From assembly GCF_006345805.1 (NCBI RefSeq), contig NC_043016.1:31000001-31064000 (forward strand): 64,000 bases of DNA, written 5' to 3'. Made by a program: the position numbers and the translations under genes. Shown here in pieces: positions 1 through 64,000 of the stretch (the first letter of the stretch is position 1; every line of letters begins with the position of its first letter). Source of the DNA: Octopus sinensis (lineage: Eukaryota). The notes beneath the pieces were generated by a model. That model saw only the letters and a list, made by a program, of their open reading frames with translations. It did not search any database and was not told the origin of the DNA.

Positions 1-652
1 TGTGGAACAAACAGAGAAACTGTCAGCCATCTTGTAAGTGAATGTTCAAAAGGAAACACTGAGATAGTACAAAAGATGACATGAATAATTTTGCGAGATA
101 TATTCATTGAATGATATCTGAGAAATGTAGGTTTGTCAGAGCAGTTAAATGGTATGAGCAGAAGCCAGAAGGGGTGTTAGAGAATGACAAATTAAAGCTT
201 TTGTGGGACTTCACCATTCAGTGTGATAGAATGACTGGGGCAAGAAGACCAAACATTGTAGCTGTCAACAAGAAAGAAAAAAAGACCCAAGTTCTCCACA
301 TATGTATCCCAGGAGAAAGTAGAGTGAAATATAAAGAGTGTGACAAGAAGGAGAGAGGTTGGGAAAGTTGTGGGGGATAGTAGGTTTTTGTGATTCCTGT
401 ACTGACTGGAGCATTGGGATTTGTATCAGTTTTAAGGAATGTGTAAATAAAATTGGAATTGATGCAAGGTCAGAGGTCATATAGAGGACAGCAGTTTTTG
501 GTACATCAAGGATTTTAAGGAAAGTCTTGTCTGTGTAAGGCACAGGAGAGAAGCAGTAAGAGGCCATTGTCAGCTTGTTGACTGCTCCCTGTGAACCATT
601 TAACAGCTAAAGCTGAAATGAATCATAATAATAATAACAACAATGATAACAA
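1..652 (+). mobile_element. Decayed 3' end of an R4/Dong-like non-LTR retrotransposon (zinc knuckle + restriction-like endonuclease)
   Basis: ETVSHLVSEC, KWYEQKPEGVLENDKLKLLWDFTIQCDR..ARRPNIV motifs with frameshifts; (TAA/CAA)n tail near 626-652. Confidence 0.8.
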
Positions 653-770
653 TAGATCCATGTAAAAAATAAATAATAATTGAGTCATTCTCATAACAAT
701 TATATCATTTTGTGTATATTTATACATATATGTGTAAGTTTATATGTGCTTATATATTAATTTTTATATT

Positions 771-1118
771 CTTTTATTCTTTTACTTGTTTCAGTCATTT
801 GACTGCAACCATGCTGGAGCACCGCCTTTAGTCAAATAAATCAACCCCAGGACTTATTCTTTATAAGCCTCGTACTTATTCTATTGGTCTCTTTTGCCAA
901 ACTGCTAAGTTACAGGGGACATAAACATGCTGACATCAGTTGTCAAGCGATGATGGAGGGAAAACACAGACACACACAAATATATATATGATGGGCTTTT
1001 TTCAGTTTCCATTTACCAAATCCACTCACAAGGCTTTCGTCTGCCCAAAGCTAAAGTAGAAGACACTTGCCCAAGATGCCATGTAGTGGGACTGAACCCA
1101 GAACCACACAGCCACACC
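771..1118 (-). mobile_element. tRNA-derived SINE family A copy
   Basis: Matches the ~390-bp repeat present >15 times in the window (head ggagtggctgtgtggtaag...ggttcagtccc, tail gactgaaacaagtaaaag). Confidence 0.85.
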
Positions 1119-1824
1119 TACTTTTATATACTTTTATATATATCATGTACTATTCCGTGATAGAAAAGCCAACAAAAAAAAGTACTCCGTCTAGTGAGGG
1201 ATAAATATTATCTATTTAAAGAACATTATCTATTTAAAGTCTTTAAGTGCTACTAATAGTTTTATATATATTGAAAAATATCTCAAGCATTTTCATCAGG
1301 CACAAACCAGATTTATTTTTATATATACTTAAATATACTTACGTATTTATATATGTAAGTATATGAAGAGACATACTTATATATATGTATATATGAAGAG
1401 AGAGGTGGGAGCAGAGAGATTTTTTTATAATTATAACAGGAGAATAATGTAAGCAGGTCTTTCTATTTCATTGATATACAACTGTTTCATTGAGTATTAC
1501 TATTTTATGCAATAATATGTGCAACCATTGATATATATTAGGTGTTATAGATGCAAAAGAAGACTGATTCTTCAGAATCATGCATAGAAGTTATGTGCTG
1601 TGGACATTTGAATAAATAATAATCTATACTTCTATCAAGTTGAGCATGTTTGAATATGGTTACATTTATATATATTACAAGCCAAACTCAACAAAACAAA
1701 CTCTGGTTTGAGTAGACCATTGAAGAAGAATGAATCAGAAAATGAAAAGAAATAATAAAAGCATGAAAGAAATGTTTGTTTTTTAGACAGTCTATAGTCT
1801 TGTCAACAGTTTCTGTTCCCAAAG

Positions 1825-2045
1825 TGGTTTAGCTGGCAGAAACGTTAGCACACCGGACGAAATGCGTAGCCGTATTTCGTCTGTTGATACGTTCTGAGTT
1901 CAAATTCCGCCGAGGTCGACTTTGCCTTTCATCCTTTCAGGGTCGATAAATAAAGTACCAGTTTCCCACTGGGGTCGATGTAATCGACTTATTCCCTTTG
2001 TTTGTCCCCTCTATGTTTAGCCCCTTGTGGGCAGTAAAGAAATAC
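1825..2045 (+). mobile_element. SINE family C copy
   Basis: gctggcagaaacgttagc...gagttcaaattccgccgaggtcgactttgcctttcatcc; related copies near 14465, 29095, 53718, 56212. Confidence 0.8.
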
Positions 2046-2829
2046 ACTTTATAGAAGTCAGCCATAATTGGTACCATAAAGGGTTAAACAATATTTACCA
2101 AAGAATCCAGTGGTTGCATGTTATGTACCCCACACATGCAGAGCCAGACAGTTGAAGAAGATATTTCATTTGATATTTAGTGGTATGTCCTACTTATCAA
2201 GAAAGAAAAGATTAATTAAAAATTAAGCCTCAGCAGACACTGACCTAAATTATATTAATTGTGCTTATATGCTCAGAGGTGAAAAAGTTTAAAAGGAAAA
2301 AAAAAATCTTCTTTCCTACATTCATTCCTATTGACTTAGTCAAATTTTCAAATACATAGAATGCTCTGTTATAAATGAATAGTTTTAAATATCCTGTAAA
2401 CTAGCAGACACTTTAATGTAAATATCAAAATGTAAAACAACTCAGCTGAGGTCCACATGGCAGTTGGGGAAGCCATATAAGAGTTTGTTGTTAAAATTTA
2501 TCTGCAATAAATTGTTTATACAATACACAAAATATTTTAATTAGTATTTTTATACGATTCCTAATAATATTTCATTATAAAAATATAATAAGCTTTTTTT
2601 AACTTCAAGTGGCTTGGAGGGTTCATTCGAGTAAAATAAGAATCAAAGTAGTCCATAAGTTTTGAAAAAATGGTTTAGAAACATTGATTTAAAAGATAGT
2701 GTTTTTCACGAAAATTCCTTCCTAACTGATGATGTATGTACCCCGAACATTGTTATGGAGGCTTGTTTAGAAATCTTTGAAAAATAGGTTTTAGACAGTT
2801 ATGTTAATGATTATAAATTCTCTAATAAA

Positions 2830-3223
2830 TATTTTGTTTTGTTTTTCTTGAAAGTTTTTCTGAAGCTGTGGTGACATGTCGTAAGTTCAGGCTATCTAGT
2901 CATCAGGTTTTCTTTATATATGACACCCAGTAAAGCTTACATAACTTATAATGTCTGTCATATGGATTTGCAGTTCCTCCTACAGACTAGTTAAATGTTG
3001 TATAGAATCTTCCTTTCTGTCAAATGATAGATAAGGTTAGCCAAGAAAGTATCATGTCTCTTGTTTATATCATGAAATGACACAGCTTGATTACACCAAT
3101 GATTTTCAAAACAATCAGCTGTTGCACCAGTATATCCATATTTGCCTTCCTCAGTCTGAACAGTGCATTTATATATAATGTTTTATGGAGACCCTTATTA
3201 CCCAAAGGTTGGTTACTTCTATA

Positions 3224-3225
<2 letters not shown>
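2830..3225 (-). mobile_element. Decayed Penelope-like GIY-YIG endonuclease remnant
   Basis: Minus-strand fragments resembling PL.NK.L (CPL..KCL), IIG (YIG), FLANLIYHL and a C-terminal CH motif, with stops and frameshifts. Confidence 0.5.
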
Positions 3226-3275
<50 letters not shown>

Positions 3276-3412
3276 GGAGTAAGCACATAAATGTGAAACA
3301 AGGTGGAAAAAAGAGTACTCAAATACCAGAGGTAGAGTAATATGCTTTGAACGGGAATGTGAAACTCTGAGTAACAGCTTTTGTTATATTTCTACTGCTT
3401 TTAAATAAAGTA

Positions 3413-4643
3413 TGCACACACATGACAGAAGTAATAGACACCCTTATAATCATTAAAATTTATTTAAATCTGAAATTATACATTCAGATTATTTATTCAT
3501 TGTTAAAATGTGAATATTTGATATTTAGTAGCCATGCCTCTTGCATTTTTCAATGCAAGGACCCTATTAGGCATGTTAATGATCAGATGATGAATATTCT
3601 CTTGAAGAATTTTTTGCCAAGTTTCATGCAGTAATCTCAAAAGATCTGGCTTTGAAGATGCTTTCTTGTTCTTTTTATGAAAATTCCTGTCCATTGAGGT
3701 GTTCAATAGGGTTCATATCTAGTGACTGGCTTGGCCATGGAATCTTTTTAATATCATTTTCATCCAACAAATCTTGGGTTATTTTAGCTGTGTGACAAGG
3801 AGTCCCATCTTCCTTAAATAAAGAGTCTTCTTTAATCATTTCTCCACTGGAGAAGGTTGAAAGGAGTCCCTTCTGCTATATAGACATATATTTATCTGAG
3901 TTTATGTTTCCCTCACATTCCACCAGCTCTGATTGACTATTGCTCCAAATTACTCCCCAGACCATTACAGAATAGCTACAATGTTTCATTGTTGGCTGCA
4001 ATGTTTTCACATCAAATTCTTGATCACAAAGTCTCCAAACCCATATTCAACCTCTATCAGAAAATACAGCAAATCTGGACTCATTGGAGAATATGACTGT
4101 CCCAAAATGCTTGTGGCCTCTCCACCATCTCACTGGCCCAATCTTTTCTCTGCTTGATGTTGGCTGGTTGAAGAAGTGGCTTCCTTCTTCTTGATCTGCC
4201 ATAGTAACCAAATTTGTGGAGATACCTGACAGCTGTTCTGGGACTAACATCAACTTGTTCTGCTATGTCAGAGGCCTTGCAATGAGAATTATACTCCACA
4301 CTTCTCTTAACCAAGAGAAGGGTCCTGTCAGAGGCCCTTGGTTGATCTGGGCGAGGTGATGTGGACTCCTCCTCTCAGGTGAATTCTGTAATGATTCTAT
4401 TAACTTTAGAAAGCAGATCCCTAGGTTTTCTGCAATTTTACACTATGCCCACCTTCAGAATGACCCAATATACAGCCTCTTTGAAATTCAGACAGTTTCA
4501 AGGCTTCTTTTGTACTTGGCATGATTAACCAGTCACATATAGAATCTGAAACATAAAAATGTCTATTAATAAAGAATATAAACCTTTACAAGTTAGAATA
4601 AACATAAAACGATGTTTTATGGGGAGTCTATTTACTTCCATCA

Positions 4644-4652
<9 letters not shown>
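3413..4652 (-). mobile_element. Full-length but decayed Tc1-family DNA transposon
   Basis: TIRs cacacacatgacagaagtaatagacaccc / ggggagtctatttacttccatcatgtgtgt. Transposase fragments RRRKPLL, VIFSNESRF, WPSQSLDMNPIE, NMPNRVLALKNARGMATKY. Confidence 0.9.
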
Positions 4653-4674
<22 letters not shown>

Positions 4675-4691
4675 ATATATATATATACTCT

Positions 4692-5080
4692 CTTTACTCT
4701 TTTACATGTTTCAGTCATTTGACTGGCCATGCTGGAGCAACGCCTTTCGTTGAGCAAATCGACCCCAGGACTTATTCTTTGTAAGCCTAGTACTTATTCT
4801 ATCGGTCTCTTTTGCCGAACCGCTAAGTTGCGGGAACGTGAACGCACCAGCATCGGTTGTCAAGCGATGTTGGGTGGGGACAAACACAAACATACACACA
4901 CTCTCATACATATATACGATGGGCTTCTTTCAGTTTCTGTCTACCAAATCGACTCACAAAGCTTTGGTCGGCCTGAGGCTATAGTAGAAGACACTTGCCC
5001 AAGGTGCCAACGTAGTTGGACTGAACCCAGAACCATGTGGTTGGTAAGCAAGCTACTTACCACACAGCCACTCCTACGCC
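4692..5080 (-). mobile_element. SINE family A copy (near full length)
   Basis: Complete head to tail; A/B-box-like head at ~5020-5080. Confidence 0.9.
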
Positions 5081-5301
5081 TGATGATATATATATATATA
5101 TATATATATATATCATCAGTAAATTATAAATCCAAAAGAGGAGCACACTCTAAGAACAGTAGAGTAATTAGGTAAAGATAGTTATGGCCAGTTTATGGGG
5201 TTACCCTGGGTTACACATCCATAAAGCACATCTCTCCCGCTTCCCAGCTCTGGTCAAACCATCTAACCCATGCCAGCATGGACAGTGGACGTTAAATGAT
5301 G

Positions 5302-5336
<35 letters not shown>

Positions 5337-5911
5337 TACACACATATGCATACATGCTCACACACACATACTTACATATTTATACATCATCATCATCATT
5401 TCGCATGTTTTCCATGGTGGCATGGCTGGACAGTTTAACTAGAGCTGGCAAGGTTGGGAACAATACCAGGCTCCATTGTTTTGGCATGGTTTCTACACCT
5501 GGTTGCCCTTCCTAACACCAACCACTTCACAGAGTGTAGTGGTTATTTTTTACATGGCACCAGCACCGGTGCTTTTCATGTGACCCTATCAGCAACAGCA
5601 TCACGAAGTATCTTGCAAGACAAAAAAGGAAAAAAAAAGTGATGATAAATGACAAAATTCCTTCAACTGGGCAGGGCAGTATTGAGTGGGGTGGTTTTGA
5701 GTCACTTGAGGGATTAAAATATAGAGGGAGAGAGATAGGTGTCTTGCTGTAGATACATGGGTACCTCAGTTGAAAAGGAATGGAGTGTGAATTACAGACT
5801 AAGATAAGGAGAGATATAGTGAGATGATGACAAAGATGAGTTGGGACATGCCCTTGAAGGGCTTTGGAGGTGGTGAGAATAGGTACATCACTCTCTCTCT
5901 CACTCTCAGTC

Positions 5912-5919
5912 TATATATG

Positions 5920-5982
<63 letters not shown>

Positions 5983-6015
5983 TTACATATATATGTACAT
6001 ATGTATATATATATA

Positions 6016-6105
<90 letters not shown>
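5912..6105. repeat. Compound (TA)n/(CA)n/(GA)n microsatellite
   Basis: Directly visible. Confidence 0.95.
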
Positions 6106-6107
<2 letters not shown>

Positions 6108-6169
6108 TATGTAAGTATACTTTTACTGGTTTTAGACAAAGTCTGTAGCCATGCTGAAGCACTGCCCTT

Positions 6170-6615
6170 AATGTGTTTGGTTTTCTCTCCAGAATTGCTT
6201 CCGGTGAAGTAGCTAGCTGGTCAGAGCTGCTCCTGGTATTTCTTACTGTGATGTGGGCTCATCGGATGAAAATTAGGCCAGTTGTTCTTTGATAACATCT
6301 ACTCTTACACCTTGCAAATTTCTGAGGTTCTTCAGGAGGCTCTCGAAAAGTTGAGGGTCCTTGAAACCTAAGCTGTTACAGTATTGTGTCCTTACTCGAG
6401 ATGGAGGAGATGGGATATTTGGTACAATGCAGTGGCTTTCAGTTCAGTGTTTGATGCAATAACTTTCAATCCCAGAGTTGGGAGCTAGACCTTCCAAGAT
6501 CTTCCATATATCACTGTGTATCTTTGTCTTCCCTTTAGAGAGTAGGACTTCAGTTCTTTTAGCCTCTCCCATCTGTTGCACTCAGTCAATTTTCTTCATG
6601 TAGTGGTTTTGAATT
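6170..6615 (-). mobile_element. Decayed CR1/L2-like LINE 3' fragment
   Basis: Minus-strand remnants resembling RR.RY.VIY and GP.LF C-terminal LINE motifs. Confidence 0.45.
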
Positions 6616-7639
6616 GGGGAGAGAGAGAGAGAGAGAATAAGAGATGAGAATAGAGAGCATAGGAGAGAGGAAAAGTTTGTTTGGAAAATGAAATGAGGAG
6701 AGGAAGAAAGAGAGTGAGGAAACAGATGTTAGACAGTAATAGCAATATCTATTTGTGTATCTATATGGTGGGAAAATATATAGTCACAACATATTGATTC
6801 AGCAATTTGTCATAAAATCGTAAACAATATAAACAAAAGTTTATCTTTTTGATTTTTTTATGTGTGTGTACTTAAATGAGGGAGAGGGAGTGTAAGTGAC
6901 TACATTCGGAATATTTTAGATCTTATTTTTATTTTTTTATTTATTTATTGTAATTCTACTTATATAAATTTGCCCATTAGTGAATGTGTGTGTGTATGTA
7001 TGTATGAGTATGTACATATAACATATTTTATTGTTTTATTTTATTTTACTTATTTCATGGAATGTAATTTTGCTTAATCTAAGTTCATGCAACAGTCAAC
7101 AGCATATTTTTCTTAATAGATACTGATTTTCTTTTATATAGTTCTAGTATATTTATCCTGTCTTCTATTAATTAGGTTGTACTTAACAAGATCATAGATT
7201 AATTTAGAACTCCATCTTAACTTGATACATACAACTACTAACTATCATTAAACTAGGAAGATCTATAAACCTCCCTCCCCATGCCTATGGCACAAACACT
7301 GTTCAGTAATTAGGAGTCAGTGGTCTTGAGTTTATTGCTGTAAGCTCCTCCCACATTATCTAGATCATGCTAAATTTAGTGGAAGCATTCTGGCTTCGAT
7401 AAGAATAGCTTGGCACCCAATTGCTCTTTTTCTATAGTATTTTAATCGATCAAATGAAGAATCAATTAAATCTGCATACTGCAATGTGCAATGCTTGGGT
7501 TGTGTCAAGCTATTTGAAATGCATGTAAGCTAAATAAATTGTTGATAATGTACATCTTCATTCTTTGTTTTTTTTTTTTAGGGGGGGGGGGTCTGAGATA
7601 CTCTGTGATAAACACACCAAATTTAATTGATATTTGGCC

Positions 7640-8270
7640 TTCAGTGAATTCAATCATGGGATGATATGTCACAAACTGCATGACCTTGGTATTGTTGGTA
7701 AACTAGGAGAATGGCTGCATAACTTCTTACAAGTAAAAGTCAAACAGTTGCAGCCAATGTTGCTTTCTTTGGAAAGACATCAATAAGTCCCTCATGGAAC
7801 TGTATCAGGACCACTGCTGTTTGTGGTGCCTTTCTCAGAAATGTCTTCAGCCATACAGTCAGCCATTCTCACCAGTTATACTGATGATATAAAAATATTA
7901 CAAGTGGTCAAGCACTCTGATGACCTCCTAAAACCACAGAAAGACCTAAATGCAATATACAATAGCATGCAGTTCAATGCTGAGAAGTTTCAAGCGCTCT
8001 GCTATGAACCCACAAACAGACTACAATTAGAATACACAGGTCCAGGGGATAGTGCATTCCCAGAGTTGATGTGTGACCTGGGAATCCACATTAATGATGC
8101 AACATTACATGTGCATGTTACCAATATAGCAACACAGCTGAATGGATTCTTAGATCATTCAGAAACAGGGAAAAGGATACCTTGCTACTCCTGTGGAGAA
8201 CAGTTGTTCTCAGTTGCCTGTATTAATGCTCCCAACTGTAGTCCTTGCAGAGTGTCAAACTAATAGTGGA
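7640..8270 (+). mobile_element. Decayed CR1/L2-like reverse transcriptase fragment
   Basis: HGMICHKLHDLGIVGKLGEWLHNFL, GTVSGPLLF, YTDDIKI, MQFNAEKFQ motifs. Confidence 0.8.
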
Positions 8271-8651
8271 ATTTAGAAAAGCTCTTAGTGATGCTAAGCT
8301 TCATATTAAAATTGTAGAGAAACCAGGTAAGTCTATGTGGTTATAGATAAACAAAACATACCCCTTTGACAGGAGCACGTACCCAGATTGGAGTTGTTGT
8401 ATGTACATTTAACCATAGGATAAACTAGAAAACCAGATGTAGTCTACCATTTAAAATGAATGTGAGAATGTGGCCGCAGCATACATTAGTGATCAAATTA
8501 TCCCCTACCCTGAAATTGCTGGCCTTGTGACAAAATTTGAAACCATTATTAAACACAAAACACACAACCAAGATGTGCGTGAGATTATTTGCTCATTTAT
8601 TTAATGTGTATTCATAAAATTGAAGCTGAACAAGCATTAAAGTCTTTATAT

Positions 8652-9042
8652 CTTTTATCTTTTATTTGTTTCTGTTATTGGATTGTAGCCATGCTGGGGC
8701 ACCACTTTGAATGGTTTAATCAACAACAATCAACCCCAGTACTTTTTCTCAAGCCTGATACTTATTCTATTGGCCTCTTTTGCTGAACCACTAAGTTACA
8801 GAGGACTAAACAAACCAACATTGGTTGTCAAGTGGTGGTGAGGGACAAACACACACACAAAGACGCACACATAGATATATAAATATATATGTGATGGACT
8901 TCTTTCAATTTCCATCTACCAAATCCACAGAGTTTTGGTTGACTCAGAGCTATAATAGAAAACACTTGCCCAAGGTGCCATGCAGTAGGAGTTAACTCAC
9001 AACCATGTGGCCAAGAAGCAAACTTCTTACCACAACAGCCTA
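8652..9042 (-). mobile_element. SINE family A copy (diverged)
   Basis: Similar to family A along its length. Confidence 0.8.
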
Positions 9043-9207
9043 TGTATATACATATATATAACTCTGGCATGAGTTATTAGTGCGAAAAAATGTGCTTCAG
9101 AATTACTCAAGATTTAATACAAATGATTTTGGGTTTTGGTTTGAATGTTAACACACCATCAGTTCTGATTGACCACTTATTCGTTCTGGCATCTGCAACA
9201 ACATATA

Positions 9208-9590
9208 GGCGTAGGAGTGGTTGTATGATAAGTAGCTTGCTTACAAACCACATGGTTCCGGGTTCAATCCCACTGCATGACACCTTGGGCAAGTGTCTTC
9301 TACTATAGCTTTGGGCCAACCAAAGCCTTGTGAGTGGATTTGGTAGATGGAAACTGAAAGAAGCCTGTTGTATATATGTATATATATATGTGTGTCTGTG
9401 TTTGTCCCTCCAACATCGCTTGACAATCGATGCTGGTGTGTTTACATTGCTGTAACTTAGCGGTTTGGCAAAAGAGACCGATTGAATAAGTACGAGGCTT
9501 ACAAAGAATAAGTCCTGGGGTCGATTTGCTTGACTAAAGGCGGTGCTCCAGCATGGCCACAGTCATATGACTGAAACATGTAAAAGAGTA
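9208..9590 (+). mobile_element. SINE family A copy
   Basis: Full head-to-tail match. Confidence 0.9.
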
Positions 9591-11560
9591 ACTGGTGATA
9601 TGATTAGAATTAATTTAAATGATATTCATACAGCAAGAAAGAATTACTTGAAGCTAAAGCTAGTGGAAAGTTAAGGAGAGCCCTGAGGTCTAAGAATAGA
9701 GACATAAGTTGATGAAGAATTTGTAGCTGGCAACCAAATTTTTTGGGTAGCAAAGGTCAATTTATACTCATTAGGTATGGAAGAGCATTTTCCAGACAGG
9801 CAGCGCTGGCATCAGCCACGTTCAGACGGTGTGTTTTACGTGTCACCGACATGGGTATCTTAACTACAAAATCAAATGGAAATTGTAAAGATACCTGTGC
9901 CGGTGACACATAAAAAGCACCGTCTGAACATGACTGATGCCAGCGCCTCTTGGCTGGCGTCCATGTCGATGACATGTAAAAAGCACCAACCGATCATGGC
10001 CGTTTGCCAGCCTCCTCTGGCCCCTATGCCAGTGGCATGTAAAAAGCATCCACTACGCTCACGGAGTGGTTGACATTAGGAAGGGCATCCAGCTGTAGAA
10101 ACACTGCCAAATCAGACTGGAACCTGACACAGCCTCCAGGCTTCCCAGACCTCGATCGAACTGTCCAACCCATGCTAGCATGGAAAATGGACGTTGAACG
10201 ATGATGATGATGATCCATATCAAATGATAAAGATGAAAAAGGAAGTTGTGATTAAAAGCAAGAATGTTGAAGATTTGATAGAAATGAATGAATAAGTATG
10301 TATATTTAATGAGCAAACTAAGGCACTGGATCGGAAAGATGTTGGTGATAATAAAGACATTGATGAGTCTGCACTGGTTTAAAAAACAGGACTGAAAAAC
10401 CAGGTTGAAATAAAATAGTGGAATATAAATTGAAAGGATGTGAGGAAAAAATATAAGAGCCAAAACTTCAAAAGAAAATATAGTTATTGACTAAGCAGGA
10501 AGGGGAGAATGCAGATCCTGCAGAACAATAGAGAGAGGTAATTCAGAAAATAGTTGAGCAGGAACATGCCATTTTACTTACTGCTGTACTAGATCAAGAA
10601 AAGAAGTAATTGATGCTAAGCGTAATGAAGAATTGGGATATATATGAATGTGTGCCCTGTATGTGTCAGAAAACTGTATTAACTAGATGAGTGGTTCCTG
10701 GAAAACACAAAGATAATAAAATGATAATAAAGAGCCATCTTGTTGCATGTAGTTATGAGGAAGATTCAAGTGATCTAAAAACAGAGTCTTTTACATGTGG
10801 TCAGGAAGCTATAAGATAAGGAGTTTAAAGTAAAAATTCATTAAAGTTGAACATTTAAGAGTTTAGGATTGAATGTTAATCAATACATGATAAAAATTAT
10901 TATTGACTGACTTTATACATATCATCCATACCTCCAAAAGAAATAAAGGAAGAAAAGTTGCTTAGGAAAAATGATGAGTTAAGTGAAAAAGACTGAGGTC
11001 AGATGTTGTAAGTATCTTGAAGATCTAGATGTATCATTTGACATTTGTAGAATGAGTAACACTGGACAACATCCCAAAGTAAGGATGCTGTTTGAAGCTA
11101 AGAAAGTATTGTCAAAGTTGAAATCTAAGGCAAGTTCTATATCTTTTCCAGCTTTGAGAAAATCTCAAAATTTAAATATAATCAGTTACTCTGATACCAC
11201 TTTTGTCAGTTTGGAAGATGGATCTTTGCAGAGTAGTTTTATCATATTTGTTGGAACTCATATGAATAAGATGGCTCCAGTATGTTAATAACAAAACAAC
11301 TGGACTGTGTAAAGTCCACTAACTTCAGAGACTCTTGCACTCGGTGAAGCAAGTGACGCTGGTGTCTTAGTAGCTGCCCAGATTGCCAGAAGTGTTCTGC
11401 AAAACTGACAACCCGTCACTTGTAGAGACCTTTAATTCATCTAATCTTATTTGTGACAAGAATAGAAAGAAATGATGATAAGCAACGAAGTTAAGATCGA
11501 ATAGAATGAGATGATTTCAGACCATCTGACATAAGCAGGTGCTTCCTCTGACAATAAACA
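9590..11560 (+). mobile_element. Decayed Ty1/Copia-like pol remnant (integrase C-term, RT, RNase H), interrupted by a LINE tail
   Basis: NLNDIHTARK..GKLRRALRSK, IKSHLVACSYEE (KARLVARG-like), YSDTTFVSLEDGSLQSSFIIF, ETLALGEASDAG in Copia domain order. Confidence 0.7.
9790..10213 (+). mobile_element. RTE-LINE 3' UTR fragment (family B) with (GAT)n tail
   Basis: Matches the 3' end of the RTE element at 30191-31841. Confidence 0.8.
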
Positions 11561-12290
11561 ACTGATTATTGTGGTTTGAGGCTTTGGAAAAGTTCACTAT
11601 GTCAACATTACCAAATTGATTTAAAACCTAACACCAGCAAGGTGTTAATATTGAGTTGCCTCCCTTGGGATTAGAACTGCTGTGTCTGGGAAATGAATCC
11701 TGTGTTGTATGTTGAAGGACATTAAACTGCTGTAAACATATGAACATTAAACTGCTGTAAACACTTCTTATTCTCTTGTACTGATCGACTTAACAGCAGG
11801 TACGCTTCACAGATTACTTGGAATGTTCAATGGTCATTTTTTCTTTATTTTGAGGATAAGATATGTGAACTTTTACAGATCTTATTTTACATGGTGATCT
11901 GAAAAAAGTAGTCTGTTAGCTAGCATTTTGTGTTGTTGTTCATCCCAAGGTCAGCAATTTCTTACTAAAACCTTATTTTTGTAAGCATTATAACAGTAAG
12001 AGAAGTTGGTACATATCGTACGCAACTGGTATTTTTTTTTTCCAGGGTTTCATCTTCATCATTTGACTGCCATTTTCCATGATAGCATAGCTAGACTGTT
12101 TGTGATAGCCCGAGTTATTTCTTATTAGAAGCCGCCATTCTTATGGACGGCTGCTTGTACTTGTCATTTGACATGGACTCTACAGATGGATGCCCTTCCG
12201 ATGGCTAACCACCTTACTAAGTGCACTAGATGCTTTATCTTGTGACATCATAACCCATTATTAGTGTTTCACATTATACATTAATATATT

Positions 12291-12653
12291 CTTTTACTCT
12301 TTTACTTGTTTCAGTCATTTGACTGTGGTCATGCTGGAGCACCATCTTCAGTCAAGCAAATCGACCCCAGGACTTATTCTTTGTAAGCCTAGTACTTATT
12401 CTATCGGTCTCTTTTGCCAAACCGCTAAGTTACGGGGACGTAAACACATCAGCATTGGTTGTCAAGCGATGTTGGGGGGACAAACACATATATATACATA
12501 TACATACATACGACGGGCTTCTTTCAGCTTCCGTCTACCAAATCCACTCACAAGGCTTTGGTTGGCCTGAGGCTATAGTAGAAGACACTTGCCCAAGTTG
12601 TCACGCAGTGGGACTGAACCCGGAACCATGTGGTTGGTAAGCAAGCTACTTAC
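12291..12653 (-). mobile_element. SINE family A copy
   Basis: High similarity to the copy at 4692-5080. Confidence 0.9.
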
Positions 12654-12860
12654 CTATTCATATATTATGTAAACATAATATATGAATAAATTTGCTGTTT
12701 TCTGTTCTACCTTCAGTTTATAATGTAATAATGCTTAGTAATTCATCATCTTTGTTATTTATATGAAACACTAAAAATGGAATTAAAAGATTTAATCTTG
12801 ACACCTTTACTACTATTCTCCCCCAATGTTTAGGTTTACAATTTCTAATTAATAATTTAC

Positions 12861-13072
12861 CTTTTATCTTTTACTTGTTTCAATCATTAGACTGTGGCCA
12901 CACAGGGGCACCACCTTGAGGAATTTTTAGTTGAATGAATTAACCCCAGTACTGTTTTTTTTTTACCCTGATACTTATTCTGTCAGTTTCCTTTCCTGAA
13001 TCACTAAGTCATGGAGATGTAAACACCAGTACTGTTTGTCAAGTGGTGATGGGTGACAAACACACACAAAGG

Positions 13073-13108
<36 letters not shown>

Positions 13109-13270
13109 ATGGGCTTCTTTCAGTTTCTGTCTACGAAACCCGCTCACAAGGCTTTAGTCAGCCTAAGGCTACAGTGGAAGACACTTGCCCAAGGTGCCAT
13201 ACAGTGGGACTGAACCTAGAACTATGTGGTTGGGAAGCAAACTTCTTGCCATGCACCCACACCTACACCC
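12861..13270 (-). mobile_element. SINE family A copy (older variant)
   Basis: Family A similarity with a variant 3' part. Confidence 0.8.
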
Positions 13271-13515
13271 ATATAATTAACTGTAGGATTTAATGAAAAC
13301 TAGCACTATTTTCACTCGGTGTATACATTTCAAGCTAACAGAATTCTAGTAAAAATAGATATATAATAACTTTTTTTAGCAGCAGAATTTTTTTTGTAAT
13401 ACTTTAATGATCTCTTTGTGATAATCTGATATCTTATTTTTGTTTATTTTAACTTTTATTGATTGTTTTTTTTCTTTTTCTTTTTTTTTCTTTTTGCTCT
13501 GTTTTCTAAAAATAG

Positions 13516-13616
13516 GGCATCAGATTGGAAACTTGATGCTCCTGACTGGACTGGAAGATTGAGAGTTACTTATAAGGGCAAAGAACTTACATTGAAGTTG
13601 GAAGACAAAGTATCAG
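13516..13616 (+). CDS. NECAP: NECAP coding exon (first one visible; PHear domain, (R)[33 protein letters not shown](G))
   Basis: T-rich tract then aatag| acceptor, GT donor at 13617. Translation matches the NECAP N-terminal motif [15 protein letters not shown]. 101 bp, phases 2/1. Confidence 0.95.
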
Positions 13617-13884
13617 GTGTCTGGAATTTTCTACTTTACATTTTTAGAATGAACTTACAAATATAAATTTACAATATATAAATATAAAATTTAAAAGGAA
13701 AAAAAAAAGCATTGTAAAATATATTATCAAACTGGATTACTGATATTTTCTTCAGTAGTCTAGAAAAAAGTTAAAAAAACTATCCTTAGCTTATTTGTAT
13801 CTGTTATATGTTTGAACCCTGTTTATTTTGTTTTATTTGTGTTTCTGTAAGATTTGTGTGTGTGTTCCCATTTTTTATGGGTAA

Positions 13885-14409
13885 TCATCATCATCATCAT
13901 CATCATTTAGCGTCCGTTTTCCATGCTAGCATGGGTTGGACAGTTCAACTGGGGTCTGTGAAGCTGGAAGGCTTCATCAGGCCCAGTCAGATCTGGCAGT
14001 GTTTCTACGGCTGGATGCCCTTCCTAACGCCAACCACTCCGTGAGTGTAGTGGGTGCTTTTTACGTGCTACCCGCACAGGTGCCAGACAGAGCTGGCAGT
14101 AAAAAATCAAAAAAAAATCGAGCGAGATCATTGCCAGTGCCGCTGGACTGGCTCCTGTGCAGGTGGCATGTAAAAAACACCATTTGAGCATGGCTGTTGC
14201 CTGTACCACCTAACTGGCTCTCGTGCCGGTGGCATGTAAAAGCACCCACTACACTCTCGGAGTGGTTGGTGTCATGAAGGGCATTCAGCTGTAGAAACTC
14301 TGCCAGATCAGATTGGAGACTGGTGCAGCCATCTGGTTCACCAGTCCTCAGTCAAATTGCCCAACCCATGCTAGCATGGAAAGCTGATGTTAAACGGTGG
14401 TGATGATGA
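13885..14409. mobile_element. Two RTE-LINE 3' ends (family B) in inverted orientation
   Basis: 13885-~14075 is the reverse complement of ~14225-14409; (CAT)n and (GAT)n tails point outward. Confidence 0.85.
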
Positions 14410-15149
14410 GGAATGTGCTTTATTAGAGTGCAGGAAGATCATGTATTAACAAATTAAGTAGTGGGTTTTGAGTTCAAATTCTGCCAAGGTCGACTTTGCC
14501 TTTCATCTTTTCAGAGTTGATAAAATAAGTACCGGTTATGCACTGGGGTCAATATAATTGATTTACCCCTCCCCTCCCCCAAAACTGTCAAAATTTGAAA
14601 CCAATTAATTAAGAAGTGGGTTTGAGTATATATCTTCATGGTACTCCATTCAGGAACTTGCAACTACCAGATGTGTTGTTGTATTTTAACATAAGCTTGT
14701 GATCTGAGAAAAGTAGTTTGTTAGCTAGCATTTTGTTGTTGTTGTTGTTGTTCAGCCCAAGGTTAGCTTTGAGCAGATTTATCATGTGTAGGTAATCAGT
14801 CAAATGATAGTGCAATTCACAAATAGAAAACTCCAGATATACCATTCCGCCACTTAGTGGTGGACCATGCTGTTAGATTATGAAATACGTTTCATCATAC
14901 AGGCAGCAATCTGACAACGTTGCTTCTTTTGCAATATCCAGCTTCTTGTATGCAAATAAGTTCTGGTGATGGTCACTGCAGAGATCAGTTAAATTTACAG
15001 AACTTGCTAAAGCCGCCACACTCTGAGCACAGCGTGTCCTGTTCTTCTATATTTACTTCAGGTATTGAATATTCTAGAAGTATGTTTGGAGTAAATAAAA
15101 TAAGTTTCTTGATATTATTTTTTGTATGTATGTTTTTTTTGCCTGGACT

Positions 15150-15720
15150 GTGGTGGGAGAGATTTTTTTCTTAATTACTTTTCTGAGGTGTTGTAGATGT
15201 CTGATAGATTCTACATGCAGTAGCAAGTTCTGTAAGGATTGAAACTTTCTGCAGCAATAAATTGTAGGACTTGCATATCCAGGTCACCTTTCATTTTTAA
15301 GTATTTTTGTTTTATTGCATGTATGGGTTGTGTACTGCTTGTGATTATGTTTTCTGGGTTCAGTTTATGATTATTCTTTGTAATTTGTTGTGAAGATAGG
15401 AGTGACATAATCCATTATAGACTAAATATCTTCTTTGAACAATTTGCGCCATTTAAATGTGGTGTCTGTGATTGCTAAATATATATACATGTGTTGTTTT
15501 GCTTTCTTTATTAGGTCTTGTACTAGTGCTATAAATACTGCATTAAGGAATGTACATAATTCATTGCATTTTTGTAGTATTTTTTTTTCTAACTTTAACG
15601 GCATATTTGATGCTTTTTGATGTAAAGTCAAAGTAACTGTGCAACTGAGTTTGGAGAATGCTGGAAACTATGGTTGCTGTTACTAATTTATAAGGCTGTG
15701 TTGTTTGGATGTGTACATTT
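15150..15720 (-). mobile_element. Possible decayed Penelope-like GIY-YIG remnant
   Basis: Minus-strand fragments MPLK, YI, TTFKWR, ICKSYN resemble the PLE endonuclease region; heavily degraded. Confidence 0.35.
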
Positions 15721-15989
15721 AAGTTACTAATGAAACCTCTATACTTAAACTTTTGACAAAAAATATCTCACCATTTCAAAAAGAAAGATACTGGATAATG
15801 CAGTTCCAAGGCAGCAAATTATGAGAGTCATTAGAACATCTTGTGGAATTCTTTGCAGTGTCTGTTTCAAGTCTTTGCACTCTAAGTCCAAATACTGCCA
15901 TTGCCAACTTTGACTTCCATCATTTTTGGAATTGATAAAGTACTGTGAACTGATTCCCTTCCTGCTCCCTTCCTCTCTCTGGATTGGCT

Positions 15990-16384
15990 ACATTGGATGG
16001 AAGCACTCCGTCGGTTACGACGACGAGGGTTCCGGTTGATCCGAATCAACGGAACAGCCTGCTCGTGAAATTAACGTGTAAGTGGCTGAGCACTCCACAG
16101 ACAGGTGTATCCTTAACATAGTTCTCGGGGATATTCAGCGTTACACAGAGAGTGACAAGGCAGGCCCCTTTGAAATACAGGTACAACAGAAACAGGAAGT
16201 AAGAGTGAGAGAAAGTTGTGGTGAAAGAGTACAGCAGGGATCACCACCATCCCCTGCCGGAGCCTCGTGGAGCTTTTAGGTGTTTTCGCTCAATAAACAC
16301 TCCCAACGCCCGGTCTGGGAATCGAAACCGCGATCCTATGACCGCGAGTCCACTGCCCTAACCACTGGGCCATTGCGCCTCCAC
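15990..16384 (-). mobile_element. tRNA-derived SINE family D (3' module 1)
   Basis: Minus-strand head gtggaggcgcaatggcccagtggttagggc...ggtttcgattccc with A/B boxes. Confidence 0.85.
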
Positions 16385-16969
16385 TCCGGCTACATTGAGA
16401 GGGCCTCTCAAAGAACATTCCCAAATTTTTGAAAATTGTATAAGATTAGTTAATTGTAACATGACTAAATTCCTGTTAAATTTGATGGTACAGTATTCAT
16501 TATCATCATCATCATCATCATTTAACATCTGTTTTCCATGCCGGCATGGATTGGATGGTTTGACAGGAGCTGGCCATCCAGGGAGCTGTTCAAACTCCAA
16601 TCGTTTACTGTGACATGGTTTCTATGGCTGGATGTTCTTCCTAACATGTACCACTTTACAGAGTGTGCTGAGTGCTTTTTACATGCCTAAAGTACTTTGT
16701 CAAGCAAAGAAAAGTGTAGTAAAAGGTTAACCTGATTTGAATTCAGAATCAATATAAAACAATTTGTTATAAAATTTAAGGTAGCATTTTGCCACTGTTC
16801 AAGCCCATGTAATCTATCCGTCCGCTATGAGACTGTGTTCATCCTAAATGTGAAGGCTCAGGATAGCTTATCAACTAATGTGGCATATCCAGATATTTTG
16901 GCCATAGACTATTGTATTGACAGGTCATGTACAAGATGGAAGTCACTTCCTTTTTGCTGCTGTTACAGT

Positions 16970-17273
16970 TGTTGTTGTTGTTTGTCCCTTCTCAAGCCAC
17001 ATCTGGCTCATAAGGGCCGGTTTCCTTGGCGTATAGGTTCCCCACCTGGGCAGGATGCCAGTCCATCACACGTAAGCTACAAGATGCAGGAGGAAAGAGT
17101 GAGAGAAAGTTGTGGCAAAAGAGTCAGCAGAAGTTTGCCATTACCTTCTGCCGGAGCCACGTGCAGCTTAGGTGTTTCACTCATAAACACACTCATCGCC
17201 CGGTCCGAGATTCGAACCTGCGATCCCTCGGCTGCGAGTCCACTGCTCTAACCACTAGGCCATGTGCCTCCAC
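16970..17273 (-). mobile_element. tRNA-derived SINE family D (3' module 2, (CAA)n tail)
   Basis: Same head type; 3' part contains tgatggactggcatcc. Confidence 0.8.
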
Positions 17274-17352
17274 TGCCCTTTACAGTATTATATGTTAAAA
17301 ACACAGTTGCTATACTGACATATTAATGACTTCATTTACTTTTATCCTTTAA

Positions 17353-18200
17353 CTTTTACTTGTTTCGCTCATTAGTCTGCAGCCTTGCTGGGGCACTGCC
17401 ATGAAGAATTTTAGTCAAACAAATCAATGCCAACACTTTTTTTGAAAGCCTGGTATTTATCCTATTTTGCTGAACTGCTAAGGGAGAGGTCATCTGTTTA
17501 CATCCCTGTAACAACCAGTGTTGGTTGTCAAGCAGTGATAAGGGACAAATACAGACATGCACACACACGATAGGCTTCTTTAAGTATCCATCTACCAAAT
17601 CCACTCACAAGGCTTTGGTTCTGCCTGAGGTTATGGTAGAAAACACTTACCCTAAGTGCCATGCAGTGAGACTAAACTCCCAGAACCATATGGTTGGGAG
17701 ACTAGCATAAACACTTTCCTCCTTGGAGACTGCAAAAGAAGACCATGTGACTGACATAATTTCTTACATTTGTCATTAAAATTTCAAACCTGCACCTTTT
17801 GTTTCTGAATTCAAGATTATACCCATATATCTATCTTTTATCTTTTACTTGTTTCAGTTATTAGGCTGTGACCATGTCTGAATGAATTTTAGTTGAATGA
17901 ATCGAATCCAGTACTTAATTTTTTTTAAAGCCTGATACTTATTTTATCAGTGTCTTTTGCTAAAATTCGAAGTTACAGAGATGTTAACAAACCAACACCA
18001 GTTGTGAAGTGGTGGTAGGAAACACACACACACACAAACACATATATACAACAGGGTCCTTTCAATTTCTACCTTCCAAGTCCACTCACAAAGTTTTGGT
18101 TAGCCCGAGGCTATAGTAGAACACACTTGTCCAAGGTGCCACACAGTAGGACTGAACCTGAAACCATGTGGTTGAGAAGCAAGCTTCTTACCACACAGTC
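17353..18200 (-). mobile_element. Two diverged SINE family A copies (17353-17705, 17834-18200)
   Basis: Family A similarity. Confidence 0.8.
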
Positions 18201-18468
18201 ACAAGTGCACCTATCTATCATAGTAATATTCATTTGTTATATTTTCAAGCTCAGTAGTCCTTGTCTGGTCAACATTATAAACAGATCTGTATATTTAGAG
18301 TAGTTGGTTATCAAGTAGGATACTCTTAGTAACACTAATTTCTATCTATCTTATGAACTGAGATTATTTTGAATATAAGTGTTATAGATGTAGGCCTATA
18401 AATTAAATTGTCATGTTGTCCAGCTCCATAATTACTGTATGTTTAAATGTTGTATTTGATTTTATTAG

Positions 18469-18570
18469 GTGAAGAATTTGCAAAATGTCCTGTTGATGCC
18501 TACCCTGGTTTAGCTATTGAGCCTGTGATGGATTCCAGTAGATACTTTGTGATTCGAATCAAAGAAGGGG
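18469..18570 (+). CDS. NECAP: NECAP coding exon ((G)[33 protein letters not shown])
   Basis: ttattag| acceptor, |gtaagg donor, conserved [10 protein letters not shown] motif, in frame with neighbouring exons. Confidence 0.96.
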
Positions 18571-19634
18571 GTAAGGAACATCAAAATTTACAGTTATTAC
18601 AAAGGATTTTATTTCAAAAGAAAAAAAATCTTTTCAGATTTTTTTAATATTCAATAATTTGCTATTTGACAAAATATTGTATTTAAATGTTTTTTTTTTC
18701 TAACTTTATATTCCAATTGAGTTTTACATAGTGGATATATTTTGAAATTTTAATAGCCTAAGAAGTCATTGACATCATTATCATTAATGATTATTTTATC
18801 TGTCTTTACATTTTAGTCTTGGTTTGATGTGTTTAAGACACATCTTATCTCTAATTCTTTTCACCACGTTTCATCTCTTTTCTGATGCCTCGTGTTTTGC
18901 TTCTGAATCTTAAACCCTCCACTGTCAATTCTTGGCACTTTCGTCTCCCAGTTTAATCATCTGATCGCTTTACATACCAATGTAGTTGCTTCTCAGGCAT
19001 ACTTCAGCTGATACCTCTGTTGCAAAACTGCTTGTCAACTCAGATGCCCATGGCCCATACGTAAATGACATTATACATCCAATGGTCCAATGGGATGTTT
19101 TTGTTTTAACGAAAGAAGTTTCCTTTCTAAACCAATACTAACCTGTCAAAATCAGAATCTTTAGCTGGTGATTGAATTATAGACTCTTCTGCATAGTGCT
19201 CTATACCACAACTCCTCTTTGCTTATGTCTTTCCCACAGGTATTCACTTGCAATGATTCAAGAGGAACATTTACAGCATCTGTTTCCCTGGTCTCGGAGG
19301 GCCTGCAAAGACCATGGGCACTGTCCCTTCCTCCAGACCCAACAAGTAAAAAAAATAAAAGATTTTATTTATTACACCATTGTCCTATAAATAGGACAAT
19401 TTTGTTAAACCTATTCTTCTATCTTTGCTGCTAAATTTGTCTAACATCTACACCTGACTGGTTTTTTTTTTTTACTACCTTTCAAATCATTAGATGCAAG
19501 GAGTACTTTTTACTACTAATATAATTCTAATTCATTGTCACCTACACTTATATTGCTTTAAACAGCTATGTTTATTTAAAGCTTAACTATTTGTCTGAAA
19601 TCAAATTCTTTCATATTTCAATTTTTGCTTTCAG

Positions 19635-19716
19635 AACGAAGTGCTTTCATTGGAATTGGTTTTACAGATAGAAGTGATTCATTTGATCTGAATGTTGCTC
19701 TACAAGATCATTTTAA
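19635..19716 (+). CDS. NECAP: NECAP coding exon ((E)[26 protein letters not shown](K))
   Basis: tttcag| acceptor, |gtaagt donor, conserved [22 protein letters not shown] motif. Absent from the ORF track; read manually. Confidence 0.96.
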
Positions 19717-19777
19717 GTAAGTTTCTAATCTTCAAATATTCTTGTATTTCATTTTAGCTGTCTGATATAAATTATTT

Positions 19778-19998
19778 TTAACCCTTTAGCCATGTTTGGC
19801 TCAGATATTCTATCTGTTTTATGTTCAGACTGATTGAATTTGGCCTCTCGTATCTACCCTACAATGTCATTAAAAAAAAAAAAATGACCAATCACAACAT
19901 TGAAATCTTGAAGCTACAAAATAATGCATGAGTAGTTCAAAACAATGTGAATAAATAAGCATTACATCTGACAGAGTAATTTGAATGCTTAAGGTTAA
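19778..19998 (+). mobile_element. piggyBac-type MITE monomer
   Basis: TTAA-CCCTTTAGC ... GCTTAAGG-TTAA ends; same body as the array at 41811-42686. Confidence 0.7.
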
Positions 19999-21260
19999 AA
20001 CCGTTTTAGATAAAAAGCATATTTGTATATATAAAATATATGTACTTGGCTGTAGAAAATCTTGGAGGATCTACTCTTAAGATCTTAGCAAACTAGTAGA
20101 GATATAAGAGCAACCATGGGTTTTTTTATTGACGATTATCAATGATCCAAAGTTTTGCTTTGCTATAGATTTTTTATGTCTTTCAGTTTTCATGCAGTGC
20201 TACAGAGTCAGTGCTTTTTCCTTATTCTATTAGGATATACCAGAATTAATATCTGAGTACAATAACACTAGTTATTTGATAAATAAATTTCTCTTATCAG
20301 TTGAGAAATTTCTGTTGTAAAGATTCAAAATTAAGTGGAATAATGAGAGTGAAAACAAAATACATCCAATTATATAGAACCATCACTTTAAGTCCGTGTA
20401 GAGTAACTTCAGGTAAGACTACAGATACATTTACAGTCAAATACTGATACTAATTTATTTATAATACATGCATTATAATCTCTATATATAAAACTGAAAT
20501 GCGTTTTTACCGCTTGGATCGCTTTTAATGCCACTACGCCCCGTCCGATTCGCTCCAAAATTTACAGGGACGTGTAGAATGAGGTGACGATGCTTGTGGG
20601 CTACCTTAGAAATCCCTATCTTAAAAAGTGTTGTTGCTAGGGGCCATCTTCCTCACTCACGCTATTTCCTCCTTTCCCTCTCTTACTCCCCTTCATTTAT
20701 AACTTTGAGAATTCCACTACCGTTATTTAAAGTATCTGTCACTCTCGCTATTTCCTCTCTTTTTCACTGACTCTGTTTCCTACCTTCCTATCACTCCGGC
20801 GGCGTTCTTTTAAGTATCTGTCTGTCACCAACAATCAACACACGAGCATGAGAACAAATATTATGAATCAGATATTCTTGCGTTCATTTATATGTGTGTG
20901 TGTGTGTTCTATATATAAATATGTATATATAATGTATGTGTGTGTGTGTTCTATATATAAATATGTATATATAATGTATATATACAAAGTGTATATATCT
21001 GTATTTATGTATATTAAAGTTTTTCATACTTTTCCATAGTTATATATATTTTTAAACAAATTATAAATATAATTTAATAATTTTTATTTTCAATTTAAAT
21101 AATTTAAATTTTTCAATTTTATATTTTCTATATTTTCTATATTATATTTTTTTATGTTTTTGTTTTTTCACTGTTTGATTTGCCTATTAGTGGTTTTCTC
21201 TCTAATTTAATTTATACAGATATATATCTCATTTGTATACATTTGTATATATAATGCGTG

Positions 21261-21299
<39 letters not shown>

Positions 21300-22028
21300 G
21301 GCGAAGTTTCGCATGTCGTAGCACAGATTTCCGTCGATTTCCGTAAAAAACTTTTATTTTTTTACATAAGTAATGAGAGCGAAAGAGACTAAGAGGAAGC
21401 GATTTTACGACGAGAAGGTTTCACTTTGAAGTCGGCCTGTGTGTGTTTGATGGGGTGTGGAGACAGACAGTATGTTGTGTAAGTGAAGTGCTTCTGTTAG
21501 TGTGTGCGAAGAGACAGAGAGAGTAATGTGTGAAAGAGAGAGATAACTGATTTTTTACTCGGTGTATGTGTATATGTATGTATGCATGTATGTGTGGTGT
21601 GTATGTATCTATGTATGTGTGTGTGTGTGTAAGTATGTGTGTGTGTATGTATGTATGTATGGCCGATTCATCGTAATTTTTTACTCGGTGTATGTGTATA
21701 TGTATGTCTGCATGTATGTGTGTGTGTATGTTATGTATCTATGTATGTGTGTATGTATGTATGGTCGATTCATAGTAATTTTTTACTCGGTGTATGTGTA
21801 TATGTATGTCTGTCTCTTCACACACACTAACAGAAGCACTTCACTTACACAACATACTGTCTGTCTCCCACACCCCATCAAACACACACAGGCCGACTTC
21901 AAAGTGAAACCTTCTCGTCGTAAAATCGCTTCCTCTTAGTCTCTTTCGCTCTCATTACTTATGTAAAAAAATAAAAGTTTTTTACGGAAATCGACGGAAA
22001 TCTGTGCTACTACAACCGAAACTATGCC
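21300..22028. mobile_element. Foldback/MITE with ~220-bp terminal inverted repeats in a (TA)n tract
   Basis: 21300-~21518 is nearly the exact reverse complement of ~21809-22028; the core holds three tttttactcggtgtatgtg-initiated repeats. Confidence 0.9.
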
Positions 22029-22842
22029 ATATATATAATGTGTGCATTACGTAGTTGGTCGATTCAGCTGAAAATATGCACAGCTATGTTAAAAGTGCTG
22101 GCAAGTTTGCATGACAACTATTTTTTTCCTCAAATGAAAGGCGTCACCTCTAGGACAAAATTCCTCATCTTATAAAATGTGACCCCAGTAGACCCGAATG
22201 AAATCGGGTTATATTAACCAAAAGATGAAAAAGGGGTCTAAATGGGGCTGGAAGGGGATTAAAATTTAAAAGGAGCGAGTGTTTAGGAATTCCCTGTTAC
22301 ATCAAGCTAAAAAATTTGCGCCAGCCTTTTAATCTTCAATGTGTTGCCGTCCATGATGAAGAGGTTTTGAATGCTTGCCATGGTGAGTCTACTGTCGTGA
22401 GAAAGAATCACTTCAAAACTTGGTGTTTACGAATTTTCTTTTACTTCAAGTTCAAAATTTTACGCCAGCCGTTAAACTGTCAATACGTTGCTGTCCGTCG
22501 TTAAGAAATGCCAGTCATAGTGACTCTACTATCCTCAGATTCTATCCCTTCAAACTTTGCTTTCCAATATTTTATTATTTTTATTCAGCTCGCAAGTTCG
22601 TCTGTCCCTTTTAAATGTTAGCGTTTTGCTGTATGCCTTGAAGCAGACCTTTCTGTTGCCACTGCCTGATATTTATGATTGATCTTTCTAAATATTTTAT
22701 TTCTCAACTTACTCAAGATATTTTGTTGTTTATAAATGGGAGAGAGATAGATAAAGATAGAGAGTAAGAGAAAGCGAGGGAGAGTCCAAGAGAAAAGAAA
22801 AGTAAGTGAGAGAGAAAGGAGAGAGAAATAAAGAGGGAGAAT

Positions 22843-23146
22843 CATCATCATCGTTTAACGTCCGTTTTCCGTGCTAGCACGGGTTGGACAGTTTGACCGG
22901 GGTCTGGGAAGCCAGGAGGCTGCACCAGGCTCCAGTCTGATCTGGCAGTGTTTCTACAGGTGGATGACCTTCCTAACGCCAACCACTCCGTGAGTGTAGT
23001 GGGTGCTTTTTTCGTGCCGCCGGTACATGTGCCAGGGGGGCTCGCAGTGGCAACGATCGGTTGGTGCTTTTTACGTGCCAACGGCACAGAAGCCAGTCAA
23101 GTCGGCGCTGCAATCGGCCACGTTCGGATGGTGCTTTTTACGTGCT
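22843..23146 (-). mobile_element. RTE-LINE 3' end (family B)
   Basis: (CAT)n plus the family B body. Confidence 0.85.
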
Positions 23147-23214
23147 GAAAGGAAGCAACAGAAAGTAACAACCACACTCTTACCCGCGTGTAGAACGGGT
23201 CACCTTCAGCTAGT

Positions 23215-23680
23215 ATAATATAATAATGAAATTATTGTATACAGTGCTCAGGTGCACCACAACTTGTCAGAAAGTGCATATAAAGCACATGCAGTAATGT
23301 ACAAATGTCTGGAAAGCGAACAATGTATGAGTCAGATACATGCTTGTGTGTGTATGGAGGGGAGAAAATCAGGTGTAGTATTGGTGAATCTCAGAAAGCA
23401 TGGAAGTTTTGAAGGATGCAGTACTCTGACAACTAACAACTGATGCCGGCAGTTTGTTCCATGCTTCAGCAACTCTCAGCGTGAAAAAATGTTTCCTAAA
23501 GTCATGGGAGCTATGCTGTTTTCTGACTTTGTAAATATGTCCACGGGTGTTAGACGGGTGGACTTTGAAAAGGTGCTCAGAGTTATTGTTTGTAAGATGG
23601 TTGATAATTTTATGGGTGTCTGCCAAGTCAGCTGCCAGACGTCGGAGTTTCAATGTGTCCATGCCCAGGGAAGTAAGTAT
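23215..23680 (-). mobile_element. CR1-like LINE 3' fragment
   Basis: LKLRRLAADL..HKII, TRGHIYK, RKHFFTLRVAEAWNKLP; (TTA)n tail at ~23215-23228. Confidence 0.85.
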
Positions 23681-24651
23681 TGTCTTGCTACTCACTAAAG
23701 CAGCATACTATTAATTCCTCCATGCAATAATAAAATCAATTATGCAGTAACTATTCCAGAGCAATGCTCTCTACCATTGATGATGGTGATAAATACTATC
23801 ATTATTGATCATGGTGCTACCTTATTAACAGCAAAAATATGCTAATTAAAAAAAAATATCAACTCTCTAAATACTCTTTCCATCTTTATTCTTTCCTTAA
23901 TTTACATCACTGGTGATGGTGGTGATTGCAATGATGACAATTACCATAATTGCGCACTACAATCTTTATGCATTTTGATGCTCATCGTTGTTATGTTTAC
24001 AATGAAAACAAAAAGCAACAGTAGCTATCTAGACTCGAAGTAGTGAAAGATTACAAGGCTGCTTTTGATATTAGCTTGATGTATTTGCCTGGAAGTTACA
24101 ATTCTAATTTTCAGCCTCTCTCTTTTAGAGTTGCATATGCTACTATACTAAAATTGTCGTTGATATGCATTATATAAATTGTGGTAGTACTATATTTTAC
24201 TCTAATGATCACCATCTCATTATTACCACGCAAAATAGGTAATAGGAATTCAGCAACAGTTCATTGTGGGGAACGCCTTTAGATTGGTGATCGGTTTCAG
24301 TATATCTTTTATTTAATCAATTATTAATTATTTTGAAATTTAGCTAATAGGACTGTCCACCCCTGAATAGTAATTTTATTATATTCTTGCCTAGTGGGTA
24401 CTATTGGTATATTCTGCCTTTTATCCAATGCCTTTTTCTTATTCTTATTTACTTTAAATAAAATGAAAAAAGGTATGTGTATTTCATTCTAATAATTTAT
24501 TTGACTGTATCTCATGCTGATGTAAGATTTAAACTTGTTCATCATTTGCCTTATTAAGTATTTTAACAAAAACTTTTTGTGCTTGTTACAAACCATTAAG
24601 AAAACCTCAAAGCGAGATAGATTTCTGTTAGTACAGAAACAAGGGAAGCTA

Positions 24652-26071
24652 CTTAGTTAGTTAATTTGGCTCAAAAGCAAATAGCAAGGCCATGTAGGGG
24701 GACATGGAGTTAAGTACAGGGTGGTGTTCATGTAAAGAGTTCAGGCCACTTGAAGTCCAGGGAGGCTTTGAACAAAGCGGTCGTCGGCATCTTTACCATC
24801 TCGTCTGGCAGCTTGTTCCACGGATCCGCAACCCGGACGGAGAAAGCTCCTCTCCTTCGATTGAGATGAAATCGTCGCAGATAGAGCTTTTCGGAATGAC
24901 CCCGCAGCCGACGCTCTGGAGCAGGAGTGAAGAACAGCTCTTTCGAGAGGTTACACTTTCTGCTTATGATGTTGTGGGCGAGAATGAGATCATCACGGCG
25001 GCGGCGTTTTTCAAGAGAATAAAGGTTGAGCGTCCTCAGCCTTTCTTCGTAGGACAAATTTTTGAGACCATGAACCATGCGGGTAGCCAGCTTCTGGACT
25101 CTTTCGAGATGCTGTATGTCTTTGAGGAGATAAGGAGAAGAGGCTTGAATCCCATACTCCAATATGGGTCTCACCAGCGTGACATAGAGTGGTAGGAATA
25201 TGGCTGCTGTGAGCATTCCGAATGACCGTCGAATCAAGAACAGAATTCCGCTTGCTTTGTTGGCAGCATGGACGCACTGGGCCAAAGGCGAAAAGGAGGA
25301 ATCCACCAAGATACCCAGGTCCTTTACCTGATCGGTCCTCTCCAGCAGCAGACGACCTGGCTCGAAATCAAGTTGAGTTGCAGGAGTAGAGCTGACAGGC
25401 AGATGACAGCACTTTGACACGTTCAGACACAGGTCCCAATCGTTAGACCACTTCCAAATTTGGTGGAGGCATCGACGAAGATCCTCTATATTACCGCGAG
25501 GAGCGACCAGTTTGATATCGTCGGCAAATAGAAGGGTGTGTTGTGTGAGGTCGTCGGGCAAGTCATTTATGAAGACTAAGAACAACAAGGGCCCAAGCAC
25601 TGAACCTTGAGGCACGCCACTGCTCGCACTGGAGACGTTGGACCGCGAACCATTAACTTGGACTTGGAAGGAGCGATCTGAGAGGAAGGCACCAACCCAT
25701 CGTACAATATCCGGATGGAAACTATATGCTTGAAGCTTGACAAGTAATAGGCGGTGGTTTACCGAGTCAAAAGCTTTGGCAAAGTCCAATAAAACGATGT
25801 CAACAGCATCACTATCATCGAGGATGCACGTCACCAATTCTTCCATTACTAGTAAGTTGGTCAAGCATGATCTCTTCGGCACGAAGCCGTGTTGGGAATC
25901 AGAGATAGAGGCTGTGTTTAGGAGGTGGAGCATCATACTTTTCTTAAGGATGGTTTCGAACATCTTGCTGATTATTGATGTAAGGGAAACCGGTCGGTAG
26001 TTAAGCGGGTCTTCGCGGCTCCCTTTCTTGAAAATTGGGCAGATTATCGCTGTTCTAAAATGATTGGCCAT
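24652..26071 (-). mobile_element. 5'-truncated young CR1-clade LINE with an uninterrupted 447-aa RT ORF (24728-26071)
   Basis: NYRPVSLTS, QHGF, DFAKAFDSV, GVPQGSVLGPLLF, FADD, KDLG, RRRDDLI, WNKLP; no stops; (TAAC)n tail at ~24652-24664. Confidence 0.95.
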
Positions 26072-27034
26072 ATTTCATTCTCTAAATTGAACTACATCAC
26101 GTGACTGCTGTCACATACAGCTAAGTTAAACAAACACTGAAGCAATACTAAAAGTACAAAGGAGTGTATTTAATATGACTAGAGTACTTGTCACTTATAG
26201 TCTGATTCAGAAGGAGCATCTAAAGTATTTATAGGTGTAGAAATATTGAACCCAGGTGTGTTTTGAGGCATCATTTGTTTTGGAGACTCAGTTACTTCTG
26301 GTTTAGGCACAAGATTAGAATAGACATTACCACAAAGTACAAGGTGGTTTAATGATACAGTACGCTGCCTACCATCAGGGAATTTGAAGAGTTCTACTTC
26401 CTTTACTAATGGAATATATTTACTCTGACGGTTGGGACATTTCAGGAACACTTTGTTACCCAGGGAAGAGAGTCATGACAGGATGGGCTGCTCACTTAGA
26501 GATTTATGCTGATACTTAAAAAGATGTTCATCAGGAGTGCAATTTGTTGAAATTAAGAGATGAGAATGGATTGAAAGGAGTGCACCTGGAAGAACAAGTT
26601 CCCATTCTGAGGGTTTCAGTCGTTTTAATTTCAGAGCCAGTGATATTGTTCACCAAATTATTTCATTATATTGTTCTATTTATCCATTCCCTTCTGGATT
26701 CTAAGAAGTAGGCCTGCTACTAGCTGATGCGTGAATCCTTCAATATGGAAATCCTCCAATTGAGAAGAGTTTTGATAAGCACTTTATAATAGTTCTGGTG
26801 GTCATATCTGCTCATTGGAAGCAAAAGGGAATCTTAAAAATTCATGCTGACAATGGTCAACAAAAATCAGTTTTTGTAGTTAGATGGGAAGGTCTTTTCA
26901 AATCAAAGTCTAGTCATTCAAAGGCCTGAGTAACCGTTATCACATGAGCAGGTATTGAATTATAAAACGTTGGCTTTATCTCAGCACATGTGGAGCATAT
27001 AGAGATCATTCTTTTGACTCTCTTCTATAGAATA

Positions 27035-28679
27035 CTAGCAGTATCGCCCAGCGTTGCTCGAGTTTGTAAGGGAAATAACTATATAAGATTTTTAGAGAGT
27101 TATAGCAAAAAATGCATTAAAATGGAATAAAAAATTATGGTAATTTTTTTTTAAATCTTTTTAATCGTTGACTCATCGTAGACATTTTTAGAGAGTTACT
27201 TCCCTTATTTAATAGCGAAAAATGCATTAAAATGGAAAAAATGATGGTAAATTTTTTTTTAAATCGTAGACTCATAAGACATGTGCTAATACCCAGAAGG
27301 GCTCGATATGAATCACGACTATAGATACCCGGTTTTGGTTAAACTGCCACCGCAAAATGTGGAGTAGTTAGGAATCTAAATCGTAGGAGACAGACACACA
27401 CTTCACTTTTATATATAAAGATTTGTGCAACAACCTAAACATTCAGTTGTGCAAATTGTTTGCACACGGGACCTGCCCTCTGTGGCGCGGTTTTTGCCGT
27501 TTTTGTGGATCTGTTTCAGCTTTTTTAGCGATTCTGTTTTGGCGACTTCAAGCCATGAAGTCGTTGTTCTAAAAGAACGCTGGTCTCCTTGACAACGCTT
27601 TACGACGTTGATCCCTACCCTTGCCTTCCCCACAGCTTCACGAAGGAGGGAAGAAGGGGAGGAGCTACACAGGTGCAGGTGCGAGCATGAACGCCAACGC
27701 CGCCACCGACACGAAAAAATTGGAAGAACCCAGATGACAGCTTCAGCCACCACCACCACCATCACCACTACCACCATGACCACCACCACCACTACGCCCA
27801 TGACCATCACCATCGCCACCACCATCACGAAGACCACCACGACCACCACCATCATCACCACCACCACGACCACCACCACCAACAACAACAACAACACCAC
27901 CACCACCACAAACACGACGACCACCACGACCACGACCACCATCACCACTACCAGCACCACCGCCACCACCGCTGCCACTACCACCGCCTCCACCACCACT
28001 ATACTATGCCTCTGCTCTCTCCTTTTGGCTACTAAATCCATTACCATATTTCACAAGTACCATCGCCATACAATATTGCCTTCAAAAGTTTGTGTTTGGA
28101 TAATATTTTTTAAGTAAAAGTTGTGCAACAACTAAAACATTCGGTTGTGCAACAACTAAAACATTCGGTTGTGCAAATTATTTGCATGGGAAACCTTCCC
28201 TGTGTGGCGTGTTTCCCGATTTTGTAGAATTTGTTTTCGGGCTTTCTTAGCCATTTCTGTTTTGGTGTCTTCAAGCCATGAAGTCGTTGTTCTAAAAGAA
28301 CGCTGGTCTCCTTGACAACGCTTTACGATGTTGATTTCCTTACACTCCCTCCCCCACAGCTTCACGAGGGAGGGAAGAAGGGGGAGAAGCAAACACAGGT
28401 TGCAGGTGTGAGCATGGACGCCAACTCCGCCGCCATCGACACACGAAAAAATTGGAAGAACCCCAAAAAATATGCTTTAAAGGGAAAAAAATTATGTTAA
28501 ATTATTTTTTAAATCGTAGACTCATCGTAGACGCGCGCTAATACCCAGAAGGGCTCGATATGAATCACGACTATAAGATACCCAGTTTTGGTTAAACTGC
28601 ACCGCAAAATGTGGGAGTAGTTAGGAATCTAAATCGTAGGAGACAGACACTCACACAACTTCACTTTTATATATATAGA
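27035..28679 (-). mobile_element. Composite non-autonomous Helitron (family E)
   Basis: Minus strand: A|TCTATATATAT start at 28679, hairpin plus CTAG|T end at 27035, a second internal 5'-like end at ~27421, internal duplication. Confidence 0.8.
27745..28000. repeat. Degenerate (ACC)n trinucleotide repeat
   Basis: Directly visible. Confidence 0.95.
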
Positions 28680-29089
28680 TTTATTTCTGGCATGCACAAA
28701 ATGAAGCATCTGTGTGATGTCAGGCTGGCACAAATCCTTATGGAGTCCATGAAGTACATCCATATCCAACATTATAGCCTATCTTCTGGGACAGAGTGTC
28801 ATCACCCACATTGTCCTTTCCTGACCTTATACATTATGTTATATTGAAAACAAGTGAATTCTATATATATCAACGATTTTCTCATTCTTTATTTTACCAC
28901 TCCATCTATTTTCATGCTTAGAAGCAAGTGATTTCTGAACTGGTACCAACTGGAAATGGTGGCCAAGTAGATAGTGTCTCAACTTCTTTAGACATTCCAC
29001 AATGGTATAGGCTTCTCTTTTCACAAAAGAATGTTTCTGCTCATGAACTGAAAGTGTTCTTGTATAGAAAGTCACTATTTTTTTTTTTT

Positions 29090-29310
29090 TTACTACCCAC
29101 TAGGGGCTAAACACAGAGGAGACAAACAAGGACAGACAGACGGATTAAGTCGATTATATCAACCCCAGTGCGTAAATGGTACTTAATTTATCGACCTTGA
29201 AAGGATGAAAGGCAAAGTCAACTTCAGCGGAATTTGAACTCAGAACGTAACGGCAGACGAAATACCGCTAAGCATTTTGCCCATGCTCACGTTTTTGCCA
29301 GCTCACCGCA
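29090..29310 (-). mobile_element. SINE family C copy with poly(A) tail, inside Gypsy pol
   Basis: Reverse complement of 1825-2045, preceded by a poly-T run on +. Confidence 0.85.
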
Positions 29311-30190
29311 AACATTTGGTGGCAGCAATGGCACACCAGGATCAATAAGCTTTCACAGCAAATTTGGCAATGACCTTTAGACTCTGAAAAACTTGCAATG
29401 CTGAAAAGGAGAGGGGAAAGCATTTAGTAGTAATTAAAGGATGGAATTTTCCAGAAAATTCAAAATCCAATCTGCATAGTACTAATGAGGCCATTACTCA
29501 CTTCATAGATGTCAGTCTTTGGGTTAAAGAAGATTGGGTCATGGTCCCTTATATTCTGGATCTAGTCTAATTAATCCTGTTATTAACCTACTTGACTACT
29601 TGATTGCGTAGCAAAACAGGTTAATACATTTAGAAGAAAGTAAGCACTTCTTTGTTTAAAGTATGATTGTATTTGCTAACCACATCTAGAAATTCCTCAA
29701 GTTGTGATAATGGACTTTCTGGTTATGTCCACAAATAATTACATTGTCAGTATATACAAAGGTGGGTGTGAGTCCTTTTTCAATCATGTCATCAATTATA
29801 TGTTGACGGTTACCAACATTGTTAGTAATTCCAAAAGGAATCTACGAATTAGTACCAGCAATGACCAGCTTTCACTTCATGGTAAGCACATCATAGGTCC
29901 AGTCTACTGAAGGCATTATATGGTGCCACCTCCAGGACCATTTTCAATATTTGATAGAAGGTGGGTATCTAGCAATGTATAGCAGTTTATTGTCTGAGAA
30001 TAATCAATGATCAAGCATTTCTTATGGTTATCACTAGGTGTAACCAACATCTCAACCTTCCAAGGAGACTTACTTGGCTCAATAATACCATCCTTTAGTA
30101 AATGTCTTAGCTCAGAGTTTACAAATTTTTGATCATTCAAAGAATGTCTTGAATTTGCAGTCAGTTATGAGATTATCAAACAGAAATACC

Positions 30191-31841
30191 CAGAAGAAAT
30201 ACCTAGCCAAAGATAAACCTCTGTACCTGGCTTTCATTGATATGGAGAAAGCCTTTGACAAGGTCCCTTGATCACTAATCTGGTGGTCAATGCGGAAACT
30301 AGGGATAGATGAGTGGTTAGTGAGAGCTGTACAAGCCATGTACAAGGTTGCTGTCAGTAAGGTGAGGGTTGGTAATGAGCATAGTGAAGAATTCCGGGTA
30401 GGGGTAGGGATCTACCAAGGATCAGTCCTTAGCCCTATCTTATTCATCATAGTCCACTAGGCAATAACAGGAATTCAAGACAGGTTGTCCCTGAGAGCTT
30501 CTTTATACTAATGACCTTGTTCTAATAGCTGAGTCACTATAAGAACTAGAGGAGAAGTTTCAGGTGTGGAATCAAGGTCTAGAATTGAAGGGCCTTAGAG
30601 TCAATCTAGCAAAAACCAAAGTCTTAATAAGTAGGAAGGCAGACAATTCACAAATCCCTTCAGGTAGATGGCCCTGCTCGATCTGTAGAAAAGGCATAGG
30701 TGGAAACTCCATAAGATGTATCCGGTGTAAGATATGGACACATAAGAGGTGCAGCAATATCAAAGGAAGGTTAACTGGGAAGATAGTTTTTGTGTGTGGC
30801 AAATGCTTAGGGGCACTAAACACTGAAAATATGCAGAAAACAGCTTCCGTCACATGCCAGGGGGAAAAAGTAGAAGGAATTGATAGCTCCCATTACCTAG
30901 GTGACCAAGTCAATAGCAGAACTGGTTGCTCTGACAGTAGCCGCTAGAATAAGAATAGCCTGGGCTATGTTCAGAGAGCTCCTACCTCTGCTGGTGACAA
31001 AGGGCTTCTCACTCAGAGTGAAAGGTAAACTGTATGACGCATGTGTGTGAACAGCCATGCTACATGGCAGTGAAACATGGGCCGTGACTGCTGAGGACAT
31101 ACGTAAGCTTGCCAGGAATGAAGCTAGTGTGCTCCACTGGATGTGTAATGTCAGTGTGCATACACAACAAAGCGTAAGTACCTTGAGAGAAAAGTTGGAC
31201 ATAAGAAGCATTAGATGTGGTGTGCAAGAGAGTCAACTGCACTGGTATGGTCATGTGTTGCGAATGGATGAGGACAGCCGTGTGAAAAAGTGTCACACCC
31301 TAGCAGTAGATGGAACCTGTAGAAGAGGTAGACCCAAGAAGACCTGGGATGAGGTAAAGCATGACCTTTGAACATTGGGCCTCACAAAGGTGATGACAGA
31401 TGATCAAGACCTTTGGAGATATGCTGTGCTTGAGAAGACCCGACAAGCCAAGTGAGACCATAACCTCATGGCCAATGACTACTGCCTGATTGGTATCCAT
31501 GCCAGTGGCACGTAAAAAGCACCATTTGAATGTGGTTGATGCCAGTGCCACCTGACTGGTCCTGTGTCAGTGGCACGTAAAAAGTACCATTTGAGCGTGG
31601 TTGTTGCCACTGCTGCCTAACTGGCTCCCATGCCGGTGGCATGTAAAAAGCACCATTTAAGTGTGGTTGATGCCAATACTGCCTGACTGGCCCTCGCACC
31701 AGTGGCACATGAAAAGTACCCACTACACTCTCAGAGTGGTTGGCATCAGGAAGGGCATCCAGCTGTAGAATCTTTGCCAGATCAGATTGGAGCCTAGCAT
31801 GGAAAGCTGACGTTAAATGATGACAATGATGAGGATGATGA
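30191..31841 (+). mobile_element. 5'-truncated RTE-clade LINE (source of family B tails)
   Basis: YLAFIDMEKAFD, QGSVLSPILF, LRVNLAKTK, a Cys-rich insert, MLHGSETW, LHWYGHV, RGRPKKTW with stops; repeat-rich 3' UTR; (GAT)n tail. Confidence 0.9.
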
Positions 31842-32694
31842 AAAGATGGTGGGACAGAAGCAGTAGTGAGGCCACAGACTGTCAGAGTAAGCTTAGTCCC
31901 ACAAAATAGTGTCTCCGTAGCAGAGTAATGCATAAGGAAGTTTTATCCCAGGATGACATTAAAACGAAAATTGGGGATGACAGTGAATGTAAGACAGTCA
32001 TAATCATTTGAAAATTCTGCACTAACTTGAAACTCCACTAACCTTAGACGTTAAAGAGGTAGATGACATTGAGATGTAACCGTCTATAGGATTTACCTGT
32101 CACTTGTGTCTGTTTACTAGTCCCTTAAGGGAGCTTTCCAAGTTTCTTGTGTCTTCTTATGCTTTGGATTTCCTTGGATATCCATAACAGAACATGACAT
32201 ACAATGAGGTGAAGCAGCAGAGAGTGTGGATCTGTTGTGAATACCACTGAAGATGTAGATTGAGATTGGCATGTCTTGGTGTAATATCTCTTTTTATCAC
32301 AATCATTACATAATATCTTTGTAGGATATTTTGATCATGGATGTTACTTTGACTCACAGAAGTAAAATTTGGGGTAACAGCTGCAACTGATGAGTGGTGA
32401 TATAGGTGCATACAAGAATAATTTTCCTGCTGAGTCTTCGGAGCTTCAACATTGGCTGCATTAACTGAGAGTAAAAGATACAGAATATTTTGCAGCTATT
32501 TCCAGAGTATATGCAATCTGTAGATCTAGTGATTTATTTTCAAGTAAACATTGTCTGACCTGCAAGTAAGAAAGGCAATTAACAAAAGATATTCCATATA
32601 TAGTCATCCTAGTATTGCTCAGCAATTACTGCTTTAAAGTTGCAATCATTTGCTTAAGAGCTTTAATGTTTTTAAATATCTTGCAAACAACTTG

Positions 32695-33258
32695 CTCATG
32701 CAAGTGCTACCAGTTGAGAACTCTGCATACCGGAAGCCAGCAAGTGTATGGGGTCATCAGGAGAGAACGCGTGCCATTTCGGGGCCTACCTCTTGATGGC
32801 ATCAATGTGCACCAGGCCCCCTCACTGATATGAGGTCCTACTTGCTAGATCAACTGGTTATCAAATAAAGCTCAATATTCTTCTAGCCATCGCTCATCGT
32901 CTCTTTTTAACCAAATCCAGTGGCTAGCCTTCTCCACTGTAGTTTGGATATCGATGATAACAACAGTTGTCTCACACTGTGTCCAACAAGCCCTCTACAT
33001 CCGACTTTGATTGGAAAATGCTCTGCTTTCCAGCCTGTGTCTTCACATTCCTTGAGAAGGTTTACATAATGGTCAATCTTTTAAGCCCGAGCGACGTCCA
33101 TGTTATCTTCATGAGGAACCATTAACTAGCTTTACAACTTTCTTTCCTTCACACCACATTAAAATGTCTGGCTTTTTCATAACTGGGATGGGAAAGAATC
33201 CCTGGCACCCTGTTAAATCTGCAGTCACCTCCCAAAAGTCGTTCCACTTTTCATCTTT
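32695..33258 (-). mobile_element. 3' fragment of a Hero/NeSL-like LINE with restriction-like endonuclease, inserted in Gypsy gag
   Basis: KKPDILMW, EDNMD, KIDHY, GWKAEHFPIKVGCRG motifs. Confidence 0.75.
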
Positions 33259-34078
33259 CACATTTTTTGGTTTGATGCATATAGCTGGCAGAACATTAAT
33301 AGCAGCATCATATATAGACACATCAGCAATATTTTCAATCAATTTAAGTGATACATAATTGATTAAGAGATTCAGCTTGTAATCTTGTCCTTCAACTGGT
33401 AGCAATGCAATAAAGTTTTGAAGTGTTTTCTGCCAGTGTAGCCGCTGTTCAACAGTATGTGTATCACCGAGGTTAGTATCCAAATGTTCATGGCAGAGGA
33501 AATTTTTTATGATAAAATGTTGAATAAATTGAAATAAAATAAAGATTTATTTAACATCTACCATTCTCAGATTTTATTCCATATTTTAACAAAGTACTTG
33601 CTACTAACTGGAGGATGGCCTCAAAACAAGACTTATGTCTAATAGTACAACAAACAGGGGAGGCCACCTAGTACTATAATGACATGATTAACATACATTT
33701 AACTTTTCTTTTATAGCTGTACTATCTTGTTTGTTTTTTTGTGTTTTTTTTTTCCAGGTGGGTGTTATAATTCAACTGGAATTACCTAGATGTACATTTA
33801 TCTATCATTCATATGAATTATTGAACCTGGGAATCTCCTTCATAATTTTCATTATTACATTTATTTTATTGTTCGTTTAGATCTTTTTAAAAGAACAAGG
33901 GTTATATACACTTGTATATTTTATTGAAATAAGCATTATGCTTTCATGTTATTATGTAGTTCTTACTTCATAGTTCTTGTAAAAACAAAATATGTATATT
34001 TAATACATTTTAGATATTTTTTCTCTTCATTTTGAAAATTTACGTTTATTGTGGCTTTTTTTAATTCTGCACATTCAG

Positions 34079-34187
34079 ATGGTTAAAACAAGAACAAGAG
34101 ATGGAGAAAATGTCCAAAGATTTAACTAGTGCCCCAAAACTTGACCTCAGTCTAAAAGAAGGGCAAACTATGAAATTAAATATTGGT
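34079..34187 (+). CDS. NECAP: NECAP coding exon (WLKQEQEMEKMSKDLTSAPKLDLSLKEGQTMKLNIG)
   Basis: attcag| acceptor, |gtaagt donor, conserved PKLDL..KEGQT.KL.IG motif. Completes the K codon split from the previous exon. Confidence 0.95.
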
Positions 34188-35699
34188 GTAAGTTGCTAAA
34201 AACTTCTTTTTTTTTTTTAATGCTAAGTATGTTTTAATCTGATCAATGTAACGTAGTGTTTGTAATCACTTAGCAAGCAAAATGTTTTGCTTATATTATC
34301 TTTTGCACATGTCAGTAAGAGAGTGAGTGATAAATGAAGTGATAACCTCAATTATCCACCTCTTTAGCTGTGAATGCTTTTCAAAAAGAGAACTGAAATC
34401 AGACACGAAAATTTTCATATAATATGCCAAACAAGAATTTCATAACCCAGTAAATTAATGAATTATTACATATAAGATATTACATTTTTTCCAAATTCAG
34501 GTAGTAAACCTGATAATTAATAGATATAATAAATATGTTTGTTGATTATTTAAAATTTTTATGGTAATAACAGTAATTTCTTTGGTTTGGTACCTGCCAA
34601 ATATTATATGTAAGGAGGATAGTAAAAACATAAAATGTCAGTGGAATTCTGAGATCTCTGTTATTTCTGTGAATTATCGATCATCAAAATAACTATGTTA
34701 ACCATGCCAATAAGAGAGTGTGTGTATGCTTGTGTGATTGTGGGACTGAACCTGGAATCAAGTGGTTGGGAAGCAAGCATTTTACCACACAGCCACTGCT
34801 ATGCCTATATGTATATTTATACCATCATCATCATTTAATATCCATGTTCCTTGCTGGCATGGGTTCGATGGTTTGACCAGGATCAGGTGGATCGAAGGTC
34901 TGTATCATACACCAGTGTTCGTTTTGGTATAGTTTCTATAACTGGATGCTCTTTCTAATGCCAACTACTTTACAGTGTGTACTGGGTGCTTTTCTTCTGC
35001 CATCGGCAGTAGTGGGGTCACTATGCAGCTCACGAGCTTATAAAACTTCAGGAACAGGGATTTATGCTAGCAGATGAGGGTTAAGGTTTGAGAGATGGTG
35101 GTGGGACAGTGCAGGTTCTTGTAGGGTGGCTACATGGCTATTCATATTTAGGAGAGTGAAAAATGAATCAGTAGTAACTGTAAAGAGATAAATATTGGTG
35201 ATGAGGTGTCAAGGTATGAGGTGAGTGGAAGTGAATGGGGACAGAGAAACTAGGAGTGGATGTGAGGAGGTGGTACAAGAAATAGGTGAAATAGAAAGGG
35301 TGGGTAATGTCTAAGAATCAAGTAGGGTTGAAGATTGGAGTCCAACACTCTAATCACTAAACCACATGCTCCCTATCTACAGTAGAAGCAGAAAAGAGAT
35401 TTGGTCATAGTGCATGGGGATAGAATTTGCTGGCCCAGTGTGGGGATGGGAAAGATCAGTTTATTGTGTAAGTGTAGAGAACAGTATAAATGGATGAGAA
35501 AATGTAGCATCAAAAGATGGGAAGCTGCTGTGGGAGAAATTAGAGTGGAGGAGATTTGGGTGAGGTGCACATATTTATAATATATACACACACTACTTCT
35601 AGAAGTCAGTTTCACTGCAATGGCTATGTCTTCGTGAGGACCACATACTGCTAGACATGTCAGTCCTTTGTTATCTCCTCCATGAGGCTCAGGGTCCTG

Positions 35700-36160
35700 A
35701 AGTCAGCTTCCACCACTCTGGCTACTACACTTTCAAAGCAACTTCCTCTCTTGCTGATTATATCACCTAGATAAAATCATTCTATCAACGACATCTAGTG
35801 AGCCATCCAGGCATTCAAGGTAGTCTATTTCCAAAATGTTCATAGGACGTACTGCTCTGGTGCATCTGTCACATAGGAAAGTGTACATTCTTGGACAGTC
35901 TGCCAGTGATTCCACTACATCTCTTGTGTGTCCATAGCTTACATCAAGTACAGCATATGGCATTTATACCTTGGCTTGAAATTTCTACTGTAAACTCCCT
36001 ATAGATTCAGCTATGAAGACTAGATCATCAGCATACTGGAGTTCCCATGGGCAGCCAGTCTTAAATTCATCCTTGCTGGATTTTTAGACTATGATGAATA
36101 GGAGAGGACTGAACCTTCATGGACAGCTGCACTCACCCTAAATACCTCACTCAAGTCATT
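35700..36160 (-). mobile_element. Decayed RTE-like RT fragment
   Basis: SPLLFII, FKTGCPWELQYADDLVFIAES on the minus strand. Confidence 0.7.
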
Positions 36161-36446
36161 CAGTGTGCATGCATGTATGTGTATCTCATTATCTTCATTT
36201 AATTTTCATGTTCCATGCTGACATATACATACATACACACACATTTATATACACACCCACACACACACAAGTGGACCGTTGAACTCTGCACATTTTTTTC
36301 TCATTTTTTTTCTCCGTTTTTTTTTCTCTTAATCCTTTCTGTCAAAGAGTGCAGGCTTGAAATGTAAAAGAGTTTTCCATTCTTCCTGAGCATTAAACTA
36401 ATACACCTGCTTGTTGTTCCTACACCTGTCTTCCTATTTTGTTTTA

Positions 36447-37985
36447 GGCGTAGGAGTGGCTGTGGTAAGTAGCTTGCTCACCAACCACATGGTTCTGTGT
36501 TTAGTCCCACTGTGTGGAACCTTGGGCAAGTGTCTTCTATTATAGCTTCCGGCTGACCAAAGCTGTGTGAGTGGATTTGGTAGAAGCCTGTCATATATAT
36601 ATATATATATATTTATATGTGTGTATGTGTGTGTGTGTGTGTACATGTTTGTGTGTCTGTGCTTGTCCCCCTACCATCACTTGACAACTGATGTTGGTGT
36701 ATTTACATCCCCGTAACTTAGCATTTGGCAAAAGAGACTGATAGAATAAGAACTAAGCTTGTAAAGAATAAGTCTTGGGGTTGATTTGTTCGACTTTAAA
36801 AAAATGCAAGTGCTCCAGCATGGTCGCAGTCAAATGACTGGAACAAATGAAAGAATATAGGCAAGGCTTTATGGGAAGAAGTTTGCTTCCCAACCACATT
36901 GTCCTGGTTTCAGTTCCACTGTGTTCTCCTATAGTCCTGGGCCAACCAAAGCCTTCTGAATGGATTCAGTTGATGGAAACTGAAAGGAAGCCCACCGCGT
37001 GTGTGTGTGTGTTTGTACCACACCACTACCTGACAACAAGTATTGTTTGTTTATGTCCGTTCAGCATAACAGATTGATATAATAAGTACCAACCTTAAAA
37101 GAAAAAAAACAAACTAAATAGTGTCTCATGCTGGTACACACACACACACACACACACACATTCAAAGCAATGCTCCAGCTTGGCTGAAGTCTAATGACTG
37201 AAACAAGTAAAAGGTAACAGATAAATATTATATTTTTTTTAACACATTCTCACCAATAAACTTTTTCTCCCCAGTGATAATTTTCACCCCTTTTTATGTG
37301 TGTACATTAAAATGATATCATTTTCATCATCATTTAACATCTGCTTTTGTTGGCATGGATGGATGGATGGTTTGACAGGGAACTAGTGAGCTGCAGGGTC
37401 ACATTGGGCTCTAATGTCATCTGTGGCATGGTTTCTATGGCTGGATGCTTTTCCTAACACTGTGTAACTTGCAAGAAAGAAATATTTTTCTAAGCCGCTC
37501 TGTTTCCTTTACAGAAACTATTTTTCTTCTTACTGGATAATTTTCTTCCAAAAAAAAAATCATTCTTTCATTTCAACGTGATCTAATTTTCATTGGTCCA
37601 AGGCTGGGTAACTTAGCTAGTATGTACATAACATGGTTTTGGGTTCTGTTCCAGTGCATAGCACCTTGGGTATGTCTCCTCTACTTTAATCTGGGGCCAG
37701 CCAAAGCCCTGTGAGTGGATTTGGTGGGCAGAGACTAGTGGGGGACAAACATAAAAACACACACAAGAAACACGTGTATGCATGTATGTGTGTGTTTGTT
37801 CCCTACCACCTCTTAACAACCAGTGTTGGTTTATTTACATCCCCTGATTTTGCAGTTTAGCAAAAGAAACCAATAGAATAAATAGCAGACTTAAAAAGTA
37901 CTGGGGTCCATTTGTTTAATTAAAGCCTTCTAGGCAGTGCTCCAGCATGGCCACAGTCCAATAACTGAAACAAGTAAAAGATGAA
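36447..37985 (+). mobile_element. Cluster of three SINE family A copies (36447-36856, 36872-37215, 37610-37985)
   Basis: Family A similarity. Confidence 0.8.
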
Positions 37986-38044
37986 ATATATTGCTATATT
38001 TTCAAACTTTCTTTTTCTTGTTTGTTATTTGGGTTATATAAGAT

Positions 38045-38467
38045 CACCATCCGAGCGTGATCATTGCCAGAGCAGCCAACTGGCTTCCGTACCCCACCAT
38101 CCGTGTGTGATTGTTGCCAGAGCAGCCAACTGGCTTTTGTACCCGTGGCATGTACAAGGGCACCATTCAAGTGTGATTGTTACCAGCGACGCTTCACTGG
38201 CACCTGTGCCAGTGACACGTGTAAAAAGATTCGAGCGAGGTCATTGCCAGTACCGCCTGACTGGCCCCCGTGCCAGTGGCACGTAAAAATCACCCACTAC
38301 ACTCTCAGAGTGGCTGGCATTAGGAAGGGCATCCAGCTGTAGAAACTCTGCCAGATCAAGATTGAAGCCTGGTGCAGCCATCTGGTTCGCCAGCCCTCAG
38401 TCAAAATCGTCCAACCCATGCTAGCATGGAAGGCGGACGTTAAACAATAATAATGATGATGATGATT
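38045..38467 (+). mobile_element. RTE-LINE 3' end (family B), ending ~85 bp before a NECAP exon
   Basis: Family B body plus (GAT)n. Confidence 0.85.
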
Positions 38468-38552
38468 TATGATTAGATGACTTTTCTTTTTCCATGCATA
38501 TTTGTTTAAAGTGAAAATAAATTTGTGAATAATCCTTTTATTCTTGATTTAG

Positions 38553-38923
38553 GTAAAGCGCAATGAAAGTGGGACGAAACAACGATCAAAAGGACCTGCT
38601 ACTGCTGGAGGATTACTTCCTCCTCCACCAGGTCCTAATATCAAAATAATGCCTTCCTCTGGTAGCCAACAAATTTCAAGCTCAACAAATCATACAAAAG
38701 CAACAGCCATTCAAGGAAGTCATGAAAACATTCCAAATAATAAGCCATCATCAGTAACTGCCATTGAAGATTTGTTGTGCGATTTGGGCACAAACAACAA
38801 ATTTGCAACAGATGCATCTACCAGCAGAACTGATTCATCTAATAAAATTATATCTCCTTTATATAATGCGTCTGGTGCAAGTAATAACACACTTGTAGAT
38901 TCTAGCTGGGGTGACTTTACCAG
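38553..38923 (+). CDS. NECAP: NECAP coding exon (low-complexity C-terminal region, GLLPPPPG ... SSWGDFT)
   Basis: atttag| acceptor, |gtatgt donor. 371-bp open frame that includes ORF 38649+, with the NECAP-type LLPPPPG and WGDF motifs. Confidence 0.92.
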
Positions 38924-39136
38924 GTATGTAAAAATTGGTTACTTCAAGTATATGTCTTGTGTAAAATATTTAAATCCTTAAACATTATTGTTGTTTGGTA
39001 GATTTTTATGTATGTGCATTGCATATTTTTTTGTGTTTATTTTACATATTTTAGCTAAATAACATACTTTATTATAGAAAAACTTGTACATTTATTAATC
39101 TTTCTGTAATTATAAATATTCTGTTTTGTTTTCCAG

Positions 39137-39173
39137 TTCACACAGTTCTGCCAGCAATTGGGTTCAGTTTTGA
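39137..39173 (+). CDS. NECAP: NECAP last coding exon ((S)SHSSASNWVQF*)
   Basis: ttttccag| acceptor; ends in NWVQF-TGA, the NECAP C-terminal AP-2-binding motif. Confidence 0.95.
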
Positions 39174-41800
39174 ACAAGACCTCCTCTTAATTGATATAAC
39201 GATTGGAGCTGTTCACCGACCTTATGTTTTTATATAAAAACAACAAATATTAATTGGAAATTATTGTGTTTCAATTAATTATTTGTTAATATTTTTAAAA
39301 TCTTGTTAAAGTTCTTTATTTATCTCTTCACAATCATCTTCTCTCCCTACCCTTTGTTTTACCTTTCCCTCCCGCTCTAAATACTATCCATTTTATTTCA
39401 AACGTAATTTTCATTTTTAATGTTTTAAATTTTGATTCATTATGAAACATTACAATTAAATTTATCTACAGTATTAAGCCATTGAACCATTAGATCCATA
39501 TAGCTATATTTGCTAGTAAAAATCTAAAATAGCTGTCTAATTCTATACTATTGCAAATTGGTTAATTGCTTCAATTCAGAACTAAATTGGCTCTAAATAT
39601 TTATGCAGAACATTTCCTCAAAGAGCAAGCCTTTCCTTCTTTCATTGAGCACATGTTCTCTGACTACAGTTAAATTTTCAATTAATCAGTTGATTTTTAA
39701 ATAAATATTTCATGAAAGGATATTATTGAAGTTGCTGATTGATAATTTGTTGAGAATGGTTATATTCATAGTTTACATACATACACACACATGCACACAC
39801 ACATCTGTTCATACATAAACAAAACAAATATATACATATATGTACAAATGAACTCAAACTTTATGAAGCTTGATACTTTTATAATATTTTGCTTTAGTTA
39901 TGTATTTATGTAAAGAATTTATTAATGAAATATAATACATATCTAAACCACACAAGCTCTTTAAATGGATTTTAAAAATGTTTGCCAAAATTTAACAGAA
40001 AGTACCTATAAAACTTTTATTATTTTTCTTGAATACTTAATAAAAAAAGAAAGAGTCCTATGTATGCAAACTCTTTTTATTCTTTGAAAATGAGTATTTT
40101 TTTTTATAATTAATAAAATGTCCAGCAATAAATAAGGCTTGTATTATTATATATTGTTTAATTATTGAAAATTTGTGTATTCTTTTCTCAAAGTAATTGA
40201 ATCATAACTAAATTTTCTTTTCGTTTATCTTTCTTGGTTTCCTAACTTTATATACAAGCCTTTAGAAATATAGCAAATTTTTTTATGTTGGAGCCAAAAT
40301 TTGTAAGATGTTTTCAAAACATTATTTTAAAGTAAATTTAATTCTGAAAACCACTGAAACCACCTGAGAAATAGCATTAAAACACCTCCTATAAATTAAA
40401 ATAAATCTACTTAATTTTATAGATTAATTTGTAATTGCCGAATAATGGAAAAATGTTCTTCAACTGAGATAATTAAATTGAATATCTATTAATGATTGAT
40501 ATAAATTTGTTATTCAAATGTAGTAGTCAAATTTTATTTTAAGTCCACATATTTGTAATATTGCAGTTTATTTTACCTAACTCTGAATGCTTCTAAACTA
40601 GATCTGTATGCTTGTAAATTGCCATTCAGTTATCTAAGTTTAAGCAATAATAATCCTTTTATATTTTTTTTAACCCTTAGTTACATTTGAAAATTTGACT
40701 GTTAGGCATTGTGTGGAACATTTTAAACTAAGAATTAGGATGCACAACGTTTAATTTATTTGAAAGAGCCAACAACATTAACAAGTATACAAGTCTTCAC
40801 TTGTCACAATGTAATTATCATTTCTGAGATAACAGCATATTATTCATAATTAGGATGAAATTAAAATAATATATTTTCTAGATCTGAACATATTTTTTTT
40901 AAAAATTCAATAAACATTTTTATTTTTTTATACAGTTTTATAACATAACTCATAATAGATTAGCTAAAAACGACCTAAACGAATTAGATCTTTCATCGGT
41001 CACATTGTTGTTTTAATATTTACATTTTTCTTCCTTTGTTTTATTTTCTACTTCTAATTTTATCAGTCTTAAAGTAATACTGAAATGTCCTACTGTGAAA
41101 ATAAACTCAAAATTATAAGATATCTATTATATAAAAATATGTGTGAGTATTTGTAAAAAAAAAAGATCATTGCTTGTTAATAAACAAGTGTAAATGTCAT
41201 TTCCTGCTTCATATCTGCTCAGCTGCATACTTGAATGTGAGCACATATGATTTAAGCATGCATTTTAAGTTTCAAAGCTTTTCATCACACCAGCCGTAGG
41301 TTGTGAACAATAAGTAAGAATATGCTAGTTAACTTCTTTTGTCATCCTTAATACTTTACTATAATCCACATTCTTAGATTACATTATTGTACCAAGGTGT
41401 GACAGCTGTTACTGCTACCACTTTTTTATTGCTTCATGGAAAAATTGGTGTTGAAATTACAGCAACAATATTACTATTTGTATATTTTTTGCATTAAATA
41501 TTAAGGCAGTTATTATTTAACTGCATTTTCTACTCATCTTTTTTAATAAATCCTATGACTTATAGATATATTTTTCAAAGCTATTTATTTTATATCTTTT
41601 TCATTTTTATGTTTATGTTTTGAACTTATCAGTAAAATTTATGCATTTAGAAAAGACAGATGTCATATTTTAAGGAGACAATTGTCAGAAGAACTCTTAA
41701 CTAAGAATAAGCTACTTTCTTTTGCATTTGTCTGTCTGAAGAATCTCCACATTTTATAGCCTGGTGATTACTGAAAATGCAAGATGTAAATGAATGGTTT
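39174..41800 (+). other. Probable NECAP 3' UTR / 3' flank
   Basis: Follows the stop codon; very AT-rich, no recognisable TE, several AATAAA hexamers. True end unknown. Confidence 0.5.
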
Positions 41801-41810
41801 GAAAATACTT

Positions 41811-42686
41811 TTAACCCTTTAACATTTAAAGCAACCATATCTGGCCCAAATATTCTATCTTTCTTATGTTCAAAATGGCTAAATCCACCCTTTCACATCT
41901 ACCCTACAATGTCATTCTTAAAATAAGCAATCACATCATTGAAATCTCGAAGCTATGATATAAGCCATGATTTATTCAAAACAAAGCGAATAAAATAAGC
42001 ATTACACTTGACAGAAATCTGAATGTTAAAGAGTTAAACCAACCATATCTAGCTCAAATATTTTAGCCTTTTTTTATGTTCAAACTGGCCAACTGTAGCT
42101 CCTCACACCTAGCCTGCAATGTCATTCTAAAAATAAACAATCACATCATTGAAATCTCAAAGCTTTGAGATAAGCTATGATTTATTCAAAACCATGTGAA
42201 TAAATAAGCATTACATTTAACAGAGTAAGCTAAATGCTAAAGGGTTAAACCAGCCATATCTAGCCAAAATACTCTGGCTATGTCCAGCCCAGATATTCTA
42301 CTTTTTTTTTATGTTCAAACTGGCTAGATCTGGCCTCTCACACCTACCCTACAATGTCATTCTAAAAATAAACAATCACATCATTGAAATCTCGAAGCTA
42401 TGAGATAATGTATGATTAGTTCAAAACATTGTGAATAAATAAACATTAAATTTGACAGAATAATTTGAATGCTAAAAGATTAAACCAGTCATATCCGGCT
42501 CAAATATTTTACCTTTTTTTATGTTCAAACTGACCAACTCTTGCTTCTCACTCCTACCCTACAATGTCATTCTTAAAATAGGCAATCACATCATTGAAAT
42601 CTGAAGGTTATGAGATAATACAGGTTTAATTCAAAATAGTGTGAATAAATAAGCATTACATTTGACATAATAATGTGAATGCTTAA
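41811..42686 (+). repeat. Four-unit tandem array (~205-235 bp) of a piggyBac-type MITE
   Basis: Recurring ctaccctacaatgtcattc..acatcattgaaatctc..gaataaataagcattaca; units end in (G)GGTTAA-like sequence at 42037, 42248, 42483, ~42686. Confidence 0.9.
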
Positions 42687-43193
42687 GTGAAAGAGAAATA
42701 TGGTAAGATCAGATTCGGCAGCAAATTCATTCAACTCACAATATGGGTAGGTGTCACCAGGATCTGACCTCAGCAGTATTCTATATCTCACGATAACTGA
42801 CTTAATATTGCAGGAAGTTTTGGGCAGGTCTTTACAAAAATTGATATACAGGGAGAGAGTGGGGTCGGGGTGAAACTTCATTTCTTAATCTGCCAAGTAG
42901 CTAGAGGAAATGTTTCAATTATATTGGAAGAAGAGTTACCATCCCTCTTCCCACCACCAGAAAAAAAAAAAAGCTAATGTACCAAAAAGGTCGCCTTATA
43001 TAGTATTTTGGAAGCTGCAACCAATGGGTAATGTAAAAGATGCATAAGGTTCTTGAGTGCTTTGATAAAGAGCCGAAACTTCAAATGTGCTAAATGGATG
43101 GGAATAACAATCCTCTTAGTATTCATTCCATAACTTGCTTAAATGACTCACTCAGCATGGTTGATATTTGCTGTAAATTAGTACTTAATTTAC

Positions 43194-44030
43194 AGGAGTG
43201 GCTGTGTGGTAAGTAGCTTGCTTACCAACCACATGGTTCCGGGTTCAGTCCCACTGTGTGGCATTTTGGGCAAGTGTCTTCTGCTATAGCCTCGGGCCGA
43301 CCAATGCCTTGTGGGTGGATTTGGTAGACAGAAAATGAAAGAAGCCTGTCGTATATATGTATATATATATTTATGTATGTGTATATGGTTGTGTGTCTAT
43401 GTTTGTCCCCCTAGCATTGCTTGACAACCGATGCTGGCGTGTTTACGTCCCCATCACTTAGCGGTTCGGCAAAAGAGACCGATAGAATAAGTACTGGGCT
43501 TACAAAGAATAAGTCCCAGGGTCGATTTGCTCGACTAAAGGCGGTGCTCCAGCATGGCCACAGTCAAATGACTGAAACAAGTAAAAGAGTAAAGAGAATA
43601 AGGTAATTATAATAGGGAAAAAAATGCATGGAATAAGGTAGAAGAAATTTAACTATTTAGGTGCAGTCTTTGCTGTGTAGGTAAGAAGCTTGCTTCCTAA
43701 CCATCTGATTTCAGGTTTAGTCCTGCTGCACAAAACCTATAACCCCTGGTCAATCAAAGCCTTGTGGATGGATTTAATAGAGAGAAACTGAAAGAAGTTC
43801 ATTGTGTGTGTCTTTGTATTATCTTTGTCCCCCACCATGGCTTGACAAATAATGTTGGTTTGTTTACATCCCCATAATTTAGTGGTCCAGCAAGCAAAAA
43901 GGACCAATAGGATGAGTGCTAAGTTTAGGAAAAAAAAGACTAAGTACTCGAGCCGATTCATTCTTCTAAACCCTTCATGGTGGTGCCCCCAGCATGACCA
44001 CAGTCCAATGACTGAAACTAGTAAAAGATA
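43194..44030 (+). mobile_element. Two SINE family A copies (43194-43597 young; 43661-44030 diverged)
   Basis: Family A similarity. Confidence 0.85.
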
Positions 44031-44267
44031 ACTATCGCTGATAGTAAAGTGTTCCACTTTCTATGCAAAGGCAGAACATATGGATCACGATGAAGAAAAA
44101 AAGTGTAGTGCTGTATGATAGTGAGATATAAATATTGAGGGCAGATAAATGAAAGCCAATGCTTGAAAGAAATAATGCAAGCATAATCCATTAGGTATCT
44201 AATATATACCTATAGGCAAGGCAGAACACAACTGGAAAAAGTTGGTAATTGATCATTAAGTATATTG

Positions 44268-44665
44268 TGGAGGCTTAGTGGTTAGGGTGTTGGACTCGAG
44301 ATTGTAAGATTGTGGTTTCGATTCCTGGATTGGGTGATGTGTTGTGCTCTTGAGCAAATCATTTCATTTCATGTTGCTCCAGTCCATTCATCTTGGTAAA
44401 AATGAGTAATCCTGTGACAGACTGGTGTCCTGTCCAGTGGGGAAATATATGTGCCACAGAAACCAGGAAACTGACCGAAAGTGGAGATGTGTAGCTTAAT
44501 GGTTATGTTGGACTTGTGATCATAAGATTGTGGTTTCTATTCCTAGAATGGGTGATGTGTTGTGCTCTTGAGTAAAACACTTCATTTTGTGTTGTTGCAG
44601 TGTGTTCAGTAGGTAAAAATGAGTAAACCTTGTGATGGACCGGCGCCCCATCCAGGGAGGAATAT
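44268..44665 (+). mobile_element. Two tandem decayed tRNA-derived SINEs (D-related head)
   Basis: gtggaggc..gtggttagggtgttggactc..gtggtttcgattcc head and gatggac(t/c)ggc 3' module, present twice. Confidence 0.7.
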
Positions 44666-44671
44666 ATACAA

Positions 44672-45066
44672 CTAGCAGTATCGCCCGGCGTTGCTCAGGT
44701 TTGTAAGGGAAATTATTATATAAGCATTTTTAGAGATGTAAAGTATAATAGCCATCTCAATATGGCTAACCACAAAGGGGGGGGGGTGTTACTGTAGCTT
44801 TTTACGTTCTGAGATTTAATAATAAATTTTTAGAGAGTTACTTCCCTTATATATACCAAAAATGCATTAAAAATGGAAAAAATGATGGTAAATTTTTTTT
44901 TAAATCGTTGACTCATTGTAGACGCGCGCTAATACCCAGAAGGGCTCGATATGAATCACGACTATAAGATACCCGGTTTTGGTTAAACTGCACCGCAAAA
45001 TGTGGGAGTAGTTAGGAATCTAAATCGTAGGAGACAGACACACAACCTCTCTTTTATACATAAAGA
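44672..45066 (-). mobile_element. Non-autonomous Helitron family E
   Basis: actagcagtatcgcccggcgttgctc (minus-strand hairpin + CTAG) to cttttatacataaaga|t. Confidence 0.85.
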
Positions 45067-45247
45067 TGTGGACTAGCTGTAACTAACAGTTTTTATCAGT
45101 CAAAGTGTGTGGCAGAAATAACTGTACCGGTATAGATAATGGGTAATGAGAAGACGAAAGTTGTTTTGTGCTCTTACTAGAATCAATGATGGTAGAGGAA
45201 GAAATGATGAGTAAAAATTATGGGATGGTGGGCTTCAAAGCTGTAGT

Positions 45248-45476
45248 TCAACCCTTTAGCATTCAGATTACTCTGTCAAGTGTAATATTTATTTACTCAC
45301 ATTGTTGTGAATCAATCATGTATTATCTCATAGCTCTAAGGTTTCAGTGAAGTGATTGTTTAGTTTTTAGAATGACATTGTAGGGTATGTGTGAGTGGCT
45401 GGATCTGGCCAGCTTGAACATAAAACAGGGAGAATATTGCGGCTGGATTTGGCCAGTTTGAATGCTAGAAGCTTAA
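45248..45476 (-). mobile_element. piggyBac-type MITE monomer
   Basis: Reverse complement of the unit in the 41811 array. Confidence 0.75.
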
Positions 45477-45922
45477 AAAAGAAGCTTGATATGCTGCATG
45501 TCAAAAAAGAGAAAACTGATGTTTAAACACTGAAAATTCTACAAGTATCAACATCTTCAATAAAGGGATTCGGTGCTAGATGGTCATTCATTTGAAGTAC
45601 CATGCTCATTTTTTTTTCACTTCTTGAGCTTGAAAGAAGAGGCAGTGCCCAAGGCCATTTTTAAACTCTCCAATACTAGTGAGTTTGATGCTATTAATGT
45701 TCTATTTAATCTGTGAGAAAGCTGAAATGGAACATGCAGGGCAGACTTAGGGAGGGAGAAGATTCCAAAGTGATGATGTTCTGGAGGGTAAGGAACTGGG
45801 TACAGTGGCTGTGTGGTGCTATTATGGAATGACAGCTGGGGAGACAACTGGGTTAGAAGTGTCTGAGTGGAGGGTTTATGAGACCAGCCAGCTTCAGATA
45901 ACAGTCCATTATAATAGTGATA

Positions 45923-46364
45923 AGTTTCTTTATTGGCCACACAGGGCTGCACACAGATGAGACAAATTACAAGGTAGAGCTTTTCTTTTTGGGGATGAAA
46001 AAAAAAAAGTGGCGTAGGTTTTCGATCAAAAGGGATCATAAAAGGAAATAAAGAAAAAAAGAGGGAAAAAAACGATCAATAGGGATCGTGTATCACAGTG
46101 TCATGATGTACGGTGTAAAGGGGGAAGCAGATAAGGTTTATCCGTGGGAAGAAAAGCCTACGAAAAAGACCACGGTAACCTGGGTAACCCTCTGTTTTCA
46201 ATTTCTGGGTTCATAGGATTATGCTCAAGGTGGCTTCATCATTCATACGTGCCATCCTTGCTACATTCACCCATCTTTTTTTAAAACATTCGCTAGACAA
46301 AACTTGCCTCTCTACTCTCACTTTCCTTTTCAAGTGGTACTTGAAGAAGTTGATGAGAGATTGA
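45923..46364 (-). mobile_element. L1/Tx1-like LINE 3' end with a 17-bp target-site duplication
   Basis: TSD ccattataatagtgata at 45906-45922 and 46365-46381; minus-strand LINFFKYHLKRKVRVERQVL..FKKRW; aataaa near the 3' end. Confidence 0.75.
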
Positions 46365-46439
46365 CCATTATAATAGTGATAGAAAAGACTGAGGGGAGGG
46401 GAAGAGAACATGCTTGTTAGCTTGAGTGTGTGCATTTGT

Positions 46440-47200
46440 AACTAAATACTAATCAGTCAAGTTGCCCTCTTTCTCTGAATGCAGTCCAGCATGTCTGTAG
46501 CAGCAACACCATTCCAGAAGTTGGATCTGTACTTCTTTGTGGATGTCACTTGAGCCTTGTAACATGTTGAAAACTGTTGTGAGAACTGAAATATTTTCTG
46601 ACTCTAAAGAGAAGAACCAGTTTAAGGGATGTATTCCTAGCTATGTTAAGGATGTGCTTTCACCAAAAGTCCTTAGTGATAGTAAGGCCTAGCATTTGGA
46701 ACAACAATGTGGAATCTAGATAGGAGCCACTTTTGTGTTAAGGGTAATATGTAGTGCAGTTGTTTTGGGGTTTTTTTCTCTCTTAAGAGACACCTCAACA
46801 AAGCCCTACAGGAGAATGTGCTCAATATCTTTGTTCATGGAGCCAGTGCAGGTTTGGTGTATGGCTGGAAATAGGAATGAAGGATATTTGCATAAGAATG
46901 TATATTGTTGAACATGGTGGCAAGCAGGTCATTGAAGTAAAGAACAAAGAGAACAAGGAAAAAAGCCAAACCTTGGGAAACACCAAACATTGAAATTTAG
47001 GTAGAAAGTGCTTCATAAATACATCACATGCTGTGATGGTGCAATCTGACTATAAGCTATTGGTCCAAGAGATGAAAGATGGGTGGAGCCATTAGACAGG
47101 AAGTTTTGATAAAAACCTGTTGGTCAAGACCTCTTTAAAATATGGAGGTTTTTAAAAGGTCCTGGGTCAACAAGTCTTTGGGATCTGACGGTATGCCATA
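46440..47200 (-). mobile_element. Highly decayed CR1/L2-like RT fragment
   Basis: Minus-strand remnants of GV.QG..L.LLF...NDL and MLGLT motifs. Confidence 0.5.
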
Positions 47201-47536
47201 AAGTTAAACCCCTTCAGGAGCAGGAAACCTAAGATAATCCCATAAACTGGCTTTCTCCATTTTTAATATATACTGCTCTACATCTTAGAGTGTGCTTCTT
47301 TCGAATTTATGTTTTTTACAAACGATATATGTATGTGTAAATATATATATATATATACTACAAAATTAGAAAATGGAGAAACATACTTAAATCAATCAAA
47401 TATCAACCATCAGATGATACCCAATCAATACTTTATTACACCATTACATAACAGTAAAGGCATTATACAAAAAATATATAGTAAATATAATTAGACAATG
47501 AAATAGACATATAAAATATAATATATAATTATAACA

Positions 47537-47652
47537 TATCTGACAGCTGTTTCGGCCGTAAGGGCAAGCATGCCTCATTTAACCTATAAGCCATATAAGG
47601 CAGGTATAAATGAGACATTAACAAGGATGCCCCACGGCCTCTTCAGAGAATT
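47537..47652 (-). ncRNA. Type I hammerhead ribozyme motif (minus strand)
   Basis: Minus strand reads uuCU-CUGAAGA-GGCCGU[...]ACGGCC-GAAAC-AGCU-GUC-AGA: complete core, helix II, palindromic helix III, GUC site. Confidence 0.75.
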
Positions 47653-47889
47653 TAATTTATTATAAGTGTGAAAAAAATATATATATATACTCATTAATAC
47701 AATAATACAAAATAAACAAAACAAAATATATCAATATTGATATATTTTGTTTTGTTTATTTTGTATTATTGTATTAATGAGTATATATATATATGTGTAG
47801 TATTATGAGTGTCTATGCACACGTTTTTATATTTTATATTTTTATATTTATATGTATAAAAAATTTTTTTCACACTTATAATAAATTAA

Positions 47890-48004
47890 ATTCTCTGAAG
47901 AGGCCGTGGGGCATCCTTGTTAATGTCTCATTTATACCTGCCTTATATGGCTTATAGGTTAAATGAGGCATGCTTGCCCTTACGGCTGAAACAGCTGTCA
48001 GATA
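47890..48004 (+). ncRNA. Type I hammerhead ribozyme motif (plus strand)
   Basis: CTGAAGA 47895-47901, GGCCGT..ACGGCT helix II, GAAA 47988-47991, CAGCTG, cleavage triplet GTC 47997-47999. Confidence 0.7.
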
Positions 48005-48356
48005 TGTTATAATTATATATTATATTTTATATTTTATATGTCTATTTCATTGTCTAATTATATTTACTATATATTTTGTATAATGCCTTTACTGTTATGT
48101 AATGGTGTAATAAAGTATTGATTGGGTATCATCTGATGGTTGATATTTGATTGATTTACGTATGTTTCTCCATTTTCTAATTTTGTAGTATTAATTCACG
48201 GTAATATTTTTACCTTTGCCCACATAATACAGTAGATGAATTAATTGCATGGCAATTTTTAACATTTATGTATTAGTATTGTTGGGTACCTCTCTAGCAG
48301 TATATTGGATATATGTTATCCCATGGTGGGTTGAATTTTCAACCCCTATCTCATTT

Positions 48357-48388
<32 letters not shown>

Positions 48389-49546
48389 TACATATATTAT
48401 CTGTGTGTATGTGTGTGTGTATCTTAGTATCTGTTTTTGTCCACCACCACCACTTGACAACCAGTGTTGGCGTGTGTATGTCCTCATAACTTAGCAGTTT
48501 GGCAAAAGAGATTAAAAGAATAAGTAGCAGGGTTAAAAAGTAAGTACCAGTGTCAATTCATTCAGCTAAAATTCTTCAATGCATGGATGTGTGGTAAGAA
48601 GTTTGCTTCCCAACCTCATGGTTTCAGGTTCAGTTCCATTGCGTGGCATTTTGTGCAAGTGTCTTCTACTATGATCTCTGGCTGACCAAAAAAGCCTTGT
48701 GAGTAGATGTGGTAGACAGAAACTGAAATTAGTGATGTGTGGTTGAACACAGCCATGTTGAAGATGCTCACCCGATTGACACTTGTGTCGTTTCAGCTGA
48801 ATTGCTTCATTGCATCAGTGCATTTACTGAACATAAAGATTTGCATTAGTCATATGGTTGTTTCCAAGCATTTCATAGTGAATTAGCCCTTCCCAATCCC
48901 ACCATACACTAATCATTGTCTTGCATGTATGCACCTCTGGTTTGGCTGGAGGTATTATTTGCTTGTTTAGATTTATCCATTCTTTTTTTCCGTTTCATAC
49001 TGATGCAAAGACACCATCTTTCATCACCTGTAATGATACAGTAAAGAAATCTCCATTTGTGTCCAAGTAGACTGGTGTCGAGAGAGCAAACTGGTGGCCA
49101 TGGAGGAGTGCCAGAGTTCATCTCTTTCATTCAGAATGTATGGAATCAATGAACTGAGTTTTTTGGACCTGACCCATAGAGTGATGGTGTCAGATTGATG
49201 GTATCGTGAGAGCACTTCATCTGTTGTGTCAGTTCCCTATGGATTACGAATAAGCTGGTTCAATCTATCCTCACTTAACTGAACTGGTTGACCAAAAAAT
49301 GTTGAGTCTGTGAGGTTGAATTCCCCTGCTTGAAGTCTGAAAACTATTTCTGTGCAGTTCTTTCAGTAATGGCACTTTCTCTACACACAGCACAAATGTC
49401 TTTTGGCTGCTTTGGCAGATTTAGGATCTTGGTTGAACATGAAGGGAAGCAGATGTCAAAAATGTTCAATTCTTTTTTACTTGGCAGTTTATCATCATAT
49501 GTCTGGAAAAAAGATAAAGTTTATTCAGATTTCAAAAATGATAAAC

Positions 49547-49925
49547 AGAGTGGCTGTGTGGTAAGTAGCTTGCTTACCAACCACATGGTTCCAGGTTCAG
49601 TCCTGTTGCGTGGCACCTTGGGCAAGTGTCTTCTACTATAGCCTCGGGCCTTGTGAGTAGATTTGGTAGATGGAAACTGAAAGAAGCCCATTGTATATAT
49701 GTATATATATGTGTGTCTGTGTTTGTCCCCACCACCATCGCTTGACAACTGATGCTAGTGTGTTTATGTCCCTGTAACTTAGCGGTTCGGCAAAAGAGAC
49801 TGATAGAATAAGTACTAGGCTTACAAAGAATAAGTCCTGGGGTCGATTTGCTTGACTAAAGGCGGTGCTCCAGCATGGCCACAGTCAAATGACTGAAACA
49901 AGTAAAAGAGTAGAGTAAAAAGAGA
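49547..49925 (+). mobile_element. SINE family A copy
   Basis: Family A similarity. Confidence 0.9.
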
Positions 49926-50029
49926 GTAGGATCTGTACAAGAAGAATAAAGCTACAATAAATAGCCCATTAAGAGAAAATGTTGCTGGAAAGTCTTGTAT
50001 TCCATACACCCTTCTCCCTAAATGTAAAA

Positions 50030-50610
50030 TCATGTAGATAAGATCTGTCTTAAATTAGTAGATAAACACTTTCCCCTTCACAAATAGGTTCCATAAAATA
50101 TTTAATAGACATACTTTAAGAATTTCTTTTAGTTGTGCATTAAGTATAAAGAAATAGTAGCAGGCCTAAAATGTTCATACTGAGGCAAGACCATATGTTC
50201 CCTTAACAACCAATGAAACATAGAGACCATCATATATGAGATAGGAGTGATGTCAAAAGACACCAGTGGACAGAGAAACGTAGAAGTACATGAGCATGAC
50301 AGAAGTCTCTTTCAGAGCCAGATCTAACAAGCATAAATCCTCCTTTAATATCCAGGAAAGGCACGATATTGCAGCCTTGGCTAGGTATGTATGGTTATTG
50401 AAAGAAAGCACCATAGATTACATCAAATAGAAAGTGCTTGAGAAGTGCAAACTCTGCTTAAATAGTAATAGGAGGTACAGGCTATGCCTGACTGAGAAAA
50501 GAACTATATTGAAGAACTCTCTTCACTCAGATACTTGCCTAAACTGCAAGAGCAAGGTTTTAGACTCAAGCCTACATGAAAGGAAATATCTTATTAGTTA
50601 CTTGCAAACT
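50030..50610 (+). mobile_element. Decayed Penelope-like element (linker + GIY-YIG C-terminus)
   Basis: DKHFP..HKIFNRHTLRISFSC, HKSSFN, ALARYVWLLK, RLCLTEK, LNCKS motifs. Confidence 0.8.
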
Positions 50611-51099
50611 CCATCATGGTTATATTCTTTAGGATTTCCACTATCAGTCTTCTCACCACCACAAATGAACAAGCTGAACTTTTTCAATACCATCTGCAGT
50701 TTTGATGCTAAACTCTGCTTCATAAAGGTAACATGTAGCTAATCATGATTTCACATGCTATAATAAAGATTTAACAGAATTTTAAAATTGAGTCCAACCT
50801 CGGATTTTGCAGTTCTTGCTTATGTATCAATTGCTGAACAATGATACCTAAGCCATCTGAGTGCACAGTCATCTGTTTTCCAGATTGGAATTGACGGACC
50901 ATGAAGTTTAATAAACTTGAAATTGCTGACATAGTTTATTAACATACTAGACCTTATTTCTGTCAAAATAAAGTCCATGTTACTAAAGCCTTATTCATGC
51001 TCAGAGAAGCTGTATGAGATTACTTTTGAACGTCTGATTAAGGGTTTCCAATCTGGTGGAATATGTCACCCACTATTGTCAAGAAATACTGATGACTTA

Positions 51100-52510
51100 T
51101 AAGTATGAGGTATTTCATTATGCAACCATAATATACTATAAAGTGTATTAAACATGTTTTATAAGTTAATAATGTGTTCTCCTGTATTAGCAGTGTACTT
51201 TTACATTATTTCTTAAGGTTATCTTTACAGATATTCGATAGAAATTATAGCCAGCATTAATTTGTGTTACTATGTTTCATATACAAGATGTCAGAGATTG
51301 AAGATGAAAAATGGGTAATGGGCATATATGCATATTTCTGGGCATTTCCCTGCTGCATCAGCACCCATCTAACCCCTTAATCATCCATGAACTCATTGCT
51401 TAAATAGCCACTACATATAGCAGTGTATAATTATTGGATATACCAATTTTACATATTAAATGCATTCCTGGAAGCTGATACATGAATACTAATGATTTGT
51501 AGGTACATGGTATTTCATTATGCAAATCAAACATTTTTTATAAATCAATAATGTGTTCTGTGTTAGCAGGAAAAGGAAGCGAGGGCACCCAAAGCAGACA
51601 TGGAGGTGGAGCATTTTGAACAAGCTCAGGACCACCGGCCTGACATAGGAAGCAGCCAAGAAACATGCCAATGACTGCAAAAAGTGGAATACAACTGTTG
51701 AGGTCCTACATTATTTCTTAAGGTTATCTCTACAGGTATTCGATAGAAATTATAACCAGAAGTGATTTTTGTTACACAGTTTCGTATCTGAGATGTCAGA
51801 TATAAACAAACAATGAGATTGAAGATGAAAAGAGGGGTAATGGGCATATATGCATATTTCTGGGCATTTTTTCCCCTTTATCAGCACCCATCTAACCCAT
51901 TAATCATCCATGAACTCATTGCAGGTGGCATGCAAAAGACACCATTTGAGTGTGGCCGTTGCCAGTACTTCCTGACTGGCCCTTGTGCCGGTGGCATGTA
52001 AAAGCACCCACTACACTCACAGAGTGGTTGGCGTTAGGAAGGGCATCTAGCTGTAGAAACTCTGCCAGACAAGATTGGAGTCTGGTGCAGCCATCTGGTT
52101 CGCTGGTCCTCAGTCAAATCGTCCAACCCATGCTAGCATGGAAAGCGGACGTTAAATAATGGTGATGATGATGATGATATAGCAGTGTATAGTTATTAGA
52201 TATACCAATTTACATATTAAATGCATTCCTGGAAGCTGGTACATGAATACTAATGATTTGTAAGTACATGGTATTTCGTTATGCAAATCAAACATTTTTT
52301 ATTTGTCAACACTGCATTCTCCTGTGTTAGCAGTGTGCTTTTACATTATTTGTTTAGGTTATCTCTACATATATTCAATAGAAATTATTGTCTACACTGA
52401 TTTTTGTTACTATGTTTCATTTTCTCCAGATCCTGGGTTTATTTCAGCAGTATTGACTTCTCAGCTCAGTTATCATGTTTGTAATGGACTATAAAGTGGC
52501 TGGCTGAGAT
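51100..52510. repeat. Locally triplicated block, interrupted by a family B LINE tail (51920-52177)
   Basis: ggtatttc(a/g)ttatgcaa..ttacattattt..ggttatct recurs at ~51110, ~51510, ~52270. Confidence 0.8.
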
Positions 52511-52879
52511 TTTATTTATTCACAAAAAGAAGTTGGGGTGAATAACTATTGTTTCGTATTGTTTATGATACTGGTTAAAAACTGGTCTCAACTGATTGAA
52601 ACAATCTTGTTGCCATCTGTCTGTAACATTCTTTGCTTCTAAGACTTTTTGTTTTTTACCCTTGTGTTTTTTCATTGTTTCTAACAAATCATATGCTGCC
52701 ACAAATTAACTTCTCACCATAAACTATAGTAATATCCTTTTTCTGTAAAGACTCAGAACAAGAAGAAACTGCTTTAATGGAAGGTATTTCTGCAGCCCCC
52801 TAAAGGTGCACTGGTCAACTGTTGGTCAACTTTTATCAGTAACAACACGCTTAAAAAAAAAATAACACTGTACTACATT

Positions 52880-53365
52880 CTTTTTCTTCTTCTTAATCCT
52901 TTTTGCCCCTTATGGAGCATAGGACCTCAACAGTTGTATTCCACTTTTTGCAGTCATTGGCATGTTTCTTGGCTGCTTCCTATGTCAGGCCGGTGGTCCT
53001 GAGCTTGTTCAAAATTCTCCACCTCCATGTCTGCTTTGGGTGCCCTCGCTTCCTTTTCCTCTGTGGGTTCCAGTCAAGTGCTTGTCATGTCACATTTGAG
53101 GGTTCTTTCCGCAGTGTGTGTCTGATCCATCTCCATTTCCTTCGTCTAATCTGAACATGTATGGGCTCCTGGTTAGCCCTTTCCCACAGGTTGGTACTTG
53201 GCACTCTATCGAACCACTTCAGATGGAGGATCTGCCAGAGACATTTGTTGATGAAGGTCTGGATCTTCTTGTAGTTGTTGCAGGTGGCTCTCCATGTTTC
53301 AGAGCCATGCAAAAACACAGATTTTACGTTTGAACTAAATACGCAGAGTTTAGTTCAAGTTGAGA
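52880..53365 (-). mobile_element. RTE-clade LINE 3' fragment (second family)
   Basis: LHGSETWR..KIQTFINKCL..QIRRRKWRWIRHTLRK, GKRKRGHPK; (AAG)n tail. Confidence 0.85.
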
Positions 53366-54940
53366 TGGCAGCCACTTTATAGTCCATTCTAAACATAACT
53401 GAGCTGAGAAGTTAATACCACTGAAATAAATCCAGGATTTGGAGAAAATGAAACATAGTAACATAGATATTTCTAAATGCTAAGAGAGTTCTGAAGGAGT
53501 TTGAAGCCCATCTAATTCCTAACATTCTATCAATTTTTTCATCTGTTCATCAAGCTTTATGGCATACTTTCAAATTTCTCTTTGATTCTAAGGAGTACGG
53601 TATATCCATAAATGAACACTAATAATAGACACCATGTACTTCAAATATTGTATATGTTACAGACAGCTCCAAGTGATGATTGAAACATTGCCATACAATA
53701 ATATCAGGATATTTCTAAGGCGGTGATCTGGCAGAAACATTAGCATGCCGGTTGAAATGCTTAGCAGTATTTCACCTTCAAATTCTGCCACGGTCAACTT
53801 TGCCTGTCATCCTTTTGGGTTCGATAAATTAAGTACCAGTTTAATACTGAGGTCAATCTAATCAACTGGCCCTCTCCCCCAAAATTTTGGGCCTTGTGCC
53901 TAGAGTAGAGAAGAATATCACAATATTTCTGCAACAGTCACTGAGCCACCATAAAGCTTTCTCCCAAAATTATACTAGCACTATCAATGGTAATGCATTT
54001 AGATTATCCTGAAGATAATCGTGATCAAACCCATGCTCAGCATAATTAAGTGGTCGCTTATAGCTTCTGCTATGACATCAGGTAATTCTAATAAATCCAG
54101 AAATATAAAATGTGGATCTTCTGATTTGTTAGTTTCAGATTTCAAATAGACTATCAAGATTTTTTGCTACTAAGAGTTTATCAGAATGGCTATTTCCCCT
54201 TTTATTTTAAGAATGCATTTCCAGACTCCTAATTTCATTTCCTGTGCAACATGGTCAATAACATCCGTTGCACTAACTTTGTGAATTACTGCACCATCCA
54301 ATTTTTGAAATGGCAACAAATCAAAATGATCTGTGCATGGTTTCTTATTTCTGGCAAGCAAATACACAGTTCTAAATATTTTGCAGGTAGTTGCTTCAGA
54401 TTTATTTAAGCAATCCATGTCCGTTCCCAGTTGTCATTCTCTGTAGAATTTCGACAGCATTGTTATGTGACTATGTCTTCGAAGGAAGCAAACAATTTTT
54501 TTTTTGCTTTTTTTCAAAGATAATAGTTGAACTGATCAGATGCTACTTCTGAAAGAAACTGAAATTGAACTCCATTTTTTAAAAACACATCTACCTTGTG
54601 ATTTTATTGGGCCTAGATTGGTTGCAATAGAGCATATCGCATATCTGATTATTCTGGAATTATTCATAAATCACATGTAAGCCATTTTTTCCTCATTCTC
54701 ACATCTCAGTCCAAATTTCAGACCATGCAAACTTAGTTGCATGTTGTCCTGACAATGTCATTTCACAAGAATATGATGCAACAATACAACTAGTCACTTA
54801 TGGAATTACTTTTACACATTTAAAACCACTTACAGAATCATTTGCACAGGTTATATATCCTTTTGTTTGTTCAGCTCCACTTTTTCTTGTAAAAAACCCC
54901 AAAATGATTGTATCTTGCTTGTTTACATTGTTCACTCATT
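53366..54940 (-). mobile_element. Decayed hAT (ZNF862/KIAA1586-like) transposase, with a SINE C insertion at ~53718-53915
   Basis: TCKIFRTVYLLARNKKP, SATDVIDHVAQEMK, FIFLDLLEL, GIRWASNSFR fragments. Confidence 0.7.
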
Positions 54941-55069
54941 TTGGGGGGAATAATGTTTGGTCAAAGATTCTTTTTCACTTTACTAAACAACCATACTTTT
55001 TTTCAAGTTATATAGATGTATTTGTGTGTATGTGTGTGTGTGGATAAATAAATAAATAAAATGATAAAC

Positions 55070-55371
55070 ATCGCCCTTTTCAAGCCTAGCCAGGCTCATG
55101 GGCCCAGTTTCCCAGTTTCTGTGGCGTATGTGTTCCTCCCAGCTGGACGGGATGCCAGTCCATCATAGCGTTACTCAAGAAACAGGAAGAGAGAGTAAGA
55201 GAAAGTTGGGGTGAAAGAGTACAATAGGGGTCACCACCACCCCCTGCCAGAGCCTCGTGGAGCTTTTAGGTGTTTTTGCTCAATAAACACACAACGTCCA
55301 GTCTCAGAATCGAAACTGTGATCCTCCGGCTGCGAGTCCACTGCCTTAACAACTGGGCCATTGCGCCTCCA
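55070..55371 (-). mobile_element. SINE family D (3' module 2)
   Basis: Head as in 15990-16384; 3' module as in 16970-17273. Confidence 0.85.
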
Positions 55372-55552
55372 TAAATAAATAAATATAACTAACTTATTTC
55401 TAGTAGCCATAGGATTTAAACCCATACAAAAAAGACTTGAATACATTTTTAGCCTCAACAGTTATTGAACCAGAAGCACAGTAACTTTTAATAAAAACAG
55501 TAACACGTTGCAAAAAACTATTCGATTAAATCTTTATACTCTACCTAGGAAC

Positions 55553-56030
55553 ATCATCATCATCATCATTTAACGTCCATTTTCCGTGCTAGCATGGGTT
55601 GGATGGTTCAACCGGGGTCTGGGAAGCCAGGAGGCTGCACCAGGCTCCAGTCTGATCTGGCAGTGTTTCTACAGCTGGATGCCCTTCCTAACACCAACCA
55701 CTCTGTGAGTGAAGTGGGTGCTTTTTATGTGCCACCTTCACAGGTGCCAGAGGAGTCTGGCAATGGCCATTATCAGATACTGCTTTTTACGTGCCACTGG
55801 CATGGGTATTACAACTACAATTTCCATTTGATTTTGATTTTGATGTTGATGTATTTGACTCAATAGGTCTCCTCAAGCACAGCAGGTCGCCCTACGATCC
55901 AAGGTAAGCACAGCAGGCCATCCTGCAATCCATGAACTCACTTCATTTGTCAGGTCTTCGCAGTCACAGCATATCTCCAGAGGTCTCGGTCTTTCGTCAT
56001 TGCCTCTGTGAGGCCCAATGTTCGAAGGTC
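55553..56030 (-). mobile_element. RTE-LINE 3' end (family B)
   Basis: (CAT)n, family B body, end of ORF matching ~31365-31440. Confidence 0.85.
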
Positions 56031-56507
56031 GAACAATAAAACAAAATAACAACCTGCATTATTTTAAACAAGTAAAAAAAAAAAAAGAAATCAAACAGGA
56101 CAGTGGTAACGAGCAGAGACATTAATGAGAACAAAACCCATAACTGGAAAATTTTCCCTGTCGGTCATTTGCTGGATCTCAAAATGATTTCTTTATCTTA
56201 AGGCAGCCGAAGGTGGTGAGCTGGCAGAATTGTTAGCATACCAGACAAAATGCTTGGCAGCATTTCACTCATCTTTATGTTATGAGTTCAAATTCTATCG
56301 CAGTTGACTTTGCCTTTCATCCTTTGGGTGGGGTGGGGGATGGCGGGGGGGGGGGGGCAATGAAATAAGTACCAGTTGAACACTGGGGGTCGATTTAAAT
56401 CTGCTGGGTCTTATGCTGATGCCGATTAGGAATGCATGTCGTTAATGTCTTTAAGTGTTTCATCTTGAAAACTGTGGTCATGCTGGAGCACCACTGCTGT
56501 AAAGTTG

Positions 56508-56602
56508 TGCCATGGGTGAGGATTGAACACATGACGTTTGGACTTCTCGGTTGTTAGCTTTGGATTATGAGACTGATGTGCTGCCTACTGTGCTACCAAA
56601 GC
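56508..56602 (-). pseudogene. tRNA-Met(CAT) elongator-like pseudogene with a ~22-nt intron-like insert
   Basis: Minus strand: GCTTTGGTAGCACAGTAGGCAGCACATCAGTCTCATA-[~22 nt]-..GTCATGTGTTCAATCCTCACCCATGGCA. Matches eukaryotic elongator tRNA-Met with CpG-type decay and stem mismatches. Confidence 0.7.
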
Positions 56603-56616
56603 AGTGTCCTTCATCT

Positions 56617-56980
56617 TTTCTCTTTCACTAATTTCATTTATTAGACTGTGGCTATACTGGGACACAACTTTGAAGGGTTTCAGTCAAATTGATTGACCCC
56701 CAGTACTTTATTTTTTAAGTCTGGTACTAATTCTATTAGTCTCTTTTGCCGAGTTACAGGGTTGTAAACAAACCGATGCTGGTTGTCAAGCAATGGGTGG
56801 GGTGACAAAAACTAAAACAGACTCACACATACACACACACACATATATAACAGACTACCACACAGTTTCCGTGAACCAAATTCTGGAGCTATAGTAGAAG
56901 ATGCTTGCTCAAGGTTTTGCACATTGGGATTGAACCAAGAACTACATGGTTGCAAAGCAAGCTTTTAACCGTACAGCTAT
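56617..56980 (-). mobile_element. SINE family A copy (diverged)
   Basis: Family A similarity. Confidence 0.75.
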
Positions 56981-57251
56981 GTATGTATATGGCTGTATGG
57001 TCAAGATACTTGCTTCAGAGTCACACAATTTCAGTTTCAGTCCCACTCTTTGGCATCATGTTTTAGCATCTATTATAGTCCTGAACTGCTTTTCGATAAA
57101 ATTTGGTAAATGGAAATTGTTATCCTGTGTCTATGTATGGTGTGTCAGTGTGTGTGTACACATGTACAAATGTGCAATAATCTTGCTATTCCATGTTTGT
57201 CCCTAATTTAGTAAAATGGGTGAGAAAAGTGATAATGTTTACATCCTTTGC

Positions 57252-57473
57252 TTAACCCTTTTGATACCAACCTGGCTGAAACCGCCTCTGGCTCTGTAGC
57301 AGAAATGTTTTGTTTTCATAAATTTTGAATTAAAATCTACCACCAAACCTTAGTCACAATTTGTGTTCCTAACACTAGCTTAATGATAACCAAGTTATTT
57401 TACTAAATTCTTTGTTACATTTAAAATTAATTGAAAGAAACCCAGAGCATCTTTACGGTAACGAAAGGGTTAA
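57252..57473. mobile_element. piggyBac-type MITE (second family)
   Basis: TTAA-CCCTTTTGATACC ... GGTAACGAAAGGG-TTAA. Confidence 0.8.
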
Positions 57474-57606
57474 GGTAAGGGCTTAAAATGCTGTGCTTTA
57501 AATGAAAATACCTTTTACTTGAAAAGCAGGTAAGGGTTGGTGACAAGAGGAATGTTTGGCTGTAAAATCTCACCTCAAATAACAACCCCACCTGACTCAT
57601 ACTAAT

Positions 57607-57940
57607 GGGAGACCCCCTTCGGCCATGGAATGACCATGGGATTGCACCTAGAAAGTTACCTTCCGAGGTACAAGTCTGGGCAAGGTTGTTTATGGAAGAC
57701 CAGCAGTTGGCCATGCATATCAACCTCTCCTAACCTCACCACTGATGTTATACAAGGGAAAGGCAAAGGCCGATATAGCTTGGCACCATTGATGTCACAA
57801 CTCATTTCTACAGCTGAGTGAACTGGAGTGAAATAAAGTGTCTTGCTCAAGAACACAACATGCAGCCCGGTTCGGGAATTGAACTTACAACCTCACAATC
57901 ATAAGCTTGGTGCTCTAACCACTGAGCCATGCACCTTCAC
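57607..57940 (-). mobile_element. tRNA-derived SINE (further family)
   Basis: Minus-strand head gtgaaggtgcatggctcagtggttagagc...agttcaattccc followed by tgttcttgagcaagacactt. Confidence 0.75.
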
Positions 57941-58096
57941 TGACTCATTCTAATATGGGGCAGGGAAAAAAAGACTTAAAATAAGCAAATATATGCCAAC
58001 ATATATATAACATCCACTCTGAAATGCTTGCATCTCACAGTCAGGGTAGGTTGCACTGTGAGCTGATTTAGATGTATTTACACCATTTGTCTACAG

Positions 58097-58289
58097 CAGA
58101 GTTTCCCAACCAGGGGTGTGAGATGGCATCCCAAGGGGTGCGAGCAGGGCCGGATCTATAGGCAGTGAGGTCAAAGAGGGTAATTGTCCCGGGCACCTTT
58201 ATTCTTATATAAATTATTACTTTAATGGGTGTGAGAACATATTAAAATTTTTTGGGGTGCATGGGCATAAAAAATGTTGAGAACCACTG
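58097..58289. mobile_element. hAT (Charlie-like) MITE
   Basis: TIRs cagagtttcccaac / gttgagaaccactg; imperfect 8-bp flanks gtctacag/atcaacag. Confidence 0.7.
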
Positions 58290-58556
58290 ATCAACAGCAA
58301 GAAATATTTTCCATGACAAAACACAGCGAATGGCTTGGTTACAGGTTCAAATATTCCCCAGACATATTTGAACTGGTGATAACCTTGTAAACATATATAA
58401 TCTTTGCTTCTTATGTTAATTCTTCTACTCTGGTTAATCAGAATTGTGATGTTGCTTTAGTGTGTTGGTTAGCATGGCATTTGCAGTATTTCCAGCAGAT
58501 ACAGCATTCAAATTCCATAGACAATAATACAGTTCTCTATTTAAGAGATGAGGAAT

Positions 58557-58950
58557 TATGTACATTATTTACATTATTTACATTTGACGGATATTTGTCC
58601 TCATCTTGTTTGTTGTTAACACATTTTGGCTGATATACCCTCCAGCCTTCATCAGGTGTTTTGGGGAAATTTCGAACCTGGGTTCTCATTCCTAAGGTGT
58701 TTTTCAATGTTATTATCAGTACTATCATCATTATTATTATTATCATTATTATTATTACCATTATTATTATTATTCCGGTATATATAATAATAATAACATC
58801 GAAAAATACCTCAGGAATGAGAACCCAGGTTTGAAATTTCCCCAAGACACCTGAAGAAGGCTGGAGGGTATATCAGCTGAAACATTATTTTAACAACAAA
58901 CAAGATGAGGACAAATATCAGTCAAATATAAATAATGTAAATAATGTCCA
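58557..58950. repeat. Foldback (~165-bp arms) around an (ATT)n spacer, with degenerate minimal hammerhead motifs
   Basis: 58557-~58716 is the reverse complement of ~58790-58950; acac-CTGAAGA-aggctg..cagct-GAAAC at 58847-58883. Confidence 0.85.
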
Positions 58951-59334
58951 TAGATAATGTTTCAATTTTTTTCATTTTTTTAATGAGATTTATACTTTTG
59001 CCCTGGGTTGACCAAAGCCTTGTGAGAGGATTTGATAGAAGGAAACTGAAAGAAGCTCATCGCGCACACACACACATCTCTTTTATCTTTTATCATTTAT
59101 TTGTTTCAGTCATTAGACTGTGGCTATGCTAGGGCACTATCTAGAAAAATTTTTAGTCAAACTTATCTTTCAGACTATTCATATTTTTTTTTTGAAAGCC
59201 TGGTGCTTATTCTATTGGTCTCTTTTGCTGTTACGGGAACACAAACACAACAACACCGGTTGTCAAGCAGTGGGGGAGGGGGAAGAAACAAAGACATGCA
59301 CACATAAACATACACATATATATATATATGTATA

Positions 59335-59493
59335 TATTGGGTTGTCCCGTAAATAATGTGGTTTTTTCAATTGCATGAACTAAAAGCCGGAGGGTGATGG
59401 GATAAACTACCTGCATCAACTTGCTATAACAGCTAGTAGTAATTTTATCTTGTCCTTATTCTTAGTGCAAGTTTTAAAGAGTGTAGTTCGATT
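59335..59493 (+). mobile_element. mariner-like 5' end/TIR fragment
   Basis: ta-ttgggttgtcccgtaaataatg; a reverse-complement relative at ~62490-62630 lies next to mariner coding sequence. Confidence 0.6.
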
Positions 59494-59494
59494 T

Positions 59495-59718
59495 GTGAGT
59501 GTTTATTGAGCGAAAACACCTAAAGCTACACGAGGCTCTGGCAGGGGGTGGTGGCAATCCCTGCTGTACTCTTTTGCCACAACTTTCTCTTACTCTTTCT
59601 TCTGTTGGCCTGCTCACTTAGCCAGCGGGGTGGCGTCATTTGGAGGCTAAAACGATGCGAAGCACATTGTGACCAGCGATGTGTAGCAGCATCTGATAGC
59701 CTGGTCGGTCACGGTGAT
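59495..59718 (+). mobile_element. SINE family D fragment (3' module 3)
   Basis: Shared central part gagtgtttattgagcgaaaacacc..cacaactttctct followed by a distinct 3' end. Confidence 0.7.
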
Positions 59719-59799
59719 ATATATATATATATATATAGTAATATTAGGGAGTATGGCTCCAAACTTACAAGGTTTGAGTTGCCTAACTTTTATCTCTAA

Positions 59800-61047
59800 C
59801 TAGCAGTATCGCCCGGCGTTGCTCGGGTTTGTAAGGGAAATAACTATATAAGCATTTTTAGAGAGTTATAGCCAAAAAATAGCAAAAAATGCATTAAAAA
59901 TGGAAAAAATATGATGGTAAATTTTTTTAAAAATCGTTGACTCATCGTAGACATTTTTAGAGAGTTACTTCCCTTATATAATAGCGAAAAAAATGCATTA
60001 AAATGGAAAAAAAAACGATGGTAAATTTTTTTTAAATCGTAGACTCATGTAGACGCTTTCTTAGCCATTTCTGTTTTGGTGTCTTCAAGCCATGAAGTCG
60101 TTGTTCTAAAAGAACACCGGTCTCCTTGACAACGCATTACGACGTTGATTTCCTTACACTCCCTTCCCCACAGGTGCAGGTGTGAGCGTGGACGCCAACT
60201 CCGCCGCCATCGACACACGAAAAATTATGCATTAAAATGGAATAAAAAATGATGTTAAATTATTTTTAAAATCGTAGACTCATCGTAGACGAGCGCTAAT
60301 ATTCAGACGGGCTCGATATGAATCACGACTATAAGCTACCCGAATTTGGTTAAACTGTACCGCAAAATGTGGGAGTAGTTAGGAATCTAAATCGAAGGGG
60401 ACAGACACTCACACAACTACAGTTTTATATATATAGATATACATAACGCAGTAGTGGTGAGATATGACAGCAAAGAAAAGCATACATTCACTCTCTGCAT
60501 GCAATTAGACTCGGAAAGTTCGTGAGCAACCCATTGACCCAATTTGCTGACTTTTCCAATAGCACACAGGTGTCAATGAATGGTTGAATGACCAAATCCA
60601 AGCTTCTCTGCTAGTTCCTCAACAGTTACGATGATATTTTGTTCCACCAGGGTTTTCAGGATGTCCTTGTCGAGTTCTACAGATCTTTCAGGATGAGGCT
60701 CGTCTTCTAGGCTGTAGTTTATGGCTCGGGATTTCTGGAACCACCATTGACACTGCCTTACGCTTATTGTCCAATCCCCATATACTGCATTAATATTTCT
60801 TGTACTTTGCACACATTTATATTCTGTTATTCTTTTATATGTTTCAGCCTTGAGGTTGTGGCCATGCTGGATCATGTGTGTGTGTGTGTGTGTGTGTGTG
60901 TCTATCTGTCTGTCTGTCTGTATGTATATATGTATATGTATGTGTGTGAACAATAATATTTTCAACAGATGTGTTGCAAATGTATCTGATTGTTCTCAAG
61001 CTTCAATACTGTGTGTGTGTGTATGTGTGTGTGTGTATGTATGTATG

Positions 61048-61079
<32 letters not shown>

Positions 61080-61537
61080 TGTATGTATGTATGTATGTAT
61101 GTATGTATGTATGAGTGTATGTTTACTTTATTACTAATTACTCTCTTCCAAGAACATTTTCACTCACTCTTAGCTCTTAGCTTCCCATACATTTTACTCA
61201 TGTATCTATCAGCGTCATAGACAGAATACTTTCACTTTAGTCTTCCTCAAATCACTCTGTCGCTATTTACTTTCATTTTATTTGTTGCCCACTGTGTGTG
61301 TGCGTTTGCGTGTGGTGTAAACCAGACTAAGAAAAGCATTTGACACACACACCAGAATGTGAGTTTTCTGTAAATTTTGCTTAATTGGAGTTTAAATTTT
61401 AAAAACTGGACCTGGCATGACACGATGCATTGTACTCTCAAAAATGCTAGGTAAATTGTAATTGAAGAAATCCTATATTGTAGATTTGTATAACTCCCAA
61501 AGGGAGGCAGATAAAATCTGCCTTTTATAATAAGAGA
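59800..61537 (-). mobile_element. Compound Helitron unit 1 (family E end + mariner, SINE and microsatellite cargo)
   Basis: CTAG/hairpin end at 59800, internal 5'-like end at ~60437, mariner HTH remnant (WFQKSR..SLEDEP..EELAEKLG), TCTCTTATTATAAAAG start at 61537. Confidence 0.75.
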
Positions 61538-61541
61538 TATA

Positions 61542-62643
61542 CTAGCAGTATCGCACGGCGTTGCTCGGGTTTGTAAGGGAAATAACTATATAAGCATTTT
61601 TAGAGAGTTATAGCCAAAAAATAGCAAAAAATGCATTAAAAATGGAAAAAATATGATGGTAAATTTTTTTTTAAATCGTTTACTCATCGTAGACATTTTC
61701 AGAGAGTTACTTCCCTTATATAATAGCGAAAAAATGCATTAAAATGGAAAAAAAACGATGGTAAATTTTTTTTTAAATCGTAGACTCATGTAGACGCTTT
61801 CTTAGCCATTTCTGTTTTGGTATCTTCAAGCCATGAAGTCGTTGTTCTAAAAGAACGCTGGTCTCCTTGACAACGCATTACGACGTTGATTTCCTTACAC
61901 TCCCTTCCCCACAGGTGCAAGTGTGAGCGTGGACGCCAACTCCGCCGCCATCGACACACGAAAAATTATGCATTAAAATGGAATAAAAAATGATGTTAAA
62001 TTATTTTAAAAATCGTAGACTCATCGTACACGCGCGCTAATATTCAGACGGGCTCGATATGAATCACGACTATAAGCTACCCGAATTTGGTTAAACTGCA
62101 CCGCAAAATGTGGGAGTAGTTAGGAATCTAAATCGAAGGGGACAGACACTCACACAACTACAGTTTTATATATATAGATATACATAGCGCAGTAGTGGTG
62201 AGATGTGACAGCAAAGAAAAGCATACATTCACTCTCTGCATGCAATTAGACTCGGAAAGTTCGTGAGGAACCCATTGACCCAATTTGCTGACTTTTCCGA
62301 TAGCACACAGGTCTCAATGAATGGTTGAATGACCAAATCCAAGCTTCTCTGCTAGTTCCTCAACAGTTACGATGATATTTTGTTCCACCAGGGTTTTCAG
62401 GATGTCCTTGTCGAGTTCTACAGATCTTTCAGGATGAGGCTCGTCTTCTAGGCTGTTCCAATATAGCTTTGAAAAAAATAGCTGTTAAAATCGAAATGCA
62501 CTCTTCAAAACTTGCACTATGAATAAGGACAAGATAAAATTACTACCTGCTTTTATAGCAAGTTAATATAAGTAGTTTATCCCATTCCCCTCTGACTTTT
62601 AGTTCAAGCTGTTGAAAAAACCGCATTATTATATATATATATA

Positions 62644-62675
<32 letters not shown>

Positions 62676-63007
62676 CACACACACTCTCTCTCTCACACAC
62701 ATGCACACATTTATATTCTGTTATTCTTTTATATGTTTCAGCCTTGAGGTTGTGGCCATGCTGGATCATGTGTGTGTGTGTGTGTGTGTGTGTCTATCTG
62801 TCTGTCTGTCTGTATGTATATATGTATATGTATGTGTGTGAACAATAATATTTTCAACAGATGTGTTGCAAATGTATCTGATTGTTCTCAAGCTTCAATA
62901 CTGTGTGTGTGTGTATGTGTGTGTGTGTGTGTGTATGTATGTATATGTATGTATATGTATGTATGTATGTATGTGTGTATGTATGTATGTGTGTGTGTAT
63001 GTATGTA

Positions 63008-63038
<31 letters not shown>

Positions 63039-63502
63039 ATGTATGTATGTATGTATGTATGAGTGTATGTTTACTTTATTACTAACACAAGCCACTACGG
63101 TTATTTAATGTAGCCTTCCTCAAATCACTATCTCTGGCAATTTACTCTCTTCCAAGAACATTTTCACTCACACTTATGTGTTAGCTTCCCATACATTTTA
63201 CTCATGTATCTATCAGCGTCATAGAGAGAAACAAATATTACATCTAGTTTCACTTTATTCGTTGCCCACTGTGTGTGTGGTGTAAACCAGACTAAGAAAA
63301 GCATTTGACACACACACCAGAATGTGAGTTTTCTGTAAATTTTGCTTACTTGGAGTTTAAATTTTAAAAACTGGACCTGGCATGACGCGATGCATTGTAC
63401 TCTTAAAACTGCTAGGTAAATTGTAATTGAAGAAATCCTATATTGTAGATTTGTATAATTCCCAAAGGGAGGCAGATAAAATCTGCCTTTTATAATAAGA
63501 GA
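61542..63502 (-). mobile_element. Compound Helitron unit 2 (tandem near-duplicate of unit 1)
   Basis: Colinear with and highly similar to 59800-61537, with different indels. Confidence 0.75.
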
Positions 63503-63514
63503 TATATATATATA

Positions 63515-63877
63515 CTAGCAGTATCGCCCGGCGTTGCTCAGGTTTGTAAGGGAAATAACTATAAAGCATTTTTAGAGAGTTATAGCCAAAAAATAGCAAA
63601 AAAATTGAAAAGAAATTATGGTAAATTTTTTTTGAGAGTTAAAAAAGGTGGAGTTGCGTCCCCTAGACGGTCTGTGGTTTGGGTTTCTGATTCTGATTTT
63701 TTTCAGAACTGGGGGAACTTTTCAAAATTTTCGCTGCGTTAGTTTTGAATTATGACATTGGGCTATGTGTGTGTCAAGTTTCATCAGAATCGGTTGAAAG
63801 CCGTGGTCAGAGTGAGGGTACGAGAAAACAGACACACAGAATACGCACAGACAAACTGCCGTTTATATAGAGAGAGA
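63515..63877 (-). mobile_element. Short Helitron with a family E 3' end and a different body
   Basis: ctagcagtatcgcccggcgttgctc ... gtttatatagagagaga|t. Confidence 0.7.
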
Positions 63878-64000
63878 TAGCAATAATAATTCTCTAAACG
63901 AGATATAGACAGTAACTGCTCCATAACAAAAGGGAGATCTCCGCTTCTTCGGGGAATGATCTCCCTTTGCAGGATAGAGGACACCGTGATGGTGTCAGAC

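Follow-up and report, generated by a model that had tools for sequence, protein, structure and literature searches.

Positions 47355–48357 of the 64,000-nt stretch of Octopus sinensis DNA analysed here (the window) very probably hold a 5'-truncated Penelope-like element (PLE) of the Hydra clade, present as an inverted and a direct stub within a (TA)n target and bearing a predicted hammerhead ribozyme that has a lineage-specific long helix II and is likely to act only as a dimer. The foldback and the kind of element are already known; the long helix II is, as far as our literature search reaches, an undescribed structural variant. In that search, made with limited access to subscription papers and outside Repbase and Dfam, no long-helix-II hammerheads were described for Hydra-clade or cephalopod PLEs.

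The foldback and its hammerhead motifs

A sequence-only reading of the window had described a foldback of ~835 bp beside (TA)n, with two oppositely oriented hammerhead cores, arms differing at a few sites and no ORF, and all of this is borne out: an inverted repeat of 837 bp (47355–48191) meets at a zero-spacer centre (47735/47736), each arm carries one core by sequence, and no ORF of at least 110 aa overlaps the locus. The limits given in that reading (47356..48190) hold for the inverted repeat but not for the outer boundary, as the insertion continues through a tail to ~48357 and only then reaches (TA)n; since the tail is present on the right arm and absent on the left, the insertion is taken to be about 47355–48357 (Table 1). 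Between the arms there are 2 substitutions and 3 indels (70, 7 and 2 nt), and the reported contrast of a G-C with a G-U closing pair is real, G-U being the right-arm variant and G-C the state in 27/30 top genomic matches.

Table 1. Features of the insertion and its flanks, in window positions.
Feature	Position	Strand	Remarks
(TA)n target, left flank	47341..47357	.	Sequence; border with the element ambiguous by a few bases
Inverted 5'-truncated element 3' end (pLTR)	47355..47678	-	Stops at terminus 1, tail-less
Left-arm type I hammerhead motif	47539..47649	-	Mirror motif, read 47649..47539; G-C closing pair; predicted cut between 47542 and 47541
Short inverted piece of the direct copy's 5' end	47679..47735	-	Forms the zero-spacer centre; left arm is without 70 nt present on the right
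Direct 5'-truncated element 3' end (pLTR)	47736..48191	+	Up to terminus 1
Right-arm type I hammerhead motif	47892..48002	+	G-U closing pair; predicted cut after 47999; helix I 5' strand 47892-47894, CUGAAGA 47895-47901, helix II 47902-47987 (86 nt), GAAA 47988-47991, palindrome 47991-47998, C17 47999, helix I 3' strand 48000-48002
PLE tail, ~166 nt, to terminus 2	48192..48357	+	Equals the start of the ORF 5' leader in full-length copies
Two predicted hairpins just upstream of terminus 2	48307..48349	+	Stretch most conserved between close subfamilies; candidate protein-recognition site
(TA)n target, right flank, then (CA)n	48358..48371	.	Sequence

Both arms present a type I hammerhead core (CUGANGA, GAAA and NUH round three helices, with helix I open) in the form of CUGAAGA, an 86-nt helix II, GAAA, an 8-nt palindrome, a GUC triplet and a 3-bp helix I. 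The core is intact in 30/30 top genomic matches, a set selected by similarity, and helix I is just 2–3 bp in the subfamilies of the window and of L078, a full-length relative. Folding agrees with the earlier description of an ~86-nt helix II as a single long hairpin (z = -4.1 and -5.3, with 0/200 shuffles as stable). Its placing of the motif among PLE-like type I hammerheads whose helix III is palindromic is upheld, and the cut site that it expected after 47999 stands as a prediction, with C17 placed there by conventional hammerhead numbering. The Infernal-type search that it proposed was negative: an Rfam scan gave no hammerhead match at gathering score or at E<=10, just AT-rich miRNA and snoRNA noise.

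Inspection by eye of three alignments found no helix I loop or conserved pseudoknot for a loop 1–loop 2 contact. The minimal hammerheads already described from PLEs likewise leave this contact ill-defined (Cervera and de la Pena 2014, PMC4209133). Two further candidates were set aside: a pseudoknot between an internal loop and the flank, rejected by eye because the loop is unconserved, and an intron concealed in helix II, which was unsupported, no joint of that kind being listed for the sequencing-run contigs.

Elsewhere in the window, exons on the + strand at 18468-19726, 38553-38981 and 39159-39173 belong to a gene with Pfam PF07933 above cut-off at two places, which we take to be NECAP-like (WGDF and terminal WVQF motifs) and whose stop codon lies ~8 kb before the insertion. 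A 448-aa open frame on the - strand (24728-26074) has endonuclease-RT, LINE-like features by eye, and further RT fragments lie at 7787-8263, 23369-23707 and 30543-31232. To the right of the insertion are two copies of a dispersed, presumably SINE-like repeat (48404-48728 and 49551-49909; families D1, D3 and D14), and local tandem duplications occur at 42069-42683 and 51085-51922, with periods of ~210-235 and ~500-520 bp.

The parent element and its copies

The sequence-only reading had proposed a non-autonomous retroelement family. This is contradicted by other copies in the 2.72-Gb genome, in which the same 3' end is preceded by a UTR of ~2.3 kb and, upstream of that, by an ORF for an RT and a putative endonuclease. 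Among 16 extended loci, L033, which shares the 86-nt helix, contains a 749-aa, 5'-truncated open frame ending ~2.3 kb before the motif. Its RT region, used as a query, returned 14,151 candidates, and the 136 that were scored include two 960-aa open frames (L077 and L078) lying between hammerhead-bearing direct repeats, with an inverted copy in front of each. L078 reads inverted copy, partial tandem, ORF, UTR, repeat and tail, with its hammerheads 5,602 nt apart; direct repeats are also found in L079, and inverted copies in L080 and L081. The first ATG of the full-length element lies ~510 nt downstream of the cut site. The intact 960-aa frames represent a sister subfamily (85-nt helix, ~80% UTR identity, 90% RT identity), and the copies inspected did not include a complete, intact member of the window's own subfamily.

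The encoded protein has RWR, DKT (D151-K152-T153), YRDD (389-392) and CxCx5C (C822-C824-C830) motifs and, at its C-terminal end, VVY(841-843)..YIG(856-858), CxxC (C920-C923) and CxH (C948-H950), with a single Cys and no CC pair in the VVY..YIG interval. In an alignment of 29 proteins, VVY..YIG lines up together with the R, E and N that follow it. Linkage to an RT/GIY-YIG ORF, which had been put forward as a check, is found for the RT (L033, L077 and L078), the endonuclease being a candidate by its motifs and by weak Pfam GIY-YIG matches in just 2/29 alignment members (best E 0.0033). Sequence searches of Pfam and the PDB left the ORF unnamed, and the protein P0001 had no Pfam RT or GIY-YIG match. 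An AlphaFold model (pLDDT 74.8) returned telomerase RTs as its top five Foldseek matches (E about 2e-9 to 1e-8), and among the matches listed for the whole model are RTs and further polymerases but not a single GIY-YIG nuclease. Hydra-clade diagnostics are RWK and DKT, a CxCx5C linker, no CCHH, and CxxC and CxH round E and N (Craig et al. 2021, PMC8557442, section 11). By this motif list, and with likeness to the published Hydra alignment judged by eye, the element can be assigned with high confidence to the protein-coding PLEs of the Hydra clade. A Nematis identity for the ORF was considered and dropped, the Hydra motif list fitting instead. Residues 518-643 and 728-819 of the L078 ORF are Asn-rich, low-confidence inserts that are absent from most relatives and lengthen the protein to ~950 aa.

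Copy number and arrangement, both earmarked in the sequence-only reading for a genome search, can now be given. A 131-nt core query yielded 1204 candidates (40 scored, all 97-100% identical), and an exact 31-nt pattern covering both close subfamilies had 497 genomic matches, with 0 for its control. Thirty fetched loci share common 3' ends with coverage falling toward the 5' side, the signature of 5'-truncated retrotransposition. For 31 3' ends, drawn from 29 locus records (L002 being excluded because it duplicates L001), 25 finish at terminus 1, which corresponds to 48191, and the other 6 continue through the ~166-nt tail; (TA)n, a Hydra-clade target feature, abuts 30 of the 31. The last ~67 nt of the tail (window 48291-48357; L078:2192-2260; L084, L096, L083) are 93-99% identical across six close copies, and in distant subfamilies changes in the two hairpins of this segment preserve pairing.

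Among the first 100 pattern hits listed, representing 77 loci, pairs within 10 kb comprise 21 back-to-back, 2 tandem (1.1 and 5.5 kb apart) and 0 convergent. The back-to-back pairs have the polarity of the foldback and spacings of 0.5-7 kb. The suggestion that the inversion is the inverted, truncated end of a PLE is upheld. In three further close pairs that were inspected, an inverted stub of 358-381 bp faces a direct copy of greater length. PLEs have been described as having inverted copies truncated at the 5' end and a tail on one side, and the foldback is routine PLE anatomy. An origin by misassembly of a palindromic read is highly improbable: the zero-spacer centre would suit such an origin, as would the observation that no contig from eight sequencing runs spans the whole foldback, but the arms differ at five places including the 70-nt indel, the tail sits on one arm only as in other pairs, the same polarity recurs across the 77 loci, and the three further pairs were resolved. 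The pattern of a second lineage (lineage B below) has 201 exact genome matches, with many back-to-back pairs, some just ~100-170 bp apart.

Helix II, folding and cleavage

A hammerhead scan of 40 RT-bearing loci of the genome distinguished three long-helix lineages, with helix II of 85-112 nt (A), 56-60 nt (B) and 55 nt (C), and with RTs 49-56% identical, or closer, to the L078 RT segment. Between lineages the sequences of helix I (2-6 bp) and of the palindrome are replaced with pairing preserved, and the core is retained; some copies in B, C and L084/L085 depart from full pairing by one mismatch or wobble, and three of the L084/L085 copies have a core altered by U4C. Covariation, one of the checks named at the outset, is found in lineage A helix II (n=11), where 8/24 pairs are changed on both sides, a value matched by 0/500 shuffles and set against 1-4 in slid controls; since the alignment tested was also the source of the structure, and its sequences are related, this counts as support and carries no P value. 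It is weak in lineages B (6 sequences) and C (4 sequences). The ribozyme is more conserved than its flanks against L077/L078 (91% vs 78-82%), with a small or absent difference against the other eight. No hammerhead was recovered in L086 (just a neighbouring short-helix motif), L088, L089, L095, L101 or L116; L111 gave just a 21-nt motif, and that of L087 is cut off. Short-helix-II (16-31 nt) hammerhead-like motifs, apparently of neighbouring elements, lie in L086 (5263, ORF strand), L113 (6960), L111 (6071) and L108:8924.

As a control, a permissive scan (helix II to ~170 nt) of 77 metagenomic loci recovered a sense-strand motif in 45 and an antisense motif in 0, with helix II of 11-25 nt in all 45 of these Hydra-like motifs; the remaining 32 gave no motif, and many of them have little DNA beyond the ORF. 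In the window's own genome, a short motif of the Hydra-1_Obim type has 16 matches. Two midpoint-rooted RT trees, built from genomic rows picked by similarity to L033 and containing neither named references nor an outgroup, group the long-helix lineages with three database proteins and separate them from every short-helix locus (support 1.0 and 100; L094 omitted from one tree as too short, 19 redundant rows omitted from the other). The RT of the short-helix Obim type falls outside the long-helix group, a weak placement made with a piece from 1/10 fetched loci that covers 48% of columns on a long branch. A reading of published Naiad 'half cores' as long-helix hammerheads was unsupported, since by eye GAAA precedes CUGAUGA; the record judged is the one whose end is shown just before Naiad_Ovul and which by file order is Naiad_Obim (File S5 of PMC8557442). 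The end of that record has short complementary blocks and might, by eye, be a rearranged hammerhead.

Folding predicts that the active monomer lies 1-8 kcal/mol above its MFE, and so misfolds, the value for the window motif being 7 kcal/mol. The active dimer, joined through the palindrome, lies 11-16 kcal/mol below two active monomers in 10/10 motifs; it is the cofold minimum in just 2/10, and for the window motifs it lies 7 kcal/mol above that minimum. These energies suggest a hammerhead that probably cuts only as a dimer, via its 8-nt palindrome. The eight sequencing runs, contigs of presumed RNA status, gave no starts or ends, and although two of their contigs cover the cut site on both sides, this carries no weight as evidence.

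It is worth considering that the element may be rightly named and the motif nonetheless a dead or very slow relic, its hairpin having been retained for structure, for protein binding or for promoter function. The predicted misfolding of the monomer, the 2-3-bp helix I and the U4C variants point that way, as do two published cases: minimal PLE hammerheads cleave weakly in vitro (PMC4209133), and in an anole PLE cleavage needed protein and RNA was not observed to end at the cut site (Frangieh et al. 2024, PMC11167929). We nevertheless regard a relic as rather unlikely, for the core has been retained in three lineages while helices I, II and III were replaced with pairing kept, and the motif of relatives is confined to the sense strand in the metagenomic control. 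Real cleavage by the predicted hammerhead is the reading that we favour, as a reasonably probable one.

What the locus itself would do if transcribed is another matter. The foldback has an MFE of -606/-597 kcal/mol, vs -446/-441 with the hammerhead enforced, a gap of ~160 kcal/mol, and in the foldback fold 108/108 and 107/108 of the ribozyme nucleotides are paired with the antisense arm, which on both strands is transcribed first. Read-through is thus predicted to bury the ribozyme in dsRNA, and the earlier claim that transcription of either strand yields a working ribozyme and a hairpin becomes doubtful; the ribozymes at the locus are likely passengers, trapped in the duplex. With about a quarter of sampled loci back-to-back, the frequency of such pairs makes the family a possible source of long dsRNA.

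The same folding bears on the proposal that the 3' stub is a separate, non-autonomous, retrozyme-like element, spreading through its own RNA and giving a ribozyme and long dsRNA from either strand. A locus without an ORF, the predominance of short copies, the lack of an intact ORF for the exact subfamily in the copies inspected and a 2026 preprint deriving retrozymes from pLTRs (10.64898/2026.07.22.740005) would all accord with it. In this family, however, the 5' ends form a continuum that reaches into the ORF, the ribozyme is buried by the foldback, and the non-coding tandem arrays of 150-450-bp units that characterise retrozymes (PMC7229834) have as their counterpart 2 tandem pairs among 77 loci, with a linked ORF and no such array in the window. 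The proposal is already largely refuted, and we hold it to be very unlikely.

For the truncated Hydra-clade PLE, the following course may be suggested. The RT-endonuclease of the element would nick (TA)n, and cDNA would start at either of two internal sites, which lie 192 and ~358 nt past the point where the ribozyme would cut; priming at two internal sites has been shown for the anole element (PMC11167929). A back-to-back pair would be left if synthesis stopped early and priming took place a second time in the opposite orientation. Where full-length copies lie in tandem, with their two ribozymes separated by 5.6 kb, pairing of the 8-nt palindromes would free an RNA of unit length, possibly aided by protein, and dimer cutting of a tandem transcript could yield a circular template, as proposed in PMC4209133. 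Against this course, insertion did not depend on ribozyme cleavage in the anole element, the one PLE studied in vitro (PMC11167929).

Our tentative preference, held at low probability, is that the long helix II serves as a protein-docking arm. On one branch of Hydra-clade PLEs, a helix II of 55-112 nt might replace the missing loop-loop contact and serve as a docking or switching arm that gates dimer cleavage and circularisation, its partner conceivably being the element's RT-endonuclease or a host dsRNA-binding or editing enzyme; the joint reading is doubtful as it stands. Were it true, there would be a protein-gated subclass of hammerheads, missed by current descriptors and present in hundreds of copies per genome.

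The family bears on what PLE hammerheads do. A published core-only search for PLE hammerheads allowed 7-17 nt between half-cores, a limit which, together with the Rfam miss, means that PLE hammerhead counts may be too low. One genome offers near-identical copies with open frames, two sharp termini, a helix II series of 55, 60, 85, 100 and 112 nt and a short-helix relative.

Comparison with known systems

The closest likeness is to Hydra-clade PLEs, including Hydra-1_Obim (PMC8557442), with which the element shares an RWK-type motif, DKT, CxCx5C, CxxC and CxH, the lack of CCHH, (TA)n targets, a type I hammerhead close to the 3' end, copies arranged in tandem or inverted, and a tail on one end; the C-terminal endonuclease of the clade has a putative, motif-based counterpart here. 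It departs from them in several dimensions: helix II is 55-112 nt here and 10-24 nt in the 25 Hydra families listed (own count, File S2 of PMC8557442); helix III is an even 8-nt palindrome, against 9-10 nt in listed families; the unit is ~5.6 kb with a ~2.3-kb UTR and Asn-rich inserts, whereas Hydra families are generally <3 kb; and the tail is ~166 nt rather than 30-40 bp. The RTs of the long-helix lineages also form a long-branch group separate from the short-helix loci in the midpoint-rooted trees.

With the minimal PLE hammerheads of PMC4209133 the motif has in common a short helix I, a palindromic helix III, a G10.1-C11.1 pair and proposed dimer cleavage, and opposite-strand hammerhead pairs 100-700 bp apart are described there for Schistosoma. 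The 'larger than usual' helix II of that paper is 7-8 bp, in contrast to ~20-30 bp and internal loops here, and the unpaired base that precedes helix II in minimal PLE hammerheads is lacking in the window family. An enlarged helix II in a PLE hammerhead does have one parallel in PLE-X1_sMoe of spike moss (File S2 of PMC8557442), where the helix II region has 9 bp and a 35-nt loop, 53 nt in all, and is marked non-canonical; this is a single case, from a plant element that belongs to another clade and has no endonuclease; its helix III is not palindromic, and no covariation is given in the file.

Metazoan non-LTR retrozymes (PMC7229834) are similar in their type I hammerhead, AT-richness and many copies, but they are non-coding tandem units with canonical helices, whereas here the motif marks the end of a coding element that is dispersed and often inverted. 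Finally, Poseidon PAc of Anolis (PMC11167929) shows the same combination of two RT start sites that explain the tail, AT-rich targets and a pLTR hammerhead; its ORF starts inside helix II and its tail is short, while in the octopus element the ATG follows well past the cut site.
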